64,000 bases of DNA, from contig JALVSY010000007.1 in NCBI GenBank assembly GCA_027036135.1, forward strand, positions 4,880 through 68,879, given 5' to 3'. The position numbers and the translations under genes are program-made. The notes beneath the pieces were generated by a model. That model did not search any database. It had not been told where the DNA came from and was given only the letters and a program-made list of their open reading frames with translations. This document shows positions 1 through 64,000 of this stretch, in pieces (position 1 is the stretch's first letter; every line of letters begins with the position of its first letter). The DNA comes from Pyrodictiaceae archaeon. Its GTDB lineage: Archaea; Thermoproteota; Thermoprotei_A; Sulfolobales; Pyrodictiaceae.

Positions 1-267
1 GTTCTATGCTGTGCCAACGACCGTGGCCGAGCCGGTTCCCTTAACTCAAAAGAGAAATGCAAGTCGCTTAACTCCTTGATTATTCTTTGCTCCCTTAGCA
101 AACCTTAACTCAAAAGAGAAATGCAAGCTTGGGTATAGTCGTGCGAGGAGCTCTGCGCGCGCCAGTATCCTTAACTCAAAAGAGAAATGCAAGATGTAAT
201 CGTATGGATATGCTATACTTCCCTCTTCAATATCTACGCTAACCTTAACTCAAAAGAGAAATGCAAG
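1..267 (+). CRISPR. CRISPR array 1 (cut by window edge), repeat CCTTAACTCAAAAGAGAAATGCAAG
   Basis: Four identical 25-nt repeats at 39, 103, 169 and 243 with unique 39-49 nt spacers. Orientation inferred from the 3' AATGCAAG end. Confidence 0.97.
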
Positions 268-431
268 GTGAGGCAGACGGGGTATACTTAGGTTTGATCT
301 GAGAAATAAGTGCGAAAAGAAGGCATAGATGCAGGATCAGTGCATTTTGCCTTGAGTATTGGCTTTATGTTTTTGTGCTCGCTAGACATATATAGGCTTA
401 CTGAGCCGTGATATATTTTGGTGCTATCTGT

Positions 432-1313
432 ATGGCTGAGACTCATCTCGTCATAGTCGGTACTAGTGTTCTTCGCAATGGTCTCAAGGAGTTGGGCTCG
501 CCGGAGGCTGCTAGTTGTCCTGGCGGTGGGAGCGCGGCTCGTTGCTCTGACCTAGTGGCTGCTTGTGCTGATCCTCAGAGGCTTGACCGTGAGCGCTGTA
601 AGGCCCTCCAGGGCGATGAGGAGTGTCTTGGGCTTCTCACGTGCCTTGCCTCAAAGAGCCCGTTCCGGATGAGTGCGGAGCTTAACGCGATGGACTGGGT
701 TGTGAAGGATAAGTGTGGTGATGTGAGGAGGATAGTCCTCTTTGCAAGCGATACGCCGGAGGGCAGGGCGGCTGCAGATGTGCTTAGCCGCTTCCTTGGC
801 GCTGAGTGCCCCGGGGTAGAGGTTGTCGCTGAGATCGTTACTGGTCTCGGTGGGGAGTTCTGGCCAGGGCTCCTTAACCTGACCCGGAGCCTGGCGCGGT
901 GGGCTCGCCGCGCTTTCTACCGGGATAATGACATTGTTTACTTGAATGCTACAGGCGGGTTTAAGCCGGAGGCTGGCATGGCTATACTTGCTGCGATGCT
1001 TGCTGCGCCCGTGGTTCCCTACTATAAGCACGAGGCTATGAAGGAGACCGTTATACTGCCACAGATACCGCTAAGGGTTGATGAGGGGAGGCTCCGCGTG
1101 CTGATAGGCCAGCTCCTAAACATAGCTAAGAAGAACGCAAAGATACGCTTAAGCGACCCTAACCTCTCCGAGGTAAGATGGGTGCTCATATACCTGGCTA
1201 AGATGGGTGTATTGAGGAGGCTCGGCGGGGAAACCTACGAGGTAACTGAGCGAGCCGAGGAGATACTAAATCTCCTAGCCCAGATATACGAGGAGTTAGT
1301 AGTAAAGCCCTAG
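432..1313 (+). CDS. CARF protein, APE2256/Sso1393-like, probable cOA ring nuclease with C-terminal wHTH
   Basis: Motifs VGTS, SAELNA, SDTPEG and NATGGFKPE; adjacent to the array. ATG 432 preferred over GTG 408. Confidence 0.85.
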   Translation: MAETHLVIVGTSVLRNGLKELGSPEAASCPGGGSAARCSDLVAACADPQRLDRERCKALQGDEECLGLLTCLASKSPFRMSAELNAMDWVVKDKCGDVRRIVLFASDTPEGRAAADVLSRFLGAECPGVEVVAEIVTGLGGEFWPGLLNLTRSLARWARRAFYRDNDIVYLNATGGFKPEAGMAILAAMLAAPVVPYYKHEAMKETVILPQIPLRVDEGRLRVLIGQLLNIAKKNAKIRLSDPNLSEVRWVLIYLAKMGVLRRLGGETYEVTERAEEILNLLAQIYEELVVKP

Positions 1314-1358
1314 GAGGAATCGTTGCCTCGCCGCCTATCTATAATCGCTCTTTCTCTT

Positions 1359-2840
1359 CTATCTCGTTACCAGCGCCGCGATTTCCTTGTACAGGTTATT
1401 GAGGAGCTTCCCCAGCTTTCTAGCGCTCTCGGGGCTATACCTTAACTGGAGCTCGTTATCCTTTACCCGGTACTGTATATGTCCTTTCTCCAACCCGGCA
1501 TGGGCAACCATTATCCTGGTATCGAACTCCGCTCTACCAGGGGTCTCTGGGGCCCAGTTAGCTGTTATCTCGGTTATCCTCTCGTTCTTCGCCCCACGTC
1601 CCTCCATGAGGTCTTTTAGCTCTTTATTGAAGAGGCTAAGCTCTCTATTAACGAGTATTCTCTGGGGAGGAGCCAGGTACTTATCAGCGACTAGGCGTAG
1701 CTGCTCAATACTGGCAAAGGCTAGTGGTGTCCCCTTAGTCTCCTCTAGGCTTGCTCCAGCTTCCTCGAAGGCGTTTAGAGCGTAGCCGAGTAGCGCTATG
1801 CGTGCATAGAGGAACTTTAGTGCATCATATAATGGTGCTACTCTATGCCTAACGACTAGGTACTTCTTCTCCTTGTCAGTGTCTATCTCTACGTTGCGGA
1901 GAACCTTGTTAATTATGGACTCGCCAGTCTCCCTTGCTTTCCCTGTGAGTTCTTCCTTATCTATCCCGGTGTCGAGAGCTTCTCCTGCCACTTGGAGAAG
2001 CGCTAGGGGTAGGCCATAGTATAGCGAGACAGCAGCCCTCTTACCAAGCAATGATGCCTTTCTAAGAACGTCATCCATCCTGGCGAGTTCTCCGTAGCTC
2101 CTCGTCTTCTTGTATTCGGTGTCTGCCGTGACTAGGGAGGGGGTATCGCTGTGCATGAGCGAGGCTGTGTACACGAGCCTTGAGGCAGCCTTGAGCGGCG
2201 AAACATATTCCTCGTCAACCACCAGTATTGGTGATTCTTGGCCCTCTTCTGCTACTGGCAACGCGTTATAGACCTTGACGCTAACGTTCCTCATTCTCGC
2301 TGCAGAGTACATCCTTGCAGCCGCTAGCACTGCTCTACGCGTAGCAGAGACCATGTAGTTAATACCATGGGTTACATCCACGAGTATCTCTACATCCTCC
2401 TCTAAATCGAGAAGATGGCCTAGTACCTTTGATAATACGCATGCCGCGAAAGCTGTCTCGGCGCTAGCGCTGCCTGGGAGAACCCACTCAGCGGTAATAC
2501 CCATAGGCCTTATAGCGAACCTGCCTGCCCCTGGGCATACCTGGGGCTCTATCCCAGCCTCCTTAACGAAGTCCAGCTCCATTACCTTCTCCTTGGCTTC
2601 ATCTAAGACACTAGTATAATCCTTGATTGCCTTATCCATTAGCTCCGGGCTGATGACATCCTTGGTGCCTATAATGGTCTCCGAGATAAATACTAGTACG
2701 TTCTCGCTCCCAACGTTCATTGCCTGCTTTAACGCGACCGTGCTACTACGTTGCTCGTATCTCTCCCTCTCTATCCGATAGACTGCCTTCTTCCACGTGA
2801 AGGGGTTACCCCAGGAAGCAACTAGAACCCTACGTGCCAA
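1359..2840 (-). CDS. csx1: CARF-HEPN ribonuclease Csx1
   Basis: N-terminal ASWGNPxxW, DVTHGINYM, and C-terminal HEPN RxxxxH (RIMVAHAGLE). Confidence 0.9.
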   Translation of the reverse strand: MARRVLVASWGNPFTWKKAVYRIERERYEQRSSTVALKQAMNVGSENVLVFISETIIGTKDVISPELMDKAIKDYTSVLDEAKEKVMELDFVKEAGIEPQVCPGAGRFAIRPMGITAEWVLPGSASAETAFAACVLSKVLGHLLDLEEDVEILVDVTHGINYMVSATRRAVLAAARMYSAARMRNVSVKVYNALPVAEEGQESPILVVDEEYVSPLKAASRLVYTASLMHSDTPSLVTADTEYKKTRSYGELARMDDVLRKASLLGKRAAVSLYYGLPLALLQVAGEALDTGIDKEELTGKARETGESIINKVLRNVEIDTDKEKKYLVVRHRVAPLYDALKFLYARIALLGYALNAFEEAGASLEETKGTPLAFASIEQLRLVADKYLAPPQRILVNRELSLFNKELKDLMEGRGAKNERITEITANWAPETPGRAEFDTRIMVAHAGLEKGHIQYRVKDNELQLRYSPESARKLGKLLNNLYKEIAALVTR

Positions 2841-2870
2841 GACCCAAGTACCTCCTTAGTGTTCACGTGG

Positions 2871-5129
2871 TTAGGGTTGTTTCGGCCATAGCTTCTCCAC
2901 TTTCACGAGTAGTGGTATTCGCCTCTCGGGCACCGCCATACCCGCTACTATTGCCTGGCCCTGCTCCAGATCTGGGAGCCTCTCTACGAGTTCTTGGCTA
3001 GTTGACTCTGAGCCCCTTCTTAGACCCGCTATGTCATCGGGATTTGTTATTCTTAGAGCTATTAGTGTCGCTGCCTGGCTTAGCACCCCGGGGTCTATGA
3101 AGCCTGGTCTCTGCGTCACGAGCACTAGGCTTAGTCCCCACTTCCTGCCCTCGCGGGCTACTCGGAGAAGCATGTGCTTAGAGGCCTTCTCCGCGCCTGC
3201 TGGAGCCAGGTTATGCGCCTCCTCAACTACTATTAGCGTTCTCCTCCCCGGCTCGTACCTAGCGAGGGAGGCACTGAAAGCCTCGGCTATGAGCCTGGCC
3301 ACGGCGTGATCAGTGTCTCCGCGGCTGGGAGGCGCTAGATGGACTATGCTGAACCCATCTATAAGCCTCTCGGCCAATAACCGGTAATGACTAGCGTCTA
3401 GGAAGGGGGAGACATGGCGCGCTACCCGGCTAAGCCCCCGGGCTAAGCTGCTGCGTGTCTGCCACTGCTGCTCCTTCATGATTGTCGCTGCTCGCTCGAA
3501 GCCCTCTCTCACGACGTTTGTCAGTCTGCGCCTAGTATGTTTCTCTACCTCCTGGTCGACGCTAGTCGCTAAGCCGAGTACCTCCCAGGGACTAATTCCT
3601 GGCTCGTTCACAGTATTTGATGGAGCTGGGTGATAAGAGGCTATTCTCTCGAGTCGCCTCCTGGTCTCCTCATCGATGCCGCTAAGCGAGGAGAGGAGTT
3701 CATCCGCCTCGCCAGCCACCATGTAGGCTGCGAGGCTAGCCCAGGCCCAGCAATCAACGAACCTCGCATACTCCCTAAGGGATGCACGTAGCTCGCGGCA
3801 CGCATTGCCCTCGGCTTGCTCGGGGCTAGTACCGCTCTCGACTAGGGACTCATACTTCCTAGCAGCGCTTATCAGTGAGGTAGCGAGCTTCGTAGCATCT
3901 ACCTGGCTTCTTCTCAGGAGCGAGACTAGGTCAGCAAGCCCCTTAACCTCGTTAATCACCGCTACCTCTAGCACACCAAGGACATCGGCAACCGACTCGG
4001 CTAGGTCACGGAACGCTACCGAGGTACTGCGGCTAAGCTCTTCTACCTCCTCCACGCCTAGGCTCGAGGGGAGAGGAGCAGCTACTATGAGGAAGTCCTC
4101 GTTAGCTATAATATTGGCTGCCTGACTCCTCGTAACTTGCTGGACATGACCACCTGGGTCAACTAGGTATATGCTATGCCTGCCATAGGCTAGTGCCTTA
4201 GCACCAACTAGCCCGTACCTCTTCGTAAGTCTTGATAATAGGTCTCCGAGCTCGGAGAAGTAAGTCTTTTCGGCGACTGCGCGGAAACCTATGCTCGCCA
4301 AATCGTATGGTACTAGGATGGTCTTACGCGCCTTCCTCTTTATCCATGACAATGAATCAGTATTCGCGCCAAGCGCTTCGGGGGCAAAAACGGCGTCTAG
4401 GAGAGGGGCTGTTGTAGGGCCTGTGTAGGGGTATCCTGTATACTCTCCAGCTATGTCGAAGACTATTACGCCTCCACTTGTCGAGAAGAGAGGTTTTCGC
4501 CACATGTACTCGGCGACGAGCCTTTTAACAGTTTCAGTTTTCCCGCTCCCTGTCTGCCCTACTATTGCTAGGTGCATTGTCAGCTTCTCCGGGTCTAGGA
4601 GAACGCTGATCCCGGGGTTGTAGGCTAGCTGGCCGAGGTAGAGCCCCTGGGCTCCGAGCCCCCCTGAGACGATGCCTTGTAGTAGCCCTGGCTCTGGCTC
4701 AAGCACTAGCGCTGATGGCCTAGGCGGGCGGGCTGGTAGTACCAGCTTGTTGCCCTCTATTTCGCCGAGTATCCTTAGCTGTAGCTCCCTTACACCGTGC
4801 CACCTTATGAGGCTCTGGCTCGGCGAGAAGAGTAGCTCTAGCACCTTTCTCGCGTCCTGGAACGTGCTGCTCGTGACTATTCTTGTTACCTCCCTTAAGC
4901 GCTCCTGGTCAATGCTGGGCATCATGCTGCGCTCCGAGACATCCCTCACCAGGGCAAGGTACTTGCGTCCACCAGGCTCCTCTACTAGAGCGAGAGCACC
5001 GTAGCGTAGTAGCGTGGACTCAGTCGTATAGACTACTGCTCTTGCCTCCGTATAGGACTCGGCCTCGACAAGGAAGCCCGCGAAGCTTGGCTCAGCGCTA
5101 CCCTGCTGGGGGGAAGCTTCCTGGCTCAA
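2871..5129 (-). CDS. herA: HerA/FtsK-like ATPase (DUF87), CRISPR-linked
   Basis: HAS-barrel-like N-terminus, Walker A HLAIVGQTGSGKT, Walker B VVEEAHN, REGRKWG and TQRP motifs. Confidence 0.88.
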   Translation of the reverse strand: MSQEASPQQGSAEPSFAGFLVEAESYTEARAVVYTTESTLLRYGALALVEEPGGRKYLALVRDVSERSMMPSIDQERLREVTRIVTSSTFQDARKVLELLFSPSQSLIRWHGVRELQLRILGEIEGNKLVLPARPPRPSALVLEPEPGLLQGIVSGGLGAQGLYLGQLAYNPGISVLLDPEKLTMHLAIVGQTGSGKTETVKRLVAEYMWRKPLFSTSGGVIVFDIAGEYTGYPYTGPTTAPLLDAVFAPEALGANTDSLSWIKRKARKTILVPYDLASIGFRAVAEKTYFSELGDLLSRLTKRYGLVGAKALAYGRHSIYLVDPGGHVQQVTRSQAANIIANEDFLIVAAPLPSSLGVEEVEELSRSTSVAFRDLAESVADVLGVLEVAVINEVKGLADLVSLLRRSQVDATKLATSLISAARKYESLVESGTSPEQAEGNACRELRASLREYARFVDCWAWASLAAYMVAGEADELLSSLSGIDEETRRRLERIASYHPAPSNTVNEPGISPWEVLGLATSVDQEVEKHTRRRLTNVVREGFERAATIMKEQQWQTRSSLARGLSRVARHVSPFLDASHYRLLAERLIDGFSIVHLAPPSRGDTDHAVARLIAEAFSASLARYEPGRRTLIVVEEAHNLAPAGAEKASKHMLLRVAREGRKWGLSLVLVTQRPGFIDPGVLSQAATLIALRITNPDDIAGLRRGSESTSQELVERLPDLEQGQAIVAGMAVPERRIPLLVKVEKLWPKQP

Positions 5130-5197
5130 GACGGGGAACCCTTTGATTAGTATAGTATTTTCTGGATATACATGTATCGCTTATTAACCCGTTACAG

Positions 5198-6766
5198 CTA
5201 TACCGTAGCAGCTATTCTCGACTCCCATCTCCTTATGAACCCCGTGTAGGGCTGAAGCCTCTCCACAAGAGCCTCCGCTAATTGGTGGAAAGCCAGCGCC
5301 TCCTCCAGCGAGACTCTGCTATACTGGTCGACGACTAGGAGCTGCGGCGGGTAGCCATAGAGCACTATCCGCGCAGGGTAGACCGTGAGGGCTCTAGCGT
5401 GCTCGACTAGCGGCATCCCGTCCACGTACTCCAGCCTAATAGCCGGGGGGACAGCATAGAGGGATGCTAGCTCGCATGGGCGTAGACCCAGGCCCTTAGA
5501 GGCTACAGCACTTCCTAAATCCTCGCAGCTAGGCGGCTTGACTGGTGAGAAGTACTGGTAGCGGAGAGGGCTTAGCTTCTTGAGGAGCCCCTCTATCTCG
5601 CTCGCCATGCACTTTACTAGCGGGTTGCTAGAGGCATAGTACTCTATGATCCTTAGGCGCGGCGAGTGGCTAAACGGCTTGGTAGCGGGGTAGTCCGTTG
5701 CACCCATGTAGTAGAGCGTGTAGAGTAGCTCGGAATCCGTTATCTCTGGTAATGCGCCGGACCACAGAATAGCCGCCTCCAAGTAGTCTCGGGGAGCATT
5801 ACCAAGGCTGTAGCTAAACCTCTCCTGTAGCACACGATTAGTACCGGCTAGCAGCTCCTCCCACTCAGTCCTCGAGTCAAGCAACTGGTCAACAGCGAGG
5901 CTTGGGCATAGGCAGCTCTCTATGCGCTGGGCGTTTGCCTCGTAGTAGTCCATGCACTTGTCTCTCAGCTTCCTCGCAGGCTTGCTGAGAGTAGTGATGC
6001 CGCTATCCGTGGAAACACTACCCAGAAGCTCAGCTATGGAGGCCGCGACGAGGCTACGGCTACGTGACACGTCCTCAACCATCCCGGCTACTCCGCGCCT
6101 TCCTCGTCGCGTCTCCTCCACGAGCTGTGCTAGTACGCGGAGAGCGAGTAGCCCGAGGACGACGTGGCCGTTATCAAACCCGTCTGGCCTGCATGGATGG
6201 GAGCCATCTATTAGCTCGTATGCCTCGCTTCTCTCCAGCCCTGCGTAGTAGAGGAGCTTCCTAGCCTCCTCTACCTCTACCACATAGGGGCGGGAGAGGT
6301 ACTGGCTAATCATCTGCAACAAGGGGCCGTGGCGTATAAGGAGGAGACGAGGAGGCTCCTCCTCGCCGAAGACAAGGCCGGGTCTACGATTAATAGCTAG
6401 TAGCGAGGCAAGCTCGACAACATAGACGGCTGCTTGTCGCACTCTCTCAGAGCCACGGCCTAGCAGGATAGGCGGCAACGCGCCCTCCTTGGTCTTCATC
6501 ACTGGGTGGAGGACGCGCTCCGAGACACCGCTACCACTATGGCGGCGAGCCAGTACAGCGAGCTTTACGAGATACGCATCAAGCCCAGAAGGCTCGCTAC
6601 GGGAACCAGCATCAACATACACAGCGCCAAGCTCCTCGAACAACACGCTTGGCGACGGAATAGCGCTGCTCCCCGCGAGAAGGCTCCCAGCTCTATGCCC
6701 GAGGAGACCAGCTACGAGCTGCAAGCCATGAAGAGTCACACCCAGCTCCCGATCCAAGTAATACAA
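5198..6766 (-). CDS. nurA: NurA-domain nuclease, divergent
   Basis: YVDAGS, LLLIRHGPL (DG-like motif) and C-terminal GYPxxL; directly upstream of herA. Confidence 0.7.
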   Translation of the reverse strand: MYYLDRELGVTLHGLQLVAGLLGHRAGSLLAGSSAIPSPSVLFEELGAVYVDAGSRSEPSGLDAYLVKLAVLARRHSGSGVSERVLHPVMKTKEGALPPILLGRGSERVRQAAVYVVELASLLAINRRPGLVFGEEEPPRLLLIRHGPLLQMISQYLSRPYVVEVEEARKLLYYAGLERSEAYELIDGSHPCRPDGFDNGHVVLGLLALRVLAQLVEETRRGRRGVAGMVEDVSRSRSLVAASIAELLGSVSTDSGITTLSKPARKLRDKCMDYYEANAQRIESCLCPSLAVDQLLDSRTEWEELLAGTNRVLQERFSYSLGNAPRDYLEAAILWSGALPEITDSELLYTLYYMGATDYPATKPFSHSPRLRIIEYYASSNPLVKCMASEIEGLLKKLSPLRYQYFSPVKPPSCEDLGSAVASKGLGLRPCELASLYAVPPAIRLEYVDGMPLVEHARALTVYPARIVLYGYPPQLLVVDQYSRVSLEEALAFHQLAEALVERLQPYTGFIRRWESRIAATV

Positions 6767-6821
6767 TGAGCCAGCTATATAAGAGCAATCCAGCGACTAG
6801 ATCCATATAGAGGGAGTAGCG

Positions 6822-7295
6822 ATGAAGCTGGTCTCCCTCCTAGGAACAAGCCCAGGCACACCCCACACAACAATCTGCATACTAAAACAACTAGGACACA
6901 GCGTAAGAAAACACATCATAGTAGCCACGAAGGGAGCAGCACTAAACGAGGCAATAGCAATACTCACTAAATGCCCCTGCCCAGCAACCGGGAAACCACC
7001 AGCCAGCACCACAGCCATAGAGACAATAACGCTACCATACAACGACATAGAGAGCCAAGAACACCTCCAGCAACTAAGACAAACACTAGCCAAGATACTA
7101 GACACAGACACAATATTAGATATAACAGGTGGGAGAAAAATCATGGCAGTAGCCGCGAGCCTCGAAGCACTAAACCACGGAGCAACAATAATAACAACAA
7201 CAATACCGGACCAACTCTACCAAGAAATAAAACAAGCAAAACAACTATGCAACAAAACAGCACCAGAAAAGGCAAAACTACTAAAACTAGCATAA
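6822..7295 (+). CDS. crn1: CRISPR ring nuclease Crn1 (Sso2081-like stand-alone CARF)
   Basis: MKLVSLLGTSPG, DIxSxxxL and LDITGGRKxMAVAA match the Sso2081-type CARF pattern. Confidence 0.88.
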   Translation: MKLVSLLGTSPGTPHTTICILKQLGHSVRKHIIVATKGAALNEAIAILTKCPCPATGKPPASTTAIETITLPYNDIESQEHLQQLRQTLAKILDTDTILDITGGRKIMAVAASLEALNHGATIITTTIPDQLYQEIKQAKQLCNKTAPEKAKLLKLA

Positions 7296-7386
7296 GCCTA
7301 TCCACAATATCCATCATTTCTCTTAAAAGACATAGCTGAGATTTCTACAAGCATCTTAAGCACTACCTCATATCCTGTTCTGCCAT

Positions 7387-7491
7387 CTTATATTTCTCTA
7401 TTCTATTGAGTATTTTGAGCATTGCGTAATACCCCGAGGATGACGTCTATGCCCCGTGGAGAAGCGCTTGCAGTTCTCTTTTTGAGTTCCG
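7387..7491 (-). CRISPR. Degenerate two-repeat CRISPR remnant
   Basis: CTTATATTTCTCTATTCTATTGAGT (7387) and CTTGCAGTTCTCTTTTTGAGTTCC (7467) resemble the array repeats, with a spacer-sized gap. Confidence 0.55.
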
Positions 7492-7637
7492 CTTCTCAAG
7501 AGAGTAGAAAGTAGAATAAAACAGATAAAAGGAATAAAGACAAACAACCCATCGGAGAGAGTAACAATCTTACCCAGTTCTTTAGAGTGATGGGGCCCTA
7601 TGACCCCTGGAATAAGAGAGGTTGTGTAAGGACTTTG

Positions 7638-7916
7638 TTATTGTTTATATGCTTGTTTCCTTGTGCCAATGAAGTGCACTATTATGGTTCTTGAGCCCCA
7701 GTCCACCGTGTACACTACACGTATGTCTCCTATGCGGACACGAAAAGTATCTTCGAATCCTCTCAGCTTCTTTAGGTCATAGTCCCTAAAGGGCACCGGG
7801 TCCCTTGATAAGTACTCCAGTAGCTCTAGAATCCTATGCCTATAATGTGCTGGGAGACGCTCTAGGGCTTTAAGGGCTCGGCGCTTAACCTTCACACTGA
7901 AAACACTAGCGCTCAA
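7638..7916 (-). CDS. relE: RelE/ParE family toxin
   Basis: 92 aa; ALKALERL...KKLRG...FRVRIGDIRVVY...IGTRKQAY. Confidence 0.92.
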   Translation of the reverse strand: MSASVFSVKVKRRALKALERLPAHYRHRILELLEYLSRDPVPFRDYDLKKLRGFEDTFRVRIGDIRVVYTVDWGSRTIIVHFIGTRKQAYKQ

Positions 7917-7923
7917 GCCCTAC

Positions 7924-8139
7924 TCATCCCTTGCTCTTCTCTAGTAGCCTCTTCTTAACCTCGTTCAGGTCCACTAGCTCATCCCTCATCCTTATAGCCT
8001 CGGCTTCGTCGGGAAGAGGCTCATCCTCCTCAACATGTCTCTCAATAATGAAGCGTAGCATCGACTCTAGCTTCTCAAGCCTCTCCTTAATCTCCCTAAT
8101 CTCTACTAGGATCTCAGAGCTGGACAAGAACGCAGCCAC
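7924..8139 (-). CDS. Antitoxin partner of RelE
   Basis: 71-aa acidic coiled-coil (EEDEPLPDEAEAI) directly upstream of relE. Confidence 0.8.
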   Translation of the reverse strand: MAAFLSSSEILVEIREIKERLEKLESMLRFIIERHVEEDEPLPDEAEAIRMRDELVDLNEVKKRLLEKSKG

Positions 8140-8199
8140 CTATTCCCAGGATCTCCCGGTCTCACCATATTGCCTAGCAATCTCCTAAAAAGAATGCCT

Positions 8200-8909
8200 C
8201 TTGTATTTCTCTTTTGAGTTCTAGAGAAAAACTTATTCCATCACAGGTACCATTGCAGAGCGTTATTAACTTGCATTTCTCTTTTGAGTTCTAGAGCTGG
8301 ACTCCCGGAGAGCAAGAAGAGTTGCTAAAACTCATCTTGCATTTCTCTTTTGAGTTCTAGTTACGGCCTACTGGATGCTGTCCGGCCCCAGTACGAGCGA
8401 TGGCTTGCATTTCTCTTTTGAGTTCTAGAACATGTTATCAAAGGAGCAGCTTATCCGAGACCTATTAGCATTTACCTTGCATTTCTCTTTTGAGTTCTAG
8501 TATGTTCTTTATTCTTGCCTTGTATCGTTTTCCTTCTCTAGGTCTTGCATTTCTCTTTTGAGTTCTAGCTAAAAAAGCTGGAAGAATACGCAAAGAAGCA
8601 CGGAATGTCTACTTGCATTTCTCTTTTGAGTTCTAGATTCTTCCATCGGGCATCCTTACTAGTTGTCTCTCCTCGTCTTGCATTTCTCTTTTGAGTTCTA
8701 GGCTGGTGTTCTAAGGTTTGCCTTGAGAATGAGAGGAGAACACGTAGCTTGCATTTCTCTTTTGAGTTCTAGTGGCTTATGACTAGGGCTCCATCATCCC
8801 TAATGTATACCCTGTCTTGCATTTCTCTTTTGAGTTCTAGCGTTGAACCAGGCCGGGTGCCGTGCCAACACCTCTGCTATGTCGCTTGCATTTCTCTTTT
8901 GAGTTCTAG
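8200..8909 (-). CRISPR. CRISPR array 2: 11 repeats, 10 spacers, repeat CTAGAACTCAAAAGAGAAATGCAAG
   Basis: Repeats at 8200 (one mismatch, trailer), 8270, 8336, 8404, 8476, 8544, 8612, 8677, 8748, 8816 and 8885. Confidence 0.98.
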
Positions 8910-9180
8910 GGGTATGTTCCCTGTTGGGCCCGATGTAGAGAAACTCATGAATTCCTTATTTATCCTTTTCTCCCTACATGAGAACGCTCAGATTTTAGCC
9001 TAGTCACCCATGTTCTCCAAATAGACCGTGCTCCCATGGATTCGCATGGATTAGAAACAATGTTCCCAAGAAAAGATTCAACTCCGTCCACGAAATGTTC
9101 CCAAGAGAAAAGAAAATTCAAGAACAAGGGACTAGGATGAATAAGTCATTAGATGGGGGAATAGTAGAGAAGATCAAGGT
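8910..9180 (-). promoter_or_regulatory. Leader of array 2
   Basis: Non-coding, with a minus-strand GATAAATAA TATA-like box near 8956-8964; homologous to the array 3 leader. Confidence 0.8.
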
Positions 9181-9322
9181 GTTATTACTTGCTTCTACCG
9201 CTAGGCCATAAGCGTCTACAGAGGTGTGAATTCTCTCCTTGCATTATAGTATTTGTTTTTACGAGTATTTTTGCTTAATAATATCGGGGATTTTTCCCCG
9301 AGTAGGGTTCTCGGTGACAACT

Positions 9323-9840
9323 ATGTCTGTTTCTCTGAGGGATCTACTTGCTAGGCTTAGGACGGCTGCTAGGCTAGCTGAGAAGGTGAGTAAGGATAAT
9401 CTCGAGCTCTTCGCGGAGGAGGCGCTCCGCCTAGTCTCGAGAGGATATATGGGATGCTGCTGAGAAGGCTTGGGTTGCCCTACAAGGCCCTATTGGGCCT
9501 AATACTGGCTACCCGCGGGATCCTGCTCATAGAGGAGAGGATAAGGAGGACATGGGAGCAGAGGGGCCCGGAGAAGGCGGAAAAGGAGCTAGAGTGGTGG
9601 ATCCAGACAGGCTTCCTAGCGCCCTCGGCTAGGCAAAAGCTAGAGGAGGTAGCGCGCCTCGCCGCGGAGGCGGTGAACGATAAGGAGATTTACCAGGGAC
9701 TGGCCGAGGCAATACTGCTCCACCTATGGTTCTACCACGGCCCCGACACTGTCCCCTTGACCGAGGAAGGCGCGAAAGAGAGGGTACTGGAGCTAATAGA
9801 CTGGATAAGGAAGAAAGCCAGGCAACACCAGCTACCCTAA
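9323..9840 (+). pseudogene. PaREP1-family (HEPN-like) gene, frameshifted
   Basis: DAAEKAWVA / YKALL is split across frames near 9450-9480; LHLWFYHGPD resembles the intact PaREP1 at 33596. Confidence 0.7.
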
Positions 9841-10119
9841 TCCCAGGGGCCTAGGTATTCAACTAGTTATCTCAAAGGCCCTAGGCACGTTATACGTGAG
9901 ATGAAAGGGGAGACCGGAGGAGGAAATAACCAAAGCAGAGAGGAAGAATAGCCCTCCGTATCCCTCCCTTATCCGATAATAACCAAATTAATGATAGCGC
10001 TAGCAAGCACGAATAGAGAGACAAAATCGCGTTCATTCCCTAAGCTCTGGCCTATCCGGCACATACAAGGCCTAGTACGCTTACACCACCACTACAAAGA
10101 GACCGGGGAGCACTTGGTT

Positions 10120-10660
10120 CTCTTTAGGGAATATTCGAGATAATATAGATGAGACCGGGGGATCCAGAGGGAAGGGTGACTGCTTTCTTGTCTAGCTCCG
10201 AGACCCGGGCAGAGACGGAGATTAAGAAGGGACCTAAGAAGCTGGAGACCATGCTGCGCCTCATTATTGAGAGACACGTTGGGGGAGATAGGCCCCTCCC
10301 CGACGAGGCCGAGGCCATAAGGACGAGCGACGAGATAGTGGACTTGGACGAGGTTAAGAAGAGCCTGCTAGAGAGAAGCTAGGGATGAGAAGGGCTCAAG
10401 ACCCCTAGCGTTTTCAGCGTAAAGATTAGGCGACGAGCCCCTAGAGCACCTCCTAGCACATTATAGGCTCCGGGTCCTAGAGCTACTAGAGCACTTATCA
10501 ACGGATCCAGCGCCTCTCAGAGACTACGACACAAATGGAGCCAAGAGGATTCGAAGACACCTTCGACATCCACGTAGGAGACATATATGTAAGATACATG
10601 GTAGACTAGGGCTCTAGACCAATAACAATATGCCTCACAAAATACAAGGGGTACACATAT
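10120..10660 (+). pseudogene. Decayed inverted copy of the antitoxin-relE pair
   Basis: AFLSSSE...LPDEAEAI matches 7924-8139; the toxin copy (10390-10660) has stops and frameshifts. Confidence 0.85.
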
Positions 10661-10739
10661 AACCCATAATGCAGCCCATATACCGCCCTTCCTGCTTTAG
10701 CCGCGACGTCCCTCATTGCTCTAATCACTATTCTCTCTG

Positions 10740-10976
10740 ATTACTTGTTTGCCTTGTTTGTCTTAACCTTTAAACTCCTCTTTCTTTTCCCTTGGGAACA
10801 CTTCGTGAGCGGAGTTGAATGCTTCCTTGGGAACAACGTTTCGAATCCATTCAAACCCATGGGAACACCTTGGATGGTCTCGGAGCACCAGATGCACGGG
10901 AATTAGACCCGTTCCGACAAACATAAATAATAGGGTCATACCAGTTATTATTCGGATCCAAAAGGAAACCATACCA
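10740..10976 (+). promoter_or_regulatory. Leader of array 3
   Basis: Three TGGGAACA motifs and CATAAATAA at ~10922; aligns with the reverse complement of 9025-9125. Confidence 0.8.
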
Positions 10977-11618
10977 GCTTAACTCAATAGAGAATTGTAA
11001 GTGTGCCTCCCTGTTACTGATGCCCAGCTCCCTCGCGGCCTCGTGCTTAACTCAATAGAGAATTGTAAGCTAGTCTCTTAGCGAGCCACTCGGGCAGATT
11101 CTCTAGCCTTGCTTAACTCAATAGAGAATTGTAAGTCTTTATTAGTCCCATCATTGCGAGCTCAAACGTCTTCTGAACCACGCTTAACTCAATAGAGAAT
11201 TGTAAGAGTGAAGACTGGCAGGTGGCCATCTGATTACGAGAAACTGGCTTAACTCAATAGAGAATTGTAAGCTGGGAGGAGCTGGCGTGTAATACTCTGG
11301 GTTGCCTGGGTACTTAGCTTAACTCAATAGAGAATTGTAAGTTCCTCGCTAACTATCTCTCCAAGCTCCGTCACAACATAGTGACACAATACTCAAAAGA
11401 GAATTGTAAGTTCCAGCTCAGCCATTGCTAGCTTCATTTCTAGTCTCGCGTCTTACAATACTCAAAAGAGAATTGTAAGACATATAACTAGTGGTACCCT
11501 ATTAGCCGCACCACCACTAGTGAGCACAATACTCAAAAGAGAATTGTAAGATGGAACCAATAGGGCCGACCTCTTTGACAATGTGCAGATACAACAATAC
11601 TCAAAAGAGAATTGTAAG
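10977..11618 (+). CRISPR. CRISPR array 3: 10 repeats of two types
   Basis: 6x GCTTAACTCAATAGAGAATTGTAAG (10977-11341), then 4x ACAATACTCAAAAGAGAATTGTAAG (11386-11618). Confidence 0.97.
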
Positions 11619-12154
11619 AGAGGTGAAATGTGACTGGGTGTGTAATTGCTTTATTGCTCTTAGGCGTAAGGAAAAGAGTGTTGTGATGGGTCTGGGTATG
11701 GTTGCTGTTTTGTAATAGTAGTGTTAGTGTCGTTAAGGGCGCGTTCTCGTTGCGCCAAATGTGTGTGCCCGTAACTGGGTTGATGAGTTTTGGGCCGAGC
11801 TAGCTCTGATGGGGTTTCTTTTGAGTGCTAGGTTTCTGGCTCATTGTATTGTTACATGTATGGTTTACGCTATATTGTGTGGCGTATAGGAGTCTTGCTG
11901 CTATAGGCTAGAAATAGCTCTGCTAATGGTGTAGGGGCGTTATAGTTCTTTTGTCTGCGAGGAGTAGTGGAGAGCGCATAGCCCGTGTAAAATGGGGGGG
12001 CGCCGGGACTCTCCGGGGCAGGCGATACAGGGCATGTTGCATTGAAGTGGATCTGCCCGAGCGTGTTGCGGGGTGTGCCAAGGCCTGCAGAGTGGTCGTT
12101 AACAAGGGAGCACGGGGGAATAATCCCTTGAGCTGGTCTAGGGGCAGAGAGGGA

Positions 12155-12361
12155 CTAAGCCCTTGCAGCTGCTTTGGCCTCTACTAGTAGTTTTTCGAGC
12201 CGTTTCTTGGCCTCCTCGAAGCCTAGTTTACCTGTTCTCCATTCCTCGTAGACCCGCCAAGCCTCTTTCCCGTGGCCAGTGTCCTCGGCTTCCCCGACAA
12301 GGTATAGTAGCTCTCCGGCCTGGTTTCGTAACCTTCTCCACTCCTTGTAGAGCTTACCCAT
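12155..12361 (-). CDS. Small protein coupled to the PIN gene, putative antitoxin
   Basis: ATG overlaps the PIN gene end; 68 aa, helical and charged. Confidence 0.55.
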   Translation of the reverse strand: MGKLYKEWRRLRNQAGELLYLVGEAEDTGHGKEAWRVYEEWRTGKLGFEEAKKRLEKLLVEAKAAARA

Positions 12362-12800
12362 TCTCGGGGCACCCCGTATACTGGTTGACGTAGAGTAGGC
12401 CATATTCCTTCGCTCTCCTAGCAATAAACCTATCAACGGCGATTATTCCATCACAGTCCAGTCGTAACGCGGCGAGAACATGCATGAGGTCAAGGGTTCT
12501 TCGGGGACTCCAGCCATGGTTCCTTATAAGTAGTCTTGCGCGGCGATTAATCCTCGAGACCACGTGATTGAAGAACTCAGCTACATCCACGCCTAGTTCC
12601 TCCAATAGCCTAGTTACTGCTTCCCTGGTCTCCCTTCTCCAGTTCTCGAGCCAGTGAATACCGCTAATAATACACCAATGTCTAGAACAGCACTCCCTGA
12701 GCAATTCCCCAGCCTCAGCATCCTCCAAGGCACGTATCAGTATACTTGTATTGAGGTAGAAGCATAGTGCTCTCTGCTGTGTTGGCACCGTAGCGCCCAC
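12354..12800 (-). CDS. PIN-domain (VapC-like) protein
   Basis: YLNTSILI, RTLDLMHVLAA and IAVDR motifs; the first catalytic Asp is replaced by Asn. Confidence 0.8.
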   Translation of the reverse strand: MGATVPTQQRALCFYLNTSILIRALEDAEAGELLRECCSRHWCIISGIHWLENWRRETREAVTRLLEELGVDVAEFFNHVVSRINRRARLLIRNHGWSPRRTLDLMHVLAALRLDCDGIIAVDRFIARRAKEYGLLYVNQYTGCPENG

Positions 12801-13083
12801 TTGGCAGCTTATGCTACATACCTATTTAAATCAAGTACATAATTACTATAACTATATGATATAGGTAAGAGAAAAAGGAGCCTAAAGGAAAAAGGATGTA
12901 TTCAAGAGATGATTATAAGGTTTATGGATCGTGCTTGGCGGCTATGCTAGTTTCTACGATAGGCCCTGTAAAGAACTGCTAAGCGGTGAACTGCCCCTCT
13001 TCTGCCTAGGGTTTTTGCTCTTCCTGCTCCATGGGCTGGTAGTGTTTACTGTATACTACGTGGCTCCCTCGGGTGGTTTGTGA

Positions 13084-13455
13084 ATGAGGGTTTGTAGGCT
13101 TACTGTTGGGATTAATGCTGCTGTAACACTATTTATTGGGCTAGGGTTGCTCGGGTACTATGGCTTGGCTAGTGCTCTTAAGGTTCTCTTTGTCTCTTTG
13201 TTCCCTTTCTCGCTTGTTTTTGGCTCTTTTACGCTCCTCAAGCTGGTCTGTGTCCCGGCTCTCTCTGCCACCTGTCTTCTCTCTGAGCGCTGGTGTAGGG
13301 GGCTGCGCCTAGTGCTCCTATTGTATATTATTGGTCTCCTAGGGTGGCTCCCTGGCGCCTTCTCTAGCGGAGTAGCGGGTGCCTTGGTACTAGGCCTCAT
13401 TGTCACGGGCTTGGCTGCTGCGAGTGCTTGGTGCCTACGCGGCACCAGGAGGTGA
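13084..13455 (+). CDS. Hypothetical 4-TM membrane protein
   Basis: ATG start and four hydrophobic segments. Confidence 0.6.
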   Translation: MRVCRLTVGINAAVTLFIGLGLLGYYGLASALKVLFVSLFPFSLVFGSFTLLKLVCVPALSATCLLSERWCRGLRLVLLLYIIGLLGWLPGAFSSGVAGALVLGLIVTGLAAASAWCLRGTRR

Positions 13456-13485
13456 GGAGATAGCATTGTTAGGGCTCTCCCTTGG

Positions 13486-13782
13486 CTATAGTTCTAGCGG
13501 GTTTAGTGACGTTATGATTATGCATACTTGTCTCGGGTTCGTCGTGCACTGCTCCGCCTTGGCTAGTAGTTCCTCGGGTAGCCCCGGTATCGTTGCCCCA
13601 GCCATGGTTGGTGCTCGTGGACTACTGTAGCGTATCTCTCGCCGCGTCCCGGGCCGTAGGTGCACAGTGTGGGGTCTTAGCACTAGCTTCCTCTTGGCCG
13701 AGTAATGCTTCGCGCCGAGGACCTCTAGTAGTGTTCCAAGCACCTCTAGGCCTACCCCTGTCGGCTCGCCCTTCTCGAGCAA
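13486..13782 (-). CDS. Hypothetical protein (frame open to 13926)
   Basis: Coding-like ORF in frame with the upstream ORF. Confidence 0.4.
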   Translation of the reverse strand: MLEKGEPTGVGLEVLGTLLEVLGAKHYSAKRKLVLRPHTVHLRPGTRREIRYSSPRAPTMAGATIPGLPEELLAKAEQCTTNPRQVCIIITSLNPLEL

Positions 13783-13932
13783 TATGTCGTAGGCAGTGGG
13801 GCTTGCTAGCCATCGCTGGCCTAGGAGAAGCCTCTGCCTCTCATCCGGCTCGCCTTTGAGTGCCTTCCTTAGCGCGCCCAGGGGTATGGGGAATAGGAAG
13901 GGCGTGGCTCCCCTACCTCCTCTCGGCTACTC

Positions 13933-14556
13933 CTACTCGGGTTGCGCGATGCATGGCCCCGTCTCGGATAGGTACACTAATACGTCGTCAACGTTGATCA
14001 TGCCGGGGTGCTCCAGGTACTCGTCGAATACCCGGAGCCCCTCCTCGGGCCCATACGCCTCCACTAGCAGGTCTAGTACCTCGCTCATGCCCTCCCCGGG
14101 GTCTAGGCACTTCTCTTCTCCGCGTGTCTTCTCCTCGAGGCTCTTGCCGCTGAGCAGCAGCGAGGCAGCGTCGAGGCCAGCTACTATGGCCTCCCTTATC
14201 CTGCTCGCCGCCTGGGTCACACCTACCTGGTCACGGAGGAGCCCAGGCTCTACACAAGTCTCTACAAGTACTCTGGCCTTCTCTCCACCGCTCACCATCT
14301 CCCCGGCTACCCTAGCCCCGGGTCTCTCGGCGCGGATGAGCAGCCTAGCCGCCTCGGCGCCGCCTATGACTGCCTCGATCTCCGCGCAGGCAAGGGGCCC
14401 CTGTGTCTTAGTGCTTCTGAGGACTAGTTTCTCGAGCACTAGTGGCCGTGGGAGCCTCTTCTCCCTAGCCACCGAGGCTATTGCGAGCAGGGTTGCCTCC
14501 AAGAGCTCTCCGCTACGGGTCTTCTCCAAGACTGGCACCGCCTCCACTGTTATCAA
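13933..14556 (-). CDS. Hypothetical protein
   Basis: 207-aa ORF with typical composition; TATA-like CTTATATA just upstream. Confidence 0.65.
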   Translation of the reverse strand: MITVEAVPVLEKTRSGELLEATLLAIASVAREKRLPRPLVLEKLVLRSTKTQGPLACAEIEAVIGGAEAARLLIRAERPGARVAGEMVSGGEKARVLVETCVEPGLLRDQVGVTQAASRIREAIVAGLDAASLLLSGKSLEEKTRGEEKCLDPGEGMSEVLDLLVEAYGPEEGLRVFDEYLEHPGMINVDDVLVYLSETGPCIAQPE

Positions 14557-14980
14557 CTAATAAGGGAAATATATAAGATTTATTGAAACCATATATCGAG
14601 CTAGACTAGGCGAGCCGAGCTAGGCGGCCCGGCCAAAACAAGAAACAAGGAAACAAAACACAAATAACACAATAAATAAGAAAATAGGCCGAGCATAAGA
14701 AGCAGATGAAAAAGAAGGCATAAAACATAGCATAGGTTCAAGAAACACTCCACTTAGCAAAACTAATCCCTAAGACATCCTAGGCAACCCCCGGGGCCAG
14801 AGAATTAGGAACTCCATTGCTGCCTCCTTACACGAACTAGTAGCTATGCCTAAGAAGATACATGGCTCGGCGACATAGCGGCTACCTAGCACCTATCATT
14901 GCAATGCTCGACACGGGCTCGAGATAACAAAATGGCCCCAAGGTGCAAGCCCCCTTTACACCAAGCCTCGTGAACCCGTT

Positions 14981-15495
14981 CTAGGGCCTCACGGGTACGC
15001 CCAGCTGCTTGGCTTTACGCCTTAGTCTCTGATCGAAGGTTGCGAGTACTGCATTGTGCTGAATAGCTGTCGCGAGTATGATAGCGTCGTTAAGCTCTCT
15101 GGGCTGCATGTACCCTTTCTCCAATAGGCCCGGCGCCTTATTAATAACACCTAGTGGCTCCGCAACGTATCTTGTGCGTGAATCCTCTAGGTACTCATTT
15201 ATCTTGGCTGCAACGAAGCTGGCCGGAACCCGTAGCTTGCGTACCATTACCCACATGTACTCGTGCAGCACTATTGGTATAATCAATACATCTCTAGCAG
15301 AGTCTATGAGGTCAGCGGGTTCCACAGTGAGGACCAGTCCTCAACAGTCTCGTAGACAAGTATATTCGCGTCAGGGAGCAGTGGCCTCTTCGAGAAACTC
15401 TTCAACTGCATCCTCTATTTCCTCGACCGATATGCTCCTGCCGAGCCTTATAGTTAGCCTCCTACAATGCCTAGGGGTGATCTTAATAGCGCTCT
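14981..15495 (-). pseudogene. Decayed antitoxin plus PIN toxin
   Basis: DANILVY start is out of frame with the body (LNDAIILATA...TFD); upstream fragment reads ISVEEIEDAVEEFLEE. Confidence 0.75.
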
Positions 15496-15814
15496 CACAA
15501 TAATCTGGTGTATCAGTCATGTTTTTCCCTCTGATCTGGTTCCTGTTTTCGCGGAGGCGAAGCCGTTATTGATAATTATTTATCTAGAGATATCTCTCAG
15601 CTTGATAATAGTGCTGTTGTTCTTACCGCGTATCGGTTTCTTCTCCCAGCCTATTTACTTGCTTAACTATTTGTTATTTAAAGCTGAAAGACCCGACATT
15701 AGTAACGCTAGAGCCCCGTCTATGTCGTAGCTCGTATAGTTAATGCGAATGGCTAGGGTTTGTTGAAGCCTCGGGCCCTCAACATATTATCGTAAATGTT
15801 CTTGCTAAGGTACT

Positions 15815-16366
15815 TTGGGGTACCGGGCTGTGCCTGGCCACGGCTTCGTATTCGTTAGTAGCGGCCTTGACTCCGTTGTGCTGGTTTTGGCTGGCATAGT
15901 GCTAGTGTTTGCCGGGATTGACGCTGCCAGGATTGTTGCGGGCTTTATGCTCGGGGTAGTGCTGGCGATCATGTTCTACGTGGCTGGGTCGGGCTTTGGC
16001 GTTGTTGCGGCACTGTTGCTTGGGTTCATGGGCTTCATTATCGGCCTTGCTATGGGGTTCATGGTGCTCCGGGTAGCGGTATCACTTGTGGGCGGGTTCC
16101 TCCTAGCAGACATCCTTGTAAACCTGCTCCCTGCTAGGCATCTCGGTGGCTTAGCAGTCCTCGTCCTAGGCGTTGTTCTCGCAGCTGTGCTATACGTTGT
16201 AGCTGAGTACGTGATAGCGGCCGCCGTCGTGGCCACCGGCTCGGTAATAACCTATGCTGGGCTCACTTACTGGTTCCCTATAAGCATTGCCGCTCTAGCA
16301 GCCCTAGCTCTCTTCGTTGCTGGCCTGGTTCATAACTGGTCGAGGATCAGGGCTGGAAAGGACTAG
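15815..16366 (+). CDS. Multi-pass membrane protein (DUF4203-like)
   Basis: About 7 Gly/Ala-rich TM helices. Confidence 0.7.
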   Translation: MGYRAVPGHGFVFVSSGLDSVVLVLAGIVLVFAGIDAARIVAGFMLGVVLAIMFYVAGSGFGVVAALLLGFMGFIIGLAMGFMVLRVAVSLVGGFLLADILVNLLPARHLGGLAVLVLGVVLAAVLYVVAEYVIAAAVVATGSVITYAGLTYWFPISIAALAALALFVAGLVHNWSRIRAGKD

Positions 16367-16476
16367 AGAGTAGTAAGGGGGTCACTTGTTTCGAGAACTA
16401 GGCGTATTTGCGGAAAATGCTATACTGTATGGAGGCCGAGGTATTAATCGTAGTTATCGCTATTGCCTAGTGTGGC

Positions 16477-16887
16477 TTATCGCTTATCACTCTTATGCCT
16501 ATCCTCGCTACTAGGTCCTTCTTGTTTATTATTGTCTTTGTCAAATGTAGCGAAGTACTTTGCTCCTAGTAGCTTGCTTGCCGTTATGTGTAGTAGGTCT
16601 AGTGTTCGGAGCCTTAGCTCGGCTGAGAGCCGGAAGGCAAGTGACAACGCGTCGTTGAAGTCCACCTCGGCTAGTTCTACCCCTGCTTCCTCGATAGAGT
16701 AGAGTGCGAGGGCTAGGGGATTCTCTAGCCCTGCTCTCGAGTACACTGATGCTAGCTCAACTAGCGCCAGTCTTGATGTTACTAGTTTTTCTCCCCGGAG
16801 GCTTTGGATTAGCTTAACTGCTCTACTATGATTAGCGTCAGCCTCGTCCATGTAGGATACCACGATGTTCGTATCTATGTAGATCAA
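16477..16887 (-). CDS. vapC: VapC PIN toxin
   Basis: IYIDTNI, VELASV, RTLDLLH and ATFD; the C-terminal tail may be frameshifted. Confidence 0.88.
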   Translation of the reverse strand: MIYIDTNIVVSYMDEADANHSRAVKLIQSLRGEKLVTSRLALVELASVYSRAGLENPLALALYSIEEAGVELAEVDFNDALSLAFRLSAELRLRTLDLLHITASKLLGAKYFATFDKDNNKQEGPSSEDRHKSDKR

Positions 16888-17135
16888 CGCGACCGCTCCT
16901 CCTCAAGGAGCTTGGTGAGTCCACCGTGCCTTATCCGGTACCCCTTCTTCTTGTACTCCTCTGTTTTCCGGTACACCTCTTCCCAGAACATTACCTCTCT
17001 CCGCACACTCTCTAGCCCCTTCTCGATCATTATGTTGAATGCGTGCGACCTACTCCTAGCTATGCCGTACCTAACCATCTTGTCCGCTAGCTCCACTAGC
17101 TCTCTCCTAACCTTGATAGACACAGTAACCGACAA
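16884..17135 (-). CDS. vapB: VapB-type RHH antitoxin
   Basis: TVSIKV...SRSHA ribbon-helix-helix; 4-nt overlap with vapC. Confidence 0.82.
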   Translation of the reverse strand: MSVTVSIKVRRELVELADKMVRYGIARSRSHAFNIMIEKGLESVRREVMFWEEVYRKTEEYKKKGYRIRHGGLTKLLEEERSR

Positions 17136-17141
17136 TCCTAG

Positions 17142-17175
17142 ATACCCTGGTAGATCTGGGTATACCTAGGTACAC
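17142..17175. promoter_or_regulatory. Putative vapBC operator palindromes
   Basis: ATACCC...GGGTAT and near-palindrome GTATACCTAGGTACAC just upstream of vapB. Confidence 0.45.
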
Positions 17176-17291
17176 TATATGGTTCATCTAAACGGAGGTC
17201 TTGTACCTTGGAGTTCACAGGAGTAAATGAGTGAGCAGAAGCGGGACCTTAGGGGCTCCTTGCAAATGTACAAGGGTGGGTTCTTGTTGTG

Positions 17292-17597
17292 CTATATTGT
17301 TTCTAGGCCGAAGTCTCTTAGCACCTTGCTTAGTCTCCTAAGCTCTCTTAGCAGGGTTTGTCCCTTCTCTGTCAGCCTGTAGCCCCTCTGTTCATCGTTT
17401 GCCTGCTCTATTATTCCTCTTTGCTCTAGCTTTGCTAGTATTGGTGCTAGGCGGTTGTAGGCCATGTTGGTGTAGAGTGCTATGCGTGTGGGTGGCTGGC
17501 CTGGGTGCTTGTTTATCGCCTCTAGTATGTCTATGAGTATCTCTATCCTTGTTCTCCGGGGCAACCTGGGGCTATCCTCGCCTAGTTGTCGCTGCAT
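17292..17597 (-). CDS. Winged-helix regulator (ArnR1-like)
   Basis: RRTRIEILIDIL...TRIA..NMAY...YRLTEKG. Confidence 0.85.
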   Translation of the reverse strand: MQRQLGEDSPRLPRRTRIEILIDILEAINKHPGQPPTRIALYTNMAYNRLAPILAKLEQRGIIEQANDEQRGYRLTEKGQTLLRELRRLSKVLRDFGLETI

Positions 17598-18186
17598 AAT
17601 GAGCTGCGAGGAGTGAGGCCGTGGTTGCTCTCAGTAGCTCCGCTACGAGTAGGAGTGTTGCACCCACGGGCTTGGTTGTTGTGAGGACCCCTACCGCTCT
17701 CAGAGCGAAGGCCGCGCCTATGATGCCTACGAGCCACCTAGCGGGTCCCTGGAACTCCTTGGAGGCGTAAGCAGCAGTTGCAGCCGCCGCTAAGTCGAAG
17801 CCAGCTGGTATGGCCACCAGGGTTACCGTGTAGAGCCCGTGTCTCTTGCCTGGGAGGGCTAGTAGCAGGAAGCCTGCTGCCGCGAAGCTAGCTGTCGCTG
17901 TGTAGGCCGTGTAGGCTAGCCTCGGGTCGCTGAGCAGCATTAGTGGCGTCCAGGCATGGCTCATGGCTAGTAGTAGGAACCCTGCCACGTACTCCGGCCT
18001 AGTCGCGCCCAGCCTCGCCAGCTTCGCGAGCAACACGGCTATATAGGCGAAGGCGGCTAGGCCCACAACGCTCGTGGCCAGTAATACTGCCTGGTAGGCT
18101 AGTGCCAGCTCCCCGGCCAAGACCCCTGGTCCCCTGCTTAGCGATGAGGCGGCCAATGGCGAGGGGACAAGACATGATGATGACAA
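17572..18186 (-). CDS. Membrane protein
   Basis: 6-7 TM segments; overlaps the regulator start. Confidence 0.7.
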   Translation of the reverse strand: MSSSCLVPSPLAASSLSRGPGVLAGELALAYQAVLLATSVVGLAAFAYIAVLLAKLARLGATRPEYVAGFLLLAMSHAWTPLMLLSDPRLAYTAYTATASFAAAGFLLLALPGKRHGLYTVTLVAIPAGFDLAAAATAAYASKEFQGPARWLVGIIGAAFALRAVGVLTTTKPVGATLLLVAELLRATTASLLAAHYAATTRRG

Positions 18187-18635
18187 GGCCTGATTACTAC
18201 GAGCCTCTCATCCACCCGGATAACACGCGGCTTAACAACCAGGCCATGCGGTGTCCAGAAGACATGCCCGATGACCACAACGTGTTTTCCGAGTAGCTTC
18301 TCCGCGACGAGCCATAGGGGGAGAGGCTTACCGCCTACAAGCACGCAGCGGGGGAGAACAACGATTACTCTCTCCCCGTGAGCCCCCTTCATTATTACCC
18401 CGTGGGGGAAGGCGGCAACAACTACTCCGCTAACGCCGCGGAAGCCCCGGTAATAATGGCTATGACGAAGCGCCTCAACGAAGAGCGGAGCACCCTGGGG
18501 CTTCTCCCCGGCAACATTGTTGCCCGTTAGCACTCCTCTCGGTATTCCTCTAGGGTACATCGAGTAAGCTAGTAATGGTCCAGCAACAGCGACTAATAGC
18601 ACAGCGACTAGTAGTGCTAGCCTAGTAGGGCCCAT
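18138..18635 (-). CDS. Signal-anchored His/Arg-rich hypothetical protein
   Basis: N-terminal hydrophobic helix followed by a beta-rich domain. Confidence 0.6.
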   Translation of the reverse strand: MGPTRLALLVAVLLVAVAGPLLAYSMYPRGIPRGVLTGNNVAGEKPQGAPLFVEALRHSHYYRGFRGVSGVVVAAFPHGVIMKGAHGERVIVVLPRCVLVGGKPLPLWLVAEKLLGKHVVVIGHVFWTPHGLVVKPRVIRVDERLVVIRPCHHHVLSPRHWPPHR

Positions 18636-18734
18636 ACTTAATCCCGGTCTATTCTACAGGATGGAGGTAGGCGCGTAATCCTAGGAGTAAAAACATGGTT
18701 AGGGCTGGGTATCTGGCTCTTGGTGTGCCCGGGC

Positions 18735-19238
18735 TTAGCCTTGGCTCCAGACCGTGGTCTCGTGCTCAACTATCTTCACTACCTTGTTGTTGACTAGGTC
18801 CACCACTACCAGTGCTGCTCCGTGTGTGTCCCCGCTCTTCTCCCTCAGCACAACTATCGCCTTGACGGCGTGGAGCGTCACTGTACCGTCGCCCTCAACA
18901 ACGCCCTGTATCACCGGCTTTATCAAGGTAACGTTGTAGCCCTCTTTGAGCAGCGCGGCGGTACGGTTATCGCTCATAAGTATCTCTAGCACGTGGTGTC
19001 TAAACTCGTCGCTCAGCACTAGGCGTGGAGCATGATGCTTTACCCAGGGCCCGTGCCTCGGTGGATGAGCTATAGGGCAGTGGTGCCAAGGCCCGGGGCG
19101 GTGATGCATGGGGGCCATTGGCGCCCAGTTATCTGCTGCTCTTCCCTGGTGCATCGTCGTTGTGTACGCGTATGCTGCTACCCCGAGAGCAACTAGCGCG
19201 GCCACAGCTATTGCTACGAGGAGTACGTGCCTCTCCAT
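18735..19238 (-). CDS. Secreted His/Pro-rich hypothetical protein
   Basis: Signal peptide, HHRPGPWHH linker and conserved-looking C-terminal domain. Confidence 0.7.
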   Translation of the reverse strand: MERHVLLVAIAVAALVALGVAAYAYTTTMHQGRAADNWAPMAPMHHRPGPWHHCPIAHPPRHGPWVKHHAPRLVLSDEFRHHVLEILMSDNRTAALLKEGYNVTLIKPVIQGVVEGDGTVTLHAVKAIVVLREKSGDTHGAALVVVDLVNNKVVKIVEHETTVWSQG

Positions 19239-19340
19239 GTGTGCTCACCTTTCTGCCTTGGGTCGTGTGTACTATGTGTTAGCGCGGCTATAAGCCGGGG
19301 ACTCACTAGTGGTGCGCAAAGAATAAAACCGGGCCTCTTA

Positions 19341-20012
19341 CTACTCCTCCTTACTTGCTTCGTTCTTCCTAATCCTTATCCCGTCGCCCAGGACCCAGTA
19401 GGCTCCATCGCTTCTCTCCTCCAGCTTATAGATCGGGGCCCTGTGCTTAACCTCCTCGAGGACGAGAGCAGCTGTATGGAAGGCCTCGTGCCTCGTCCTC
19501 GAAGAAACGAGTACGTGCACGGTGAAGTCTCCTGGCCCTAGCTCGCCGACGCGGTGAAGAATAGCGATATCGATTACGCCTGGTACCCTTGAGTACCTCT
19601 CAGCTATCTCATAGAGCTTCTTATCCGCGAGCTCCCGGTAAGCCTCGTAGACCAGCTTATCAACCCGGCTCCCAGCGACATAGCCCTTAACAAAACCCGT
19701 GAAAGAAACCAAGGCGCCCCCGCCGAGAGGAGCAGCGCGGAGAGCCATTGCGCGGTAAAGAGTCTCGATGCCAGGGTTCTCCCCGGGGCCTATTACCCGG
19801 GCAACGAGCACACCAACCCGCGGAGACAGGACAAAGTACTCCTTGTTCTCCTCTAGCTCCTCGTCCCCCGCTAGTACACGGGAGCAACAAACAACACTAT
19901 AGTCACGGAGACCAAGCAACCCCCCTAGCTCCTTAACCCTCGTGACCGGAACGTTCTTCTCCTCTACAACGAGCCCGGGGAAATCATAGCGGATGACTCT
20001 GAGCCTGGGCAT
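19341..20012 (-). CDS. moaE: Molybdopterin synthase MoaE with N-terminal MoaD-like domain
   Basis: GALVSFTGFVK, LVYEAY, HRVGEL and VKHRAPIYKLE. Confidence 0.9.
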   Translation of the reverse strand: MPRLRVIRYDFPGLVVEEKNVPVTRVKELGGLLGLRDYSVVCCSRVLAGDEELEENKEYFVLSPRVGVLVARVIGPGENPGIETLYRAMALRAAPLGGGALVSFTGFVKGYVAGSRVDKLVYEAYRELADKKLYEIAERYSRVPGVIDIAILHRVGELGPGDFTVHVLVSSRTRHEAFHTAALVLEEVKHRAPIYKLEERSDGAYWVLGDGIRIRKNEASKEE

Positions 20013-20105
20013 AGCCTTCTCGCCTACCCTGTGGATAAAGCGTCCTAGGGGAGACAGAGCCTCGTGCTAGTCAATATCGGTACCGGAGCCCAGGGTACAG
20101 GGCTC

Positions 20106-21392
20106 TTACTTGGTGGATTCCCTGGGAGTGCTTAGTGTGTCCTGGTTGTCTTCTTTGCTTAGTTTTTCCCTGGCCCGGGCTACTAGGTCGCTTATGTCCC
20201 ATACTTGTAGCCATGTCTCTGGCACAATGGTTTTATCCGGTACTATGAGGATTTTCTCCGCCTCTGGGAACCTCGCTAGCTTAGCCTCTATCCTCTTCAC
20301 ATCGCTCGTGCTTAGCCTGTTTACCCACTTGACCTCGGCGACTACCCGGAGGGACCGGTACTCGACAAGCGCTACGTCTATCTCAGGGCTCTCTATCCTT
20401 ACTGGCCTGAGCCCATAGTACTCTGAGAGGAAGCGCTCAACGAATCTCTCAACGAGCCTCGGTATCAGCGTCTGTAATGCTTTCTCGATGTAGCCCCATG
20501 GTAGCGGTGCCTCGCCGAACCCGTAGCGGGCCTCCAGGTAGTATATTGTCTCCGTGAGCGGCGAGACGTGGCGGTATATGCTCCTGCGCTTCTTCCCAAG
20601 GGTCTCTATGCGCTCCAGGAGCCCGGTCTCAACCATGGCCTTGACGTACTTTGTTATGAGGGACGTGGCTGGCTTCTCGAGCAAGCCCCGGGAGTACAGG
20701 TAGCTGGCTATCTCTGTGAGCTTCGTCTTCCCAGCCGCTATAGCCTCGAGTACTGCGTCGAAGCGCCTCGTATAGGTATAGTCCTCCTCGTCCAATACCT
20801 CGCCGACCAGGGTGTGTGCAAGCTCCCTGCCATATAGTACTATGTCGCGTATACCTCTCCCTATTAGGACGGGCTCCTGGTAATAGACGAGGTGCTCTAC
20901 TAGCTCCCTGCCCTCCAGTCCCCAGCCCCGGGTCGCTAACAGCTCCAAGGGGGAGAGGAGCCCAACTCTCTCGCTGAGGAAGAGCCCGGTGAGAGGAGCC
21001 TCTGGGCCCTCCACGAAGACGCGGTAATAATGGAGAGTAGAGGTTATGAAGACAAGGTTCTCGCCACAAACGCCTGCCTGGACCGCGTCGAAGAGACGGG
21101 GATTAGCCCGGTGAAACTCGTCAAGGATAACCCTATCAGTGTGCCTACATACGCGGATAAAGGCACTAGTGTCAAGCTCTTCGTCGTTTACCGGGTCATA
21201 TATTGTTCCGCCCTTGCGCACAATGAAGTACTCGTAGTTCCCCAATACGTGCCTAGCATAGAATGTCTTCCCAGTCTTCCTCCGGCCATAGAGGAGGCGC
21301 CGACCACTAGTTAGGAGGAAGCGTCGGAGACTAGGCCTCTCAACAATGATACTCACAGTATCATACCCAGAGTATGATTCTGTAAAACTCAT
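20106..21392 (-). CDS. Archaeal AAA ATPase-wHTH-PD-(D/E)XK protein
   Basis: YGRRKTGKT, ILDEFH and EIDV...AEVKW. Confidence 0.88.
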   Translation of the reverse strand: MSFTESYSGYDTVSIIVERPSLRRFLLTSGRRLLYGRRKTGKTFYARHVLGNYEYFIVRKGGTIYDPVNDEELDTSAFIRVCRHTDRVILDEFHRANPRLFDAVQAGVCGENLVFITSTLHYYRVFVEGPEAPLTGLFLSERVGLLSPLELLATRGWGLEGRELVEHLVYYQEPVLIGRGIRDIVLYGRELAHTLVGEVLDEEDYTYTRRFDAVLEAIAAGKTKLTEIASYLYSRGLLEKPATSLITKYVKAMVETGLLERIETLGKKRRSIYRHVSPLTETIYYLEARYGFGEAPLPWGYIEKALQTLIPRLVERFVERFLSEYYGLRPVRIESPEIDVALVEYRSLRVVAEVKWVNRLSTSDVKRIEAKLARFPEAEKILIVPDKTIVPETWLQVWDISDLVARAREKLSKEDNQDTLSTPRESTK

Positions 21393-21439
21393 CCTCTTTT
21401 AGTCCTTATCGCCTAAGACGAGCTAAGAACGACTCAAGA

Positions 21440-21766
21440 CTAGTCAAGGGCACCTAGACGCTCATCGCTACTCTCTAGTAGTTTTTTGAAGAATTCTGGG
21501 CTGAGGCATATCCTGAACTCTCTGGTACGGCATAGCCTTTTGACTATGAAACGCTCCTCGTCGATAACAGCCCTATCCTCTATTAGGCCAACGTTCCGGA
21601 GTATCTTTAGGTGAGCTAGTAGCAGGGGCTTCGAGATCCCCAGGGCCTCTCTGAGTTCTCGCCTAGTCATCTCCTTCTCTGCACAAAGGGCTAGTATCTT
21701 TAGCCTTGTTGGATGAGCCATGGCGCTAAGTATTTTAGAGAGCCGCGTCCATACATCGTCGCCCAA
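21440..21766 (-). CDS. ArsR-family regulator
   Basis: AMAHPTRLKIL...HLKILRNVGLI. Confidence 0.9.
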   Translation of the reverse strand: MGDDVWTRLSKILSAMAHPTRLKILALCAEKEMTRRELREALGISKPLLLAHLKILRNVGLIEDRAVIDEERFIVKRLCRTREFRICLSPEFFKKLLESSDERLGALD

Positions 21767-21816
21767 GGGCTATGCACCACGCTGGCGCGGCAAGCTCATG
21801 TAGCTAGTAGAGCTGG

Positions 21817-22062
21817 TTACTCGTGAAGCTCTTTGCGAAGATTCTCTATCTCTTTGCGTAGCAGCCTTATCTCGTCAAGAAGCTCCCTCATAGTGGCCTC
21901 AAGCTTCTCGTCCCGTGGTGCAGTTGTATAGCTGCTCCCCGTACCTATGTCTCTCATAATGTACCTGGCCACAACTATTATGCTGGCCACGACGAGCCCG
22001 ACGAGAATCAGCCAGAATATCCAGCCAAGTATATCGATCGCACCTGGTGGGGGCGGAGGCAC
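21817..22062 (-). CDS. Single-TM coiled-coil small protein
   Basis: One TM helix plus heptad tail; upstream of the ArsR gene. Confidence 0.65.
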   Translation of the reverse strand: MPPPPPGAIDILGWIFWLILVGLVVASIIVVARYIMRDIGTGSSYTTAPRDEKLEATMRELLDEIRLLRKEIENLRKELHE

Positions 22063-22527
22063 CTAGGCGTCACCTCGCAGAAATACACATAGACTAGGCT
22101 GGGTCAACTCCTGCTACACCAGGTAAAAAAATTGCTTACCCCACCTTAATACACCTTATGCATAACTATCTGGGAGCACAGCTCAATTAGGCTAATAGGG
22201 CCTTCTCGCATCAACACAATGCAGTCCTACAAGATTACTTAGGTCGCTGAAAGCATGTCGTATGTAGGTGAACCAGTCTCGGTTAAGCCATCAAGAGGCA
22301 AGTATAACTAGCCATGCCGCCAAGGCCACCAAGGGGCCAAGGAGCAAAAGGGTCTTAGTAAGCCTATGAAAAGGGAAGCCATATCGTTCTCCGTGTCCCA
22401 GTAGCGCTAGCAAAGGAGCTATTAGGGTAGCGACGAGCCAAAGAACCGAGGCATCGCTAGCGTTCTCTAGTAGTTAGGATATACTACTTAGCTAGGAAGC
22501 CCGAGAAATACCTAGAGGTGCTTACGT

Positions 22528-22872
22528 GTGGCCCAGGGTTCTTATGTAGAGGTGTTGCCGGGAGTTGGTTCCCGGCTAGTCCATTGCGACGAGCACATCG
22601 TTGTCATAGAGACGAGGCTAGAGCCAGGAGCACGGGTGCCCAGGCATAGCCACGAGGGTTTGCAGATTAGCTTCTGTGTAAGGGGGAGAATGGAGCTAGT
22701 AATCGGTGACGAGAAGGTAGTGATGACTCCCGGGAGCTACCGAGTCATACCACCCAGGATAGAGCATGAGGCCAGAGCATTAGAGGAAACAGTTGTCGTT
22801 GATATCAACTCTCCTCTCACCGAGGATAGGAAGGAGCTCGTAGAGAGGCTCGGAGGGTATAGAACCCGGTAA
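22528..22872 (+). CDS. Cupin domain protein
   Basis: PRHSH...G.MEL.IG...IP..IEH motif. Confidence 0.9.
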   Translation: MAQGSYVEVLPGVGSRLVHCDEHIVVIETRLEPGARVPRHSHEGLQISFCVRGRMELVIGDEKVVMTPGSYRVIPPRIEHEARALEETVVVDINSPLTEDRKELVERLGGYRTR

Positions 22873-22876
22873 AGCA

Positions 22877-23560
22877 TTGTCCTCAGTGCTTACTGGCCTA
22901 GCCCGGGGTGTAGCGGGCATAGTGAGCTGGTTTGGCGAGGATGCTTGGACGAGGCTCTGTCGGCGCTATGGGCTAAAATACCTGGTTCTATTCGGTAGCC
23001 GTGCTAGTGGTAAGACTGATAGGCTAAGTGACTGGGACTTTGCTGCCCGCTTCGGGAGGAGACCCGGTATTAAGAGAGATTATTGACCTATTAGCGGATA
23101 TCATGGATCTCGTCGGGGATGACCGAGTAGACCTCGTTGTCCTAGACCGCCCCGGGCTGCCACCAGCTTTGCTCCATGAGGTGCTGTGGCGAGGCAAGCC
23201 TCTCTGCATACTTGATAGAGATGCTTATCTCTGGGACAAGGTAAGAGCCCTAGCCCTTTACTAAGAGTACTTGGTGGTTTTCCGTCCAGGGCTCGAGGCA
23301 ATGTTCATAATAGTTAGCCAGGGCTGGGAGGAACCAAGCAGCTACAAGGAGATTGCACGCATACTAGAAGCGCACGACGTCTTAGCACCGGGATGAGGCG
23401 AGGCTTCTAAGCGGGCTCGCTGGGCTAAGGAGCATTATTGTATATATGTATGCTGAGATAGACTATGAGGAGTTGGCTAGTATCCTTGGCTTATTGGATA
23501 GTGTTGAGGCTCTTATGTCACGGCTACCGGGCTTTATAGAGGAGAGGGGATTAGATCCCT
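22877..23560 (+). pseudogene. Frameshifted MNT plus truncated HEPN (DUF86)
   Basis: LFGSRASG...SDWDF / VDLVVL split across frames; downstream remnants PSSYKEI and AGLRSIIVYMYAEID. Confidence 0.8.
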
Positions 23561-24260
23561 AGATGATTCCGGCCTCGTGTAGCACGTAGACGCCTATCGC
23601 GATGAGCAGTAGCCCCGCTATGAGGCTTAGCTCCGGAGCATACCTCGCTACGAGCTCCTGTACCCTCCTCGCCCGGTACGCGGCTGCTATTGAGAGCCCT
23701 ATCGCTAGCAGTGGCGAGACGAAGACAACGTTGTAGACAAGTAGATACGGCAGGATCGCTGCAAGGGAGGCTACGCCGCTTGCCCTGGCTGCAACGATGA
23801 ATGCTAAGAGGGGCCCACTACTACAGGGTAGCAACGTGAACGATGCAAGCAACCCGAGGAGCGCTGCAGCCACTATGCTACCAGCTGCCCGGGTTGCGGG
23901 GCTTGCTAGCCTCCCACCCGGCCTCGCGAGTGGTAGCCTCTTGCCCCTCTTCTCGGCCACGGCCTCGGCCACGTTGTAGGCACCGAACACTATTGCTACC
24001 AGGCCTAAGAGCCAGAGGGGCAACACGAGCGCTGAGAACGCGATCCCAAGCCCTATCACTAGGTAGCCAAAATAGACGGCCAGGGTGAAGGAGAGAGCAG
24101 TAGCCATTATCTTCCTCGGGCTCTTGTAGCGAATAGACGTGGCGAGCAATAACACGGCATAGACGTAGAAGGTGCAGGGATTAATGCTGTCCAGGGCAGC
24201 GTAGCCGACGAGCTGGCCAAGGAGACCAGTACCGACCACTGCACCGCCCTCGTAAACCAC
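23559..24260 (-). CDS. CcdA/DsbD-like membrane disulfide transfer protein
   Basis: DSINPC and LPCSSGP cysteines; 6 TM. Confidence 0.85.
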   Translation of the reverse strand: MVYEGGAVVGTGLLGQLVGYAALDSINPCTFYVYAVLLLATSIRYKSPRKIMATALSFTLAVYFGYLVIGLGIAFSALVLPLWLLGLVAIVFGAYNVAEAVAEKRGKRLPLARPGGRLASPATRAAGSIVAAALLGLLASFTLLPCSSGPLLAFIVAARASGVASLAAILPYLLVYNVVFVSPLLAIGLSIAAAYRARRVQELVARYAPELSLIAGLLLIAIGVYVLHEAGII

Positions 24261-24276
24261 TTAATACACTATAGGC

Positions 24277-24873
24277 CTAGCCTATGGGCTTGGAGTACGC
24301 CAGGGTGGTATTGCATAGTTCCGTGGCCAGGGCCCTGTCTATCCCTATCTCTTTGTAAAGACTTCCCGCGATATACACGGGTACCTTGCCAGCCGCGACC
24401 GGCCTCATACTCGCTAGCTTGGTGCTCCACCACTCGCTCTTCTCCAGCTCACCTACCTCGATGAAGCCTACCCTGTTGCCCCGGCAAGCAACTATTGTAG
24501 GCACGCCCTCGGTAGCTCCAAGTCTATACAGCTCCTGGAATGTTTCTAGGCAGACTTTGTCCAGTACCGAGCAGAAGAACGTCTTCACGCCAGTCTCGGC
24601 GCTATACCTCTTGAAGAACCTCTCCATGGCTCTGCAATGCGGGCAACGGGGATCACCAAGCATCACTATATATGTGCCCGGCGGTATGCTTGCTTTACTA
24701 GCAACACTAGTAGTACTGGTTACGGTGGATGCTCCCAGCTCATTACCTGATGCGCTAGATCCTGTGCTGCTCCCGGCAATGTGGTGGCGAGCCTGTAGAG
24801 CAATAGCAACAAGTACTGCAGCGATAACTACTAATACAATAATCAGTATACTGGGCAGAGCCCTCAACGACAC
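24277..24873 (-). CDS. Membrane-anchored thioredoxin-fold protein
   Basis: TM anchor, S/T linker, CPHC and GVPT. Confidence 0.82.
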   Translation of the reverse strand: MSLRALPSILIIVLVVIAAVLVAIALQARHHIAGSSTGSSASGNELGASTVTSTTSVASKASIPPGTYIVMLGDPRCPHCRAMERFFKRYSAETGVKTFFCSVLDKVCLETFQELYRLGATEGVPTIVACRGNRVGFIEVGELEKSEWWSTKLASMRPVAAGKVPVYIAGSLYKEIGIDRALATELCNTTLAYSKPIG

Positions 24874-25097
24874 TCCACCACAATATAGTAGGTATCCTCC
24901 TCGTATCCTCGCTCGACTACGCGGACAGGAGCGGTCTTCTCAAGAGTCTCGGCAACCTCGTCAAGAACACTACTAGCGTTCTTCGCAGCCACTATTTTGA
25001 GTCTCCCTCCTGGCTTGAGCTTATCTATCTCGGCTAGCACGTAGAGAGTATAATCGCCGCAAGCAGACGCTATCTTTCGGAGATCGTACACCTTCAT
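24864..25097 (-). CDS. TusA/SirA-like sulfur carrier
   Basis: YDLRxxxxxC...LKPGGRLKIV; 77 aa. Confidence 0.75.
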   Translation of the reverse strand: MKVYDLRKIASACGDYTLYVLAEIDKLKPGGRLKIVAAKNASSVLDEVAETLEKTAPVRVVERGYEEDTYYIVVECR

Positions 25098-25205
25098 ACC
25101 GTGAGCACCTCCTTTCCTAGAGAGCCCAGTTATGTTCCCTCTAGCCAGTGTGGTATAATATTTTGCCCAATAAGCAATAGATACGCAGAAAAATAACCCA
25201 TAGGG

Positions 25206-25856
25206 CTACTCCGTCCACGCCCGCAGAGCCTCATCAACACTATTAGGGGCATAGAGCTTCACACGGCCACTCGGAGCCATGAATGCGGGCACACGGTCAC
25301 TCGGAATACCGTACCCCTGCCCGATAGCCTCCTCGGCATCAACAACCCATAGCTCTGCTTCCTCGCAGTGAAGGACTATCGGCAAGGAGTAATATAGAGC
25401 CTTTGTACAGGGAAGCCCCGGGACAACATAGAGGACGACCCTGCCCCGTGGACACCTAGCCGGGGCGCTTGGGCTCCAGGCGTCACTGGCAGCGGCTAGG
25501 GAGAGATAGAACGGCGACAACAAGATATCGGAGGGCACAGCGTAGAACACGAGCCTGCCACCAAGCCTACCCAGAACCTCTACCCGTGGCTCCGGGAGCT
25601 TCCACGCCCACTCCTCGACAACCCTCTTCTCCAGCTCAACTGGGTACCCCTTGACCAGTCTCTCTAAGCGCCTTAGCCCCTCCTCGGAGAAAACAGAGTC
25701 CCGTAACACTGTAGCGACTAGGCAAATCCGCTCCCTTGCCCGTGATAAGAGGCCACGGGCCTCGCGTATAGTCGGTAACCCACTAGCTTCTAGGACCGAG
25801 TCCAGGAGCGCTTCTCTCAAAAATCTCGAATCAAACACTATTATCCCTAGTATCAC
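25206..25856 (-). CDS. Hypothetical protein, degenerate thioredoxin-like C-domain
   Basis: LYVVPGLPC...VVDAE...RVPAF. Confidence 0.6.
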   Translation of the reverse strand: MILGIIVFDSRFLREALLDSVLEASGLPTIREARGLLSRARERICLVATVLRDSVFSEEGLRRLERLVKGYPVELEKRVVEEWAWKLPEPRVEVLGRLGGRLVFYAVPSDILLSPFYLSLAAASDAWSPSAPARCPRGRVVLYVVPGLPCTKALYYSLPIVLHCEEAELWVVDAEEAIGQGYGIPSDRVPAFMAPSGRVKLYAPNSVDEALRAWTE

Positions 25857-26106
25857 GAGTAAAGAGAGGCCTCCTCTTAAGCACTAATCCATACAGGGAC
25901 GAGACTCTCCGAGCACGCCTAGGGCGAAGAACTAGCTGAAAGGAAGAGGCCAGCATGAAGAACTGTACGGGCACCCAAAGGAGAGAGGGACCGCGGCTCA
26001 TCCAAGCCCGCCTATACGCGGCGGAGCCCCGCGGCACCCCGTGTTATCCAGAGAGTTCTCCGAGAGGCTTTGCATAAGCCCTTGCCGTCATCGCGTAGCG
26101 TTGTAC

Positions 26107-27069
26107 CTAGGTTGTTTGCATTCTTCCCCGCTGGTAGAGCTCTACAAGCTTCCCAACATCCTCTTTGCTGAGTAGCGGCTTCTCGGCGGCCTCTACTAGC
26201 TCGCGTAGCTTACTAGGGCTACGAGCAGCTATCTCGACGCTGTCAACGGGTATACTCGAGTATATGAAGCGCAGGGCTAGCTGCGCCAATGTGTTCTCCT
26301 CGAGGAGGTGGGATAGCTCCTCCCGGAGCATCGGCTCCATGAACTTGTATAGTGCCAGCGCGCTGCGATACCAGCCCCTCATCCTCTTACCACCAGCATA
26401 GTATGGCTCCATCTCCTCCCAGCTACTAGGCGTCTCACCCAACAACAAGCCCCCGGCATGCGGGAGAGCCACTACTATGCCGCGGCCACGCTCCCTAGCC
26501 TCACGAGCAATAGTCGCGCCCGGTTCTTGCTCCAACACGTTATAGACAAAGCGGAGCACAGCCACCTCCTCGTGCCTCATAGCGGTCCTAGCAGCCTGGA
26601 GCGCGTCAAGGTCCTGGCTAATAGCGACACCGATGTAGCTCGCCAACTCGTCCTCTACCAGGCTCCTAGCAGCCTCGTATAACGCGGGGCTCCTCAGAGT
26701 CTCGAGGCCCGGGTCATGGAGAAACACTATATCGACTGGACACTTGCCGAGAACACTGCAAGCCTCCTCAACGCTCTCCGCGAGGAACTCCGGCGAGAAG
26801 CTCTGGCCACCGCCACGCCTATACCCGACAAGCACACCTATAACGGCGTCCTCTATACTCTTCCCAAGCCCCTCGCGGAGAGCCTCCAGGGCCTCCCTCC
26901 CATAAATAGGCGCTGTTATGAAGAAGTTTATGCCAGCGCTCCACGCCTCCCCAACAAGCTTGGCTAGGTCGCGCTTAGAGAGACCCTCATAGGGGCCATG
27001 GAGCCCATAAACACTATAAGCTACCACTGATACCTTTAGCTCTGTACCGCCAAGCCTAGTATACTTCAC
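26107..27069 (-). CDS. Aldo/keto reductase family protein
   Basis: MKYTRLGGTELKVS, GINFFxTAxxYG, DIVFLH, YNVLEQ and AQLALRF. Confidence 0.9.
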   Translation of the reverse strand: MKYTRLGGTELKVSVVAYSVYGLHGPYEGLSKRDLAKLVGEAWSAGINFFITAPIYGREALEALREGLGKSIEDAVIGVLVGYRRGGGQSFSPEFLAESVEEACSVLGKCPVDIVFLHDPGLETLRSPALYEAARSLVEDELASYIGVAISQDLDALQAARTAMRHEEVAVLRFVYNVLEQEPGATIAREARERGRGIVVALPHAGGLLLGETPSSWEEMEPYYAGGKRMRGWYRSALALYKFMEPMLREELSHLLEENTLAQLALRFIYSSIPVDSVEIAARSPSKLRELVEAAEKPLLSKEDVGKLVELYQRGRMQTT

Positions 27070-27318
27070 GATAGCTCCCTAGTGCTAGTCATTGCTCTGG
27101 TAAGTATTAAACATATTCTTCTTATACTATATTCTTCAAATTAGAGACTTACATAACAAGTAGTGGAAACAAAACTCCACGAAGAGGCAAGTAATTAATC
27201 AGATCCACGACGCAATTCACCGGGTATAGCTTCTATAACCTCTCTAGAAATAAGAAATATACCAGAGATACAGCGGTACATCTTTAGACCACTCGTCCAG
27301 TGGAGGTTAGGGAGCGTC

Positions 27319-27807
27319 ATGCATCCCTTATTTGCAGAAATCATACTACTTGGTGTAGCAATAGCAATCGCGATAGCGGTAGCGGGGTACGTTATAACAG
27401 CAACACACAGTATTATGGAGACTAATCCGGTGCGAATGCTAAGCATAGGAGAGGACAGTAACCTAGTAATATGCAATAATAGTACTAATTGGAGCGCAGT
27501 ACTATACTTCCCGTTCATAGAGAAGGGCACAGCCTCAATAAAGCTCTATAAGGTCGAGTTCGAGAACCTAGGCTCCTTTAGCATAAAGTACTATAATGTA
27601 ACTAGTATATCGCCTGATCCCTCCAGGGTATGCAGTATGAGGCCAAGAACAGGAGACGGAGTATTATTAAAGCCGGGAGACCGGGGCTACCTCCTTATAT
27701 ATGTGCCCAAGACCATCCAGATACCGAGCGGGATCCCGTTCTACATGAACGTCATACTATACAGTGATAGCGGTGAGCTATACCTCACAACACCCGTTAT
27801 CCGATAA
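27319..27807 (+). CDS. Archaeal type IV pilin-like protein
   Basis: xxPLFAEIILLGVAIAIA N-terminal helix, LKPGD motif and N-glycosylation sequons. Confidence 0.6.
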   Translation: MHPLFAEIILLGVAIAIAIAVAGYVITATHSIMETNPVRMLSIGEDSNLVICNNSTNWSAVLYFPFIEKGTASIKLYKVEFENLGSFSIKYYNVTSISPDPSRVCSMRPRTGDGVLLKPGDRGYLLIYVPKTIQIPSGIPFYMNVILYSDSGELYLTTPVIR

Positions 27808-28115
27808 GGTGTGCAGGGGAGGCATTCAGCGGGTTTATAGCCGCGTTAAGAGAGGGTTAAGTGTACCGGGGTCTGGATAAGCCCTAACTACTTATATAGA
27901 GGACTCCTGGCGGTACTTTTAGCAGTGAGTAAGTCCCTGACTCAGTAGCGTTGCCCTATTTGGGGACCTCGGTGTATTTTTATAAGCCTTTTAGTCTCTC
28001 TTCCAAGCTATGGACTAGGAACTGAGTGGCTACATGAGCTAAGTACTCTAGTGGATGAGGGGCTACCGCGTGAAAAAGGCCGCTCGGTAATGAGAGGCTC
28101 GAGAACATAGCTAGT

Positions 28116-28496
28116 ATGGTTTGCAAGGAGTTTGGCTACCTCTGCTTCAGCGAGGAAAAGATGGGAGACGCGTTGCCCCTCGTAGCCTCGGAGCTCGCTA
28201 TACTCGAGACCTATGACTTCCTAAGCAGAGCCCAGGGTGATAGAAAGGACAAGGGTTATGAGCTTGTCCTCGCCTGCCTCGAGGACGATAAATGCCTAGA
28301 GACTCTCCTCGACACAGTGAATAGCGCTGTAGATATATACCTAAACGGTGAGGACTACTTCTTTAGCCTCGATAAAGAAGAATTAGAGAGGGCAATAAGG
28401 GTAGCTGAGACCGTGGCCTCTATAATAGAGAAGGAGACCAGTCAAGCAAGGAGGGACAAGGAGAGCCACAGTGCTAGCAAGGAGACCCCCAGCTAG
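28116..28496 (+). CDS. Acidic hypothetical protein, paralog of 45507-45896
   Basis: Shared VCxExGxLC, ELAxxETYxF and CLExDxCL motifs. Confidence 0.75.
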   Translation: MVCKEFGYLCFSEEKMGDALPLVASELAILETYDFLSRAQGDRKDKGYELVLACLEDDKCLETLLDTVNSAVDIYLNGEDYFFSLDKEELERAIRVAETVASIIEKETSQARRDKESHSASKETPS

Positions 28497-28584
28497 TTCT
28501 CCCGGGGGCTCGAAGAATACTGGGATAAAAGTGTAGAACCCTCGGCTAAACAACCAGGTATTCTCCGTGGCTCGGTAGTGGGGG

Positions 28585-29118
28585 GTGCTGGTTGTCTCCA
28601 TGGGTTTTGAGCGGTATGCTTGGCTAGTGGTGCTAGTTTCCCTCGCTGTAGCGGTTGCCTCCTTTAGTATCTACTTCTACTTGGAGAAGCACAGTGGCGA
28701 CATAGGCTATCCCTCTCAGCTACCTGGTGGCTATAAGCCCGTTAGCGTTATTCGGGGAGAAGAGGCTGTCGCTGCTACGCGTGGGCTTCACTGGAACCCC
28801 TCTGATATACCGGTTATACGGGCAGTCATAGTAACCTATGCTGATGGTACTCGGCTCTGGGCTAGCCGTGTAAGCGGTGACGCGTGCAGCGTCTTGGCTA
28901 GGATGGTTAGTGCTATGAGGATGCATGAGGCCGAGCTGCCCTACACAGCCCCCATAGAACACAGCGTTGATGGAGTAACTGTTTACTTCTCGATGGATAA
29001 GCGCACCGGAGGCCTCCACGCCCTGTGGTGCAGCCATGGCCTAGTCATATGGGTTCAGCTAGGAGCCTCGGGTCTACGCGGCTTAGAGACGATAATAGAG
29101 TACTATAAGAGCAGGTAA
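28585..29118 (+). CDS. Membrane-anchored hypothetical protein
   Basis: N-terminal TM followed by a globular domain. Confidence 0.7.
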   Translation: MLVVSMGFERYAWLVVLVSLAVAVASFSIYFYLEKHSGDIGYPSQLPGGYKPVSVIRGEEAVAATRGLHWNPSDIPVIRAVIVTYADGTRLWASRVSGDACSVLARMVSAMRMHEAELPYTAPIEHSVDGVTVYFSMDKRTGGLHALWCSHGLVIWVQLGASGLRGLETIIEYYKSR

Positions 29119-29156
29119 CGCTCTCTATGTTTCTCTAGAGACTTTTGTGAGGCACC

Positions 29157-30131
29157 TTGGCCGTGCCTAGTAGAGATGCAGCACTACTAGTACTAGGCAT
29201 TGTTATCGGGTTCTTCCTGGGCTTCTTAGCTGCAAGGCTCAGTGCCCATAACGGCTCAGCGGCTTCAGGTAATCATAGTGTAGAGAACTCGATTGTTTCG
29301 CGTATCCAGGGCCTCATAGAGGTAACGCCGATTGTGCGCGACAAAGCGCTCAGTATTCTCCGTGAAATGTCTACTAGGCACAGCGTAGTAGCCAACGTCT
29401 CCGATACAGCTAGCCTGGGCGAGCCCTACTGTGTACCCGTCAGCCTGTACCGGGGTTAACCAGTACCGCCTCCTCGTTAGCTCTAATGCCTCGCTAGATC
29501 TCTACCTCCGCGGCAAGGGGGCTGAGAGGCTCCTAGCCACGCTCACCAAGAGCTACGAGAAACGGCTCAGTGTGCCCCGTAGCGGCGCTTACGAGGTCTG
29601 CGCAGAGCCCCAGACCCCAGCGCGTATCAGAATATTGGTGGAGGCTTGGCCGCCCCGCAACATAACCAATGACCCCGTGTTCAAGGCCTTGGCACTAGCT
29701 CTGTGGAGCGCCGAGAACCTCCACTACGTGAGCGACCCATGGGCCTAGACTATGTCGCGCCGCCCGAGGAGACCCTTAGGACTCTCAGCGGGGACTGTGA
29801 CGACTTCGCAGTACTGCTCACAAGCATGTATATCAGCGTAGGGCTCAGGGCAGCAGTAGCGCTAATAGATACTAATAACGACGGGGTAGCGGATCACGCA
29901 GCAACACTCGTCGAGGTGCCCCTTGGCAAGAGGGAGCTAGGAGAAAGGATACCAGCAGTACTACAATTCCTAGGCGCGAGCTACGACGGATACACCTCAG
30001 CAACAATGGCAACACCACCTGGCTATAATAGACCCAGCAATGGCCTGCAAGGCAAAGAACCATGGCTAGTAACGAAACCCAGCTACAAAATAGTGTATAT
30101 AGTAGAGCCGCGAGCCGCTTTACGTAGCTAG
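29157..30131 (+). pseudogene. Transglutaminase-like cysteine protease, frameshifted
   Basis: Signal anchor, YVSDP and GDCDDFAVLL...HA lie in three successive frames. Confidence 0.75.
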
Positions 30132-30987
30132 TACTCCCCTCTAACGATACATCTTTGAAATCCCTATTCCATAGTTGAAAGTGACTTGAGCGGGAAAATC
30201 AGGTTATCGGTTTGGACACATTGGTCCCCAGTTACTATGTATATTCATCCTACGTGTGCAACGAGCCATCATGTCGTGAAGCACTTAGCCTCCAAGAGCT
30301 ACTAGATAGAGTAGAGATAGTATCAACGCATAGCCTAATGGGTTCTAGTATGCTAGATAGGCGTATCTTGAGCGTCCCATAAACTAAGTACTGGGAAAAC
30401 TCTGAGAAGCCTTAGGCATAGAATAACCCGGAGACTCATTCGCCGAGGCATAGGCGATGCATCAAGGTGATGTACTAGACGGGGGCTAAGCCCCCCGTTG
30501 CACGGAGCAAGGTGATGAAAACCCTGGATACTGACTAGGCTATTTGCTGTTTTGACCGTTCGTGGCTCATTCGTGCCTAGGATTTCCCCGAGCTTCTCAC
30601 GCCGTATCTGCTACGCGTTCACTGTCCTGGGTATATATGTGGATCTCGTCTTCTTCCTAGTCCTTGGTTTTTATGTGGCTCCCATCGCGGAATGGATGCT
30701 TCTTGCTTAGGCCGCGGGTGCATATCGTTGCAACTGTTATGCCTCTTCGGTTCTTTTCCTCGGTGTACTATTATTATCCGAGCTAAGGCTATTTAACACC
30801 AGTTAAACAATGTGACTAGTTTCCTAGGGACTTATTTCCTTAGCGCTCATTCATCCCTCATAGATGGCATGTTTGTGATAAATTTGTTTCACTAAGAATA
30901 ATGCGTTTAAAACATCACATGTTGCGAGACCCGCTCTGCTTAAATCAAGGCAACTTAAACAAGCGTTAAATCTAGGGGGATGGATCC

Positions 30988-31389
30988 TTGGCAGAGACAT
31001 ACGAGGACATGATAAGAGAGTATCTAGGCGAGCTAGGGATAACCGAGATACCAGTAGAGATAATCGGTAGCGACGAGGAGCTAGACAAAGCAGTATGCCG
31101 CCACAAGGTAGCAGCAATACTCTTCAGTAGCCCCACTTGCCCCGCATGCGCGGCCTATCGGCCGATATTCTACCAGTACGCGGCCGAGGCCAAGAAGAAA
31201 CACGGGGAGGAAAAAGCGGGTTTCTATGAGGCCAACGTCTACGATGTATTGGAGAAGGCGTGGGAGCTAGGGATAACGGCTACGCCGACAACAATAATCT
31301 TCAAGAACTGCAAGCCCGTGGACGCTATAGTAGGGCTTGTTGACGAGGGCTCGCTAGCCTACATTGTTGAGCAATATATAGAGGAGTAA
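30988..31389 (+). CDS. Thioredoxin
   Basis: FSSPTCPAC and GITATPT. Confidence 0.9.
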   Translation: MAETYEDMIREYLGELGITEIPVEIIGSDEELDKAVCRHKVAAILFSSPTCPACAAYRPIFYQYAAEAKKKHGEEKAGFYEANVYDVLEKAWELGITATPTTIIFKNCKPVDAIVGLVDEGSLAYIVEQYIEE

Positions 31390-31444
31390 TGAGTGCACTG
31401 CCTCATAGAGGTTATGGAACTCCTTCTATATGGGATGATTTTCG

Positions 31445-32716
31445 TTATTTTTGTTGCCTTGTTCTTAGCTTCTTGGTTGTAGTTGACCAGGCCAGTACTA
31501 TGCTTGCCGAGAGCACCTCCATGATCATCATTGCTGTATAGCTAGCTGAGTACCCGTGGCCGCTGGCTAGTGCGCCGAGAAGCGTCGAGCCTATGAAGCC
31601 CCCGGCGTCGAACCCGAGCGTATATATTGATAGCACCGTGTTCCTCACGGCCCGCGGCGTATTGGTTACTATGAGTAGTTGCTCGCTGGGAGCCACTAGG
31701 CCGAACCCAGCGCCGTAGAGAGCGCCAACAAGGTATATCGCTGGAGGAGCAACGCTTATGCGGAGAACACCTAGCCCCGTAACTATCGAGGCGTACCCGG
31801 CGAGCATGAGCATGGGGCAGCCATAGCGGGACGCGAGCCTAGAGACAGAGAGCCTCGAGGGAAACCCGGCTAGGCCGTTGAGAGCCAAGGCTAGCCCGAA
31901 GACAGCCGCCGGGTAGCCGAGGTCGCGTAACTCTGCCTGGGGCAGGGACTGGAAGCCCATGAATACAGCCCCGTCTATAATAGGTGCAACAGGGACAATA
32001 GCCCATAGGCTCCTTGCGCTGCTCAAAGCTTCTCGAAGCAACGTGGAGCGCCGGGTCTTCTCCACAGGCTTCTCTAGGAAGAGGAGAGCTGAGAGAAGCG
32101 CTGCCAAGCCGCCATTAGCAGAGCCGTAGAGAAACCCTGCTGCATAGCCATAGTGATCGACCAGCACCCCTGATATGAAGGGGGAAATGCTCGAAGCAAG
32201 CGCTATCGCGGCGCTCCTTGCGGAGATAGCGCGGCTAGCAGAGACCCCAGGGATCACGCTTGCAGCAAAGATGCTCGGGGCCACAAAGAACGCTAGCCCC
32301 AGGCCCTGCAACGCCCTAGCCAGCGCAACACCTAGGATACTGTGGCTCGCGGCAGCAACGAGCCCGGATACGAGTATCCATACACTACCCAGCACCATGA
32401 AGGGGCGTGCACCGACGCGGTCAGCTCCAACACCCACAGGGATGCGCGAAACAGCCGAAGCCAGTGGCGCTAACGAGAAGACAAGCCCAACACTAGCGAC
32501 GCTAAGCCCGAGGAACCGCGCATAACGAGCAATAATAGACGTAATAGCAATTAACCCCGAGAAGAACAAGTAGGAGGACCCAACAAGTAACCAGAGACCA
32601 CGACTACCACGCACCCCCTCATGCCCAGGGAAGCAGGCCCGCGGAGAAGGGGATAGAAAAACATAGAGCAAGGCAGAACACGCAAGAGTCGTCACGGCTC
32701 TGGGTAGTATGGGCAT
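31445..32716 (-). CDS. MFS transporter
   Basis: About 12 TM with GxxADRVGAR motif; the true start is probably downstream. Confidence 0.9.
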   Translation of the reverse strand: MPILPRAVTTLACSALLYVFLSPSPRACFPGHEGVRGSRGLWLLVGSSYLFFSGLIAITSIIARYARFLGLSVASVGLVFSLAPLASAVSRIPVGVGADRVGARPFMVLGSVWILVSGLVAAASHSILGVALARALQGLGLAFFVAPSIFAASVIPGVSASRAISARSAAIALASSISPFISGVLVDHYGYAAGFLYGSANGGLAALLSALLFLEKPVEKTRRSTLLREALSSARSLWAIVPVAPIIDGAVFMGFQSLPQAELRDLGYPAAVFGLALALNGLAGFPSRLSVSRLASRYGCPMLMLAGYASIVTGLGVLRISVAPPAIYLVGALYGAGFGLVAPSEQLLIVTNTPRAVRNTVLSIYTLGFDAGGFIGSTLLGALASGHGYSASYTAMMIMEVLSASIVLAWSTTTKKLRTRQQK

Positions 32717-32807
32717 TTTTAGCGATGATTCATTGGAGCCCTATGGTGCTATGATGCTTTTACAGTATAAAGCATCCCTTATGGATTTGGTAGCAAAGTA
32801 GGGGTTT

Positions 32808-33119
32808 ATGAGAAGGTGTTGTAAGAGTAGGAAAGAGGGCAAGATCGTCTTGCAAAAACAGTCGCTTGGAGACATAATCAAGGATATTAAGAGAGAATTA
32901 GCAGCTATGACGCCGCTTATGGAGACACTAATAGACTTGATGATGATCTCTGAGGTCTGGGAGGAAAACGGTTACATTCATGTTATTGCGTGGGTACCGG
33001 ACCTAGTAGAGGGCAAGCCAAGGTATCGTAGAAAGCACATAGTCTATGATGTTGCTGGCAAGCGTATAGTAAGGGTGATAGAGGCTGAAAAGGAGGAAAC
33101 AGTACAAAAGGCGGTTTAG
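32808..33119 (+). CDS. Hypothetical protein upstream of the PIN pseudogene
   Basis: 103-aa ORF overlapping the PIN remnant. Confidence 0.55.
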   Translation: MRRCCKSRKEGKIVLQKQSLGDIIKDIKRELAAMTPLMETLIDLMMISEVWEENGYIHVIAWVPDLVEGKPRYRRKHIVYDVAGKRIVRVIEAEKEETVQKAV

Positions 33120-33575
33120 GGGAGCACTAGTTCTCGATACTGGTCCATTACTAGGCCTTTTATCCCTACATACAGCCCTTAGGCTGTGCTCTTGACGAGC
33201 TAGGTGCCTTAGTAGAGAAACTATATGACAAACTGCTCGGCTTTAGCCTTGTCTCCTCATGGCCTGTATTTACAGAGGCTCTCCACATTCTCGAGAATAG
33301 GTGCCGTCTCGAAGCGAAGAGACTACGTGGAGAAGCTTAGCGCGATAAAAGCTCTCCTAGCAATGGTAAAGGAGGAGACCATAGATCTTCACGAGGCACT
33401 ACGGAGACTAGCGCCAGGCGTTGATTTAGCCGATGCAGCACTCATCGGTTTACTAGAAAGGAGCCAAGGGCTATACACGCTACTAACCCACGACTATTCC
33501 CTAGCTAGGCTTGCTCGTCACCAAGGCCTACAAGCATTAACTACTTGGGAGCTACTAAGCCTCCTAGGCGGCTAA
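33110..33575 (+). pseudogene. PIN-domain pseudogene
   Basis: LVLDTGPL is disconnected from VDLADAALI...LLTHD. Confidence 0.7.
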
Positions 33576-33595
33576 GAACTACATGCACTAGTGCC

Positions 33596-34174
33596 TTATT
33601 CTCCCAGCTTCTCCTCCAATCTCTGTAGCGCGTCCTCGTGGCTCCGGGTCCATTTGCCCCGCTTCTCTAGTTGGGGTTTCAGGTACTGCTTCGTTGTCCT
33701 TAGTAACTCTCTTAGAAGTGCCTCGATGTCATATACTGCTTCCAGCCTATCCCGGTACTTGCTTAGCTCTAGGTCCGGGTCCGGGCCGTGGTGTTGGTAG
33801 TCGTGTAGATCAAGGGCTATAGCTGTGTAGGCAACTAGGCCACGGCGCCTGGTAGCTTTCTCGAGTAGTTGTGCTAGTTGTCTTAGCCTAGTAGTGGGTA
33901 TTCTCGGTATTGCTCTCTCGCTTAGCCATCTCTTCTCCTTCTCACCTAGTCCCTGTGCTATCTTTTCCCTCTCTAGCATAACTAGAGCCCCTATTAGTGC
34001 TCGCCAGGCCTGGAATGCCTTCCCGGCAGCATTCCTTGTGTAGCCTTGCTCTAGGAACCCGAGCGCTATGAGGGCCTCCAGTAGAGCTTCGAGGGAGCGG
34101 GCAGAGGCGTAGCCAGTAGGGTCTCCCCGGGGCTTCGGTAGCGGCTTCTCTAGCTGCTCAGCGCTTAGATCCAA
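33596..34174 (-). CDS. PaREP1 family protein
   Basis: RNAAGKAFQAWRA, PTTRL and LHDYQHHGPD. Confidence 0.88.
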   Translation of the reverse strand: MDLSAEQLEKPLPKPRGDPTGYASARSLEALLEALIALGFLEQGYTRNAAGKAFQAWRALIGALVMLEREKIAQGLGEKEKRWLSERAIPRIPTTRLRQLAQLLEKATRRRGLVAYTAIALDLHDYQHHGPDPDLELSKYRDRLEAVYDIEALLRELLRTTKQYLKPQLEKRGKWTRSHEDALQRLEEKLGE

Positions 34175-34404
34175 TGACTATCCTACCTCCCGTATCCACT
34201 ACTGCTGTATCACTTAATGAATACTATTCTTGCACCTTGTTTCTAATCATGTTGCTTGCTGAGACCTTTATCGTCCATGTGTTGTTCGTGTAGTAATGTA
34301 TTTGTGAAAAAGAGCGTGTTTCTCGCAGCCTTGGTGATTCGTGGGAAAAACTTGGTGTATAGCGCGGGGGTAAACTTGGGGGGCTTGCTACTCTTCTCTC
34401 CGTA

Positions 34405-35352
34405 TTACTGGCTTGTTCCTAGTACGCGTTTTGCTAGCGAGACTAGTATCTGGCTCTTACTGTTACCGTGTTGTCGGGGATGATGGGTCGGCGATGGTAG
34501 TGGCTGGGGTATGTACTCTACTCCTGGCCTATTGTGCGGCGCCTGTGGGTAAAGCTCCATTAGCTCGTAGACCTCTGGCGGCACATCGGTGTTCACAGGT
34601 AGTCCTAGCTCCTTGGCCTTCTCAAGAGTTATTGGGTAGTCGTGGGTCCACCTACCCTCAGTGAGTATCCTTGCTAGCTCCTTGGCTTTCTCCTCGCCCA
34701 TCCTATCCTTTAGTAGCTCTACTATGGTTTCCTGCATCTCCTTGATGGCTTTCTCCGCTACATCCGCCACTATCAACGTGGTGTCTGCTGCCTTGTCCTT
34801 TTTCATCTGGGCTACCTTGACTATGCTCGGTGCTGGCATCACGGGTCCCTGGGGCCCCAGGGCTAGCTGTGGGTCAAGTGGGCCAAGCACGGCGTTCGGA
34901 TCCATGCGTATCTCGTCGGCGGCCAGTGCTATCAGGGTGCCGCCACTCATCGCGTAGTGCGGGACAATTACTATCTTCTTGCCAGGGTGCCTCTTGAGAG
35001 CCATTGCTATCTGGCTAGCAGCGAGCACTAAGCCACCCGGCGTATGCAGTATGAGCGCTATCGGCTTATCCGGTGGCGTCGTCCTTATCGCGCGGAGCAC
35101 CGCCTCCGAGTCATCAATGTCTATGAACCGTTGTATCGGTATACCGAAGAACGATATCCTCTCCTCCCTATGGATCATCGTTATTACTCGCCAGCCATAC
35201 TTCCGCTCCATCTCCCTTATCACGGCGAGCCTAGCAGCCTTTAGGCGGCGCAGACTCATAATGGGCTCCAGCATCGCTATTAGGAATATCAGCCAGAACA
35301 GCCACCAGATAACATCTCCAAAGCCGTAACCCGGAGCAGCGGTTCCCGCCAA
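34405..35352 (-). CDS. SDH-family ClpP-fold serine protease
   Basis: LHTPGG, PHYAMSGGTLIALAAD and WTHDYPI. Confidence 0.92.
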   Translation of the reverse strand: MAGTAAPGYGFGDVIWWLFWLIFLIAMLEPIMSLRRLKAARLAVIREMERKYGWRVITMIHREERISFFGIPIQRFIDIDDSEAVLRAIRTTPPDKPIALILHTPGGLVLAASQIAMALKRHPGKKIVIVPHYAMSGGTLIALAADEIRMDPNAVLGPLDPQLALGPQGPVMPAPSIVKVAQMKKDKAADTTLIVADVAEKAIKEMQETIVELLKDRMGEEKAKELARILTEGRWTHDYPITLEKAKELGLPVNTDVPPEVYELMELYPQAPHNRPGVEYIPQPLPSPTHHPRQHGNSKSQILVSLAKRVLGTSQ

Positions 35353-35516
35353 GACAACCAGCCTCTAACTATATAGCCTACTTGTTGGAGATATAAGCAA
35401 ATTACTCTGGAATCAAAAGAACTAGTTATACACACCCCTATCACGCGGAGCGAGAACACGATACAATCATAGACCCCGGGGAAAGATAGCTAGGGTTCCG
35501 GAGGCACTAAGCAGGT

Positions 35517-35976
35517 ATGCCGAGGATAGCGGTCCTTGAGGACGCTAAGCGAAGAAGCACTGGGCTATCGAGGGAGCAAAGAGAGAAAGCAATACAAATA
35601 ATAACAAATGCTCTCTGTAGACGGGAGGGAATAATCCTAGCAATCGTCTTCGGCGGGGTGCTCGTGGAGGAGAAACCTATCCGTGACATAGACGTCGCTA
35701 TCTACACGGGCTACAGGGTGAAGCCAAGCGAGTGGCCCAGCTACGTTGACGAGCTGCGCACTGTGCTTGAGAAAGAGCTGCACCAGGGCCTGGGGCTGCG
35801 AAAAAGCTGTGGACGTGGCTCTCCTGGAGTATGCGCCGCCTAGGCTACGGGCAACAATACTCAAAGAGGGACGAGTAATAATCGATCGCTCCCCGGGGCT
35901 CCGGGCCCTATTGCTCCTACGCTCACTAGACGATGCCAAGGCCATGGAAAGGGTTCGCAAAAGGCTAAAGCGATAA
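35517..35976 (+). pseudogene. MNT nucleotidyltransferase, frameshifted
   Basis: FGG...RDIDVA in one frame and VDVALL...APP in another. Confidence 0.75.
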
Positions 35977-36170
35977 GAGCAGAGCGAAGACGCTATTACT
36001 TAGTAAATAATACGGCCTAAGGGAAGAAGATTCCATAAAACAAGGGGTGTTGCCTAGGCTGGTGGGTGTGATTATACGTTGTTTTGGAGAGTAGCAAGGG
36101 AATACATTATTGTCTTGTATCTCTGGCCTTATTAGTCCGCGGTAATATAGTATTGAAGGGATGTATTGTC

Positions 36171-36539
36171 TTGAGTGCTCGGTTGTACCGGGAGCTTGTT
36201 GCACGTGCTAAGCACTTCTACAAGATTAGTGGGTACGATGTACGCGAGGGCCGTTACGATATCGCCTTGTTTCATCTCGAGCAGGCTGCTCAGCTAGCCC
36301 TCAAGGCTTATCTCCTCCGAGAGGTCGGGGATTTCCCTCGCGTTCATAGCCTCTACGACCTAGTAGAGGTTAGCGGTAATGATTGTTTGAGGAGGCTTGC
36401 CGAGAAGTACTGGTACGTAATAGATATACTCGACGACGCCTATACCGGTTCCAGGTACTTTGTGCGCCGCTACGGAGAGAAGGAGTACACGGCGGCGAAG
36501 AGGTTTGTAGAGGAGGTGTTTAGATGCACGGGTATCTAG
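36171..36539 (+). CDS. HEPN domain protein
   Basis: YDIALFHLEQAAQLALKA...PRVHSL...SRY; TTG start at 36171. Confidence 0.88.
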   Translation: MSARLYRELVARAKHFYKISGYDVREGRYDIALFHLEQAAQLALKAYLLREVGDFPRVHSLYDLVEVSGNDCLRRLAEKYWYVIDILDDAYTGSRYFVRRYGEKEYTAAKRFVEEVFRCTGI

Positions 36540-36841
36540 AGTTTCTGCGAAAGAGGCGACGCGACCTAGAGGAGAACCTCGACAAGTACCTTTTGGCTCT
36601 GAAGAGGCTTGCTGAGCGCTATGGCGGCAGAGCCTATCTCTTTGGCTCGGTGCTCAGCGGCGAGGCGATAGCAGCGAGCGATGTTGATGTGTTGATAGAG
36701 GTTCCCGATAATGTTGATAGGCTAGGAGTTCTCCACGAGGCCCGCAGACTTGTACCTAACACACTCGTGGAAATACACGTGCTCAACGCCTCCGACGCTG
36801 AGGTGTTCAAGAGGCTCGTTAAGAGGATAAAACCACTCTAA
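36524..36841 (+). CDS. MNT nucleotidyltransferase
   Basis: YLFGS...SDVDVL...EIHV. Confidence 0.9.
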   Translation: MHGYLEFLRKRRRDLEENLDKYLLALKRLAERYGGRAYLFGSVLSGEAIAASDVDVLIEVPDNVDRLGVLHEARRLVPNTLVEIHVLNASDAEVFKRLVKRIKPL

Positions 36842-36926
36842 GCCTTTTACGAGGCATAGTGTCTCTAATAGAGTACCTTCTGTTTCCAAGGCTCTCCGGG
36901 TCAACCTAGTTACCGGGGATACGGCC

Positions 36927-37369
36927 ATGGTCTCGTCTGTTGAGGAGTATAGGTTGCTCCTAGCGAGGAGCAAGATGATGCTGGAAGAGGCCCGGGATGC
37001 TCTGAGGAAGAAGAGATACGACGTAGCAGTATTCCTGGCTGAGCAAGGCCTCTAACTCTACCTAAAGGCCCAGCTCTATCGCCTACTAGGCGAGTATCCC
37101 GGAACCCATGGTATTAGGCGCCTACTTGCTCTTCTCGCGGAGAGCCTTGGGGCAGGGCCGAGGAGGAGATAGCCAGGTTTTCTAGGGAGAAGAGACCCTT
37201 CCTCTCAGAGCTTGAAGACGTCTATATCGTTGCTCGCTACACGCCTAGGACATATACAGAGGAGGATGCGCGAGACATACTCGGGCTCGTAGAGGAGGTA
37301 ATAGGGCTTGTCGAGAAACTTCTACGAGCTAGTACTAGAGGTGGCGAAGGAGAACGGGAAGCTGCTTAG
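36927..37369 (+). pseudogene. HEPN pseudogene
   Basis: YDVAVFLAEQGL*LYLKA with a TAA at 37053 and later frameshifts. Confidence 0.8.
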
Positions 37370-37652
37370 GAACTGGAGAAACCTAGCCAAGCAAGTAGCA
37401 AGAGCGGTGAAGGAGATATACCCGGGGGCCAGGGTCTTTGTTACTGGTAGCGTTGTACGCGGAGAAGCAATAATGGGTAGTGACATAGACATAGTGGTTG
37501 CACTACCCCATGAACCAGGGCCAAGGGAGGCAGCAAGAATAATAGCCCATATATGGGAGCGCCTAAGCCTACCAGACACTCATCCCATTGAGATACACGT
37601 AGTCTCCGAGAAACAACTAAACAAGTACAAAGAACTCATAGAGATAGAATAA
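37308..37652 (+). CDS. MNT nucleotidyltransferase
   Basis: TGSVVRG...SDIDI...IEIHVV. Confidence 0.88.
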   Translation: MSRNFYELVLEVAKENGKLLRNWRNLAKQVARAVKEIYPGARVFVTGSVVRGEAIMGSDIDIVVALPHEPGPREAARIIAHIWERLSLPDTHPIEIHVVSEKQLNKYKELIEIE

Positions 37653-37887
37653 CATTTAGTGGGGACGGACAAAGGTAATTGTCTAAGGAAACTGTTTTAC
37701 CCGTTTAGGTAATCTGTTTTCGAGCCCATCGACTAGTTAATGTACTATAGTATATATCGAGGTGTTAGATACTGAGAAGATTTTGTACCAAGAGATTACT
37801 GATAGTACTCCTAACTATTATTTAGATATTAGACAAGATACTTAGAGGCAGTATTCGGTTCTAATTGTAGTTTGGGGGTGCTAAGGC

Positions 37888-38085
37888 TTGTCTAAGGCGA
37901 TTAGGGCTAGGTATGAGAATGGCGTCCTGAAGCCGCTTGAGCCCTTAGAGCTTAGAGAAGGCGAGGAGGTAACAATAAGAATAGAGAGAAGTCTACGTGA
38001 GAAATTAAAAGACCTCATTGGAGCGCTAGGCAGGTCTAGTGACGAGGAGCTTGAAAGATACCTAGATACTTTATATAAGCACTAA
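37888..38085 (+). CDS. AF2212-like (DUF104) antitoxin, orphan
   Basis: IRARYENGVLKPLEPLELREGEEV. Confidence 0.88.
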   Translation: MSKAIRARYENGVLKPLEPLELREGEEVTIRIERSLREKLKDLIGALGRSSDEELERYLDTLYKH

Positions 38086-38117
38086 TGCGGTTATCCCTGG
38101 GAATGGCTTGATAATCC

Positions 38118-38486
38118 TTGGCTGGGTGTGCTTGGTCTGGTAGGATAAAGGCATTGTTAGCTAGGCTTGGTGCCTCGTCCCAGGGTGGTCTCGCTGAGCT
38201 TGTGTGCGGCCTTGACGACTCTGTAGCGTTTAGTATTGTCGAGTTACTGGATCTTGTTGCGAGGTATAGGGCGGCTCCGAGCGGGGCTCGTGGAGAGATA
38301 GGCTCTAGTATACTGAGCTCCTTGATGGAGCTTTACTGGGTTACTCGTGGCGTCTATGGAGCCGGGCTCCCGGCTGAGCTTCACCGCGCGGTGAACAAGC
38401 TACTCCGGGGCGACGAGGAGGCAGTAGGGGGGATAGTAGCGGCTGTAGGGGAGCTAGTGAAAAACCTTGCTGGGAGGGGAGGCTAG
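38118..38486 (+). CDS. Hypothetical protein
   Basis: 122-aa helical ORF. Confidence 0.5.
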   Translation: MAGCAWSGRIKALLARLGASSQGGLAELVCGLDDSVAFSIVELLDLVARYRAAPSGARGEIGSSILSSLMELYWVTRGVYGAGLPAELHRAVNKLLRGDEEAVGGIVAAVGELVKNLAGRGG

Positions 38487-39913
38487 CCTCCGAGGGTTAT
38501 TATTTTCTCGTAGAACCAGTTCATGGTATTGCAGCTCTTTGGCTCCTTCTCGGTGAAGCACTTGCCCCAGCATTTTGTGCTACATCCCCATAGCTCGTTT
38601 CTGCCCCAGCGTACTCCTGGTGGTACCTTGGTCTCTACGGGCCCTATCTTCTTGCCGCTTGCCGGGTCTATGGTGTAGCCTCTTATGGGTCCCGTGAAGG
38701 GCTCGAAGAGTAGCTCCTTCATGTCCTCGTATAGCCTCTTTATCTCATCCACTGCCTTCGCTGGTATAACCTTGGTGTTTATCGGGGCTAGGTAGACCGC
38801 TCCCTCGTGCTTGCCAGCAGTGGAGTACTGTATGGGTCTCCTCCACCTTATTGGGACGAAGTCGCCTATCCTTGCCCATACATCCTCCTTCTCAGCAACA
38901 CCGGTTATCTTCTTAGCGAGCAAATAGATATAGATGGGGCCCCAGTCCGCGACCTGGCCTGTCAAGTGGTGCTCCACGACCTTCTTAGCTATAGGCGAGG
39001 AGGCTCCCTTGCCCTTGGTGAAGTACTCGAGCATGTTGCTGTAGTGGCTGAAGCTATAGGCGCCGTATTCCGCCGCTGTCTCGAGCACTGCGGTTGAGTC
39101 CTCAGTATAGGCCAGGACATCAACATTGTATTGGTTAATAAGCATGGCGGCGTACTCGTGTGCCTTGCTTGGGTTAAACCAGGCACGGAGTGGTGCAGTG
39201 ACGTAGATCTCCAGCTTCTCACCATTACCGCACTTGCCCATGAGCTTGGCGCCATGTACAGCGCCCATAGCGAAAGCGTTTATATCCCTAACAACCTCAG
39301 GCGTCAAGAACGCTGGTACATAGCCTACTTTGCAAGTCTTAGTGACAGCGCCGGCGGCTATGCCATTGAGGTAGTAGAGCTGATAGAACTCAGCAAAATA
39401 CGTCGCGACGTTCGGCAAGTCCTTAAACATCTCCCAGGGCCCGCTACAGTGATAGAACATGATGTTGGGGAACTCGGGAGCAAGCCTCCGAACAGCATCT
39501 ATGAAGTCAAAGCTGGTCGCGAAGACAGCGTCTATCTTCTTCTCCTCCAGTATCGGCTTAACCCTGTCATACGCCTCCGAGCCAGGCACGTTCTCGATAT
39601 AATACGTCTCTATGAACCTGCCTAGTGCTTTTTGAGCCTCTCTACGCCCCACATCATGTGCATGCGTCCAACCATAATCCCCAATAGGCCCGACGTAGAT
39701 CCAGAGGGCCTTGAGCTTCCTACCAGTACTGCTTACCACCGTCTTTGTAACGGTTTTCGTAGTAGCTGCACCGCTTACAGTCTTGGTCACAGTACGAACC
39801 GAGGAACTTTTTACAGCATATCCTGCTCCAGCACCAACGGCTAGCCCAATAATACCGGCGCCGAGGAGCTTAAGGAACTCTCTCCTAGAGGACAAGGCCC
39901 CAACTACACCCAT
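38483..39913 (-). CDS. BMP-family ABC substrate-binding protein with Tat signal
   Basis: SRREFLK Tat motif, Thr linker and IYVGPIGDYGWTHAHD. Confidence 0.9.
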   Translation of the reverse strand: MGVVGALSSRREFLKLLGAGIIGLAVGAGAGYAVKSSSVRTVTKTVSGAATTKTVTKTVVSSTGRKLKALWIYVGPIGDYGWTHAHDVGRREAQKALGRFIETYYIENVPGSEAYDRVKPILEEKKIDAVFATSFDFIDAVRRLAPEFPNIMFYHCSGPWEMFKDLPNVATYFAEFYQLYYLNGIAAGAVTKTCKVGYVPAFLTPEVVRDINAFAMGAVHGAKLMGKCGNGEKLEIYVTAPLRAWFNPSKAHEYAAMLINQYNVDVLAYTEDSTAVLETAAEYGAYSFSHYSNMLEYFTKGKGASSPIAKKVVEHHLTGQVADWGPIYIYLLAKKITGVAEKEDVWARIGDFVPIRWRRPIQYSTAGKHEGAVYLAPINTKVIPAKAVDEIKRLYEDMKELLFEPFTGPIRGYTIDPASGKKIGPVETKVPPGVRWGRNELWGCSTKCWGKCFTEKEPKSCNTMNWFYEKIITLGG

Positions 39914-40520
39914 GAAGACCCCGAGGCCCCGGTGCGACTAATAAGCCGGTTCTCAAACAATTGAATACAAGCATTTTACGACAATAATAATAAAAACAAC
40001 GAAGCCCAGCACCATAAAAGCCGATTACTATGCATTATGCATTTGCTTTAGTCACCGATAGCGAGAAGAAAGGCCTAGTTATAGACAAGTATGGGGCTCA
40101 GAGATTGTTAAAAGATGCTACCTCGTGGTTTCTTGCTCTTGCCTTAGCTCTAGAAGATAGTCAATGCCTATGAGGATGTATATTATTCCCCATAGGGGGT
40201 CTAGGCTTAGCTCGCTTAGCGCCTTGTATGCGAAGAGTGCTGCGAGGAGTATGTAGAGGGTTCTCCGGAGCCCTATACATCCCAGCCCCTAGCCATGACT
40301 AGTGCTCACCTCTCCATCTCGGCCTATGCTATAGGTGTAACTTAGTTGTATGTTGTGTAGTTTTTCTTAACCTGACCTAGTTCTCTGATATGGCGAGTCT
40401 CCCCTTATTCTATTAGCGGGTATTACTTGGAACTGTATCTATACATTGGCTCTGCTCCCTCGTATACCTATATATAGTGGCTCCTTTGCTCCACTCTAGC
40501 CCAGGAGGCTGGTTCACGAG

Positions 40521-41039
40521 ATGGAGTTCTCGACCGCGAAGATACTCGCCATAATAGGTCTCATACTCGGGCTCGTCGGGAGCGGGCACGCAGCACTAGC
40601 AACCATAGGCCTAGTAATATACCTCATAGGCATGTACGGGTTAGCGGAGCACTATGGTAGAAACGAGCTCTTCCAATACGCGCTCTACGCCACGATAGGA
40701 ATGATAATAGCGATAATAGCAGCGGCAGCGATAATAGGAGTAGGGGTATTAACGGGCACGTTCACGCATGGCTTTAGCATAAGTGCTAGCATGGTCATCG
40801 GCTTCATAATACTATACATAGGTGTCCTCATAGCCGGCAAGTATAACCGAGACCTAATGCAAGCCCTAAGCGACTACGGCGACAAAGGCCTAGCAAACCT
40901 ATCGGCGAAGCTATACTGGTACGGCGCCATACTAACCATAATACTAGTAGGCGCATTCCTAGTATTCATCGCCGAGATACTAGAGGTAATAGTGCTAGCA
41001 ACACTGCGCGAACAAGCACCAGCAACCTACCAGCCCTAA
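40521..41039 (+). CDS. DUF996-like membrane protein
   Basis: AKILAIIG...LYWYGAILTIILVG pattern; GGAGG RBS. Confidence 0.8.
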   Translation: MEFSTAKILAIIGLILGLVGSGHAALATIGLVIYLIGMYGLAEHYGRNELFQYALYATIGMIIAIIAAAAIIGVGVLTGTFTHGFSISASMVIGFIILYIGVLIAGKYNRDLMQALSDYGDKGLANLSAKLYWYGAILTIILVGAFLVFIAEILEVIVLATLREQAPATYQP

Positions 41040-41225
41040 GAAAAGAGAACCCATGGGCCGCTCCTAGAACGGGATTCTCCTAGAAGTTATCCGGGATAGA
41101 GCCCTTAGGGTCTCACTGGCTGTTTTTACTGTGCATAGGAGCGACCGATAGGCCCATGTATATACTCGGTCTTCTCTCGGCCTGAGCAAAGTATGGAGAT
41201 GGGGAGGAGGGAGGAACGGCTAGGG

Positions 41226-41495
41226 TTAGAGCTTCTCCCACATCTCTGGGCATCTCTCTCTTGCCCCCCTCAGTAGTTCTCTTGAAGGATAGCAGCTCGT
41301 CCGCCCCTTACCATGACTCTTGCATATAATGAGCCCCTTCTTCTCGAGCCACCGTATGGTCTTCGAGAACCTATTCCCTGGTAGGCGGGCAAGCCGCCGA
41401 ATAGCCTCCAAAGGGGCATGGCAGCTCGGGGTCGCGCAAAGCTCGTAGAGAGCACACATCACGGCCATTACCTCATCGCGTGAAGGCTTACCCAC
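41226..41495 (-). CDS. Small Cys-containing winged-helix protein (copy 1)
   Basis: LCATPSCHAPLEAI...LEKKGLI..KSHG; paralog of 42154-42462. Confidence 0.7.
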   Translation of the reverse strand: MGKPSRDEVMAVMCALYELCATPSCHAPLEAIRRLARLPGNRFSKTIRWLEKKGLIICKSHGKGRTSCYPSRELLRGARERCPEMWEKL

Positions 41496-41688
41496 GTCGC
41501 ATCCTCCTTCTTACTAAGGCCATGAGGATAAATATTCCGGCCGGAAAACCTTATTTCCGGCCACTCCGGTGCATACTTAGCCTGGAACCGCCCCAGGGGG
41601 AGAGGACACAGGCTATTCGCGGATCCTTAGAACTACATACTCTCGTTGCCCCTGGGGGCTCCACGATACTGAGAGGCAATGGTGGTCC

Positions 41689-42183
41689 GTGTTGGAGGTT
41701 GCAGCCGAGAGAGTGGCTGAGAAGAGCGAGCTAGAGGAGGTACTTGGCCCGGTAGAGCCTCCGAAGCCCCTGGAATGGGTCCCTGTAATAGCTAGCCTGG
41801 GTATTGAGAGGAAGCGTGTCAGGCTACGTAGTGGCGAGACCCGGGTCTATGAGAGCTACCGGGTGAGGCTACCCAAGGAGGTTGTTGAGAAGCTAGGTCT
41901 CCGAGGAGAATCAACAGTGCTCCTTCAAGTAGCCCGGCCCCGCTGGTACCACCTCCTAGACTACAGGGAAGAGCCCCTCCGCACCAGGTTCAAGCAAATA
42001 AAGAAGCCATGGATAAAGGCAGAGATATGCCTCCTAGGCCTCGCCCCCCAGGATCTATGCAATGACTATAAGACAATCACAGTCATAGCCTCCGAGCAGG
42101 AGCTACGGGAACTAGGACTGGAGCCAGGCAAGCCAATAACGCTCAGAGAACTACTAGAGAGGGCTAGAAGCATGAGAGGCTGA
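41689..42183 (+). CDS. AbrB/MazE-like swapped-hairpin protein with C-terminal extension (copy 1)
   Basis: SGETRVYESYRVRLPKEVVEKLGL; paralog of 42551-43042. Confidence 0.75.
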   Translation: MLEVAAERVAEKSELEEVLGPVEPPKPLEWVPVIASLGIERKRVRLRSGETRVYESYRVRLPKEVVEKLGLRGESTVLLQVARPRWYHLLDYREEPLRTRFKQIKKPWIKAEICLLGLAPQDLCNDYKTITVIASEQELRELGLEPGKPITLRELLERARSMRG

Positions 42184-42462
42184 CCCCGAGTAGTCTTCTT
42201 CCCCGCCGCATAGTTGCTTTGCTAGCCCTGCTCCCTCCCTGGTGAGCCCGTAGCTCCTCCTCCCAGGGCCATGGCTCTTTTCCCAGGCAAGGCCCATCGC
42301 TACTAGTCTTCTCAGCGCCTTTGGGGCTAGGTCTCTCTTTTCTCTCGGAAGCTTATGTGCTACTGCCTCTAGGGGGACGTGGCAGCTGGTTGAGGAGCCG
42401 CAGTATGATTGGAGTATGCACAGTATTCGTAGGAGCTGCCTCCATGTGGGCTTTGGCACCAC
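42154..42462 (-). CDS. Small Cys-containing winged-helix protein (copy 2)
   Basis: YCGSSTSCHVPLEAV...LVAMGL..KSHG...YGLTREG; GGAGG RBS. Confidence 0.75.
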   Translation of the reverse strand: MVPKPTWRQLLRILCILQSYCGSSTSCHVPLEAVAHKLPREKRDLAPKALRRLVAMGLAWEKSHGPGRRSYGLTREGAGLAKQLCGGEEDYSGSASHASSPL

Positions 42463-42476
42463 CTCCTTCTCCCTGA

Positions 42477-42519
42477 TTCAGACTGAACCACAATGACATT
42501 TTAAACGTTCAGACTGAAC
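42477..42519. promoter_or_regulatory. Twin palindromic operator TTCAGACTGAA in divergent promoter
   Basis: Copies at 42477 and 42508, interleaved with TTTTAAA and TTTATATA boxes. Confidence 0.65.
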
Positions 42520-42550
42520 ATTTATATACCTGTGGTCACCCAAATAATCA

Positions 42551-43042
42551 TTGGTGACAATTGTGGAGACGCTGAGCGTTGAGGAGAGGGAGAGGCTCAT
42601 AGAGGAGCTACGCCGAGAGGCCAGGCCGGAGCCACTGAGGTGGAGGCTCTTCCTAGCGGAGGCTATGAGGACCCGTATGAGGAAGAGGCTGAAGAGCGGC
42701 GAGACCCGGGTCTACGAGGGCTACCGAGTAACCATACCCCTGGAGCTCGCCAAGGAGCTAGGCCTAGACCAGGACCCCGAGCTAGTAGTAGCAATAGCTA
42801 AGCCCAGATGGTACCACGGCATAATCTACGAGGATGCTACCCTCAAGCTCTTCCACAAACTCCCCCCATACGCTAAGGCGGAGATATGCCAACTGGGCCT
42901 CGCTCCCCAAGACATGTGCAGAGAATACAGAACCATAACCGTGGTAGCTAGTGAGGAAGAGCTAAGGAGGCTAGGACTGGAGCCAGGCAAGCCCGTGACA
43001 CTCAGGGAGCTCCTCGAGAAAGCCAAGAACCTCGCAACCTGA
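42551..43042 (+). CDS. AbrB/MazE-like protein (copy 2)
   Basis: SGETRVYEGYRVTIPLELAKELGL, PRWYH and KAEICxLGLAPQDxC shared with copy 1. Confidence 0.78.
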   Translation: MVTIVETLSVEERERLIEELRREARPEPLRWRLFLAEAMRTRMRKRLKSGETRVYEGYRVTIPLELAKELGLDQDPELVVAIAKPRWYHGIIYEDATLKLFHKLPPYAKAEICQLGLAPQDMCREYRTITVVASEEELRRLGLEPGKPVTLRELLEKAKNLAT

Positions 43043-43375
43043 TCCCTCTCCGCAGCAAAGATATGCATTAGCCGAAGTAGTCGAGGAAGCTGCAACGCCT
43101 ACCCATGGCCCCTAGCCAGAGCCTCCGAAGAGCCCATAGCCCTTGGGCGCGTATTTCTCCATGTACCCTACATACCAGCTTATCCGGTTACCGCTGTTCC
43201 CGATACCACCCTTAGTGGCTAGGAGCATGCATGTAGAGCATACCCTCATTGAATCTCCACTGGTATAGAGGTGGGCCTCTTGTATCCCAGGGGTACACAA
43301 GGTAACACTTTCTCCTAGAAACAATGGATGCGATAACACCTAGGCACAGATAACGAGGTACCCTAGAGCCCCATG

Positions 43376-43390
43376 AATACAAAGAAATGC
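43376..43390 (-). terminator. U-rich tract at the 3' end of the candidate RNA
   Basis: Minus strand reads GCATTTCTTTGTATT immediately after the hairpin arm. Confidence 0.4.
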
Positions 43391-45305
43391 GGGAGGAGCC
43401 CACCCCTAACCACACAGAGAGACCCAAATCAAGCCCTGGAAGCCCCTCCCCAGGGAACCCCTTCTCTCGGGGAAGGCGGCCGGCCAACCCCGAGGGGCGG
43501 GCCCCCCGGGCCCGGAAAGAGAGCCACGCATCTGGGAACCCTTGTTCTCCCCCAAGCACCCAGAGAGACACGCCCCGGGAAACCAGGCGGCCACAGAGCC
43601 CCCGCCAGGCCAAGGAGCCCGGTTCCCAGCGCCGAAGAAGACACCAGGAGAGCCCCGAGCCCAGGGACACTGCCCAGGCCCCACGGGAAGAGACCCCTAA
43701 AGTAGGAGCCCGCCACAGCGGAGGCCAATGCCAGTCCCTAAGGCCCACCCTCTCCCACGGCACGGAGGGGCAGGCCCAGCAAGCCCTAGGAATCCCCGAG
43801 TCCCCCGGAGCACCCCAAGGAACCAGGGGCTACGGCGAACCAGCGGCCCCTGGGCCTCCCCGCGGCTAGAGCCCCAAGGCACCCTAGAAGGCACCAGGGA
43901 AGCGATGACCATCCCCAGCCGCCTCAGGGATGCGTGCCAACACCACCTCGGGCCCTGGGACATCTAGGCCAGCTGGCACAGCCCCAGCCCACGGGGTGGT
44001 AGCGGAGCAACCTCTCGTCGAAGATGCGCGTCCCATGGCCCCGGCCAAGGACCTCTACCCCAAGGCTTTCGCGGAGCCCTGGCAGCCTCCGCGATACGGC
44101 CTGGGCAGAGCCCCGTAGAGTCTCTCGGTGCCGCCAGAGACCCCCAGGGCCGAGACCTAGCGGCCCTGGAAACCTTGCTCCGTCGAGGAGAACCCCTCCC
44201 AAGCACTGCTGCCAAGAGGCGAACAGCTGTTATAAGCCCCTCATGCGGTTGCCGAAAAAGTCCCCGGCCCGAAGCGGCGCTCCCAAGGACCCGGCCCAGG
44301 AGGTGAATCCTCCCCGGGCACCCTCTAGGGATCCAAGGGGCTCTCCTATACACCGAGGCTCATGCGGCCTCGGCGGAGGCCCTCCGGGGTCCCTAGAGGG
44401 CTTGGTCCCTGAGGCGCCTTGGGCCAGGGGCTTTCGGCAACCGCGTACTAGTGGATTAGCTTCGGGGCCTAGCGCGGGAGGGTTCTCCTCAACGGAGCCG
44501 TGGCACATTGCTATCATATTATTGCCGGGAATCCCTGGTAGCACCGAGAGACTCCACAAGGCCCATGCCCAGGCCTCTAAGGCAGCGGGGGCTGCCGGGC
44601 CCTACTCGCCTTGGGGCAAGAGCCCTTGATCGGAGCCAGGGGCGCTTGTTCCTCGGCGAAGAGGTTGCTCCTCCCCCGGAGCCGGGGCTATGTCAGCCAG
44701 CCTGGTCTCGGGGCTTCGAGGGTGAGCTGACACGCGCCCCCTGAGACGGCGGGGATGGTCCCTGGGTGCCTCCTTGGGGTGCCCTGGAGCACCTAGCCGC
44801 AGAGGGAGACATAGAGGGCCTAGCTAGCCCGCCGTTAAGCCCCTGGTCCCTGGGGTGCTTTCCCGGGGGTCCTCGGAGGAATCCCTGGCTCGCTGGGCCC
44901 CCTTGGTTCCTCCGCGCCGTGGGATGCTGATTGGTGGGCTTGGGCCCGGCTTGGTCTCCATGCCGTGGCGGGTCCCGGTGCCCTCCCCGCGGAGGCCTCT
45001 CTTGGTTCCTGGGTCTCGGGGCTCTCCTGGTGCTCTCGGCGCTGGCTAGGCACTGTGCTCCCTGGCCTAGCAAGGGCCTGTAACCAACCTGGTTTTCCTC
45101 GGAGCGCGTCTCTCTGGGTGCATCACCCCCGTGCGTGGCTCTCTTTGAGGATCCTCAGGGCCCACCCTCCCCGCGGGACTCTTCCTTCCCCGAGAGGGGG
45201 TCCCGGGGCGGGCGGGGTCCAGGGCTCCCTGCTCCCAGGAGGCAGGCTGGCTCCTCCTGGGAGAGGGGCTGTGTGGCTAGGGGTGGGCTCCCCTTTAGGC
45301 CTCCT
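43391..45305 (-). ncRNA. Candidate ~1.9 kb rod-like structured non-coding RNA (giant imperfect inverted repeat)
   Basis: 43395-44359 aligns colinearly with the reverse complement of 44367-45291. GC-rich, no credible ORF, and mismatches mostly G.U on the minus strand. Confidence 0.65.
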
Positions 45306-45319
45306 TTCTACTGTTTTGA

Positions 45320-45340
45320 TAGTGCTTTAAGAGTTAGGGG
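45320..45340 (-). promoter_or_regulatory. TATA-like box for the candidate RNA
   Basis: Minus-strand CTTAAAG (45325-45331), about 25 nt upstream of the hairpin's 5' arm. Confidence 0.45.
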
Positions 45341-45506
45341 GTATGAGGAGTGCTGGGTTCTCTCGCGGTTTCTTGGTGCGCGACGTGCCCGGTGGTGTAG
45401 GGGTGGTGCGGGGAGAAGGAGTGCTATGTACGGAGGGGCTTCGGGGCGCGGTGTTGCTTCCTGGTTCGAGGGGAGCATTGTTTCCCTGTCTTGGCTCCCC
45501 GTGGGG

Positions 45507-45896
45507 CTAGGTGAGGGCTTTTCCTGTCTCCTGCCTCATGTGCGGGGGTGCTCCGTCGTGGCCGTCTAGGTGTCTGCGTAGATAATCTGCTACCTCTTTT
45601 ACCTCGTCTAGGCTCACTGTGAAGAAGTACTTGTTCTCGATGTAGAGCGTGGCGGCCTCGCGAGTAGTGTCTACTAGTTGGTCTAGGCACTCGTCGCTCT
45701 CTAGGCACTCCTTTATAGCTTCCAGGCCTAGCTCGGAGGCCACGAAGCTATAGGTCTCCATCACTGCTAGCTCCATGCCCACGAGTGCTAGGAGTTCCTC
45801 CCCCAGCTCCTCTTCCTCGACGCAGAGGTCCCCAGCCTCCCTGCACACTAGGCTCGCTACTAGCCTCGGCGAGTACCTACCCAGTGGCTCCACCAT
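45507..45896 (-). CDS. Acidic hypothetical protein, paralog of 28116-28496
   Basis: Shared Cys/Glu motifs; co-oriented upstream of the candidate RNA. Confidence 0.75.
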   Translation of the reverse strand: MVEPLGRYSPRLVASLVCREAGDLCVEEEELGEELLALVGMELAVMETYSFVASELGLEAIKECLESDECLDQLVDTTREAATLYIENKYFFTVSLDEVKEVADYLRRHLDGHDGAPPHMRQETGKALT

Positions 45897-46220
45897 ACCC
45901 GGTTACACCCTCTGGAGTAGCCGCTCCCCAGGTAATACTTCTCGTAGTGCTATGTGATACGGTTTCTGGTTCGCTTCCCTATACACTACTCTACTTTATT
46001 GTTTGCCACGCCCCTACCAAGGACATCACCCAGAAGCACTCATCAACCCGAATCCAGGCACTATGCCCGGGTTTACGCCATGCAGAGATACTTCCTAACC
46101 ACGTATTTACTCCATGCACAGAGCCGTAGATGTCTCAGCGTCTCTGAAGACGTCGTCTCCTAGGACGAAAACCATTCATAAATGTGCTTGTTGGGTTCTC
46201 TAAGGGCTGGTTTTTCTCTC

Positions 46221-46664
46221 CTAGCGTATGAGTAGGTTGCTTGTGTCTAGGCCCTTTGTCTCTAGGAACTCTACTAGTTTCCTATCGCGTGTGACTAGGA
46301 TCGCGTCTTCGTGGAGGGCTGTAGCGTAGAGTATACAGTCAAAGATATCGGGGTGCCCAAGTGCCTTCAGCTTAATCGCGGTCTTGATGTGCTCTATACG
46401 GGGCTGTATAAGCCCCACATCAACTTCTAGGAGTAATGCGATCAAGGCCTCGGACGCGGGCTCGGGTACCTCGCGGAGCCCTTGCTTCATCATCTCCTTT
46501 GCTATCTTTGCTGCGAGTTCGGGTAGGAGCAGGATAGGGTAATAGATATCTGCGCCTAGCTCTTCTCTTAGCCTGGCTACGTCCCTGGCTTCTAGTCCTT
46601 GTACCTTTATACCGAAGAATGGTAAAAGATAAGTGGTATCGATAACGGCCTTTCTTCTCTGCAA
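46221..46664 (-). CDS. vapC: VapC PIN toxin
   Basis: VIDTTYL, HPDIFDCILYATA and VTRD. Confidence 0.9.
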   Translation of the reverse strand: MQRRKAVIDTTYLLPFFGIKVQGLEARDVARLREELGADIYYPILLLPELAAKIAKEMMKQGLREVPEPASEALIALLLEVDVGLIQPRIEHIKTAIKLKALGHPDIFDCILYATALHEDAILVTRDRKLVEFLETKGLDTSNLLIR

Positions 46665-46667
46665 GGC

Positions 46668-46904
46668 CTACTGGTCCTCCTCGCTTATCCTGGTAAGTTC
46701 CTCGCTCTCCTCCTCGAACTCCTCCACGGTTGTCTCAGCCCAGTAGCTCCTCTCCTTGAATAGGCGGGGGAGGGGGCGAAGCACTAGCTCGTTTCCACGG
46801 ATGCTAAGTAATAGTCTGTCGCCTTCGCGTAGCCCTAATTTCTCAACAATCTCCTTTGGGAGATAAAGCGCATATTTCCGGCCAACCCGGATAACCAGGC
46901 TCAA
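46668..46904 (-). CDS. AbrB/MazE antitoxin
   Basis: RVGRKYALYLPKEIVEKLGLREGD. Confidence 0.9.
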   Translation of the reverse strand: MSLVIRVGRKYALYLPKEIVEKLGLREGDRLLLSIRGNELVLRPLPRLFKERSYWAETTVEEFEEESEELTRISEEDQ

Positions 46905-47117
46905 CCCGGCAGCCCAACTAGTTACCTAGTAGACAAGGATACAGATATACTATGTTGCGCACTCGGAAACTAGTACGCGAAATGCACGAATAAGTCACGA
47001 GCAATTAACTAGAGGTAAGGAATAGAGACGCCTCAAGCCAATACAGCTTGCAGCCCAGGAGGCCTTGTAATTAACCGTGGTTTATATTGTATAGATTACC
47101 GGGGTGCTGGGTTCTCC

Positions 47118-48149
47118 TTGACTAAGCCTAGGCCCGGTGTCCTCGAGTCCCTGTTCACCCTGCTCAGTTCGCGGGACCCGAGCGTGGTTGTTGGCCCGGG
47201 TATCGGGGAGGATGCCGCGGTCATAGAGCTTGACGAGGCCCGTGTCCTTGTTACCCACGTTGACCCGGTTACCGGGGCCTCCAGGCTCCTCGGATGGCTG
47301 GGAGTCCATGTAGCCGCTAACGATGTCGCTGCTACTGGTGCTCGTCCCCGCTGGCTCCTCGTAACCCTGCTGGTGCCTAGCGGCTCGGGCCCCGAGGCAA
47401 TAGAGGCTGTTATGCGTGACGCGGCCCGCGCAGCCAGGGAGCTCGGGGCAAGCATTGTCGGTGGCCACACGGAGTACGCTCCTGGGGTGGAGAAGCCAGT
47501 GATAGTCGTGACAGCCATTGGTGTAGCGGGGAGGGACTCCTTTGTAGCGACGCGTGGCGCGAGGCCCGGTGACGCAGTGGTACTGACCAAGTACGCAGCG
47601 ATGGAGGCAGCCGCTGTGCTCGCGACTGATTACGCAGAGGAGCTCCGGAGAAGGGGAGTCGGCGAGGAGGTGCTACGGGAAGCTGCTAGGCTACAGGAGA
47701 TGGTGAGCGTGGTGCCGGAGGCACTACTACTCTCTGAGAGCAAGCTAGCAAGCTCTATGCATGACCCGACCGAGGGAGGAGTACTCGGGGGCGCAGCAGA
47801 GATAGCCTATGCCTCGGGGACCACGATAAGGCTCTATGAGGAAAAGATACCCCTGCACCCAGCCGCCAAGGAAGTCCTAGAGGCGATGAGTCTGGACCCG
47901 CTGCGCTCCCTTAGCTCCGGGGCACTCCTAGCAACAATTCCGCGGGCAAAGCTAGGAGAAGCCCTCATGAGGCTAGAGGATATCGGGGTAAGAGCCACAG
48001 TCATAGGCGAGGTGATAGAGTACAACGGTTACCTAGTAGAGCTGCACCGTGTCAACGGCGTAGTTGAGACCCTGGAGGAGCCCTATGTAGAGGACGAGGT
48101 CATGAAGCTCTGGGAGAAGAGAGGTGGGCAAGAAGATAAGGCTAAGTAG
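47118..48149 (+). CDS. AIR synthase-related (HypE/ThiL-like) protein
   Basis: GPGIGEDAA, ANDVA, GGHTE and MHDPTEGG. Confidence 0.9.
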   Translation: MTKPRPGVLESLFTLLSSRDPSVVVGPGIGEDAAVIELDEARVLVTHVDPVTGASRLLGWLGVHVAANDVAATGARPRWLLVTLLVPSGSGPEAIEAVMRDAARAARELGASIVGGHTEYAPGVEKPVIVVTAIGVAGRDSFVATRGARPGDAVVLTKYAAMEAAAVLATDYAEELRRRGVGEEVLREAARLQEMVSVVPEALLLSESKLASSMHDPTEGGVLGGAAEIAYASGTTIRLYEEKIPLHPAAKEVLEAMSLDPLRSLSSGALLATIPRAKLGEALMRLEDIGVRATVIGEVIEYNGYLVELHRVNGVVETLEEPYVEDEVMKLWEKRGGQEDKAK

Positions 48150-48384
48150 CCCGATAAACACGATATATCAATCGAGCAGGGGCAGCGACTAGTAGGGATC
48201 ACGGTGCTAGGGATTGTAAGCGATTACTGAAGCCCCCTAGGCTAAAGTAACTCTATTCGAATCTCAGCGTTAATTTCTCGGACAAGCCTCTTAATTAACA
48301 TGAGACTAGGATAGCTTTGCCTACACCTCTCTTAACCAGGTACTCGGAGAAGCGGATTCTTACCAGGAAGAGAACTATGGGGAT

Positions 48385-49050
48385 CTAGGTGCTTAGCTTC
48401 TCTACTAGTTCTTGTAGTTTTTTCTTCGCGTTTCCTAGTACTGGGTCTCCGTGGCTTGGTAGGAGGTGCTTGAAGCTGTAGCCTAGTAGGCTTCTTATCG
48501 ACTCCCTGTTCCTATCGGGGTCCATGGAGTAGTGCCTGGGGATTTCGTGGAGTTCTCCGTTCTTCTCGTATACGAGGTCTCCGGTGAACAATGCCTCTCT
48601 CCCGGGGTCTAGTAGCGCTATGTGGCCGGGTGTGTGCCCCGGGGTGTGTATCACTAGTAGACCCTTGACCGTGGAGTTGTGCTCGAGGAGGATATCTGGC
48701 CTGATACCCGTTGCTCTCTCGATGAGCGGTGCCTCGTCGCGATGAGCTGCTACTCGTGCCCCAGTGGCTTCTCTTATCCTCTGGAGCCCGTCTACGTGGT
48801 CGTAGTGGTGATGAGTAATGATTACCAGCTCTACGCTGCTCGGGCTAATCCCTGTTCTCTCGAGGTATCTTAGCACGGGGTCACCGTTGATACCGGCATC
48901 TATTAGTACGAGGGAGCCCTGTGTCTCCACGAGATAGGTGTTCACGAACTCGTCTCTAACAAGGTGGACTCCGGGAAGGACTTGCACACCAAGACCCCCG
49001 GCAAGGAATAAAGATGAGTAGTCCCTTGTCTCTTCTTCGCCGCTTCTCAT
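48385..49050 (-). CDS. MBL-fold metallo-hydrolase
   Basis: THHHYDHVDG, HTPGHTPGH, TGD and PSHG. Confidence 0.92.
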   Translation of the reverse strand: MRSGEEETRDYSSLFLAGGLGVQVLPGVHLVRDEFVNTYLVETQGSLVLIDAGINGDPVLRYLERTGISPSSVELVIITHHHYDHVDGLQRIREATGARVAAHRDEAPLIERATGIRPDILLEHNSTVKGLLVIHTPGHTPGHIALLDPGREALFTGDLVYEKNGELHEIPRHYSMDPDRNRESIRSLLGYSFKHLLPSHGDPVLGNAKKKLQELVEKLST

Positions 49051-50054
49051 TGCCCCGGGTTTTGTATCATTGTCTCTATTGTTGCTTTTCTTCCCTCTAG
49101 CTTGCCTCTTCCCTCTAGGCGGAGCACTGCTCTGTCTCCCTGCCTCTCTACGTAGAGGTCTACTACGCGTATTGGCTCGTGGCCTAGTTCTCGTAGCCTC
49201 TCTACGCCGCGGTACTGTGGCTTGGCGAGCGCCGCTGCCACTGCTACTACTTCGTAGCCGTTCTCCTCGAGTAGCTTTGTTAGTGCTATAGCGGTGCCCC
49301 CGGTCGAGACAGTGTCGTCAACTATCGCTATCCTCTTATATTTCTCTGTGAGCCCGTATACATGGTATTCTCCCTCCTCGTAGCCCGAGGCATAGCTAGC
49401 TACTAGTCCCGGGGCCTCGTATCTCCTCTTGCGCACAATTATCATTGGTGCTACTAGTTGCTGTGCTACCAGGGTTCCTAGGGGTAGGCCTAGGGCCTCG
49501 GGTACTAGTACTGCGTCTGGCTCTAGGGGCTCTAGCTCCTCTGCCAAGTAGTCTGCAAGGAGTTGTAGGAGGAGGGGCTCTATTACCGGTATGTCATCGG
49601 TTACTGGGTTAATTACGTAGAGGTACTCGCTTAGCCCAGCATACCCCTTCCTCGGCACCACGACGGCTTCCTGGAACGCCTTGACTAGGAGGCGCCATAG
49701 CTCCTCGTCTCGTGCATCGGCCACGGGGTTGTGGAAGCACCTCTTAGCACCGGTGTGGCAGACGGGGCCGCTGGGCAATCCCTCGTAGATCAGGGCGTCT
49801 AGGTCGCAGTCAGCTATGACGCGTAGCACCCGTATCTTGTTCCCGCTCGTCTCCCCCTTCATCCATAGCCTTTTCCTGCTCCGTGAATAGAACCATGCAT
49901 AGCCGGTCTCTAGGGTTTTCTTCACGGCTTCGCGGTTAGCGTAGGCCTGCATGAGGGGCTTCTTGGAGACAGCGTCCACGACTACTACGGGTACTAGGCC
50001 CCCCATCTTCCCATAGTCTATCTCGTCGGGGCTCCTTATCTCCCTCAGGGCCAT
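49047..50054 (-). CDS. hisI: Phosphoribosyl-AMP cyclohydrolase fused to a type I phosphoribosyltransferase
   Basis: YSRSR..LWMKGETSGN, DCDLD and CHTG; C-terminal IVDDTVSTGGT PRPP loop. Confidence 0.9.
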   Translation of the reverse strand: MALREIRSPDEIDYGKMGGLVPVVVVDAVSKKPLMQAYANREAVKKTLETGYAWFYSRSRKRLWMKGETSGNKIRVLRVIADCDLDALIYEGLPSGPVCHTGAKRCFHNPVADARDEELWRLLVKAFQEAVVVPRKGYAGLSEYLYVINPVTDDIPVIEPLLLQLLADYLAEELEPLEPDAVLVPEALGLPLGTLVAQQLVAPMIIVRKRRYEAPGLVASYASGYEEGEYHVYGLTEKYKRIAIVDDTVSTGGTAIALTKLLEENGYEVVAVAAALAKPQYRGVERLRELGHEPIRVVDLYVERQGDRAVLRLEGRGKLEGRKATIETMIQNPGQ

Positions 50055-50064
50055 GACGCCTGGT

Positions 50065-50670
50065 TCACCTCTTTACGAGCCTAACGAAGTTGCCTAGGAC
50101 GCGGGAGCCGTGCCTACCGCTCCTCTCGGGGTGAAACTGTGTACCATAGAGGGGTGGCTCCTCGACCACGGCTGCGAAGTCCTCGCCATAACTAGCTATG
50201 GCGCGGACCCATGGTGCCTCGGTGTTCTTGTAGGCGTAGCTGTGCACGAAGTACATATAGGTGTTATCAGGTACTCCTTCCAGTAGCTCGCTCTCCCCGG
50301 TTATCCTTATCCGTGTCCAGCCTATATGGGGCAGCTTGGGCGCCTCGAGTCTCTCTACTCTGCCCCTTAGTAGTCCTAGGCCTTTGCCGCCTTCCTCGCT
50401 CTCCTCGAAGAAGAGCTGCATCCCGAGACAAATCCCGAGGACGGGCACCCCGTTCTCGAGCAACTTGGCTAGCTCTTCTCGCTCCCCGAGTATTCTCCGC
50501 GAGGCGGCGGGGTAGGCGCCCACGCCGGGGAAGACGAGTGCATCGATATTACTCCTCGCCGCCTCTCCTAGGCTGCTAACCACTACTGGGCTAGCTCCCT
50601 GCCTCTCCAGCCCTGCTCTCACACTATAGATGTTGCCGACACCATACTTGACAATAGCTATCCTCGTCAC
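50065..50670 (-). CDS. hisH: IGP synthase glutaminase subunit
   Basis: PGVG, GICLGMQ, YFVHSY and QFHPE. Confidence 0.95.
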   Translation of the reverse strand: MTRIAIVKYGVGNIYSVRAGLERQGASPVVVSSLGEAARSNIDALVFPGVGAYPAASRRILGEREELAKLLENGVPVLGICLGMQLFFEESEEGGKGLGLLRGRVERLEAPKLPHIGWTRIRITGESELLEGVPDNTYMYFVHSYAYKNTEAPWVRAIASYGEDFAAVVEEPPLYGTQFHPERSGRHGSRVLGNFVRLVKR

Positions 50671-50963
50671 TTCCTCCCCCTCCTACGCCTCTCCAGCTCC
50701 TCTGCCACGTCGCGAGTACTAACACCGCTCATTGCTAGGAGAACTACGAGGTGATAGAGAAGGTCAGCGGCCTCCCTTACAACGCCCTCCCTATTACCCT
50801 GGAGAGCCTCGACCATTGTCTCCACGGCTTCCTCGCCTAGCTTGCGCGCAGCATAGCCTATGCCTCGCCTCGCTATCTCAGCGGTGTAGCTCTTCTCGGG
50901 CATCTCCCTGAGCCTCTCCAAGACCAGCTCGTATAGCTCGTCTAGGAACCCGAGACCCGTCAA
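50667..50963 (-). CDS. hisE: Phosphoribosyl-ATP pyrophosphatase
   Basis: SYTA, KLGEEAVE and EAADLLYH. Confidence 0.95.
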   Translation of the reverse strand: MTGLGFLDELYELVLERLREMPEKSYTAEIARRGIGYAARKLGEEAVETMVEALQGNREGVVREAADLLYHLVVLLAMSGVSTRDVAEELERRRRGRK

Positions 50964-50975
50964 GCCCCTCTCCCC

Positions 50976-52211
50976 CTAGCTCTTCCTAGCCTCTAGGCTC
51001 ATAGCGTGGTACCGGAAGCCCTCTAGCCTAGCAAGAACGATTGCCGCCTCCAACGCCTCGGGGTCCGTGTCGCTGACCACTGGTACTGGTTTGAGGAAGT
51101 CGTAGACGCTTAGCCCTCCACGCCACCTAGCCGCCCTGCCTGTCGGCAGTACGTGGCTTGGGCCAGCACTATAGTCCATATAGGCCACGGGCTCTCCGAG
51201 GGACACTGCGCCAGCATTAACTATCCTCCCTAGTATCTCGCGGGGCTCATCAGCGACTATCTCTAGGTGCTCGGGCGCGTACTCGTTAACAATAGCTATC
51301 GCTTGCTCCATGTTCTCCGCCACCACTATGGCCACGACGCCCATGTTCTCGTCGCGTACGGGCTCGGAGACGAGGCCCCTGACCTGGGACGCTAGCCTCG
51401 TTGAATCGGTAACGAGGAGAGCGGTCGAGAACGCGCCGTGCTCGGCCTGGGCTAGGAGGTCCAGGGCAACCAGCCTCGGGTCGGCGGAGTCATCGGCTAG
51501 TACTGCTATCTCGCTAGGCCCAGCAACCATGTCTATGCCGGTGTCCCTCGCTACTAGGAGCTTAGCAGCCTCCACGTAGGGGCTCCCTGGGCCAACTATC
51601 TTGTCTACGCGGGGCACGGGGGTAGCGCCATAAGCCATTGCCGCGACTGCCTGCGCGCCACCAATAGCTACTAGTGTATCGATGCCCGCGACGGCGGCAG
51701 CTGCCTCGATTAATGGGTGAGCCATGAAGCCTTCTCCCCGATACGGTGGAGAAGCAGCAACGATTAGCTCGGAGCCAACTACGCGCGCAGGGATAGCGGT
51801 CATGAGCAGCGTCGAGGGATAAGGCTTGGCACCCGCCGGGACATAGACGCCTACACGCCTCACCGGTCTCCACACAACACCTAGGCCATTGACCCATGTA
51901 TTGCGGGGCATTATCGCTTCGTGGAACCTCCTTATCCTCTCAGCGCTCGTCTCGAGAGCCCACCTAGCCTCGTCCCCTACCTCGCGGAGGGCCTCCTCGA
52001 GCTCTTCTCGTGGAACCCTTGGGTCGTCGAAGCCCTTGCCATCGAAGCGCTCAGAGAACCTCTTAGCAGCGGGGTAGCCCTCCTCACGTATACTCTTGAC
52101 AACGGGCTCAACGCGCTTAATGAACTCCTCTATGTCGTAGGGCCTCTTAAGCCCCTCCACTACCTCCTCGACACCGCGTCCACGGGCATCAATCTCCACG
52201 AGCTTACCCAT
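50976..52211 (-). CDS. hisD: Histidinol dehydrogenase
   Basis: GGAQA, AGPSE, AQAEH, APEHL and GPSHVLPT. Confidence 0.96.
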
Positions 52212-52971
52212 CGGGTGGCCTCACCTCTACCCCGTGGCTTAGGAGGAAGCGCTTAAGCTCCGGGATCGGGATCAATGCCTCGTGGAAAACACCTGCTGCG
52301 AGGGCAGCGTCGGCGCCAGCGTCTCGCAGCACCTCTAGGAAGTGCCTCATCTCCCCCGCGCCGCCACTCGCTATGACGGGGACGCGGACAGCCTCAACCA
52401 CGGCCCTGGTCAGCTCTAGGTCGTAGCCGCTCCTTGTCCCGTCGCGGTCGATGCTAGTCAAGAGTATCTCGCCGGCACCGAGCCCTGCTACTCTCCTGGC
52501 CCACTCTACGGCGTCTAGCCCGGTTGGTATCCTCCCGCCAGCGACGTAGACCTCCCACCCACCGCTAGCGCGCCGCGCAGCATCAATAGCCACTACTACT
52601 GCCTGGGAGCCGTACTCCTGGGCAGCGAGCCTCACCAGCTCCGGGTTCCTCACCGCGCCAGTGTTTATCGAGACTTTGTCAGCCCCGCTGTCGAGCAACC
52701 TACCGAACTCCCTTAGGGTCTTGACCCCGCCGCCAACGGTGAAGGGCACGGTAATAGTGCTCGCCACGTCCCTTACTAGGCGGTAGAGGGGCTCACGGTT
52801 CTCAACAGTAGCGGTTATGTCGAGGAACACTAGCTCGTCCACACCCCACTCCTCGTATCGCGCCGCGAGCTCAACAGGGTCGCCCTGGTCCCTGAGGTCC
52901 CGGAACCTGGTACCCTTGACAACCCTTCCACCCGCGACGTCTAGGCAGGCAATTATCCTCTTAGCTGGCAT
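52204..52971 (-). CDS. hisF: IGP synthase cyclase subunit
   Basis: [18 protein letters not shown] and TSIDRDGT. Confidence 0.96.
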
Positions 52972-53545
52972 CGAGCCTCACCTCGCCCTTAGTACTAATC
53001 GTCTCCCCCGCCTCGGCTAGGGCTTCTCGTAGAGCAAAGCCGAGGGCCTTGAACGCGGCCTCTGCTAAGTGGTGATTATTCCCGCCCACCAGTTCCCTCA
53101 CGTGTATGGTTGCCCGGAGCGAGGAGGCAAGCGAGGCCACGAAGTGCGCAACGTTCTCGAGGGCTAGCCCGCCTATCTCCTCGCGGGTAAACCCTAGCTC
53201 CACGTAGCCGCCGGGGCGCCCAGAGACATCGACGGCTGCGAGCACGAGAACCTCGTCCATAGGCACAATGGCGTACCCAAACCTCTTGATCGCTCCACCG
53301 CTTATTGCTCTCCTAAGCGCCTCGCCAAGAGCAAGCGCAGTGTCCTCGACCACGTGGTGGTCGTCAAAGCCCCGCTTATCCACCGACTCGACGACGCCGC
53401 GGGCACCCATGTAGCGCAGCAGGGTCTCGACTAGGTGGTCGAAGAACCCTATACCCGTGGATACCCTGGCCTCGCCCGGCTCAAGCACTATATCGACAAG
53501 TACCCGTGTCTCCCGGGTTTCTCTCAGGACGCGCGCGCTACGCAT
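52961..53545 (-). CDS. hisB: Imidazoleglycerol-phosphate dehydratase
   Basis: [18 protein letters not shown] and [12 protein letters not shown]. Confidence 0.95.
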
Positions 53546-54251
53546 ACCTAGCAGCCTCCTCCCACCTAATCCTACCAGTATAGAGAGCCATGCCGACCAC
53601 TACCGCGTCGAACCCAAGCGAGGCAAGAGCCTCGACATCCCTTAGCGAGGAGACGCCGCCGGAGAACACGATGAAGCCCGGGTAGATCTCGCGGAGCCTC
53701 CTAGCCCGGCCCAGGTCTGGGCCCCTGAGGCTCCCCTCAACCCATACCTGGGTATAGAATAGCCCAGTAGCGCCGCTAGCCGCCACGGTCTTGACGGCCT
53801 CCTCTAGGCTGAGTGAGGTCTTCTCCCTCCAGCCACGGGTAACTAGGAAGCCGTCCCGATCCTCCTCGACAGCCGCTAACACCTCGCAGCCTGTCCGCTT
53901 CCTCGCCTCGCCCAGTATCCCGGGGTCGCGGAGCCAAGCAGAGCCAATAACTAGTCTCGAGGCCCCAGCGCTGCAAAGAGCCTCGGCTACCTCGAGGGAG
54001 CGAACACCGCCCCCATACTCTACCCTGAGGCCGAGACCAGCAATCCCCCGGAGTATCCCCAGCGTCTCCTTGCCCAGCTTCCCTTTCTCGGCAGCGTCCA
54101 GGTCGACTACGTGGACCCACGTGAACCCGTAGCTTGCTATTCTCCTAGCTAGCTCCACTGGGTCTCCTAGGCGTAGCCCCGTGCCACGCCGACCAGCGAC
54201 GCGCTTAACAGCCACGCCGTCCTCGATGTCTATAGATGGTATGAGCTTCAC
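53538..54251 (-). CDS. hisA: ProFAR isomerase
   Basis: IPSIDI, HVVDLD, GGGVRS and SGGV. Confidence 0.93.
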   Translation of the reverse strand: MKLIPSIDIEDGVAVKRVAGRRGTGLRLGDPVELARRIASYGFTWVHVVDLDAAEKGKLGKETLGILRGIAGLGLRVEYGGGVRSLEVAEALCSAGASRLVIGSAWLRDPGILGEARKRTGCEVLAAVEEDRDGFLVTRGWREKTSLSLEEAVKTVAASGATGLFYTQVWVEGSLRGPDLGRARRLREIYPGFIVFSGGVSSLRDVEALASLGFDAVVVGMALYTGRIRWEEAARYA

Positions 54252-55114
54252 GGTATCACCCTCTCAACGCTGAGCACGAGGATGTCCCTAGCCCCGCGCC
54301 GCTTAGCCTCAACAACTACACGGGACAGCTTATCGACCGGGACAACAGTCATTACCTCCCACATGGGCTCCGGGGCCTCTATACGTGCAATCGTCGGGCC
54401 ACTCATAGAGGGCAACACCTTGACAACGTCTTGGAGATACTTATCGGGCACGTTCATTAGGATTAGTTTTAGCTTACGTGCGCGCACAACGCCCTTAATG
54501 GCCTCAACTATCTCCTCCACCGCACCGGTATCATCCCTTAGCAGCGGTGTCTTGATGAGCCTCGCACTGGTCTCGAGAACGGTCTCGATCGGTACTAGGC
54601 CGTGAAGCCTCATAGTAGTACCAGTAGACACTATATCAACAACGGCGTCGCAAGCCCCTAGGCTAGGCATGACCTCGGACGCGCCACTAATCCTCAGAAT
54701 CCTCGCCCTTATCCCCCTCTCCTCGAAGAACCTCCTAGCAATATTGACGTACTTGGTCGCTACCCGTACACCATCCGGCAGTTCATCAACGCTCCTAATC
54801 CCGCTGCTACGCGGCACAGCCACCACTAGCCGGGCCCTACCAAACCCCAGGTCAGCAACCTCGGTGACCTCCGCACCGGACTCGACAACGTAGTCGAGGC
54901 CAGTTATGCCGAGCTCAGCAGCACCCGAGGCAACAATGCCGGGGATATCCTCGGCGCGGACAAACACTATCTTAACATCATCGCGCGTCGTCGGGACAAC
55001 AAGAGCCCTATCAGAGTCGCCGTATAGGGGCTCAATACCAGCAGCCTCCAAGAGCCTCAGCGCGGGGCCGCGTAGCCTACCCTTACTAGGAACAGCTATA
55101 CGTAGCTGAGCCAA
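54248..55114 (-). CDS. hisG: ATP phosphoribosyltransferase (long form)
   Basis: IAVPSKGRL, GITGLD, ATKY, DIVSTGTT and C-terminal ACT-like domain. Confidence 0.96.
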   Translation of the reverse strand: MAQLRIAVPSKGRLRGPALRLLEAAGIEPLYGDSDRALVVPTTRDDVKIVFVRAEDIPGIVASGAAELGITGLDYVVESGAEVTEVADLGFGRARLVVAVPRSSGIRSVDELPDGVRVATKYVNIARRFFEERGIRARILRISGASEVMPSLGACDAVVDIVSTGTTMRLHGLVPIETVLETSARLIKTPLLRDDTGAVEEIVEAIKGVVRARKLKLILMNVPDKYLQDVVKVLPSMSGPTIARIEAPEPMWEVMTVVPVDKLSRVVVEAKRRGARDILVLSVERVIP

Positions 55115-55543
55115 TGAGAACTAGCACCCCTGCTGCAATGATACCAGGGCTTCCCCATACCCAGTAGAACCCGTGACAACTAGCAACGGGTACGGGCTAG
55201 GAGCTAGGAGGAGAAAGAGACTCCTCTTACCGCTACTAGGCCTTATGAACACACATCGCCACTACACCCACACCACGAGACGCTAGGCAACTCAAAAGCC
55301 CTGGGCAGGGGTTAAAACAACTAAGCACATAACAAGTACGCTTACAGTCAAGAACCGTGTGCTATAGCTATTTGAAATAATAGGAGATATAGGTATCGCC
55401 GGGGAGTCTTAGGGTATATAGGAGCATATTTTTCACAAGTATACGATACCGTATGTTAGCGATGAGAGTAATGTTTATTAGAACTAACTATAATATATAT
55501 ATATATATTAATGAAGAAGAAGCTATTAGGGTGAGAAGTGCAC

Positions 55544-55594
55544 ATGATAATAATAATTGATTGCAGAGTAATAATTTGTCCAGAGCCACTGTAA
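55544..55594 (+). CDS. Putative 16-aa peptide MIIIIDCRVIICPEPL
   Basis: GGTGA RBS about 9 nt upstream, TA-rich promoter and oligo-T tract after the stop. Confidence 0.45.
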   Translation: MIIIIDCRVIICPEPL

Positions 55595-55663
55595 CCAACC
55601 TAAACTATTTTTTTCTCTTTTAGATAATTATTAAATAATTATAGTAAATCAAGGCGATTAAAG

Positions 55664-56422
55664 TTGATAGGTCAAGGTAATACTAGTAATAAAAAAATTA
55701 GCGTTGATAAAATTGACGTTTACTGTGCTATAGGCGATGTTAACGAGTGTGCACAATGGGGAAGAACTTTATCTAGCGCCGTTCACGTCTTAAGTGACAT
55801 GATTAATAAGGATTTAAAGATCTTAGTTGTCGTTACGAGTGGAATGCAAGTTTTAATGCTTAGTGCGTTTGAGGTGTTGAGGAAGTATGATGGTATAGCT
55901 GCTATAGATGTTACGCAGCCACTATCTAGAAACCTATATAACGCGCTCCATAGTGTCGCTGAGCTAGCCATACGCAAGGACTTAGGAAACACGGTTAGCA
56001 GGTGGGCCCTTGAGGGCATGGCTAGTGCGCTAGCATTAGAAGCTCTCAGGGCTTCGGATGAGAACGTGTTTAGAGAAGTTCTTGGCAAGATCACATCCGA
56101 GAACTGCATCGACTTGGACAAGTTATTCTCGTGGAAGTTCCCCGTTGAAGTTGGGGAAGGCTTTACAATAATTGGCGGTGCCGGCGAGAACGCCACAAAT
56201 GTTGTAAAACAACTAGTTTCGACCCTGGCCAGGAGCCTAGAAGGCGACCTAATAGGCCATATTAGTGGTAGCGATAAAGCGCTTTACTCAACCGCGGCCC
56301 GTATATTCTATAAACTCATCGAGAAATATGGTATTAGTGAGATTTACAAGCTCTTGATCGATGAAAGTACTCTTAGAAAGAGGATCGAAGATGTCTACAA
56401 AGAAGCCTGTGGTACAGATTAG
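55664..56422 (+). CDS. Gluzincin (peptidase MA)-fold protein with degenerate HEXXH
   Basis: LHSVAE...WALEGMA...LYSTAARIFYKLIEKYG resembles HExxH / WxxEGxA / YxxS..L..YG. Confidence 0.6.
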   Translation: MIGQGNTSNKKISVDKIDVYCAIGDVNECAQWGRTLSSAVHVLSDMINKDLKILVVVTSGMQVLMLSAFEVLRKYDGIAAIDVTQPLSRNLYNALHSVAELAIRKDLGNTVSRWALEGMASALALEALRASDENVFREVLGKITSENCIDLDKLFSWKFPVEVGEGFTIIGGAGENATNVVKQLVSTLARSLEGDLIGHISGSDKALYSTAARIFYKLIEKYGISEIYKLLIDESTLRKRIEDVYKEACGTD

Positions 56423-57410
56423 GGGGGTCTATTACCGAGTTCTAAGGAACATTACTGTTGATTTTCCGAGCGGCCTCACTATTGTATCAGGTGCTAATGG
56501 TAGTGGCAAGACTAGCTTAATGAGGCTTGTAGCGGGGCTAGATACACCTGAAAGGGGTATTGTTAAAGTTTTTTCTCTTGAGCCCAGGAGGGCTCTCCAC
56601 ACCGGACTTATCGCGGTCTCGCTCCACCCACCATACTTTGACCCGACTCTGACAGTACGGGAGTTCCTACAGCTTCATGGTAGCCTATGTAAGGGTATAC
56701 CTCTTAAAGATGTAACTCGCAGGCTCAACTTATACAGCTTCTTTGATAAGAGGATTTACGAGCTATCCAGTGGGCAAAGAAAACGAGCTGATTTGGCCCG
56801 TGTGTTTAACTGCTTGCCGAAGAACGGGGTTCTCTTACTTGACGAGCCCAGCGAGTCCCTTGATACCGCGTCTCGAAGCACCCTCATAGACCTAATATCT
56901 GAGTCCCTGGATATAGTGGATGCCGTTATTGTTTCGACCCACGATGAGCTCTTTGCTAGGGATCTGGGAAAGCTGGGTATCAGTAGCTATATTATGCTCG
57001 ATAAAGGAAAAGCTCATAATGTCTCACTGAGCGCTGCGAATCCCCCCGCACCCACAGAGTCTAGAGCGGGTAGTCGCGGTATTGCCTTTGCTGTTAAAGC
57101 CGTAGTTCGCGGCAATATCCCTATCACGGAGTTGAGATCCATACCCGGTGTTCTTAGCGTTGATTTCCAGCCAGATATCGACTGGGTGCTGCAACGTCTA
57201 GGACTTGATAGATCCTCCTTGGGTAATGTAATAATGGCCTCTACTGGCAGACTTGAGAAAAGTGCTAGCGGGTACTCCACTATAAGGCTTGATAGCATTA
57301 TGGTCAAGTTTGACATAGTTGTAGAAGATTATAATGCTCTTGCCCGGGCTCTTAGTAAGTTACTTGAATATGGAAGTATTGAGTATCTCGGTATGGGTGG
57401 TCATAGGTGA
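56391..57410 (+). CDS. ABC transporter ATP-binding protein
   Basis: GANGSGKT, LSSGQ, LLLDEP and STHD. Confidence 0.92.
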   Translation: MSTKKPVVQIRGVYYRVLRNITVDFPSGLTIVSGANGSGKTSLMRLVAGLDTPERGIVKVFSLEPRRALHTGLIAVSLHPPYFDPTLTVREFLQLHGSLCKGIPLKDVTRRLNLYSFFDKRIYELSSGQRKRADLARVFNCLPKNGVLLLDEPSESLDTASRSTLIDLISESLDIVDAVIVSTHDELFARDLGKLGISSYIMLDKGKAHNVSLSAANPPAPTESRAGSRGIAFAVKAVVRGNIPITELRSIPGVLSVDFQPDIDWVLQRLGLDRSSLGNVIMASTGRLEKSASGYSTIRLDSIMVKFDIVVEDYNALARALSKLLEYGSIEYLGMGGHR

Positions 57411-58144
57411 ATGCATTCAATACCCTTAAGGTGCTTATTTCATTCCAGCTGAGTAAGTCGAGGCATAGTGCACCCACAGTCATAGTGTCTCCCTTAGCCA
57501 TTGCCTTCACAGCGATAGCGATACTCCCATACGCTTTATCTAAAAGTTATGGAGCCAGCGTAGCAAAGTCCATTCTTGCAGGCTATATACCCTTGCTTGC
57601 TATACTTGCTGCTCTTCCAGCAGCTATAATAGCGGTTATTGAAGTTTCAGCGGGGCGCTATAATCACTTATTATTATCCGGGGTATCGCCTCACCTTATC
57701 TCGGTATCAATATTCCTTATAAACGCCGCTTTATCCCTTATAATAGTTGTACTAGGCTTAGTAATTTCTAAGGTTTTATATAACTTCCCTTCGCATGAAA
57801 ATATAAGCCTAGTTATATTCCTAGCCTTCCTCGGCACCATAGGAATATCGGGACTTGCAGTTGCCGTGTCTTATCCGTTCCGTAACCCGCAAATCTCGGG
57901 GCTAATTGTTTCCCTACTTGTCATACTTTTTGAGTATTTATCGCCAGTATATTATCCTATCACGGCGCTTCCCCGGATTTGGGCCGAAGTAGTACTGGCC
58001 ATTAATCCCTTGGCGTCTGTTATGGGGTTTCTTCGTGGAACCTTCTCACTGAAATTTACCATGCTAGTTACAATACCATCTTCTATCTTATGGACTGTTA
58101 TTGGAATTATACTCTTATCGAGGAAGATAATGAAAACAATATAA
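57407..58144 (+). CDS. ABC-2 type exporter permease
   Basis: 6 TM; SPVYYPITALP...NPL. Confidence 0.88.
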   Translation: MNAFNTLKVLISFQLSKSRHSAPTVIVSPLAIAFTAIAILPYALSKSYGASVAKSILAGYIPLLAILAALPAAIIAVIEVSAGRYNHLLLSGVSPHLISVSIFLINAALSLIIVVLGLVISKVLYNFPSHENISLVIFLAFLGTIGISGLAVAVSYPFRNPQISGLIVSLLVILFEYLSPVYYPITALPRIWAEVVLAINPLASVMGFLRGTFSLKFTMLVTIPSSILWTVIGIILLSRKIMKTI

Positions 58145-58262
58145 CGTTTCAAAGTAAAGATTTACTGCTTAATCAAGTGATTATTTTAATTATGTATCAT
58201 ATTTTTTAATTAATTTTTACAACTATGTATCCCATGACTAGGCTGGTATTGGAGGCTGGTCC

Positions 58263-58496
58263 TTACCTAGGCATTATTTTCGTGTACCTCTTCTCAAGCT
58301 CGTACTCCTCTCGGAGGATTTTCTCAACAAGCTTCGGATCAACATCAACTACCTCGGGTTTTAAAGCCCTCATAATAAGCTCTCCATCATTAACCTCAAC
58401 TATTACCTCGTCCCCTTCGTCAATGCCTAGGGCTTCGCGAATACGCTTAGGCAATATTATGATGCCCTTCTTATGAACCCGGAGAACAGCTTTCAT
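58263..58496 (-). CDS. AbrB/MazE antitoxin, orphan
   Basis: RVHKKGIIILPKRIREALGIDEGD; no toxin follows. Confidence 0.88.
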   Translation of the reverse strand: MKAVLRVHKKGIIILPKRIREALGIDEGDEVIVEVNDGELIMRALKPEVVDVDPKLVEKILREEYELEKRYTKIMPR

Positions 58497-58577
58497 AAAG
58501 GTCTCCCAGAATATATTGGGTTAAACCTGCTTAATAAGGGTTTGACCAGCCAAATGGTGTTAAGTAAAATACCCACT

Positions 58578-59678
58578 TTACGGTTTATGAGTATTTTCGT
58601 CTCGATGACGAGAAAAACATTTGTTTTTCGCAACTACTTGCTCCTTCGCTTGTCTTAGCGACTTTAGTAGTGCTTCTAACTCCTTTCGTGTGCCTATTGT
58701 TATTCTCATCCATGTGTCTCCCATGGGTACTCTCCTCACCATTACTCCTTTCTCGGCTAGCTTGTTGACTACCCCTGGTATGCCAGTGTCTGCTAGGAGG
58801 AAGTTTGTCCAGCTCTTGTAGGCCTGGATCCCCATGCCTAGTAGTTCTCCGCGGAGCCAGTCCCTGTTCCCCTTTATCTCCCTGACCTGTTTCTCGACGA
58901 GGTCACGGTGCTTTAGCGCTGCGATGGCTGCTGCGAGGCTTGTGCGTGGCACGGGGAATGGTGCTAGTAGTTTCCACACGGCTTCCCGGAGCTCCCTTGG
59001 AGCGGCTATGTAGCCTATTCTTAGCCCTGCTAGGCCGAATGCCTTGCTAAAGGTGCGCGCCACGACTAGGCGCCCAGTTTCCTCTACTAGGTCTATCACG
59101 GTCTCGCCGCTGAACTCGTAGTAGGCCTCATCGATAACGATGACTGCCTCGGTCTCCTCCACCAAGTCCACTACGTCGCGTCTGCCTAGGAGCAGGGCCC
59201 CGGTCGGGTTATTCGGGTTATCAATGACTACTAGCCGGGCGCCCCGAGCTCGGTCAATAAGCTCTGCCAGGTCTAGGCACCACTTGTCGCCACAGGGGCT
59301 GAGCTCAACGGTCTCGGCCCTAGCTCCGCTGAGCGCGGCGTAGACGCTGTACATCGCGAACCCCGGCGAGGGGTGGACAACGCGGTCACCAGGCTCCACG
59401 ACAGCATCGAACACCGCTCTCAGCAACGAGTCGCTACCAGGCCCGAAGACGAGGAAACCCCTACCGACGCCAGTATAGTCCTCTAGTAGCTCGTAGAGGG
59501 TGTCGTAGAGCCTCTTCTCGGGGTAGCGATTAGCCCTCCTAGCCTCCTCGGCGACGGCCTCAACGATGAAACCGGGGACGGGGCCAGGGTTCTCGTTCAG
59601 GTCGAGGCGCGCGACAAGCCCCTCAGGGTAGTCACGGGGCTCGTAGAGCGGAGCACTCCTTATCCTATCCTTGACCAA
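58578..59678 (-). CDS. hisC: Histidinol-phosphate aminotransferase
   Basis: LDLNENP, NRYP, NPNNPTG, DEAY and RTFSKAFGLAGLRIG; TTG 59678 is the likely start. Confidence 0.92.
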   Translation of the reverse strand: MVKDRIRSAPLYEPRDYPEGLVARLDLNENPGPVPGFIVEAVAEEARRANRYPEKRLYDTLYELLEDYTGVGRGFLVFGPGSDSLLRAVFDAVVEPGDRVVHPSPGFAMYSVYAALSGARAETVELSPCGDKWCLDLAELIDRARGARLVVIDNPNNPTGALLLGRRDVVDLVEETEAVIVIDEAYYEFSGETVIDLVEETGRLVVARTFSKAFGLAGLRIGYIAAPRELREAVWKLLAPFPVPRTSLAAAIAALKHRDLVEKQVREIKGNRDWLRGELLGMGIQAYKSWTNFLLADTGIPGVVNKLAEKGVMVRRVPMGDTWMRITIGTRKELEALLKSLRQAKEQVVAKNKCFSRHRDENTHKP

Positions 59679-59815
59679 TCCCAAGGAGGTAGCCCCCACA
59701 CAGCGGGTATAGGCACGCTCACTAGCTAATTGGGCCACACAAAAAGAGACTATCGGAATAGACCGTGGAGGAAACAGCACCTCGTAACAAGAGCCTCGAA
59801 TAAGGAGTTGCTTCT

Positions 59816-60151
59816 TTACTGGGGCTCGAGGGGTACTAGCTTACCCATGCGCCTATATCTCTCGAGCTCCTCCTCGCCGACTATGTGTAGCTCAACCGGG
59901 GCATAGAGGGGTAGGCCCAGCTTCTCCGCTTCCTCTAGTATCCTTGCCCTGAGCCCCACTGCTTCCCTGAACCCGGGCCTATGGGGCAGCACGACGAGGA
60001 TATCTATGTCGCTTAGGACGGTGAGCCTATCCTCAGCGGCTCCTCCCACTAGGTAGACCTTAGCCTCCGGGACTACTTGCCTAGCAGCCCTCGCGGCTAT
60101 GTGGGCGTATCTCCTCCACTCACTGATTATCCTTAGCCTCGTGGCCGCCAA
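59816..60151 (-). CDS. MNT nucleotidyltransferase
   Basis: YLVGG...SDIDIL...VELHIV. Confidence 0.88.
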   Translation of the reverse strand: MAATRLRIISEWRRYAHIAARAARQVVPEAKVYLVGGAAEDRLTVLSDIDILVVLPHRPGFREAVGLRARILEEAEKLGLPLYAPVELHIVGEEELERYRRMGKLVPLEPQ

Positions 60152-60570
60152 GCACCCTCTCCTCTACACGTGACACTAGCCTAATAACGTCCTCCGCGAC
60201 GCGGAGAATAATCTCTGCCTGCTCCCTCGTGTACTCTAGGACTGAGTAAACGGCACGTGTATGAGCCTCCTCTAGCTCTGCTAGGAGCCTCCTATTAGCC
60301 CGGACATAGTCCTCGATAATCTCTGCTTCTTCTCTGAAGCCCTCGTTGCGCAGACTAAGTGCCAAAGCACCCAACAAGCTGCGGGTACCGGGGCCTCTCC
60401 ACTCCTCTCCCGTGACGCGGTAGAAGGCTCTTAATCCTCAGCTGGGCAGCGTACTCAGCCAGTAACGCGGCCACGTCGTAGACTCCCTTATCTAGGAGCT
60501 CGGCGGCAAGCCCTAGCATTAGCTCAGAGCGCTTCTTCAGGAGCGCCAGTATACATCGCTCAATAACCAG
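60120..60570 (-). pseudogene. HEPN gene, frameshifted
   Basis: YDVAALLAEYAAQL and LEEAHTRAVY lie in different frames. Confidence 0.78.
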
Positions 60571-60804
60571 AGCCCCCGAGTCACTCTTGTAAGGAGGCAC
60601 CGGGGCCTAGTAGGTTGCTGCCCGGGGAAGAGCATTCCTCCCGGGGCTATTTCTTGAGCGATATGTGGTGGGAGCGCATGATTGGGTAGAGGGATAGGTG
60701 TTAAAACACCCACATACCTCTATACCTAGGTGGTGTCATCTCCTCGGGTGCTTCCTCGGGAAGGACTCCCCTTGTTTACGCGTTGAGCGGGGCGATTCGG
60801 AGAG

Positions 60805-61521
60805 GTGCCTAGCAGACGGTTCGAGGAGGCACGCTTCGTGCTCGTGGTGGTGGAGGCTCTCCGCCTAGCTAAGCAGCGGTATAGTTACCGGGAGCTCTCG
60901 CTTGCCACGGGTGTTCCTGCGCCCCACTTGTCCCGCTACGTTACTGGCAGGGGGCTCCCATCGCCCGAGAAGGCCCGCGAGATACTCGAGGGTCTCTGGC
61001 GCCTAGCCAACCCGAGGAAGGCGTTGGCGGAGCGCCTTGCCGAGACCGGGGGCGTGCTCGACACCAGCATAGTGCTCACCGACCCGCTTCATCTCTTGCT
61101 CGCATCTCTCTACTTCATGGAGCGCATAGACTCCGGCAAGGTGACCCGTATACTCGTGCCAGAGGCCTCCGGGATACCCTTCGCCACTACGCTGAGTCTC
61201 TCCCTGGAGAAACCCTTCATCGTGGCCCGGAGGGGCCCAGTGCTAGGCGACGAGGTGTGCAGCGACACGGTTCCAAGCTTCTGCATACCTCGGGGCACAC
61301 TGACAAGGGCTGACACAGTCCTAATAGTGGATGACATAGTGGAGACGGGGAGAACGCTGCAAGCGATGAGGAACCTAGCAGAGAAAACAGGGGCCAAGAT
61401 ACACAGCGTGGCAGCACTAGTAGTCATCGGGGAGGAGTGGCGCGAGACAAGCGGCCTCCACGAAATAGAGGCGCTTGTGGCGCTAACCAAGCCAGGGACA
61501 AAGAGAATACCAAGCCTATGA
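60805..61521 (+). CDS. HTH-phosphoribosyltransferase (PurR-like) regulator
   Basis: N-terminal YRELS...LSRYVTG HTH; LIVDDIVETG PRPP loop. Confidence 0.88.
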   Translation: MPSRRFEEARFVLVVVEALRLAKQRYSYRELSLATGVPAPHLSRYVTGRGLPSPEKAREILEGLWRLANPRKALAERLAETGGVLDTSIVLTDPLHLLLASLYFMERIDSGKVTRILVPEASGIPFATTLSLSLEKPFIVARRGPVLGDEVCSDTVPSFCIPRGTLTRADTVLIVDDIVETGRTLQAMRNLAEKTGAKIHSVAALVVIGEEWRETSGLHEIEALVALTKPGTKRIPSL

Positions 61522-61545
61522 CTCTAGGGCCTCACTGCCTAATGG

Positions 61546-61923
61546 CTACTCCTCTTGCTCCCCGCGCGGCGACTCTTTACCCTTGCCTCTCTCCCTTCCC
61601 TTTCTCCCCTCCTTGCCTCCCTCCTGCTCGCAGCCCTCCTCTTCTTCCTCCTCTTCCCTCTCCCCGCTTATCTCCTCGAGCCTCTTATCAATACTCTTAA
61701 TGTACTCGTCTATGAGCTTCTTCATTGCCTCGAGCCACTTTTTCTGAGCCTCTAGTATCTCCTGCTCAACCTCAGGCGGTATCTCTGCCAGGTAGCCCGG
61801 ATAGGGGAGACTCGCCGGGGCTAGAGGTGTAACGGGGAAGAGTTGTTGGAGGTTATATGGGTATTGGTAGGAGGCTTGCCCTCTCATGGATCTATGGTGC
61901 TTGTGGCTTGGTTTGCAGGGCAT
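61546..61923 (-). CDS. DUF5320-like Pro/Tyr-rich coiled-coil protein
   Basis: EILEAQKKWLEAM...IDKRLEE; paralog of 63531-63869. Confidence 0.7.
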   Translation of the reverse strand: MPCKPSHKHHRSMRGQASYQYPYNLQQLFPVTPLAPASLPYPGYLAEIPPEVEQEILEAQKKWLEAMKKLIDEYIKSIDKRLEEISGEREEEEEEEGCEQEGGKEGRKGRERGKGKESPRGEQEE

Positions 61924-62152
61924 GTGTTCTACACCACGTATACTAGCTGACCGGACAGTTAATATCTTTTCCATAACTCCAGGGCGCCAGGCCCCATAAC
62001 CTAGTCAACAAAGAAGACCACTGAGCCGAGAACTCAACCATCCTTCCTCCCAAGCATCTATAGCGTATCAGTACTACTGAGCGACTCTGTGTTTATGGCA
62101 TAAACTTATAGCTAGGCGGGTTAGCCCCTACAGTACATGGAGGTAGCACTCC

Positions 62153-62374
62153 GTGGCACGCACCATAACGGTATCCGAGGAGGCATACGAGGCCTTGAAA
62201 CGCTACAAGAGGAGCGGGGAGAGTTTTTCTCAAGTAATACTCCGGCTTGTAGAGGAGGCTAGCAGAAAGGAGAGCCTACTAAGCCTGGCCGGGGCCTGGA
62301 GCGATATGAGTGACTCCGAGGAAGAGGAGCTAGTAAAGGAGATTCGCCGAGCGTGGCGCGAGTGGCGTGCATAG
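62153..62374 (+). CDS. vapB: VapB antitoxin (DUF217-like)
   Basis: RTITVSEEAYEAL...ESFSQVILRL. Confidence 0.9.
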   Translation: MARTITVSEEAYEALKRYKRSGESFSQVILRLVEEASRKESLLSLAGAWSDMSDSEEEELVKEIRRAWREWRA

Positions 62375-62763
62375 TCCTCGATACTGATCTACTCATAGCC
62401 CTTCTCCGCGGCAAAGAGAGAGCAATGAAGTACATTGCTAGGCTGGAGCATGAGAACCAGGAGCTAGCCACAACAGCGATTAACCTTTTCGAGCTATACT
62501 ATGGAGCCTACAAGAGCGGTAGCACGAGGAGAATAGAGGCGGTACGCAGCCTCCAGAGAATGCTCCGCAGCATAGACATCGACGAGAAGATTGCCGAGGC
62601 AGCTGGGCGCGAAGCAGCCCGCCTGGCCTCAAGAGGCATGCCCCTAGACTTCCGCGACGTACTCATAGGCGTCACGGCGAGGGAGAAGGGCTGCAAACTA
62701 GCAACATGCAACGTGAGGCATCTAGGCAGGATAGAGGCACTGACTATAGAGAAATGGTGCTAA
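62353..62763 (+). CDS. vapC: VapC PIN toxin
   Basis: VLDTDLLI, FELYYGA, DFRDVLIG and TCNVRH. Confidence 0.92.
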   Translation: MARVACIVLDTDLLIALLRGKERAMKYIARLEHENQELATTAINLFELYYGAYKSGSTRRIEAVRSLQRMLRSIDIDEKIAEAAGREAARLASRGMPLDFRDVLIGVTAREKGCKLATCNVRHLGRIEALTIEKWC

Positions 62764-62899
62764 CCAATACAGCATCAGTGAGGGGGCTCCTGATTAGTGA
62801 TCCTAGCTTCCTTTTCGGATCCTTTTCGGGACCTTTTCAACCACGGTGCACGTTCGAAGTCCTCATCAAGAGTAGCTATAGTGTCTACTCCATGCTCTT

Positions 62900-63185
62900 T
62901 ACAGGTTAGGGCTATTACTGCATCGTTTGAGGAGAGGTTATAGGCTTCCACGGTTTCTACAACTTTGGTTGCATAGGCTCTATCGGTAGAATAGTTATCT
63001 CTTCGAGAAAATCGAGTAAAGGCTGATAATTAGGTTTACGACGTAAACGGAGATGAACTCTTCTCACAACATGGAGCGCCTCTAGCACTACAATACTTGG
63101 AGCATAGAACTCCGGTGTAGAATCAATTATCTTAGCAACTACGCGGTCTCCTTGAAGATAGTAAATTATAGCGCTTATTCAATGC
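62900..63185 (-). pseudogene. PIN toxin remnant
   Basis: FYAPSIVVLEA fragment among stops, downstream of AbrB. Confidence 0.5.
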
Positions 63186-63400
63186 AGATACCCACCCTCT
63201 TTTACCTCCCGCAGAGCTTCCTCTAGGAGTTCTCTAGGCAGATAGGAGTAGCTCCCTGCCTTGCTCTTGGTAAGTATCACTGCTCCTTCTTTTATCCTCA
63301 CTACGAGTCTTTCGCCAGGTCTCAACCGTAGCTTCTCGGCTACCTCGTCACTAAATCCCGCAGTATTCTCATCAATAACGACCGCCACGCTGAATCCCAC
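63179..63400 (-). CDS. AbrB-like antitoxin
   Basis: EVAEKLRLRPGERLVVRI. Confidence 0.7.
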   Translation of the reverse strand: MGFSVAVVIDENTAGFSDEVAEKLRLRPGERLVVRIKEGAVILTKSKAGSYSYLPRELLEEALREVKEGGYLH

Positions 63401-63530
63401 TAGCCTAATTAGGCTGTTGAGAGCATAATTATAGTGTTCTACCTCGTCCTCACCGTGCCAATGCCCTACCGGCTCCGAGGAGTTCTTGAAAAGAAGATAG
63501 AAGGCCCGGTGAGGAGGCCGGGGTGTGCGG

Positions 63531-63869
63531 CTACTTTTCTTCTAGCTCTTTTTCTAGCTCTTTGATTCTCTTCTCGATTGCCTTGATTTGCTCGTCTATC
63601 ATTTTCCGCATTGCTTCTAGCCATTGTTTCTGGGCCTTCAGCATCTCTAGCTCGACTTCGGAGCTCACGGGGCCCGGGAACACTGCCTGGGGTGGCGGGT
63701 AGCTCCACGCTGGCATGGGTGGAGGCGCGTACTCCGGGGTGGGCGGGGCCTGCTCAAACCCCGGGTACGGTGGCTGGTAGGGTGGCTGATCCTCTTCCTC
63801 CTCGCTCCACCTCCTTCCCCGGCGCTTGCGCCCGTAGCCGTATCCGTAGCCAGGAGACCACCAAGACAC
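63531..63869 (-). CDS. DUF5320-like protein
   Basis: GYGYG/RRGRRW N-terminus, Pro-rich linker and coiled coil. Confidence 0.78.
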   Translation of the reverse strand: MSWWSPGYGYGYGRKRRGRRWSEEEEDQPPYQPPYPGFEQAPPTPEYAPPPMPAWSYPPPQAVFPGPVSSEVELEMLKAQKQWLEAMRKMIDEQIKAIEKRIKELEKELEEK

Positions 63870-64000
63870 GGATACTCACCACTTGGCTAAGGGTTCTCCT
63901 CTTCGGCCCTAATACGTTCTCCCCAAGCCTAGGCCAACGCTGGGCAATAGTAGTGCTGTTTTTGCTGGGTTCGCCTATTGCCCGCTAAGTGCTTATATAT

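Follow-up and report, generated by a model that had tools for sequence, protein, structure and literature searches.

A 1.9-kb self-complementary chromosomal element of a Pyrodictiaceae archaeon as a candidate gene for a long rod-like non-coding RNA

Results

Location and anatomy of the element

The analyzed DNA, referred to as the window, is a stretch of 64,000 nucleotides from the genome of a Pyrodictiaceae archaeon (G000). At positions 43391-45305 (contig position C7:48270-50184) it harbors an element of 1915 nt whose two halves are complementary to each other. Comparative data given below point to the minus strand of the window as the strand that is probably read, and the features are therefore listed in this direction:

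45325-45331, minus strand: promoter-like AT box CTTAAAG, 33 nt upstream of the terminal helix; putative promoter
45269-45291, minus strand: 5' strand of the terminal helix (GGAGCCCACCCC...), whose 23 nt pair with 43395-43417 at 96% complementarity
45112-45177, minus strand: 5' half of the basal core with GAGGATCCTC at 45147-45156; 90% identity to the metagenome homolog
44374-45268, minus strand: 5' arm of the rod, C/A-rich and U-poor (A 0.20, C 0.35, G 0.33, U 0.12), pairing colinearly with the 3' arm
44506-44522, minus strand: A-rich loop AUAAUAUGAUAGCAAUG, unpaired in the minimum-free-energy fold
44449-44460, minus strand: second sub-apical loop with the UAAUCCACUA motif; AUCCAC unpaired in the predicted fold
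44353-44373, minus strand: apex hairpin of a 7-bp stem and a 7-nt loop, the turn of the whole-element fold
43418-44352, minus strand: 3' arm of the rod, G/U-rich and A-poor (A 0.09, C 0.30, G 0.39, U 0.22)
43470-43525, minus strand: 3' half of the basal core with CCGGGCCCGG at 43506-43515 and GGCCGGCC at 43478-43485; 95% identity to the metagenome homolog
43395-43417, minus strand: 3' strand of the terminal helix (...GGGGUGGGCUCC), complementary to 45269-45291
43375-43388, minus strand: T-rich tract past the 3' end of the rod, a tentative candidate for a terminator
45507-45896, minus strand: flanking ORF of 129 aa belonging to no known family, a context marker outside the element whose homologs adjoin the element in relatives

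The GC content of the element is 67-70%, compared to approximately 50% genome-wide. Within the window, values of 0.61-0.71 were determined over 43300-45400 and of about 0.47-0.59 in the flanks. When the GC islands of G000 were ranked by size, only two regions of approximately 5.4 kb and one of 2.2 kb exceeded the element. The two larger islands are presumed to be the rRNA operons.

The left half was aligned globally to the reverse complement of the right one, and the two proved colinear throughout. Of the 876 aligned columns, 570-573 (65%) are Watson-Crick pairs, to which about 12% G·U pairs are added on the better strand. The alignment also contains 70 A·C and 136 other mismatches and 153 gap columns, so that the rod is leaky. 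Besides the terminal helix, well-matched stretches are 43556-43582 and 45095-45121 (85% complementary) and the pair 44110-44145 and 44527-44562, which includes the identical GAGTCTCTCGGTGC. The apex, CCGAGGC (44353-44359), seven nucleotides and GCCTCGG (44367-44373), can be read directly. An earlier note, made from the letters of the window alone, had described the two colinear halves, the apex and the GC enrichment over the flanks, and all of these are borne out. Its assertion of pairing along the whole length is correct with regard to colinearity but overstated with regard to the pairing itself, which is far from perfect.

The element is present in a single copy. In the 2.2-Mb genome, its sole non-self BLAST match is its own inverted arm (68.5% over 753 nt, E 1.6e-42). 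Thus, the fold-back is not a product of chance. When the genome was scanned for further inverted repeats with nearby arms, 13 were listed, none of which is a comparable contiguous fold-back of kilobase size. As DNA, the element was found in the assembly and in contigs from four DNA runs. A contig of run X4 (3060 nt) covers 43102-45600 with 22 substitutions and three indels, a contig of run X3 (1867 nt) covers 43301-45167 through the apex with zero differences, and a strand-changing joint was detected in none of the four runs of the G000 type. Since independent metagenome contigs from other runs and studies span and reproduce the structure, a misassembly, which the earlier note had already judged unlikely, was rejected.

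Coding status and search for known RNA families

As the earlier note states, the element contains low-complexity ORFs in all six frames, and these overlap. They extend up to 201 aa; at this composition stop codons are infrequent, which keeps the frames open. The mismatches between the arms are distributed over positions modulo 3 as 102/102/102, which means that there is no codon periodicity, and the gap lengths of the arm alignment are mostly not multiples of three. None of the three internal ORFs tested gave a Pfam match, and conservation of the interior is lacking even among close relatives. On these grounds the protein-coding reading was rejected; the element is non-coding.

At gathering thresholds, Rfam yielded 0 matches in the whole window. 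With E<=10, seven sub-threshold matches were obtained in 43200-45600, the best of which (mraW) scored 26 bits, the cut-off being 50; they were treated as chance. No tRNA was found, and the Rfam scans revealed no ribozyme family. The view that the element is not rRNA, RNase P RNA or SRP RNA was corroborated. SRP RNA (RF01857) gave no match at E<=10 in 43200-45600 and RNase P RNA (RF00373) none in the window, the genome's own genes lying at G000:C16:239136-239447 (169 bits) and G000:C30:209646-209969 (154.6 bits), respectively. The SSU, LSU and 5S models likewise had no Rfam match in the window, neither to an rRNA nor to a fragment. In the G000 genome, which is 99.6% complete, no match to the Ribonucleas_3_3 and dsrm domains and none to the Ro/TROVE domain was obtained, so that G000 appears to have no known protein to cut a long duplex.

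Relatives and genomic context

The same architecture was identified in five elements, namely those of G000 (1915 nt), a metagenome contig (1557 nt), G004 (1026 nt), G023 (668 nt) and G018 (633 nt, a length cut by the contig end). The relatives of 0.63-1.56 kb thus stem from three related genomes, of which G004 belongs to the same genus, and one metagenome contig. The element as a DNA query matched in five of 41 genomes. Its spread is narrow, as each of three queries, among them the 3' block and the G023 element as DNA, matched in four of the 29 family genomes. The 129-aa protein likewise matched in four of 29. The 5' block with up to three mismatches was found in nine of 351 class genomes; five of these nine (G072, G108, G266, G042 and G349) had two or three mismatches and neither the partner motif nor a GC island and were therefore set aside as chance. 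The element was found in none of the five complete genomes of other genera.

Members of the 129-aa gene family adjoin the element in G000, G002, G004 and the metagenome contig L110, with identities of 85-88% for G002, 45% for G004 and, at the nucleotide level, 71% for the metagenome contig. The ORF gave no Pfam match and a wider protein search no usable one. In a second genus (g11), the element has different neighbors. The left flank shows no synteny between G000 and G004, and toxin-antitoxin-like genes occur in the surroundings of the element. Among the neighbors tested with Pfam, there was no transposase, integrase, capsid-type gene or recombinase, and a viral contig collection contained 0 matches to either conserved block. 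Relative to the neighboring gene, the element of G004 is oriented opposite to that of G000. In contig C131 of G018, the right flank is joined to an inverted copy (exact reverse complement) of the initial 86 nt of the 5' arm. The junction crosses a perfect terminal repeat of 37 nt; it hints at a second orientation but may be an assembly chimera. The contigs of G002 and G018 end within the element.

Conserved motifs

A CTTAAA box is located 29-34 nt upstream of the terminal helix, on the side of the GAGGATCCTC arm, in all five elements. The block CCCCTAAC.CTTAAA is common to G000, the metagenome contig, G023 and G018, while G004 keeps only CCTTAAA. In G000, CTTAA was also found upstream of the SRP RNA gene and of five of the 35 tRNA genes (random windows 3.6%); it is therefore not a strong genome-wide promoter consensus. 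The terminal helix starts with GGAG.CC(C)ACCC and ends with ...GGGTGGG.CTCC in G000, the metagenome contig and G023. In G004 it begins with GGGCCACCC and ends with ...GGGTGG; the G018 element starts differently and its contig stops within the terminal repeat at the 3' end. Past the 3' end, each of the five elements has a pyrimidine- or T-rich tract, with runs of five T only in G004 and short ones in the others.

The 5' core block GCGGG(G)AGGG..GGGCC..GAGGATCCTCA is kept in all five elements, and a degenerate 29-nt pattern of the 3' core has exact matches in G000, G004, G023, G018 and one metagenome contig. Also kept in all five is the basal helix, in which GAGGATCCTC on one arm lies opposite CCGGGCCCGG on the other. 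It is an irregular helix (GAGGAUCCUC opposite CCGGGCCCGG) with invariant 2x2, 1x1 and 2x2 mismatches, bordered by covarying pairs and further palindromic bulges. Four of the conserved motifs are palindromic (GAGGATCCTC, CCGGGCCCGG, GGCCGGCC and CCGCGCGG). Inspection of the basal region by eye revealed no evident K-turn or bulge-helix-bulge motif.

A-rich loops occur on one strand only, the same (sense) strand in all five elements; the counterpart of AUAAUAUGAUAGCAAUG in G004 is a similar AAUAAUCAAUAGCAAU. Within these loops, AAUC(C/A)A-type motifs are present in G000, the metagenome contig, G004 and G023, and the loops of G018 are without this motif. G023 and G018 contain two AT-rich spacers which are direct and not inverted repeats. 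An AT-rich, TATA-like center was found in G004, G023 and G018 and is absent from G000 and the metagenome element.

Predicted folding and strand polarity

Folding of both strands predicted that the sense strand, which is the minus strand in the window, is the more stable one in all five elements (sense/antisense, G000 first: -1441/-1297, -1247/-1100, -794/-662, -527/-487 and -511/-444 kcal/mol). The value of -1441 kcal/mol for G000 refers to 37 C; at 90 C, -398 kcal/mol are left. In the predicted minus-strand rod of G000, approximately 82% of the nucleotides are paired (540 G-C, 162 A-U and 81 G·U pairs). In the folds of the element, 683-721 of 735-783 predicted pairs connect one arm with the other, resulting in a rod-like shape along the full element.

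The sense folds also contain more G·U pairs than the antisense folds (81/37, 61/27, 51/8, 23/12 and 27/11, same order). The arm-to-arm alignments revealed 303 G·U-type versus 174 A·C-type mismatches, pooled over five elements that are not all independent, and 58 versus 20 in G004. When single arms were compared with 20 shuffles each, z values of -3.7 and -3.0 were obtained for the G/U-rich arms and of -2.35 and -0.76 for the C/A-rich strands. The mirrored skew of the arms, C/A-rich versus G/U-rich, is left unaccounted for by the model of a rod-like RNA.

Covariation and population variation

Between G000 and the metagenome relative, only four stretches are detectable by BLAST, and these are 71% (flanking gene), 87% (leader), 90% (5' core) and 95% (3' core) identical. 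The interior of about 1.3-1.7 kb cannot be aligned between the two elements, and within each of them the arms are 65% complementary. Hence the interior turns over faster than the adjacent coding gene.

Compensatory changes were detected among the homologs, in a set of few sequences and with consensus structures built from the same sequences that were scored. Of 213 consensus pairs compared between G023 and G018, 18 changed on both sides and 30 on one side with pairing kept; controls in which the 3' partner was slid by one to three columns gave 0-3 pair-preserving changes. In the basal core, 27 of the 33 predicted pairs hold in all five sequences. Twelve of these 27 pairs vary, seven of them on both sides, and one U·G pair is invariant. 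A structure derived from G023 only was also moved to G018: 25 one-sided changes kept and 21 broke a pair, the two-sided changes amounted to 14 and 10, and there were 39 gaps. The antisense control gave 17/35 for one-sided and 14/5 for two-sided changes, from which it can be inferred that the strand preference is only modest. Covariation and a strand-specific G·U excess, as expected for a structured ncRNA, are thus shown by the consensus data and the arm alignments, the outcome of the single-sequence transfer being weaker.

Eighteen population SNP sites lie inside the element. In the minus-strand fold, six keep a pair, six break one and six are unpaired; for the plus-strand fold, the numbers are five, four and nine. 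These sites are too few for a test of covariation, and the SNPs look neutral.

Discussion

It is probable (roughly 60%) that the locus is the gene for one very long rod-like ncRNA, encoded on the minus strand, with the basal and the sub-apical modules as binding sites. This reading is the best-supported one, the support being comparative: the upstream box, the covarying basal helix with its invariant mismatches, the A-rich loops on one strand and the G·U excess. Transcription would be driven by the AT box at 45325-45331 and begin a few nucleotides ahead of the terminal inverted repeat. The 5' end of the transcript may be expected near 45300 and the 3' end near 43390. By itself, the C/A-rich and U-poor 5' arm would form little self-structure. 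After synthesis of the G/U-rich 3' arm, the arms would zip into an imperfect duplex of approximately 900 bp. The basal helix and the sub-apical A-rich loops are proposed as sites for a protein or another RNA, whereas the interior would be a fast-evolving GC-rich spacer (0.6-1.9 kb), constrained only to be a duplex at very high temperature. The overall role could be that of a thermostable RNP scaffold or of a decoy.

Among the alternatives, a palindrome at the DNA level fares best, though it is unlikely. According to this explanation, the arms are homogenized by recombination or gene conversion, the element is perhaps invertible and serves as a protein-binding or cruciform site or has no function, and any transcript is incidental. 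Symmetric indels, which hold the arms colinear despite a threefold range of lengths among species, would be in line with this, and an interior evolving faster than the neighboring coding gene is easily explained by segmental conversion. Palindromic conserved motifs, four of which were found, are typical of sites for dimeric DNA-binding proteins, and the SNPs look neutral. Furthermore, the opposite orientation in G004 and the inverted junction over the 37-nt terminal repeat in G018 are the expected outcome of inverted-repeat recombination at the DNA level. However, the junction is possibly chimeric and the four runs of the G000 type contain no strand-changing joint. A DNA palindrome also gives no reason for a GC content of 67-70% in a hyperthermophile with 50% GC or for the strand-specific G·U excess in five of five elements, and it leaves the one-strand A-rich loops, the direct-repeat spacers and the one-sided upstream box unexplained. 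The conserved but non-complementary GAGGATCCTC and CCGGGCCCGG persist a few nucleotides from covarying positions, which argues against simple homogenization.

It is quite improbable that the element consists of two paralogous, head-to-head structured RNA genes which are transcribed outward and fold back on each other due to common descent. The mirrored base skew would fit two outward transcripts under one bias, and each G/U-rich arm folds better than its shuffles. On the other hand, such an arrangement predicts equal G·U numbers on both strands, contrary to the 303 versus 174 (G004 58 versus 20) observed. The AT-rich, TATA-like center of G004, G023 and G018, which would also be in line with this reading, is missing from G000 and the metagenome element, and the central AT-rich spacers of G023 and G018 are direct repeats and not mirror images. 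Moreover, orthologous interiors should be more similar than the arms of one element, but the former are unalignable and the latter 65% alike.

Still less probable is that the locus is what remains of a mobile element or virus, such as a fold-back transposon or a linear replicon whose terminal inverted repeats have fused. The long inverted repeat, the non-syntenic left flank of G000 and G004 and the toxin-antitoxin-like genes are reminiscent of such elements. By contrast, the element occurs once in the genome, and a member of the 129-aa gene family is its neighbor in G000, G002 and G004 as well as in the metagenome contig, the context in g11 being different. It has neither a transposase, integrase or capsid-type gene among the tested neighbors nor a match of its conserved blocks in viral contigs. 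That the locus is an artefact of the assembly or codes for protein in a degenerate or unusual form, for which only the six open frames could be put forward, can practically be dismissed in view of the coding analysis and the independent contigs.

A bolder version of the rod-like RNA gene, which we consider slightly more likely to fail than to hold, is that two genera of hyperthermophilic archaea from hydrothermal vents carry a new class of cellular RNA. This RNA, a near-fully-duplex rod of 0.6-1.9 kb, would be encoded on the chromosome, and no longer gene for an unbranched hairpin RNA would be known in prokaryotes. Its function would reside in the small basal helix and the sub-apical A-rich loops. 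Provided that pairing is maintained, the stem could lengthen and change freely, and the DNA might flip between the perfect terminal repeats, allowing one promoter to read either strand.

If transcribed as predicted, the RNA would be without precedent in archaea as a rod-shaped cellular RNA of kilobase size. Its existence would imply that organisms living near 100 C without a detectable RNase III or dsRBD, as in this genome, can keep very long dsRNA as a normal product. It would also be a DNA-encoded counterpart of the rod shape of viroids, the delta agent and obelisks, bearing on the origin of such rods, and its simple composition (basal helix, variable stem, A-rich loops) would offer a system for finding new archaeal RNA-binding proteins. 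In addition, the element could reveal whether long helices evolve by compensatory change or by arm-to-arm conversion. Fold-backs of this type break short-read assemblies, as seen for the contigs of G002 and G018, and escape annotation based on Rfam.

The candidate RNA looks like a kind not described before, and a literature search on noncoding or hairpin RNA of Pyrodictium and hyperthermophilic archaea found no description of such an element. The closest parallels in shape are viroids, hepatitis delta virus and obelisks (the latter about 1 kb long), which are extrachromosomal circular RNA replicons without a known DNA stage. Like the predicted fold of the element, they form an unbranched, imperfect rod of a similar order of length with roughly 70-80% of the nucleotides paired, in which a small conserved core with palindromic motifs is embedded in a variable rod. 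The element differs in being chromosomal DNA with no conserved ORF detected and no ribozyme or Rfam match. Of the suggestions in the earlier note, a long rod-like ncRNA is the best-supported one and a fold-back DNA element is less probable. A replicon of the viroid/obelisk type is not supported in view of the single-copy chromosomal locus, the same flanking gene in close relatives, the upstream box of its own and the lack of matches in viral contigs.

Eukaryotic hpRNA loci, precursors of endogenous siRNAs that need Dicer/RNase III and Argonaute, share with the element a genomic inverted repeat and, provided that the element is transcribed, a duplex of hundreds of base pairs. Conservation in the element concerns the basal and sub-apical modules and not a target-complementary stem, and an hpRNA or endo-siRNA precursor was rejected since no RNase III-family enzyme was found in the host. 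RNAs of the Y/Ro and SRP type, whose paired ends form a long stem with a conserved irregular helix that binds protein, resemble the element in their end-closing helix, basal helix with invariant mismatches and variable distal part. However, the element is 3-20 times longer and without an Rfam match, and a Y RNA in a Ro RNP was rejected as no TROVE protein gene was found.

Archaeal origins possess an AT-rich unwinding element flanked by inverted Orc1/Cdc6 boxes, and dyad symmetry together with the AT-rich center of three of the five elements is reminiscent of them. By contrast, the arms of the element comprise 0.3-0.9 kb at about 70% GC and the Orc1/Cdc6 genes are distant. The Cdc6_C matches at C30:72888 and C7:953325 are on another contig or approximately 900 kb off, the center of G000 is not AT-rich and the skew does not switch on a large scale at the locus; a replication origin was thus rejected. 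Finally, the large structured bacterial ncRNAs OLE, GOLLD, ROOL and HEARO have complex multi-helix folds, and their Rfam models are not matched by the element, which is archaeal and would essentially consist of one unbranched helix. What these RNAs and the element have in common is a length of at least 0.6 kb, the restriction to certain lineages, and the fact that they were spotted through composition and covariation before a function.

Structure and authenticity of the element

A repeat search of positions 42500-46200 detected 24 inverted pairs, including a colinear series that continues inward from the outermost pair of the GC-rich fold-back.

43395-43417 with 45269-45291: outermost inverted pair of the element, 96%
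44353-44373: apex, composed of CCGAGGC (44353-44359), seven bases and GCCTCGG (44367-44373)

The earlier note had described the region 43391-45305 as an element whose arms pair over their whole length and close on this apex. Both points were confirmed: the apex was read directly in the sequence, and when the left half was aligned globally to the reverse-complemented right half, the two were colinear over their full length, with identity in 570 of 876 aligned columns (65%). The claimed elevation in GC content was also found (0.61-0.71 versus ~0.47-0.59 in the surroundings), and the AT skew changes sign between the arms (left +0.57, right -0.45). A search of the genome carrying the window (G000; 2.2 Mb, 40 contigs, ~50% GC) returned no match to the element besides the element itself and its inverted copy (E 1.6e-42). 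A misassembly is ruled out by contigs from other runs, which reproduce the structure: a 3060-nt contig of another study covers 43102-45600 with 22 substitutions and three indels, and a 1867-nt contig of a further run passes through the apex with zero differences. The runs containing the sequence are labelled as hydrothermal vent metagenomes, and none of those listed is an RNA run.

Several known identities were discarded. Coding for a protein is contradicted by arm-to-arm mismatches that fall equally on the codon positions (102/102/102) and by gap lengths, most of which are not divisible by three. ORFs extend through every frame only because such a composition yields few stop codons, and the three internal ORFs tested had no Pfam match. 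At gathering thresholds, Rfam gave zero matches over the whole window, and a permissive scan yielded only sub-threshold chance matches. No tRNA was found, and the genes for SRP RNA and RNase P RNA both sit on other contigs. The features tested also speak against a replication origin, as the two Orc1/Cdc6 genes are distant and a large-scale skew switch is absent at the locus in G000 and in the related genomes G004 and G023. In viral contigs, neither conserved block of the element was present.

Elsewhere in the G000 assembly, many short contigs (C3, C10-C12, C25, C38 and others, 1-3 kb) have 17-35% GC compared to ~50% in the large contigs and look like foreign sequence binned into the assembly. 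A cluster of stretches with 64-66% GC on contig C7 (890-915 kb, ~25 kb), one of them 2.2 kb long (897534-899769), may be a GC-rich genomic island. The genome-wide inverted-repeat scan revealed a perfect 56-nt palindrome (C7, 338619-338674) and a perfect inverted repeat of 48 nt whose arms are separated by 148 nt (C16, 396018-396260).

Relatives and genomic context

A DNA search of 41 related genomes returned only short matches, located in G004 (a complete genome of the same genus, probably from an isolate), in G023 and G018, which represent a second genus, and in G002, a relative of the same genus or close to it, where the match lies at the end of a contig. At the matching sites of G004, G023 and G018, a GC-rich island built of a colinear inverted repeat was found, and a fifth element emerged when metagenome contigs were scanned with a degenerate motif of 29 nt.

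Elements related to the fold-back of G000
G004: ~1026 nt, GC-rich colinear inverted repeat
G023: ~668 nt, GC-rich colinear inverted repeat
G018: ~633 nt, cut by the contig end, GC-rich colinear inverted repeat
Metagenome contig: 1557 nt, found by the motif scan

The 129-aa ORF that borders the element in the window has a homolog beside the element in G004, where synteny extends over the following eight genes. Upstream of the metagenome element the ORF occurs in the same orientation (71% nucleotide identity), and in G002 it is followed by the element start, at which the contig ends. With three different queries, the element was detected in four of 29 family genomes and two of 11 genera; the five complete genomes from other genera yielded none. 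Since many of the remaining genomes are incomplete and such repeats break assemblies, the missing matches do not demonstrate absence.

The neighbourhood in the window comprises the following features:

41689-42183 (+): 164-aa protein directly left of the element
42551-43042 (+): 163-aa paralog of the former
45306-45560: spacer separating the element from the 129-aa ORF
45507-45896 (-): 129-aa flanking protein
46221-46664 (-) and 46668-46904 (-): PIN-domain protein with small upstream partner
47118-48149 (+): AIR-synthase-related gene

Both left-hand paralogs match the AbrB/MazE-type (SpoVT-AbrB) domain, one with 30.8 bits above and the other with 18.6 bits below the cut-off. The partner of the PIN-domain protein looks AbrB-like by sequence, and the pair is a candidate VapBC-like toxin-antitoxin system. 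No ORF of the G004 stretch compared (L007) matched this pair or the AIR-synthase-related gene. The 129-aa protein has no Pfam family. It belongs to a small multi-copy family (two matches in G000, one paralog being at ~28077-28391 (+), and three in G004) that is present in four of 29 family genomes. The spacer has ~61% GC and a plus strand strongly skewed to G+T (GC skew +0.31, AT skew -0.50); its conservation is absent in the metagenome relative.

Polarity of the element

Judged by their sequences, the five elements are asymmetric. All of them carry GAGGATCCTC in a conserved block on one arm, ~100-150 nt from one end, and at the matching position of the opposite arm CCGGGCCCGG followed by GGCCGGCC. 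A CTTAAA box is located 29-34 nt outside the end nearest to the GAGGATCCTC arm in five of five elements. It belongs to a block, CCCCTAAC.CTTAAA, that the second genus has in common with G000 and the metagenome contig and of which only CCTTAAA is present in G004. Upstream of genes in the genome, CTTAA precedes the SRP RNA gene and five of 35 tRNA genes, compared to 3.6% of random windows, and is therefore a plausible, not a strong, candidate promoter signature. Beyond the opposite end the sequence is T-rich, with T runs that are short except in G004. The sense strand was defined as the one starting at the CTTAAA box, which is the window minus strand. In its predicted folds, the long unpaired loops are A-rich in all five elements, four of which contain AAUC(C/A)A-type motifs there; the A-rich loops of G018 have none. 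In G023 and G018, the two AT-rich spacers beside the 14-bp apical hairpin are direct and not inverted repeats.

The strands were compared by minimum free energy (MFE) folds and arm-to-arm alignments of the five elements.

Strand test (MFE in kcal/mol, sense / antisense; G·U pairs in the MFE fold, sense / antisense; G·U-type versus A·C-type mismatches in the arm alignment)
G000: -1441 / -1297; 81 / 37; 102 / 70
Metagenome contig: -1247 / -1100; 61 / 27; 91 / 47
G004: -794 / -662; 51 / 8; 58 / 20
G023: -527 / -487; 23 / 12; 23 / 21
G018: -511 / -444; 27 / 11; 29 / 16

In sum, 303 G·U-type and 174 A·C-type mismatches were counted, although the elements amount to fewer than five independent trials because G023 and G018 are closely related. 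At 90 C, the window element has a predicted energy of -398 kcal/mol on the minus strand versus -322 on the plus strand. The asymmetry is what a single-stranded hairpin with a defined polarity predicts. A purely double-stranded DNA function predicts strand symmetry instead, and so do two outward transcripts, a most improbable arrangement.

Co-evolution of the arms

Between the G000 and metagenome elements, which differ in length by 358 nt, only four shared stretches were detectable by BLAST, the flanking gene (71% identity), the box with the leader (87%), the 5' core (90%) and the 3' core (95%). Over the other 1.3-1.7 kb the rods cannot be aligned, yet within each of the two elements separately the arms are colinear and 65% Watson-Crick paired. 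Arms that resemble each other more than their orthologs are not drifting independently. For G023 and G018 (alignment A4, mean column identity 85%), the RNAalifold consensus contains 213 pairs, of which 18 show two-sided and 30 one-sided changes, consensus structures being scored on the sequences they came from; when the 3' partner was shifted by 1-3 columns as a control, zero to three two-sided changes resulted. In the basal core, the conserved irregular helix near the rod base, 27 of 33 predicted pairs form in every one of the five sequences. Twelve of the 27 vary, seven of them through two-sided change, and one U·G stays constant. Between GAGGAUCCUC and CCGGGCCCGG, the 2x2, 1x1 and 2x2 mismatches are the same in all five sequences. 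Protein-binding RNA helices typically have such unchanging mismatches bordered by covarying pairs.

Other results weaken the RNA reading. When the fold of G023 alone was transferred to G018, 25 one-sided changes kept and 21 broke the pairing, the two-sided ones being split 14 to 10, with 39 gaps. The antisense control gave 17/35 and 14/5 (kept/broken), which leaves only a modest strand preference. Of 18 population SNPs within the element, six keep a pair on the minus-strand fold, six break one and six are unpaired, as neutrality predicts. The G000 rod is leaky (573 Watson-Crick columns versus 136 other mismatches, 70 A·C and 153 gap columns), and single arms fold somewhat better than shuffles (z -3.7, -3.0, -2.35 and -0.76; 20 shuffles each). 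The skew of the arms is mirrored, C/A-rich versus G/U-rich; a tentative suggestion is that C/A-richness may keep the 5' arm from misfolding locally until the 3' arm has been synthesized.

Signs of rearrangement at the DNA level

In G004, the whole unit of box, arms and T-rich end (L007, ~7069-8081) faces the opposite way with respect to the syntenic 129-aa gene and its downstream genes, compared to G000, G002 and the metagenome contig. In G018, contig C22 (L009, 5151-5783) leads from the left flank through the element and ends within the terminal repeat. At the start of contig C131 (L029, 1-90), the first 86 nt of the 5' arm appear in exact reverse complement, connected to the right flank through a 37-nt perfect terminal repeat, where C22 has the other arm. 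This junction is either a second DNA orientation in the sample or an assembly chimera; in four runs of the G000 type, no strand-changing joint was found. The symmetry with which the two arms change length also suggests that arm-to-arm conversion helps to maintain the rod. Such conversion would fit an RNA gene, but it leaves a purely DNA-level explanation of the fold-back as a less likely alternative too.

Proposed mechanism and comparison with known RNAs

If the element is an RNA gene, a single minus-strand transcript would run from ~45300 to ~43390 and zip up as an imperfect ~900-bp duplex. Its putative binding sites would be the conserved basal helix together with the sub-apical A-rich loops, with the rod interior as a GC-rich spacer whose sole constraint might be that pairing is maintained at very high temperature. 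Such an RNA may act as a scaffold or decoy. RNase III, dsRBD and Ro domains were not detected in the genome, hence its partners, if any, would be proteins not yet known.

In shape, the element resembles the rods of viroids, delta and obelisks as well as eukaryotic hpRNA precursors, but the tests defining these families failed. Its layout, with paired ends, a conserved irregular basal helix and a variable distal part, is reminiscent of Y RNA or SRP-type RNAs, whose defining tests failed likewise. Of the rod-shaped non-coding RNA proposed in the earlier note, the rod architecture stands and is joined by polarity and covariation; a viroid- or obelisk-like nature is not supported. No description of a similar element was found in those parts of the published literature that were available. 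Given this and the failed family tests, the element is rated as a candidate RNA gene of a new kind, with a probability of about 0.6 that the RNA reading, drawn from comparative sequence data, is right.

Follow-up and report, generated by a model that had tools for sequence, protein, structure and literature searches.

The window analysed here, a stretch of 64,000 nt from a Pyrodictiaceae archaeon, contains at 43395..45291 on the minus strand an element of 1897 nt that is probably a stand-alone gene for a long minus-sense hairpin non-coding RNA, with its base pairing under selection. The host is a vent archaeon with growth near 100 °C. An earlier note on this DNA had proposed, from the mismatches between the two arms, that selection acts on the pairing of a single-stranded minus-sense molecule. 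Several features support this proposal, including a mismatch bias and a lower folding energy on the equivalent strand of all homologous hairpins, an invariant promoter-like motif on one side only, unpaired bases rich in A, compensated base changes, and a bias that follows the unit where it is inverted; transcription itself we infer from these features.

Anatomy, predicted fold and flanking signals

The sense of the predicted RNA runs from 45291 down to 43395. The terminal arms of the element (43395-43417 and 45269-45291) have a complementarity of 96%, and in the predicted fold of the minus strand 729 of the 778 pairs are symmetric about the centre. The fold has its apex at sense position 956, which separates a 5′ arm (44336..45291, minus strand; A 0.20, U 0.11) from a 3′ arm (43395..44335, minus strand; A 0.09, U 0.22). 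An A-rich apical loop, GGCAAUAAUAUGAUAGCAAUGUGCC in the sense orientation, is predicted by the fold at 44502..44526 on the minus strand, and AT-rich apices with CAAUAA-like runs are present in all homologues. In all copies, unpaired bases of the sense strand are rich in A (A 416, C 231, G 216 and U 219 of 1082).

The GC content of the element is 0.66-0.71, compared with 0.46-0.59 in its flanks. Hairpins (0.67-0.70), rRNA operons (0.68-0.69) and the SRP RNA island (0.672) have similar values in a genome with a GC content of 49.7%, and the hairpin copies thus show the raised GC that is expected of an archaeal stable-RNA gene in a hyperthermophile. The element is single-copy within its genome, and a genome-wide scan for near inverted repeats detected no second long GC-rich hairpin. 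The core and the upstream region have no similarity to any other place in the genome, on which ground an origin from rRNA processing stems was rejected. We also rejected the possibility that the A/C-rich composition of the 5′ arm guards against misfolding before the 3′ arm exists, as single arms fold at least as well as random sequences (-0.41 to -0.53 kcal/mol/nt for 5′ arms folded alone, -0.41 to -0.49 for random sequences of the same composition).

A BRE/TATA-like motif, CCCCCTAACTCTTAAA, is located at 45326..45341 on the minus strand, 34 nt upstream of the first paired base, and by the archaeal BRE/TATA consensus it is a putative promoter. The pattern CCCC.AA..CTTAAA is invariant in the upstream flanks of all five hairpins, about 30-35 nt before the sense strand, and is found on that side only. 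It has one occurrence in the 2.2-Mb genome and ten sites in the 29 genomes of the family. Five of the ten precede the hairpin; the remaining five have no GC-rich sequence after them and were discarded as false positives. The shorter AACNCTTAAA has 13 sites in the genome, several of which lie shortly upstream of start-codon-like ATG/GTG triplets. Minus-strand transcription would start about 25 nt downstream of the BRE/TATA-like motif, near 45300-45306, and would stop close to 43376..43387, where a tract rich in T (minus-strand sequence TTTCTTTGTATT) lies just past the 3′ end of the stem. This tract is a possible oligo-U terminator, a role that we assume from the consensus for such signals. The 5′ flank of the element is A/C-rich, and the downstream flanks of the four homologues having one are T/G-rich, with no conservation comparable to that of the upstream motif.

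Strand bias of the arm mismatches

According to the earlier note, the mismatches between the arms tend to be G.U pairs when read on the minus strand. Its three examples are all present in the sequence, namely GGCGAACCAGC near 43833 and the reverse complement of GCTAGCCCGCC near 44825, GCCCCGTAGAG at 44110 and CTCCACAAGGC near 44550, and CCCCCGCCAGG near 43600 and CCTAGCAAGGG near 45067. The direction of the bias was confirmed, but not its size: a hand count had given about 35 versus about 10 (about 3.5:1), whereas the full alignment gave a ratio of about 2.1:1, with counts about twice as large. With the left arm aligned globally to the reverse-complemented right arm (848 aligned columns, 692 identical), the plus-orientation transitions left A/right G (34) and left C/right T (32) correspond to 66 G.U pairs on the minus strand, and the opposite classes, G/A (21) and T/C (9), to 30 G.U pairs on the plus strand. 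The skew is confined to transitions, since the 60 transversions in the same alignment are symmetric (29 vs 31). In a second alignment, with the arms split at the apex of the predicted fold, 63 minus-strand G.U pairs were counted against 31 on the plus strand, together with 72 transversions (two-sided binomial p=0.0013).

The comparison of minimum free energies that the note had suggested favours the minus strand by 144 kcal/mol: it folds at -1436.3 kcal/mol with 80 G.U pairs, the plus strand at -1292.2 kcal/mol with 36. The minus strand also folds better at 100 °C (-222.5, compared with -170.4). Local compositional skew, also raised there as a possible cause, does not account for the bias at the regional level. 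The keto skew of the minus strand is -0.018 and +0.017 in the 10-kb flanks and +0.053 in the element, and the net keto skew of the element is ordinary among 2-kb windows (rank 26 of 125).

The G.U bias lies on the equivalent strand in all five homologous hairpins (63:31, 55:16, 41:6, 17:12 and 24:7, which sum to 200:72) and is significant in four of them. The equivalent (sense) strand also has the lower folding energy in all five, at 37 °C as well as at 100 °C. Counting against the main reading, A.C mismatches are common on the proposed sense strand, with 31 in the hairpin of the window and, in homologue L011, 12 compared with 17 G.U pairs.

Population variants were obtained from X4 and X5, with 18 SNPs inside the hairpin. 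On the minus-strand fold, six of them are unpaired, six keep the pair and six break it, and on the plus-strand fold the respective numbers are nine, five and four. The 12 scorable population transitions comprise seven towards minus-strand G.U and five towards plus-strand G.U, which does not discriminate.

Taken alone, the asymmetry could stem either from selection that tolerates G.U pairs or from deamination that accompanies transcription and strikes the non-template strand. In an alternative explanation, gene conversion between the arms or template switching maintains them at the DNA level. Deamination with a strand bias (C to T, A to G), on whichever strand is more often single-stranded, for example the non-template strand, would then cause the G.U excess, and RNA pairing would not be selected. 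We regard this explanation as unlikely. Transcription raises non-template C-to-T changes severalfold in bacteria, and heat speeds deamination; the restriction of the asymmetry to transitions, the frequent A.C-type mismatches, the ratio of the population transitions (7:5) and that of the recent changes between two homologues (28:18, see below) also agree with such a process. The composition of the element points the other way: A is the most frequent base at the unpaired sites of the sense strand, where C and U occur about equally often, and A and C prevail in the 5′ flank, both the opposite of a deamination footprint. The absence of regional skew in the flanks speaks against it too, as do the core sequences of the two arms, which differ from each other and are each invariant across two genera, where conversion would homogenise them. 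In one genome (G004) the bias follows the inverted unit, which may also speak against this explanation, depending on the direction of replication there. Deamination of this kind itself requires minus-sense transcription, and if it acted on the non-template strand during transcription, the minus strand would likewise be the RNA-sense strand.

Conserved core, distribution and genomic neighbourhood

Comparison of the homologues with blastn revealed that only two core blocks of about 60 nt are conserved. The 5′ core block (45112..45177, minus strand; sense 115-180) includes the palindromes CCCGCGGG (45170-45177) and TGAGGATCCTCA (45146-45157), and the 3′ core block (43470..43525, minus strand; sense 1767-1822) contains CCGGGCCCGG (43506-43515) and GGCCGGCC (43478-43485). 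Invariant columns are present in the alignments of both blocks, and the 3′ block was also recovered by pattern matches. In the fold drawings of all five homologues the 3′ core block opposes the 5′ core across invariant internal loops. GAGGATCCTC has one occurrence in the window. Facing positions of the core differ between the arms and are each invariant (GAGGAUCCUC vs CCGGGCCCGG), with covarying helices on both sides. Arm-to-arm gene conversion is disfavoured, because it would erase these differences.

Between the homologues L011 and L012, which are close relatives, 18 of 213 consensus pairs, in a structure derived from the same two sequences on which the pairs were counted, changed on both sides with the pairing kept, compared with 0-3 in slid controls. 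Another 30 pairs changed on one side via G.U. A strand-neutral recount of these recent changes gave a ratio of only 28:18.

Four full homologues, with lengths of 626-1556 nt, were found in two genera of the Pyrodictiaceae and in one metagenome contig. A fifth genome contains only the first 20 nt of the element, at a contig end. Each hairpin copy is about 81-83% self-complementary, although the rod outside the core cannot be aligned between species. Similarly, the inner arms of the window and of L028, which belongs to the same genus, are about 50% identical, yet each of the two elements is 81-82% self-complementary. The element was detected in five of the 29 genomes of the family and in none of the 322 other genomes of the class, and is therefore not essential. 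Absence from metagenome-assembled genomes is weak evidence, because short-read assemblies break at the element. A BLAST search with the element of G023 revealed no further homologue in the 29 genomes. Several candidates were discarded as false positives: a pattern match with three mismatches (G042:C69) lacks GAGGATCCTC and GGCCGGCC, G006 and G042:C97 lack GAGGATCCTC and have no long hairpin in the repeat search, and 13 bacterial pattern matches lack the other core motifs. The DNA of the element is represented in the assembled chromosome, in four further genomes and in DNA runs of three studies. Among sequencing runs, the locus was found in nine DNA contig runs, from three studies, and in no RNA run.

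Directly upstream of the element, a 129-aa ORF without a Pfam family is encoded at 45507..45896 on the minus strand, a neighbour that is not shown to be part of the unit. A homologue of this ORF adjoins the hairpin in G004, G002 and L028, and in a congener it is the only conserved neighbour gene of the unit. The ORF is restricted to genus g1 and absent from the hairpin-carrying genomes of g11, and was hence rejected as an obligatory partner. In G004 the unit and its promoter motif are inverted relative to the conserved 129-aa gene and the his operon, and the bias of the inverted unit (41:6) is still on its own sense strand. The Pfam-scanned neighbours belong to AbrB/MazE-like, PIN, PLP-enzyme, metallo-beta-lactamase, D-aminopeptidase and acetyl-CoA synthetase families or to no family. 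No integrase, transposase or replication protein was found among these flanking ORFs, which are housekeeping or toxin-antitoxin genes.

The locus coincides with a break in synteny and its orientation is reversed between congeners, which would suit an element that works as DNA, either as a cruciform or single-stranded hairpin in replication, recombination or inversion or as the trace of a hairpin end of mobile or viral origin, with G.T wobbles tolerated in single-stranded DNA. We consider this improbable. The AT-rich apex is compatible with it, and the four short palindromes of the core could be sites for dimeric DNA-binding proteins. However, cruciform extrusion is disfavoured by an arm complementarity of only about 81%, the element is single-copy, and its Pfam-scanned flanks are free of the mobility and replication genes named above. 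In viral contigs the 3′ core had no matches, and the short 5′ motif had 32, each of them lacking CCGGGCCCGG within a distance of 3.5 kb. Furthermore, the rRNA-level GC, the A-rich loops and the one-sided promoter motif would have no rationale at the DNA level.

A reading without hairpin function, in which one gene or two divergent or convergent units were duplicated in inverted orientation and are now decaying, is scarcely credible, given that the many ORFs of 60-200 aa that can be drawn on both strands and might suggest it are uninformative, because they are expected in sequence of 70% GC, that tblastx between homologues gave scattered matches only, with no consistent frame and no conserved ORF, that blastn conserves the core blocks only, that complementarity is kept despite the divergence of the arms between species, and that the G.U bias would be left unexplained.

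Proposed RNA and comparison with known systems

If the element is a gene for a hairpin RNA, its transcript of about 1.9 kb would fold back into one rod of about 780 base pairs, about 10% of them G.U, a structure still predicted at 100 °C. By keeping the arms complementary at the RNA level, selection would tolerate G.U pairs and let them build up on the RNA-sense strand, with A.C at the same sites of the other strand. Function probably resides in the conserved core, which lies about 115-180 nt from the 5′ end and is partnered by the block about 75-130 nt from the 3′ end; here invariant internal loops with four short palindromes are opposed between covarying helices. The core may be recognised by a protein, or by a second RNA copy that pairs via the exposed palindromes, and the long rod, which varies in both length and sequence, would be a generic double-stranded body. 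There is an outside chance that the locus represents a new architectural RNA class, a DNA-encoded rod of kilobase length with a viroid-like conserved central region, whose four exposed palindromes would pair between copies to give dimers or higher assemblies at about 100 °C, or else the domesticated, chromosomal form of a rod-shaped RNA replicon from hyperthermophilic archaea.

The search against Rfam 15 yielded no match in the window at the gathering score and, at E up to 1, only three and two sub-threshold matches at chance level and no ribozyme family. The SRP RNA of the genome is encoded at another locus. We found no description of such an element in the literature, and an RNA family of this kind seems not to have been reported so far. 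Neither RNase III (PF14622) nor dsRBD (PF00035) was matched in the 99.6%-complete genome, so that a long duplex RNA could persist; control searches gave matches in 8 and 9 of 14 genomes. PIWI (PF02171) was found in three of the 29 genomes of the family and in none of the five hairpin carriers. Given these results for PIWI in the carriers and for RNase III and dsRBD in the genome of the window, a role as precursor of Argonaute guides was rejected.

Should the element be transcribed, its RNA would to our knowledge be the longest near-continuous RNA duplex encoded by a conserved cellular gene in a prokaryote. This raises the questions of what use hosts living at about 100 °C, with no RNase III, dsRBD or Argonaute in our searches, have for double-stranded RNA of 300-900 bp, and how they build it and keep it intact. 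The core of about 120 nt offers a small testable handle. As the element breaks short-read assemblies, such elements are probably under-counted in metagenome-assembled genomes. A strand-specific count of G.U against A.C on an inverted repeat can predict the transcribed strand, a prediction that is backed here independently by the promoter motif and the loop composition.

DNA palindromes include cruciforms, hairpin telomeres of linear replicons, and the ends of MITE and IS elements. Similar to these, the element consists of two inverted arms with a short spacer at a rearrangement breakpoint. It differs from them in arms that are 81% complementary and in its strand-specific wobble bias (63:31), and from MITE, IS and hairpin telomeres also in being single-copy, with no mobility gene in the Pfam-scanned flanks and no viral relatives.

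Eukaryotic hpRNA loci are described as long inverted repeats whose hairpin transcripts are diced into siRNAs (PMC8728187). The element shares with them a kilobase-scale inverted repeat that would give one transcript with a long imperfect duplex (778 predicted pairs). Unlike hpRNA loci, it has a conserved internal-loop core and a hyperthermophilic archaeal host, and neither an RNase III-type (Dicer) enzyme nor a dsRBD was found in the genome of the window, nor PIWI in the five carriers.

Viroids and Obelisk-like RNAs are rods of variable length whose conserved central region spans both strands and includes palindromes. The element is likewise rod-like and variable in length, with a conserved central region and palindromes. 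In contrast to viroids and Obelisks, it is encoded in chromosomal DNA, single-copy and preceded by a promoter-like motif, with no Rfam ribozyme family at E up to 1 and no conserved ORF, of the Oblin type or otherwise.

OLE, GOLLD, ROOL and HEARO are large bacterial non-coding RNAs of unknown function, and 6S RNA and SRP RNA are rod-like regulatory or structural RNAs. Similar to these RNAs, the element is stand-alone, large, conserved and structured, with covarying helices, conserved loops and the GC content of a stable RNA. It matches none of the families of Rfam 15, and its host carries the SRP RNA elsewhere. Unlike all of them, it forms one nearly continuous hairpin of 300-900 bp, in which only about 120 nt are conserved in sequence.

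The inverted repeat and the strand bias of its mismatches

Repeat analysis of the window revealed a single long imperfect inverted repeat at 43395-45291. Complementarity between its outermost arms (43395-43417 and 45269-45291) is 96%, further arm pairs are nested inward, and the apex lies near 44336. The element has a GC content of 0.66-0.71, compared with 0.46-0.59 in the flanks and 49.7% in the whole genome, and is present as one copy in the 2.2-Mb assembly (99.6% complete). Other long islands of the genome with a GC content of at least about 0.67 include two rRNA operon contigs (0.68-0.69) and the SRP RNA (0.672). Neither a tRNA nor, at the gathering score, an Rfam match was found in the window. 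GC-rich islands (0.656-0.679) were also found at C7:898696-899635, C7:890508-891077, C30:282463-283416 and C2:1728-3792 of the same genome, with no Rfam match at the gathering score. An inverted repeat of 408 nt with 72% identity is located at C7:1128382-1128777 and 1129553-1129951, with about 800 nt between its arms.

An earlier note had claimed that the arm mismatches are biased to G.U on the minus strand, and the three arm pairs it quoted are all present in the window. In the global alignment of the arms (848 columns, 692 identical, 60 transversions), 66 transitions correspond to minus-strand G.U (34 A/G and 32 C/T) and 30 to plus-strand G.U (21 G/A and 9 T/C). The direction of the bias was thus retained, at a ratio of about 2.1:1 and not the 3.5:1 of the hand count. 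When the arms were split at the fold apex, the counts were 63 versus 31 (binomial test, p=0.0013). Transversions show no strand asymmetry in the global alignment (29 versus 31). The minus strand also folds more stably, at -1436.3 kcal/mol with 80 G.U pairs, versus -1292.2 kcal/mol with 36 G.U pairs for the plus strand; the difference persists at 100 C (-222.5 versus -170.4 kcal/mol). Keto skew in the 10 kb on either side is only -0.018 and +0.017, therefore regional skew does not account for the bias. The skew of the element (+0.053) ranks 26th among 125 windows of 2 kb, which is not extreme.

Related hairpins, conserved core and paired changes

Searches with BLAST and core patterns revealed hairpins of 1016 nt in G004 (same genus, complete genome), 665 nt in G023 (a second genus), 626 nt in G018 (genus of G023, truncated by the contig end) and 1556 nt in L028, a metagenome contig of 2277 nt. 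In G002 (same genus as the window, 68% complete), a contig with the neighbour gene and the upstream motif breaks off exactly 20 nt into the stem. The 3' core pattern with up to two mismatches is present in 4 of 29 family genomes, and with up to three mismatches in none of 322 genomes from the remainder of the class. One extra three-mismatch match and the matches to looser patterns were rejected as homologues, as they lack the other core motifs. Both core motifs occur together in two named database records, MAGs of Pyrodictium sp. and a Pyrodictiaceae archaeon, and element DNA is present in hydrothermal-vent metagenome runs of three studies. Contigs end at the hairpin in two of these runs (X2 and X3, at about 43301-43347 and 45167-45273), in G002, where C184 stops 20 nt into the stem, and in G018, where C22 stops within the 3' arm. 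Given that short-read assembly breaks at the element, its absence from MAGs built in this way is weak evidence. Another G018 contig, C131, opens with 5' arm sequence in exact reverse complement (L074 1-56), which looks like a mis-join.

Transitions giving G.U and A.C, counted on the strand equivalent to window minus, number 55:16 in L028 (p=4e-6), 41:6 in G004 (p=2e-7), 24:7 in G018 (p=0.003) and 17:12 in G023 (p=0.46). Together with the window, the five copies sum to 200:72, although the copies are homologous and hence not independent trials. The sense-equivalent strand is the stabler one in all five, by 41-146 kcal/mol at 37 C and 20-55 kcal/mol at 100 C. In every copy the sense 5' arm (44336-45291 in the window) is rich in A and poor in U (A 0.20-0.25, U 0.06-0.13) and the 3' arm (43395-44335) is the opposite, so that A-U pairs are strongly oriented. 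Avoidance of intra-arm misfolding was rejected as the cause of this asymmetry, because single arms are no less structured than random sequence. Unpaired bases of the sense fold (A 416, C 231, G 216, U 219; n=1082) are A-rich in all five copies, which is typical of structured RNAs.

Between species, blastn detected conservation only in two blocks of about 60 nt, at sense positions 115-180 (45112-45177) and 1767-1822 (43470-43525), which lie opposite each other in every copy. The core 5' arm reads ...GGCCYY-ga-GG-a-UCC-uc-AR..., and the 3' arm reads ...cc-GGG-c-CC-gg..., followed by GGCCGGCC within an asymmetric loop. The internal loops of the core are invariant and the adjoining helices show compensatory change between genera. 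Four perfect palindromes of 8-12 nt are present in the core of all copies (45146-45177 and 43478-43515 in the window), namely CCCGCGGG or a variant, GAGGATCCTC, CCGGGCCCGG and GGCCGGCC. The first one varies (CCCGCGGG, TCCCCGCGGGGA, CCGCGCGG, CCCGCGCGGG) with its self-complementarity kept. Over the whole window element palindromes are not enriched (9 versus a shuffled mean of 12.3).

Outside the core all sequence has diverged. The inner arms of the window and L028, from the same genus, are about 50% identical, and despite this divergence each element remains 81-82% self-complementary. The hairpins of G023 and G018 are 86% identical; 18 of 213 consensus pairs are altered on both sides yet paired and 30 on one side via G.U, against 0-3 double changes in slid controls. 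The structure had been taken from the alignment that was then counted, a bias in its own favour. In a strand-neutral recount, Watson-Crick pairing was kept through 14 double changes, and Watson-Crick pairs had switched to sense G.U in 28 cases versus 18 to A.C. No conserved reading frame was detected between homologues with tblastx.

Putative transcription unit and genomic neighbourhood

The motif CCCC.AA..CTTAAA (45326-45341, minus strand, in the window) is invariant upstream of the sense strand at all five loci, about 30-35 nt ahead of the first paired base. This 15-nt pattern has a single site in the 2.2-Mb genome. Ten sites were found across 29 family genomes, five of them hairpin loci and the other five not followed by GC-rich sequence. 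The shorter AACNCTTAAA has 13 sites in the genome, several shortly 5' of start-codon-like ATG/GTG triplets. The motif would fit a BRE/TATA promoter of archaeal type, from which transcription is predicted to begin some 25 nt downstream. The flank past the sense 3' end is otherwise poorly conserved and T/G-rich, with runs such as TTTCTTT, presumably compatible with oligo-U termination; comparison of homologous loci gave no sign of an opposite-strand promoter in it.

In both the window and L028, a 129-aa ORF that belongs to no known family precedes the unit in the same orientation (45507-45896, minus, in the window). In G004 this ORF and the his operon retain order and orientation, and the entire unit including the promoter motif is inverted and convergent on the ORF (L010, the G004 hairpin locus, 9066-10081). 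Counterparts of the G004 left-flank genes are about 186 kb away in the genome of the window, which places the hairpin at a synteny breakpoint. The second-genus hairpins neighbour a PLP-dependent enzyme and a metallo-beta-lactamase-fold protein, and the 129-aa ORF was not found with them. Among the Pfam-scanned flanking ORFs of the hairpin loci there is no integrase, transposase or replication gene.

Just downstream of the hairpin 3' end, two paralogous ORFs lie in tandem (41689-42183, 164 aa, and 42551-43042, 163 aa; both plus) and share a direct repeat that is 172 nt long and 70% identical; nothing equivalent is present at the G004 locus. The first matches a SpoVT-AbrB/MazE-like domain (30.8 bits, Pfam cut-off 24.7); the match of the second is weak and falls short of that threshold (18.6 bits, E 0.0018). 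At 46221-46904 (minus), a PIN-domain ORF (147 aa) is preceded by an AbrB/MazE-type ORF (78 aa); this is a typical predicted VapBC-like toxin-antitoxin pair. Short ORFs at 36084-37652 (plus) resemble, by eye, HEPN/minimal nucleotidyltransferase pairs.

Interpretation and comparison with known systems

The simplest reading covering all data is that the element is probably a stand-alone gene for a long minus-sense hairpin RNA whose pairing is under selection. A G.U excess is the expected signature of such selection, and the selection on a minus-sense single strand proposed in the earlier note gains support from the shared bias, the one-sided promoter-like motif, the A-rich loops and the paired changes. 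The main alternative, strand-biased deamination in a palindrome kept complementary by DNA-level conversion, likewise requires transcription of the minus strand. It draws some support from the frequent A.C mismatches, from the 7:5 split among 12 scorable population transitions and from a ratio of no more than 28:18 among recent changes. We nevertheless consider it unlikely, since A-rich loops and an A/C-rich 5' flank are the opposite of a deamination footprint, the bias moves with the inverted unit in G004, and the core arms hold different invariant sequences across genera, a difference that conversion would erase. A role purely as DNA, as a cruciform, single-stranded DNA hairpin or mobile end, appears very improbable: it fits the breakpoint position and the core palindromes, and is at odds with the 81% arm identity, single copy, rRNA-like GC, one-sided promoter-like motif and absence of viral or mobile relatives. 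An Argonaute-guide precursor was rejected, as PIWI was not found in the five genomes with the element, and so was derivation from rRNA processing stems, as nothing elsewhere in the genome resembles the core or upstream sequence.

In the hairpin RNA reading, the core would probably act as the functional module and bind a protein or, via the exposed palindromes, a second RNA, and the variable rod would be a generic double-stranded body. The domain search detected neither RNase III nor a dsRBD in the genome, thus a long duplex RNA would escape the usual nuclease.

The element matched no Rfam 15 family, and full-text literature searches gave no description of such an element. Likeness to a eukaryotic hpRNA locus is limited to a long inverted repeat that is transcribed, here by prediction; the defining enzymes of that system were sought and not found. 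Similar to viroid- and Obelisk-like rods, the element has a rod shape and a conserved central region bearing palindromes. However, it differs from them in being chromosomal DNA without a ribozyme or an Oblin-like ORF. We place it, as a putative member of unusual architecture, among the large prokaryotic non-coding RNAs of unknown function.
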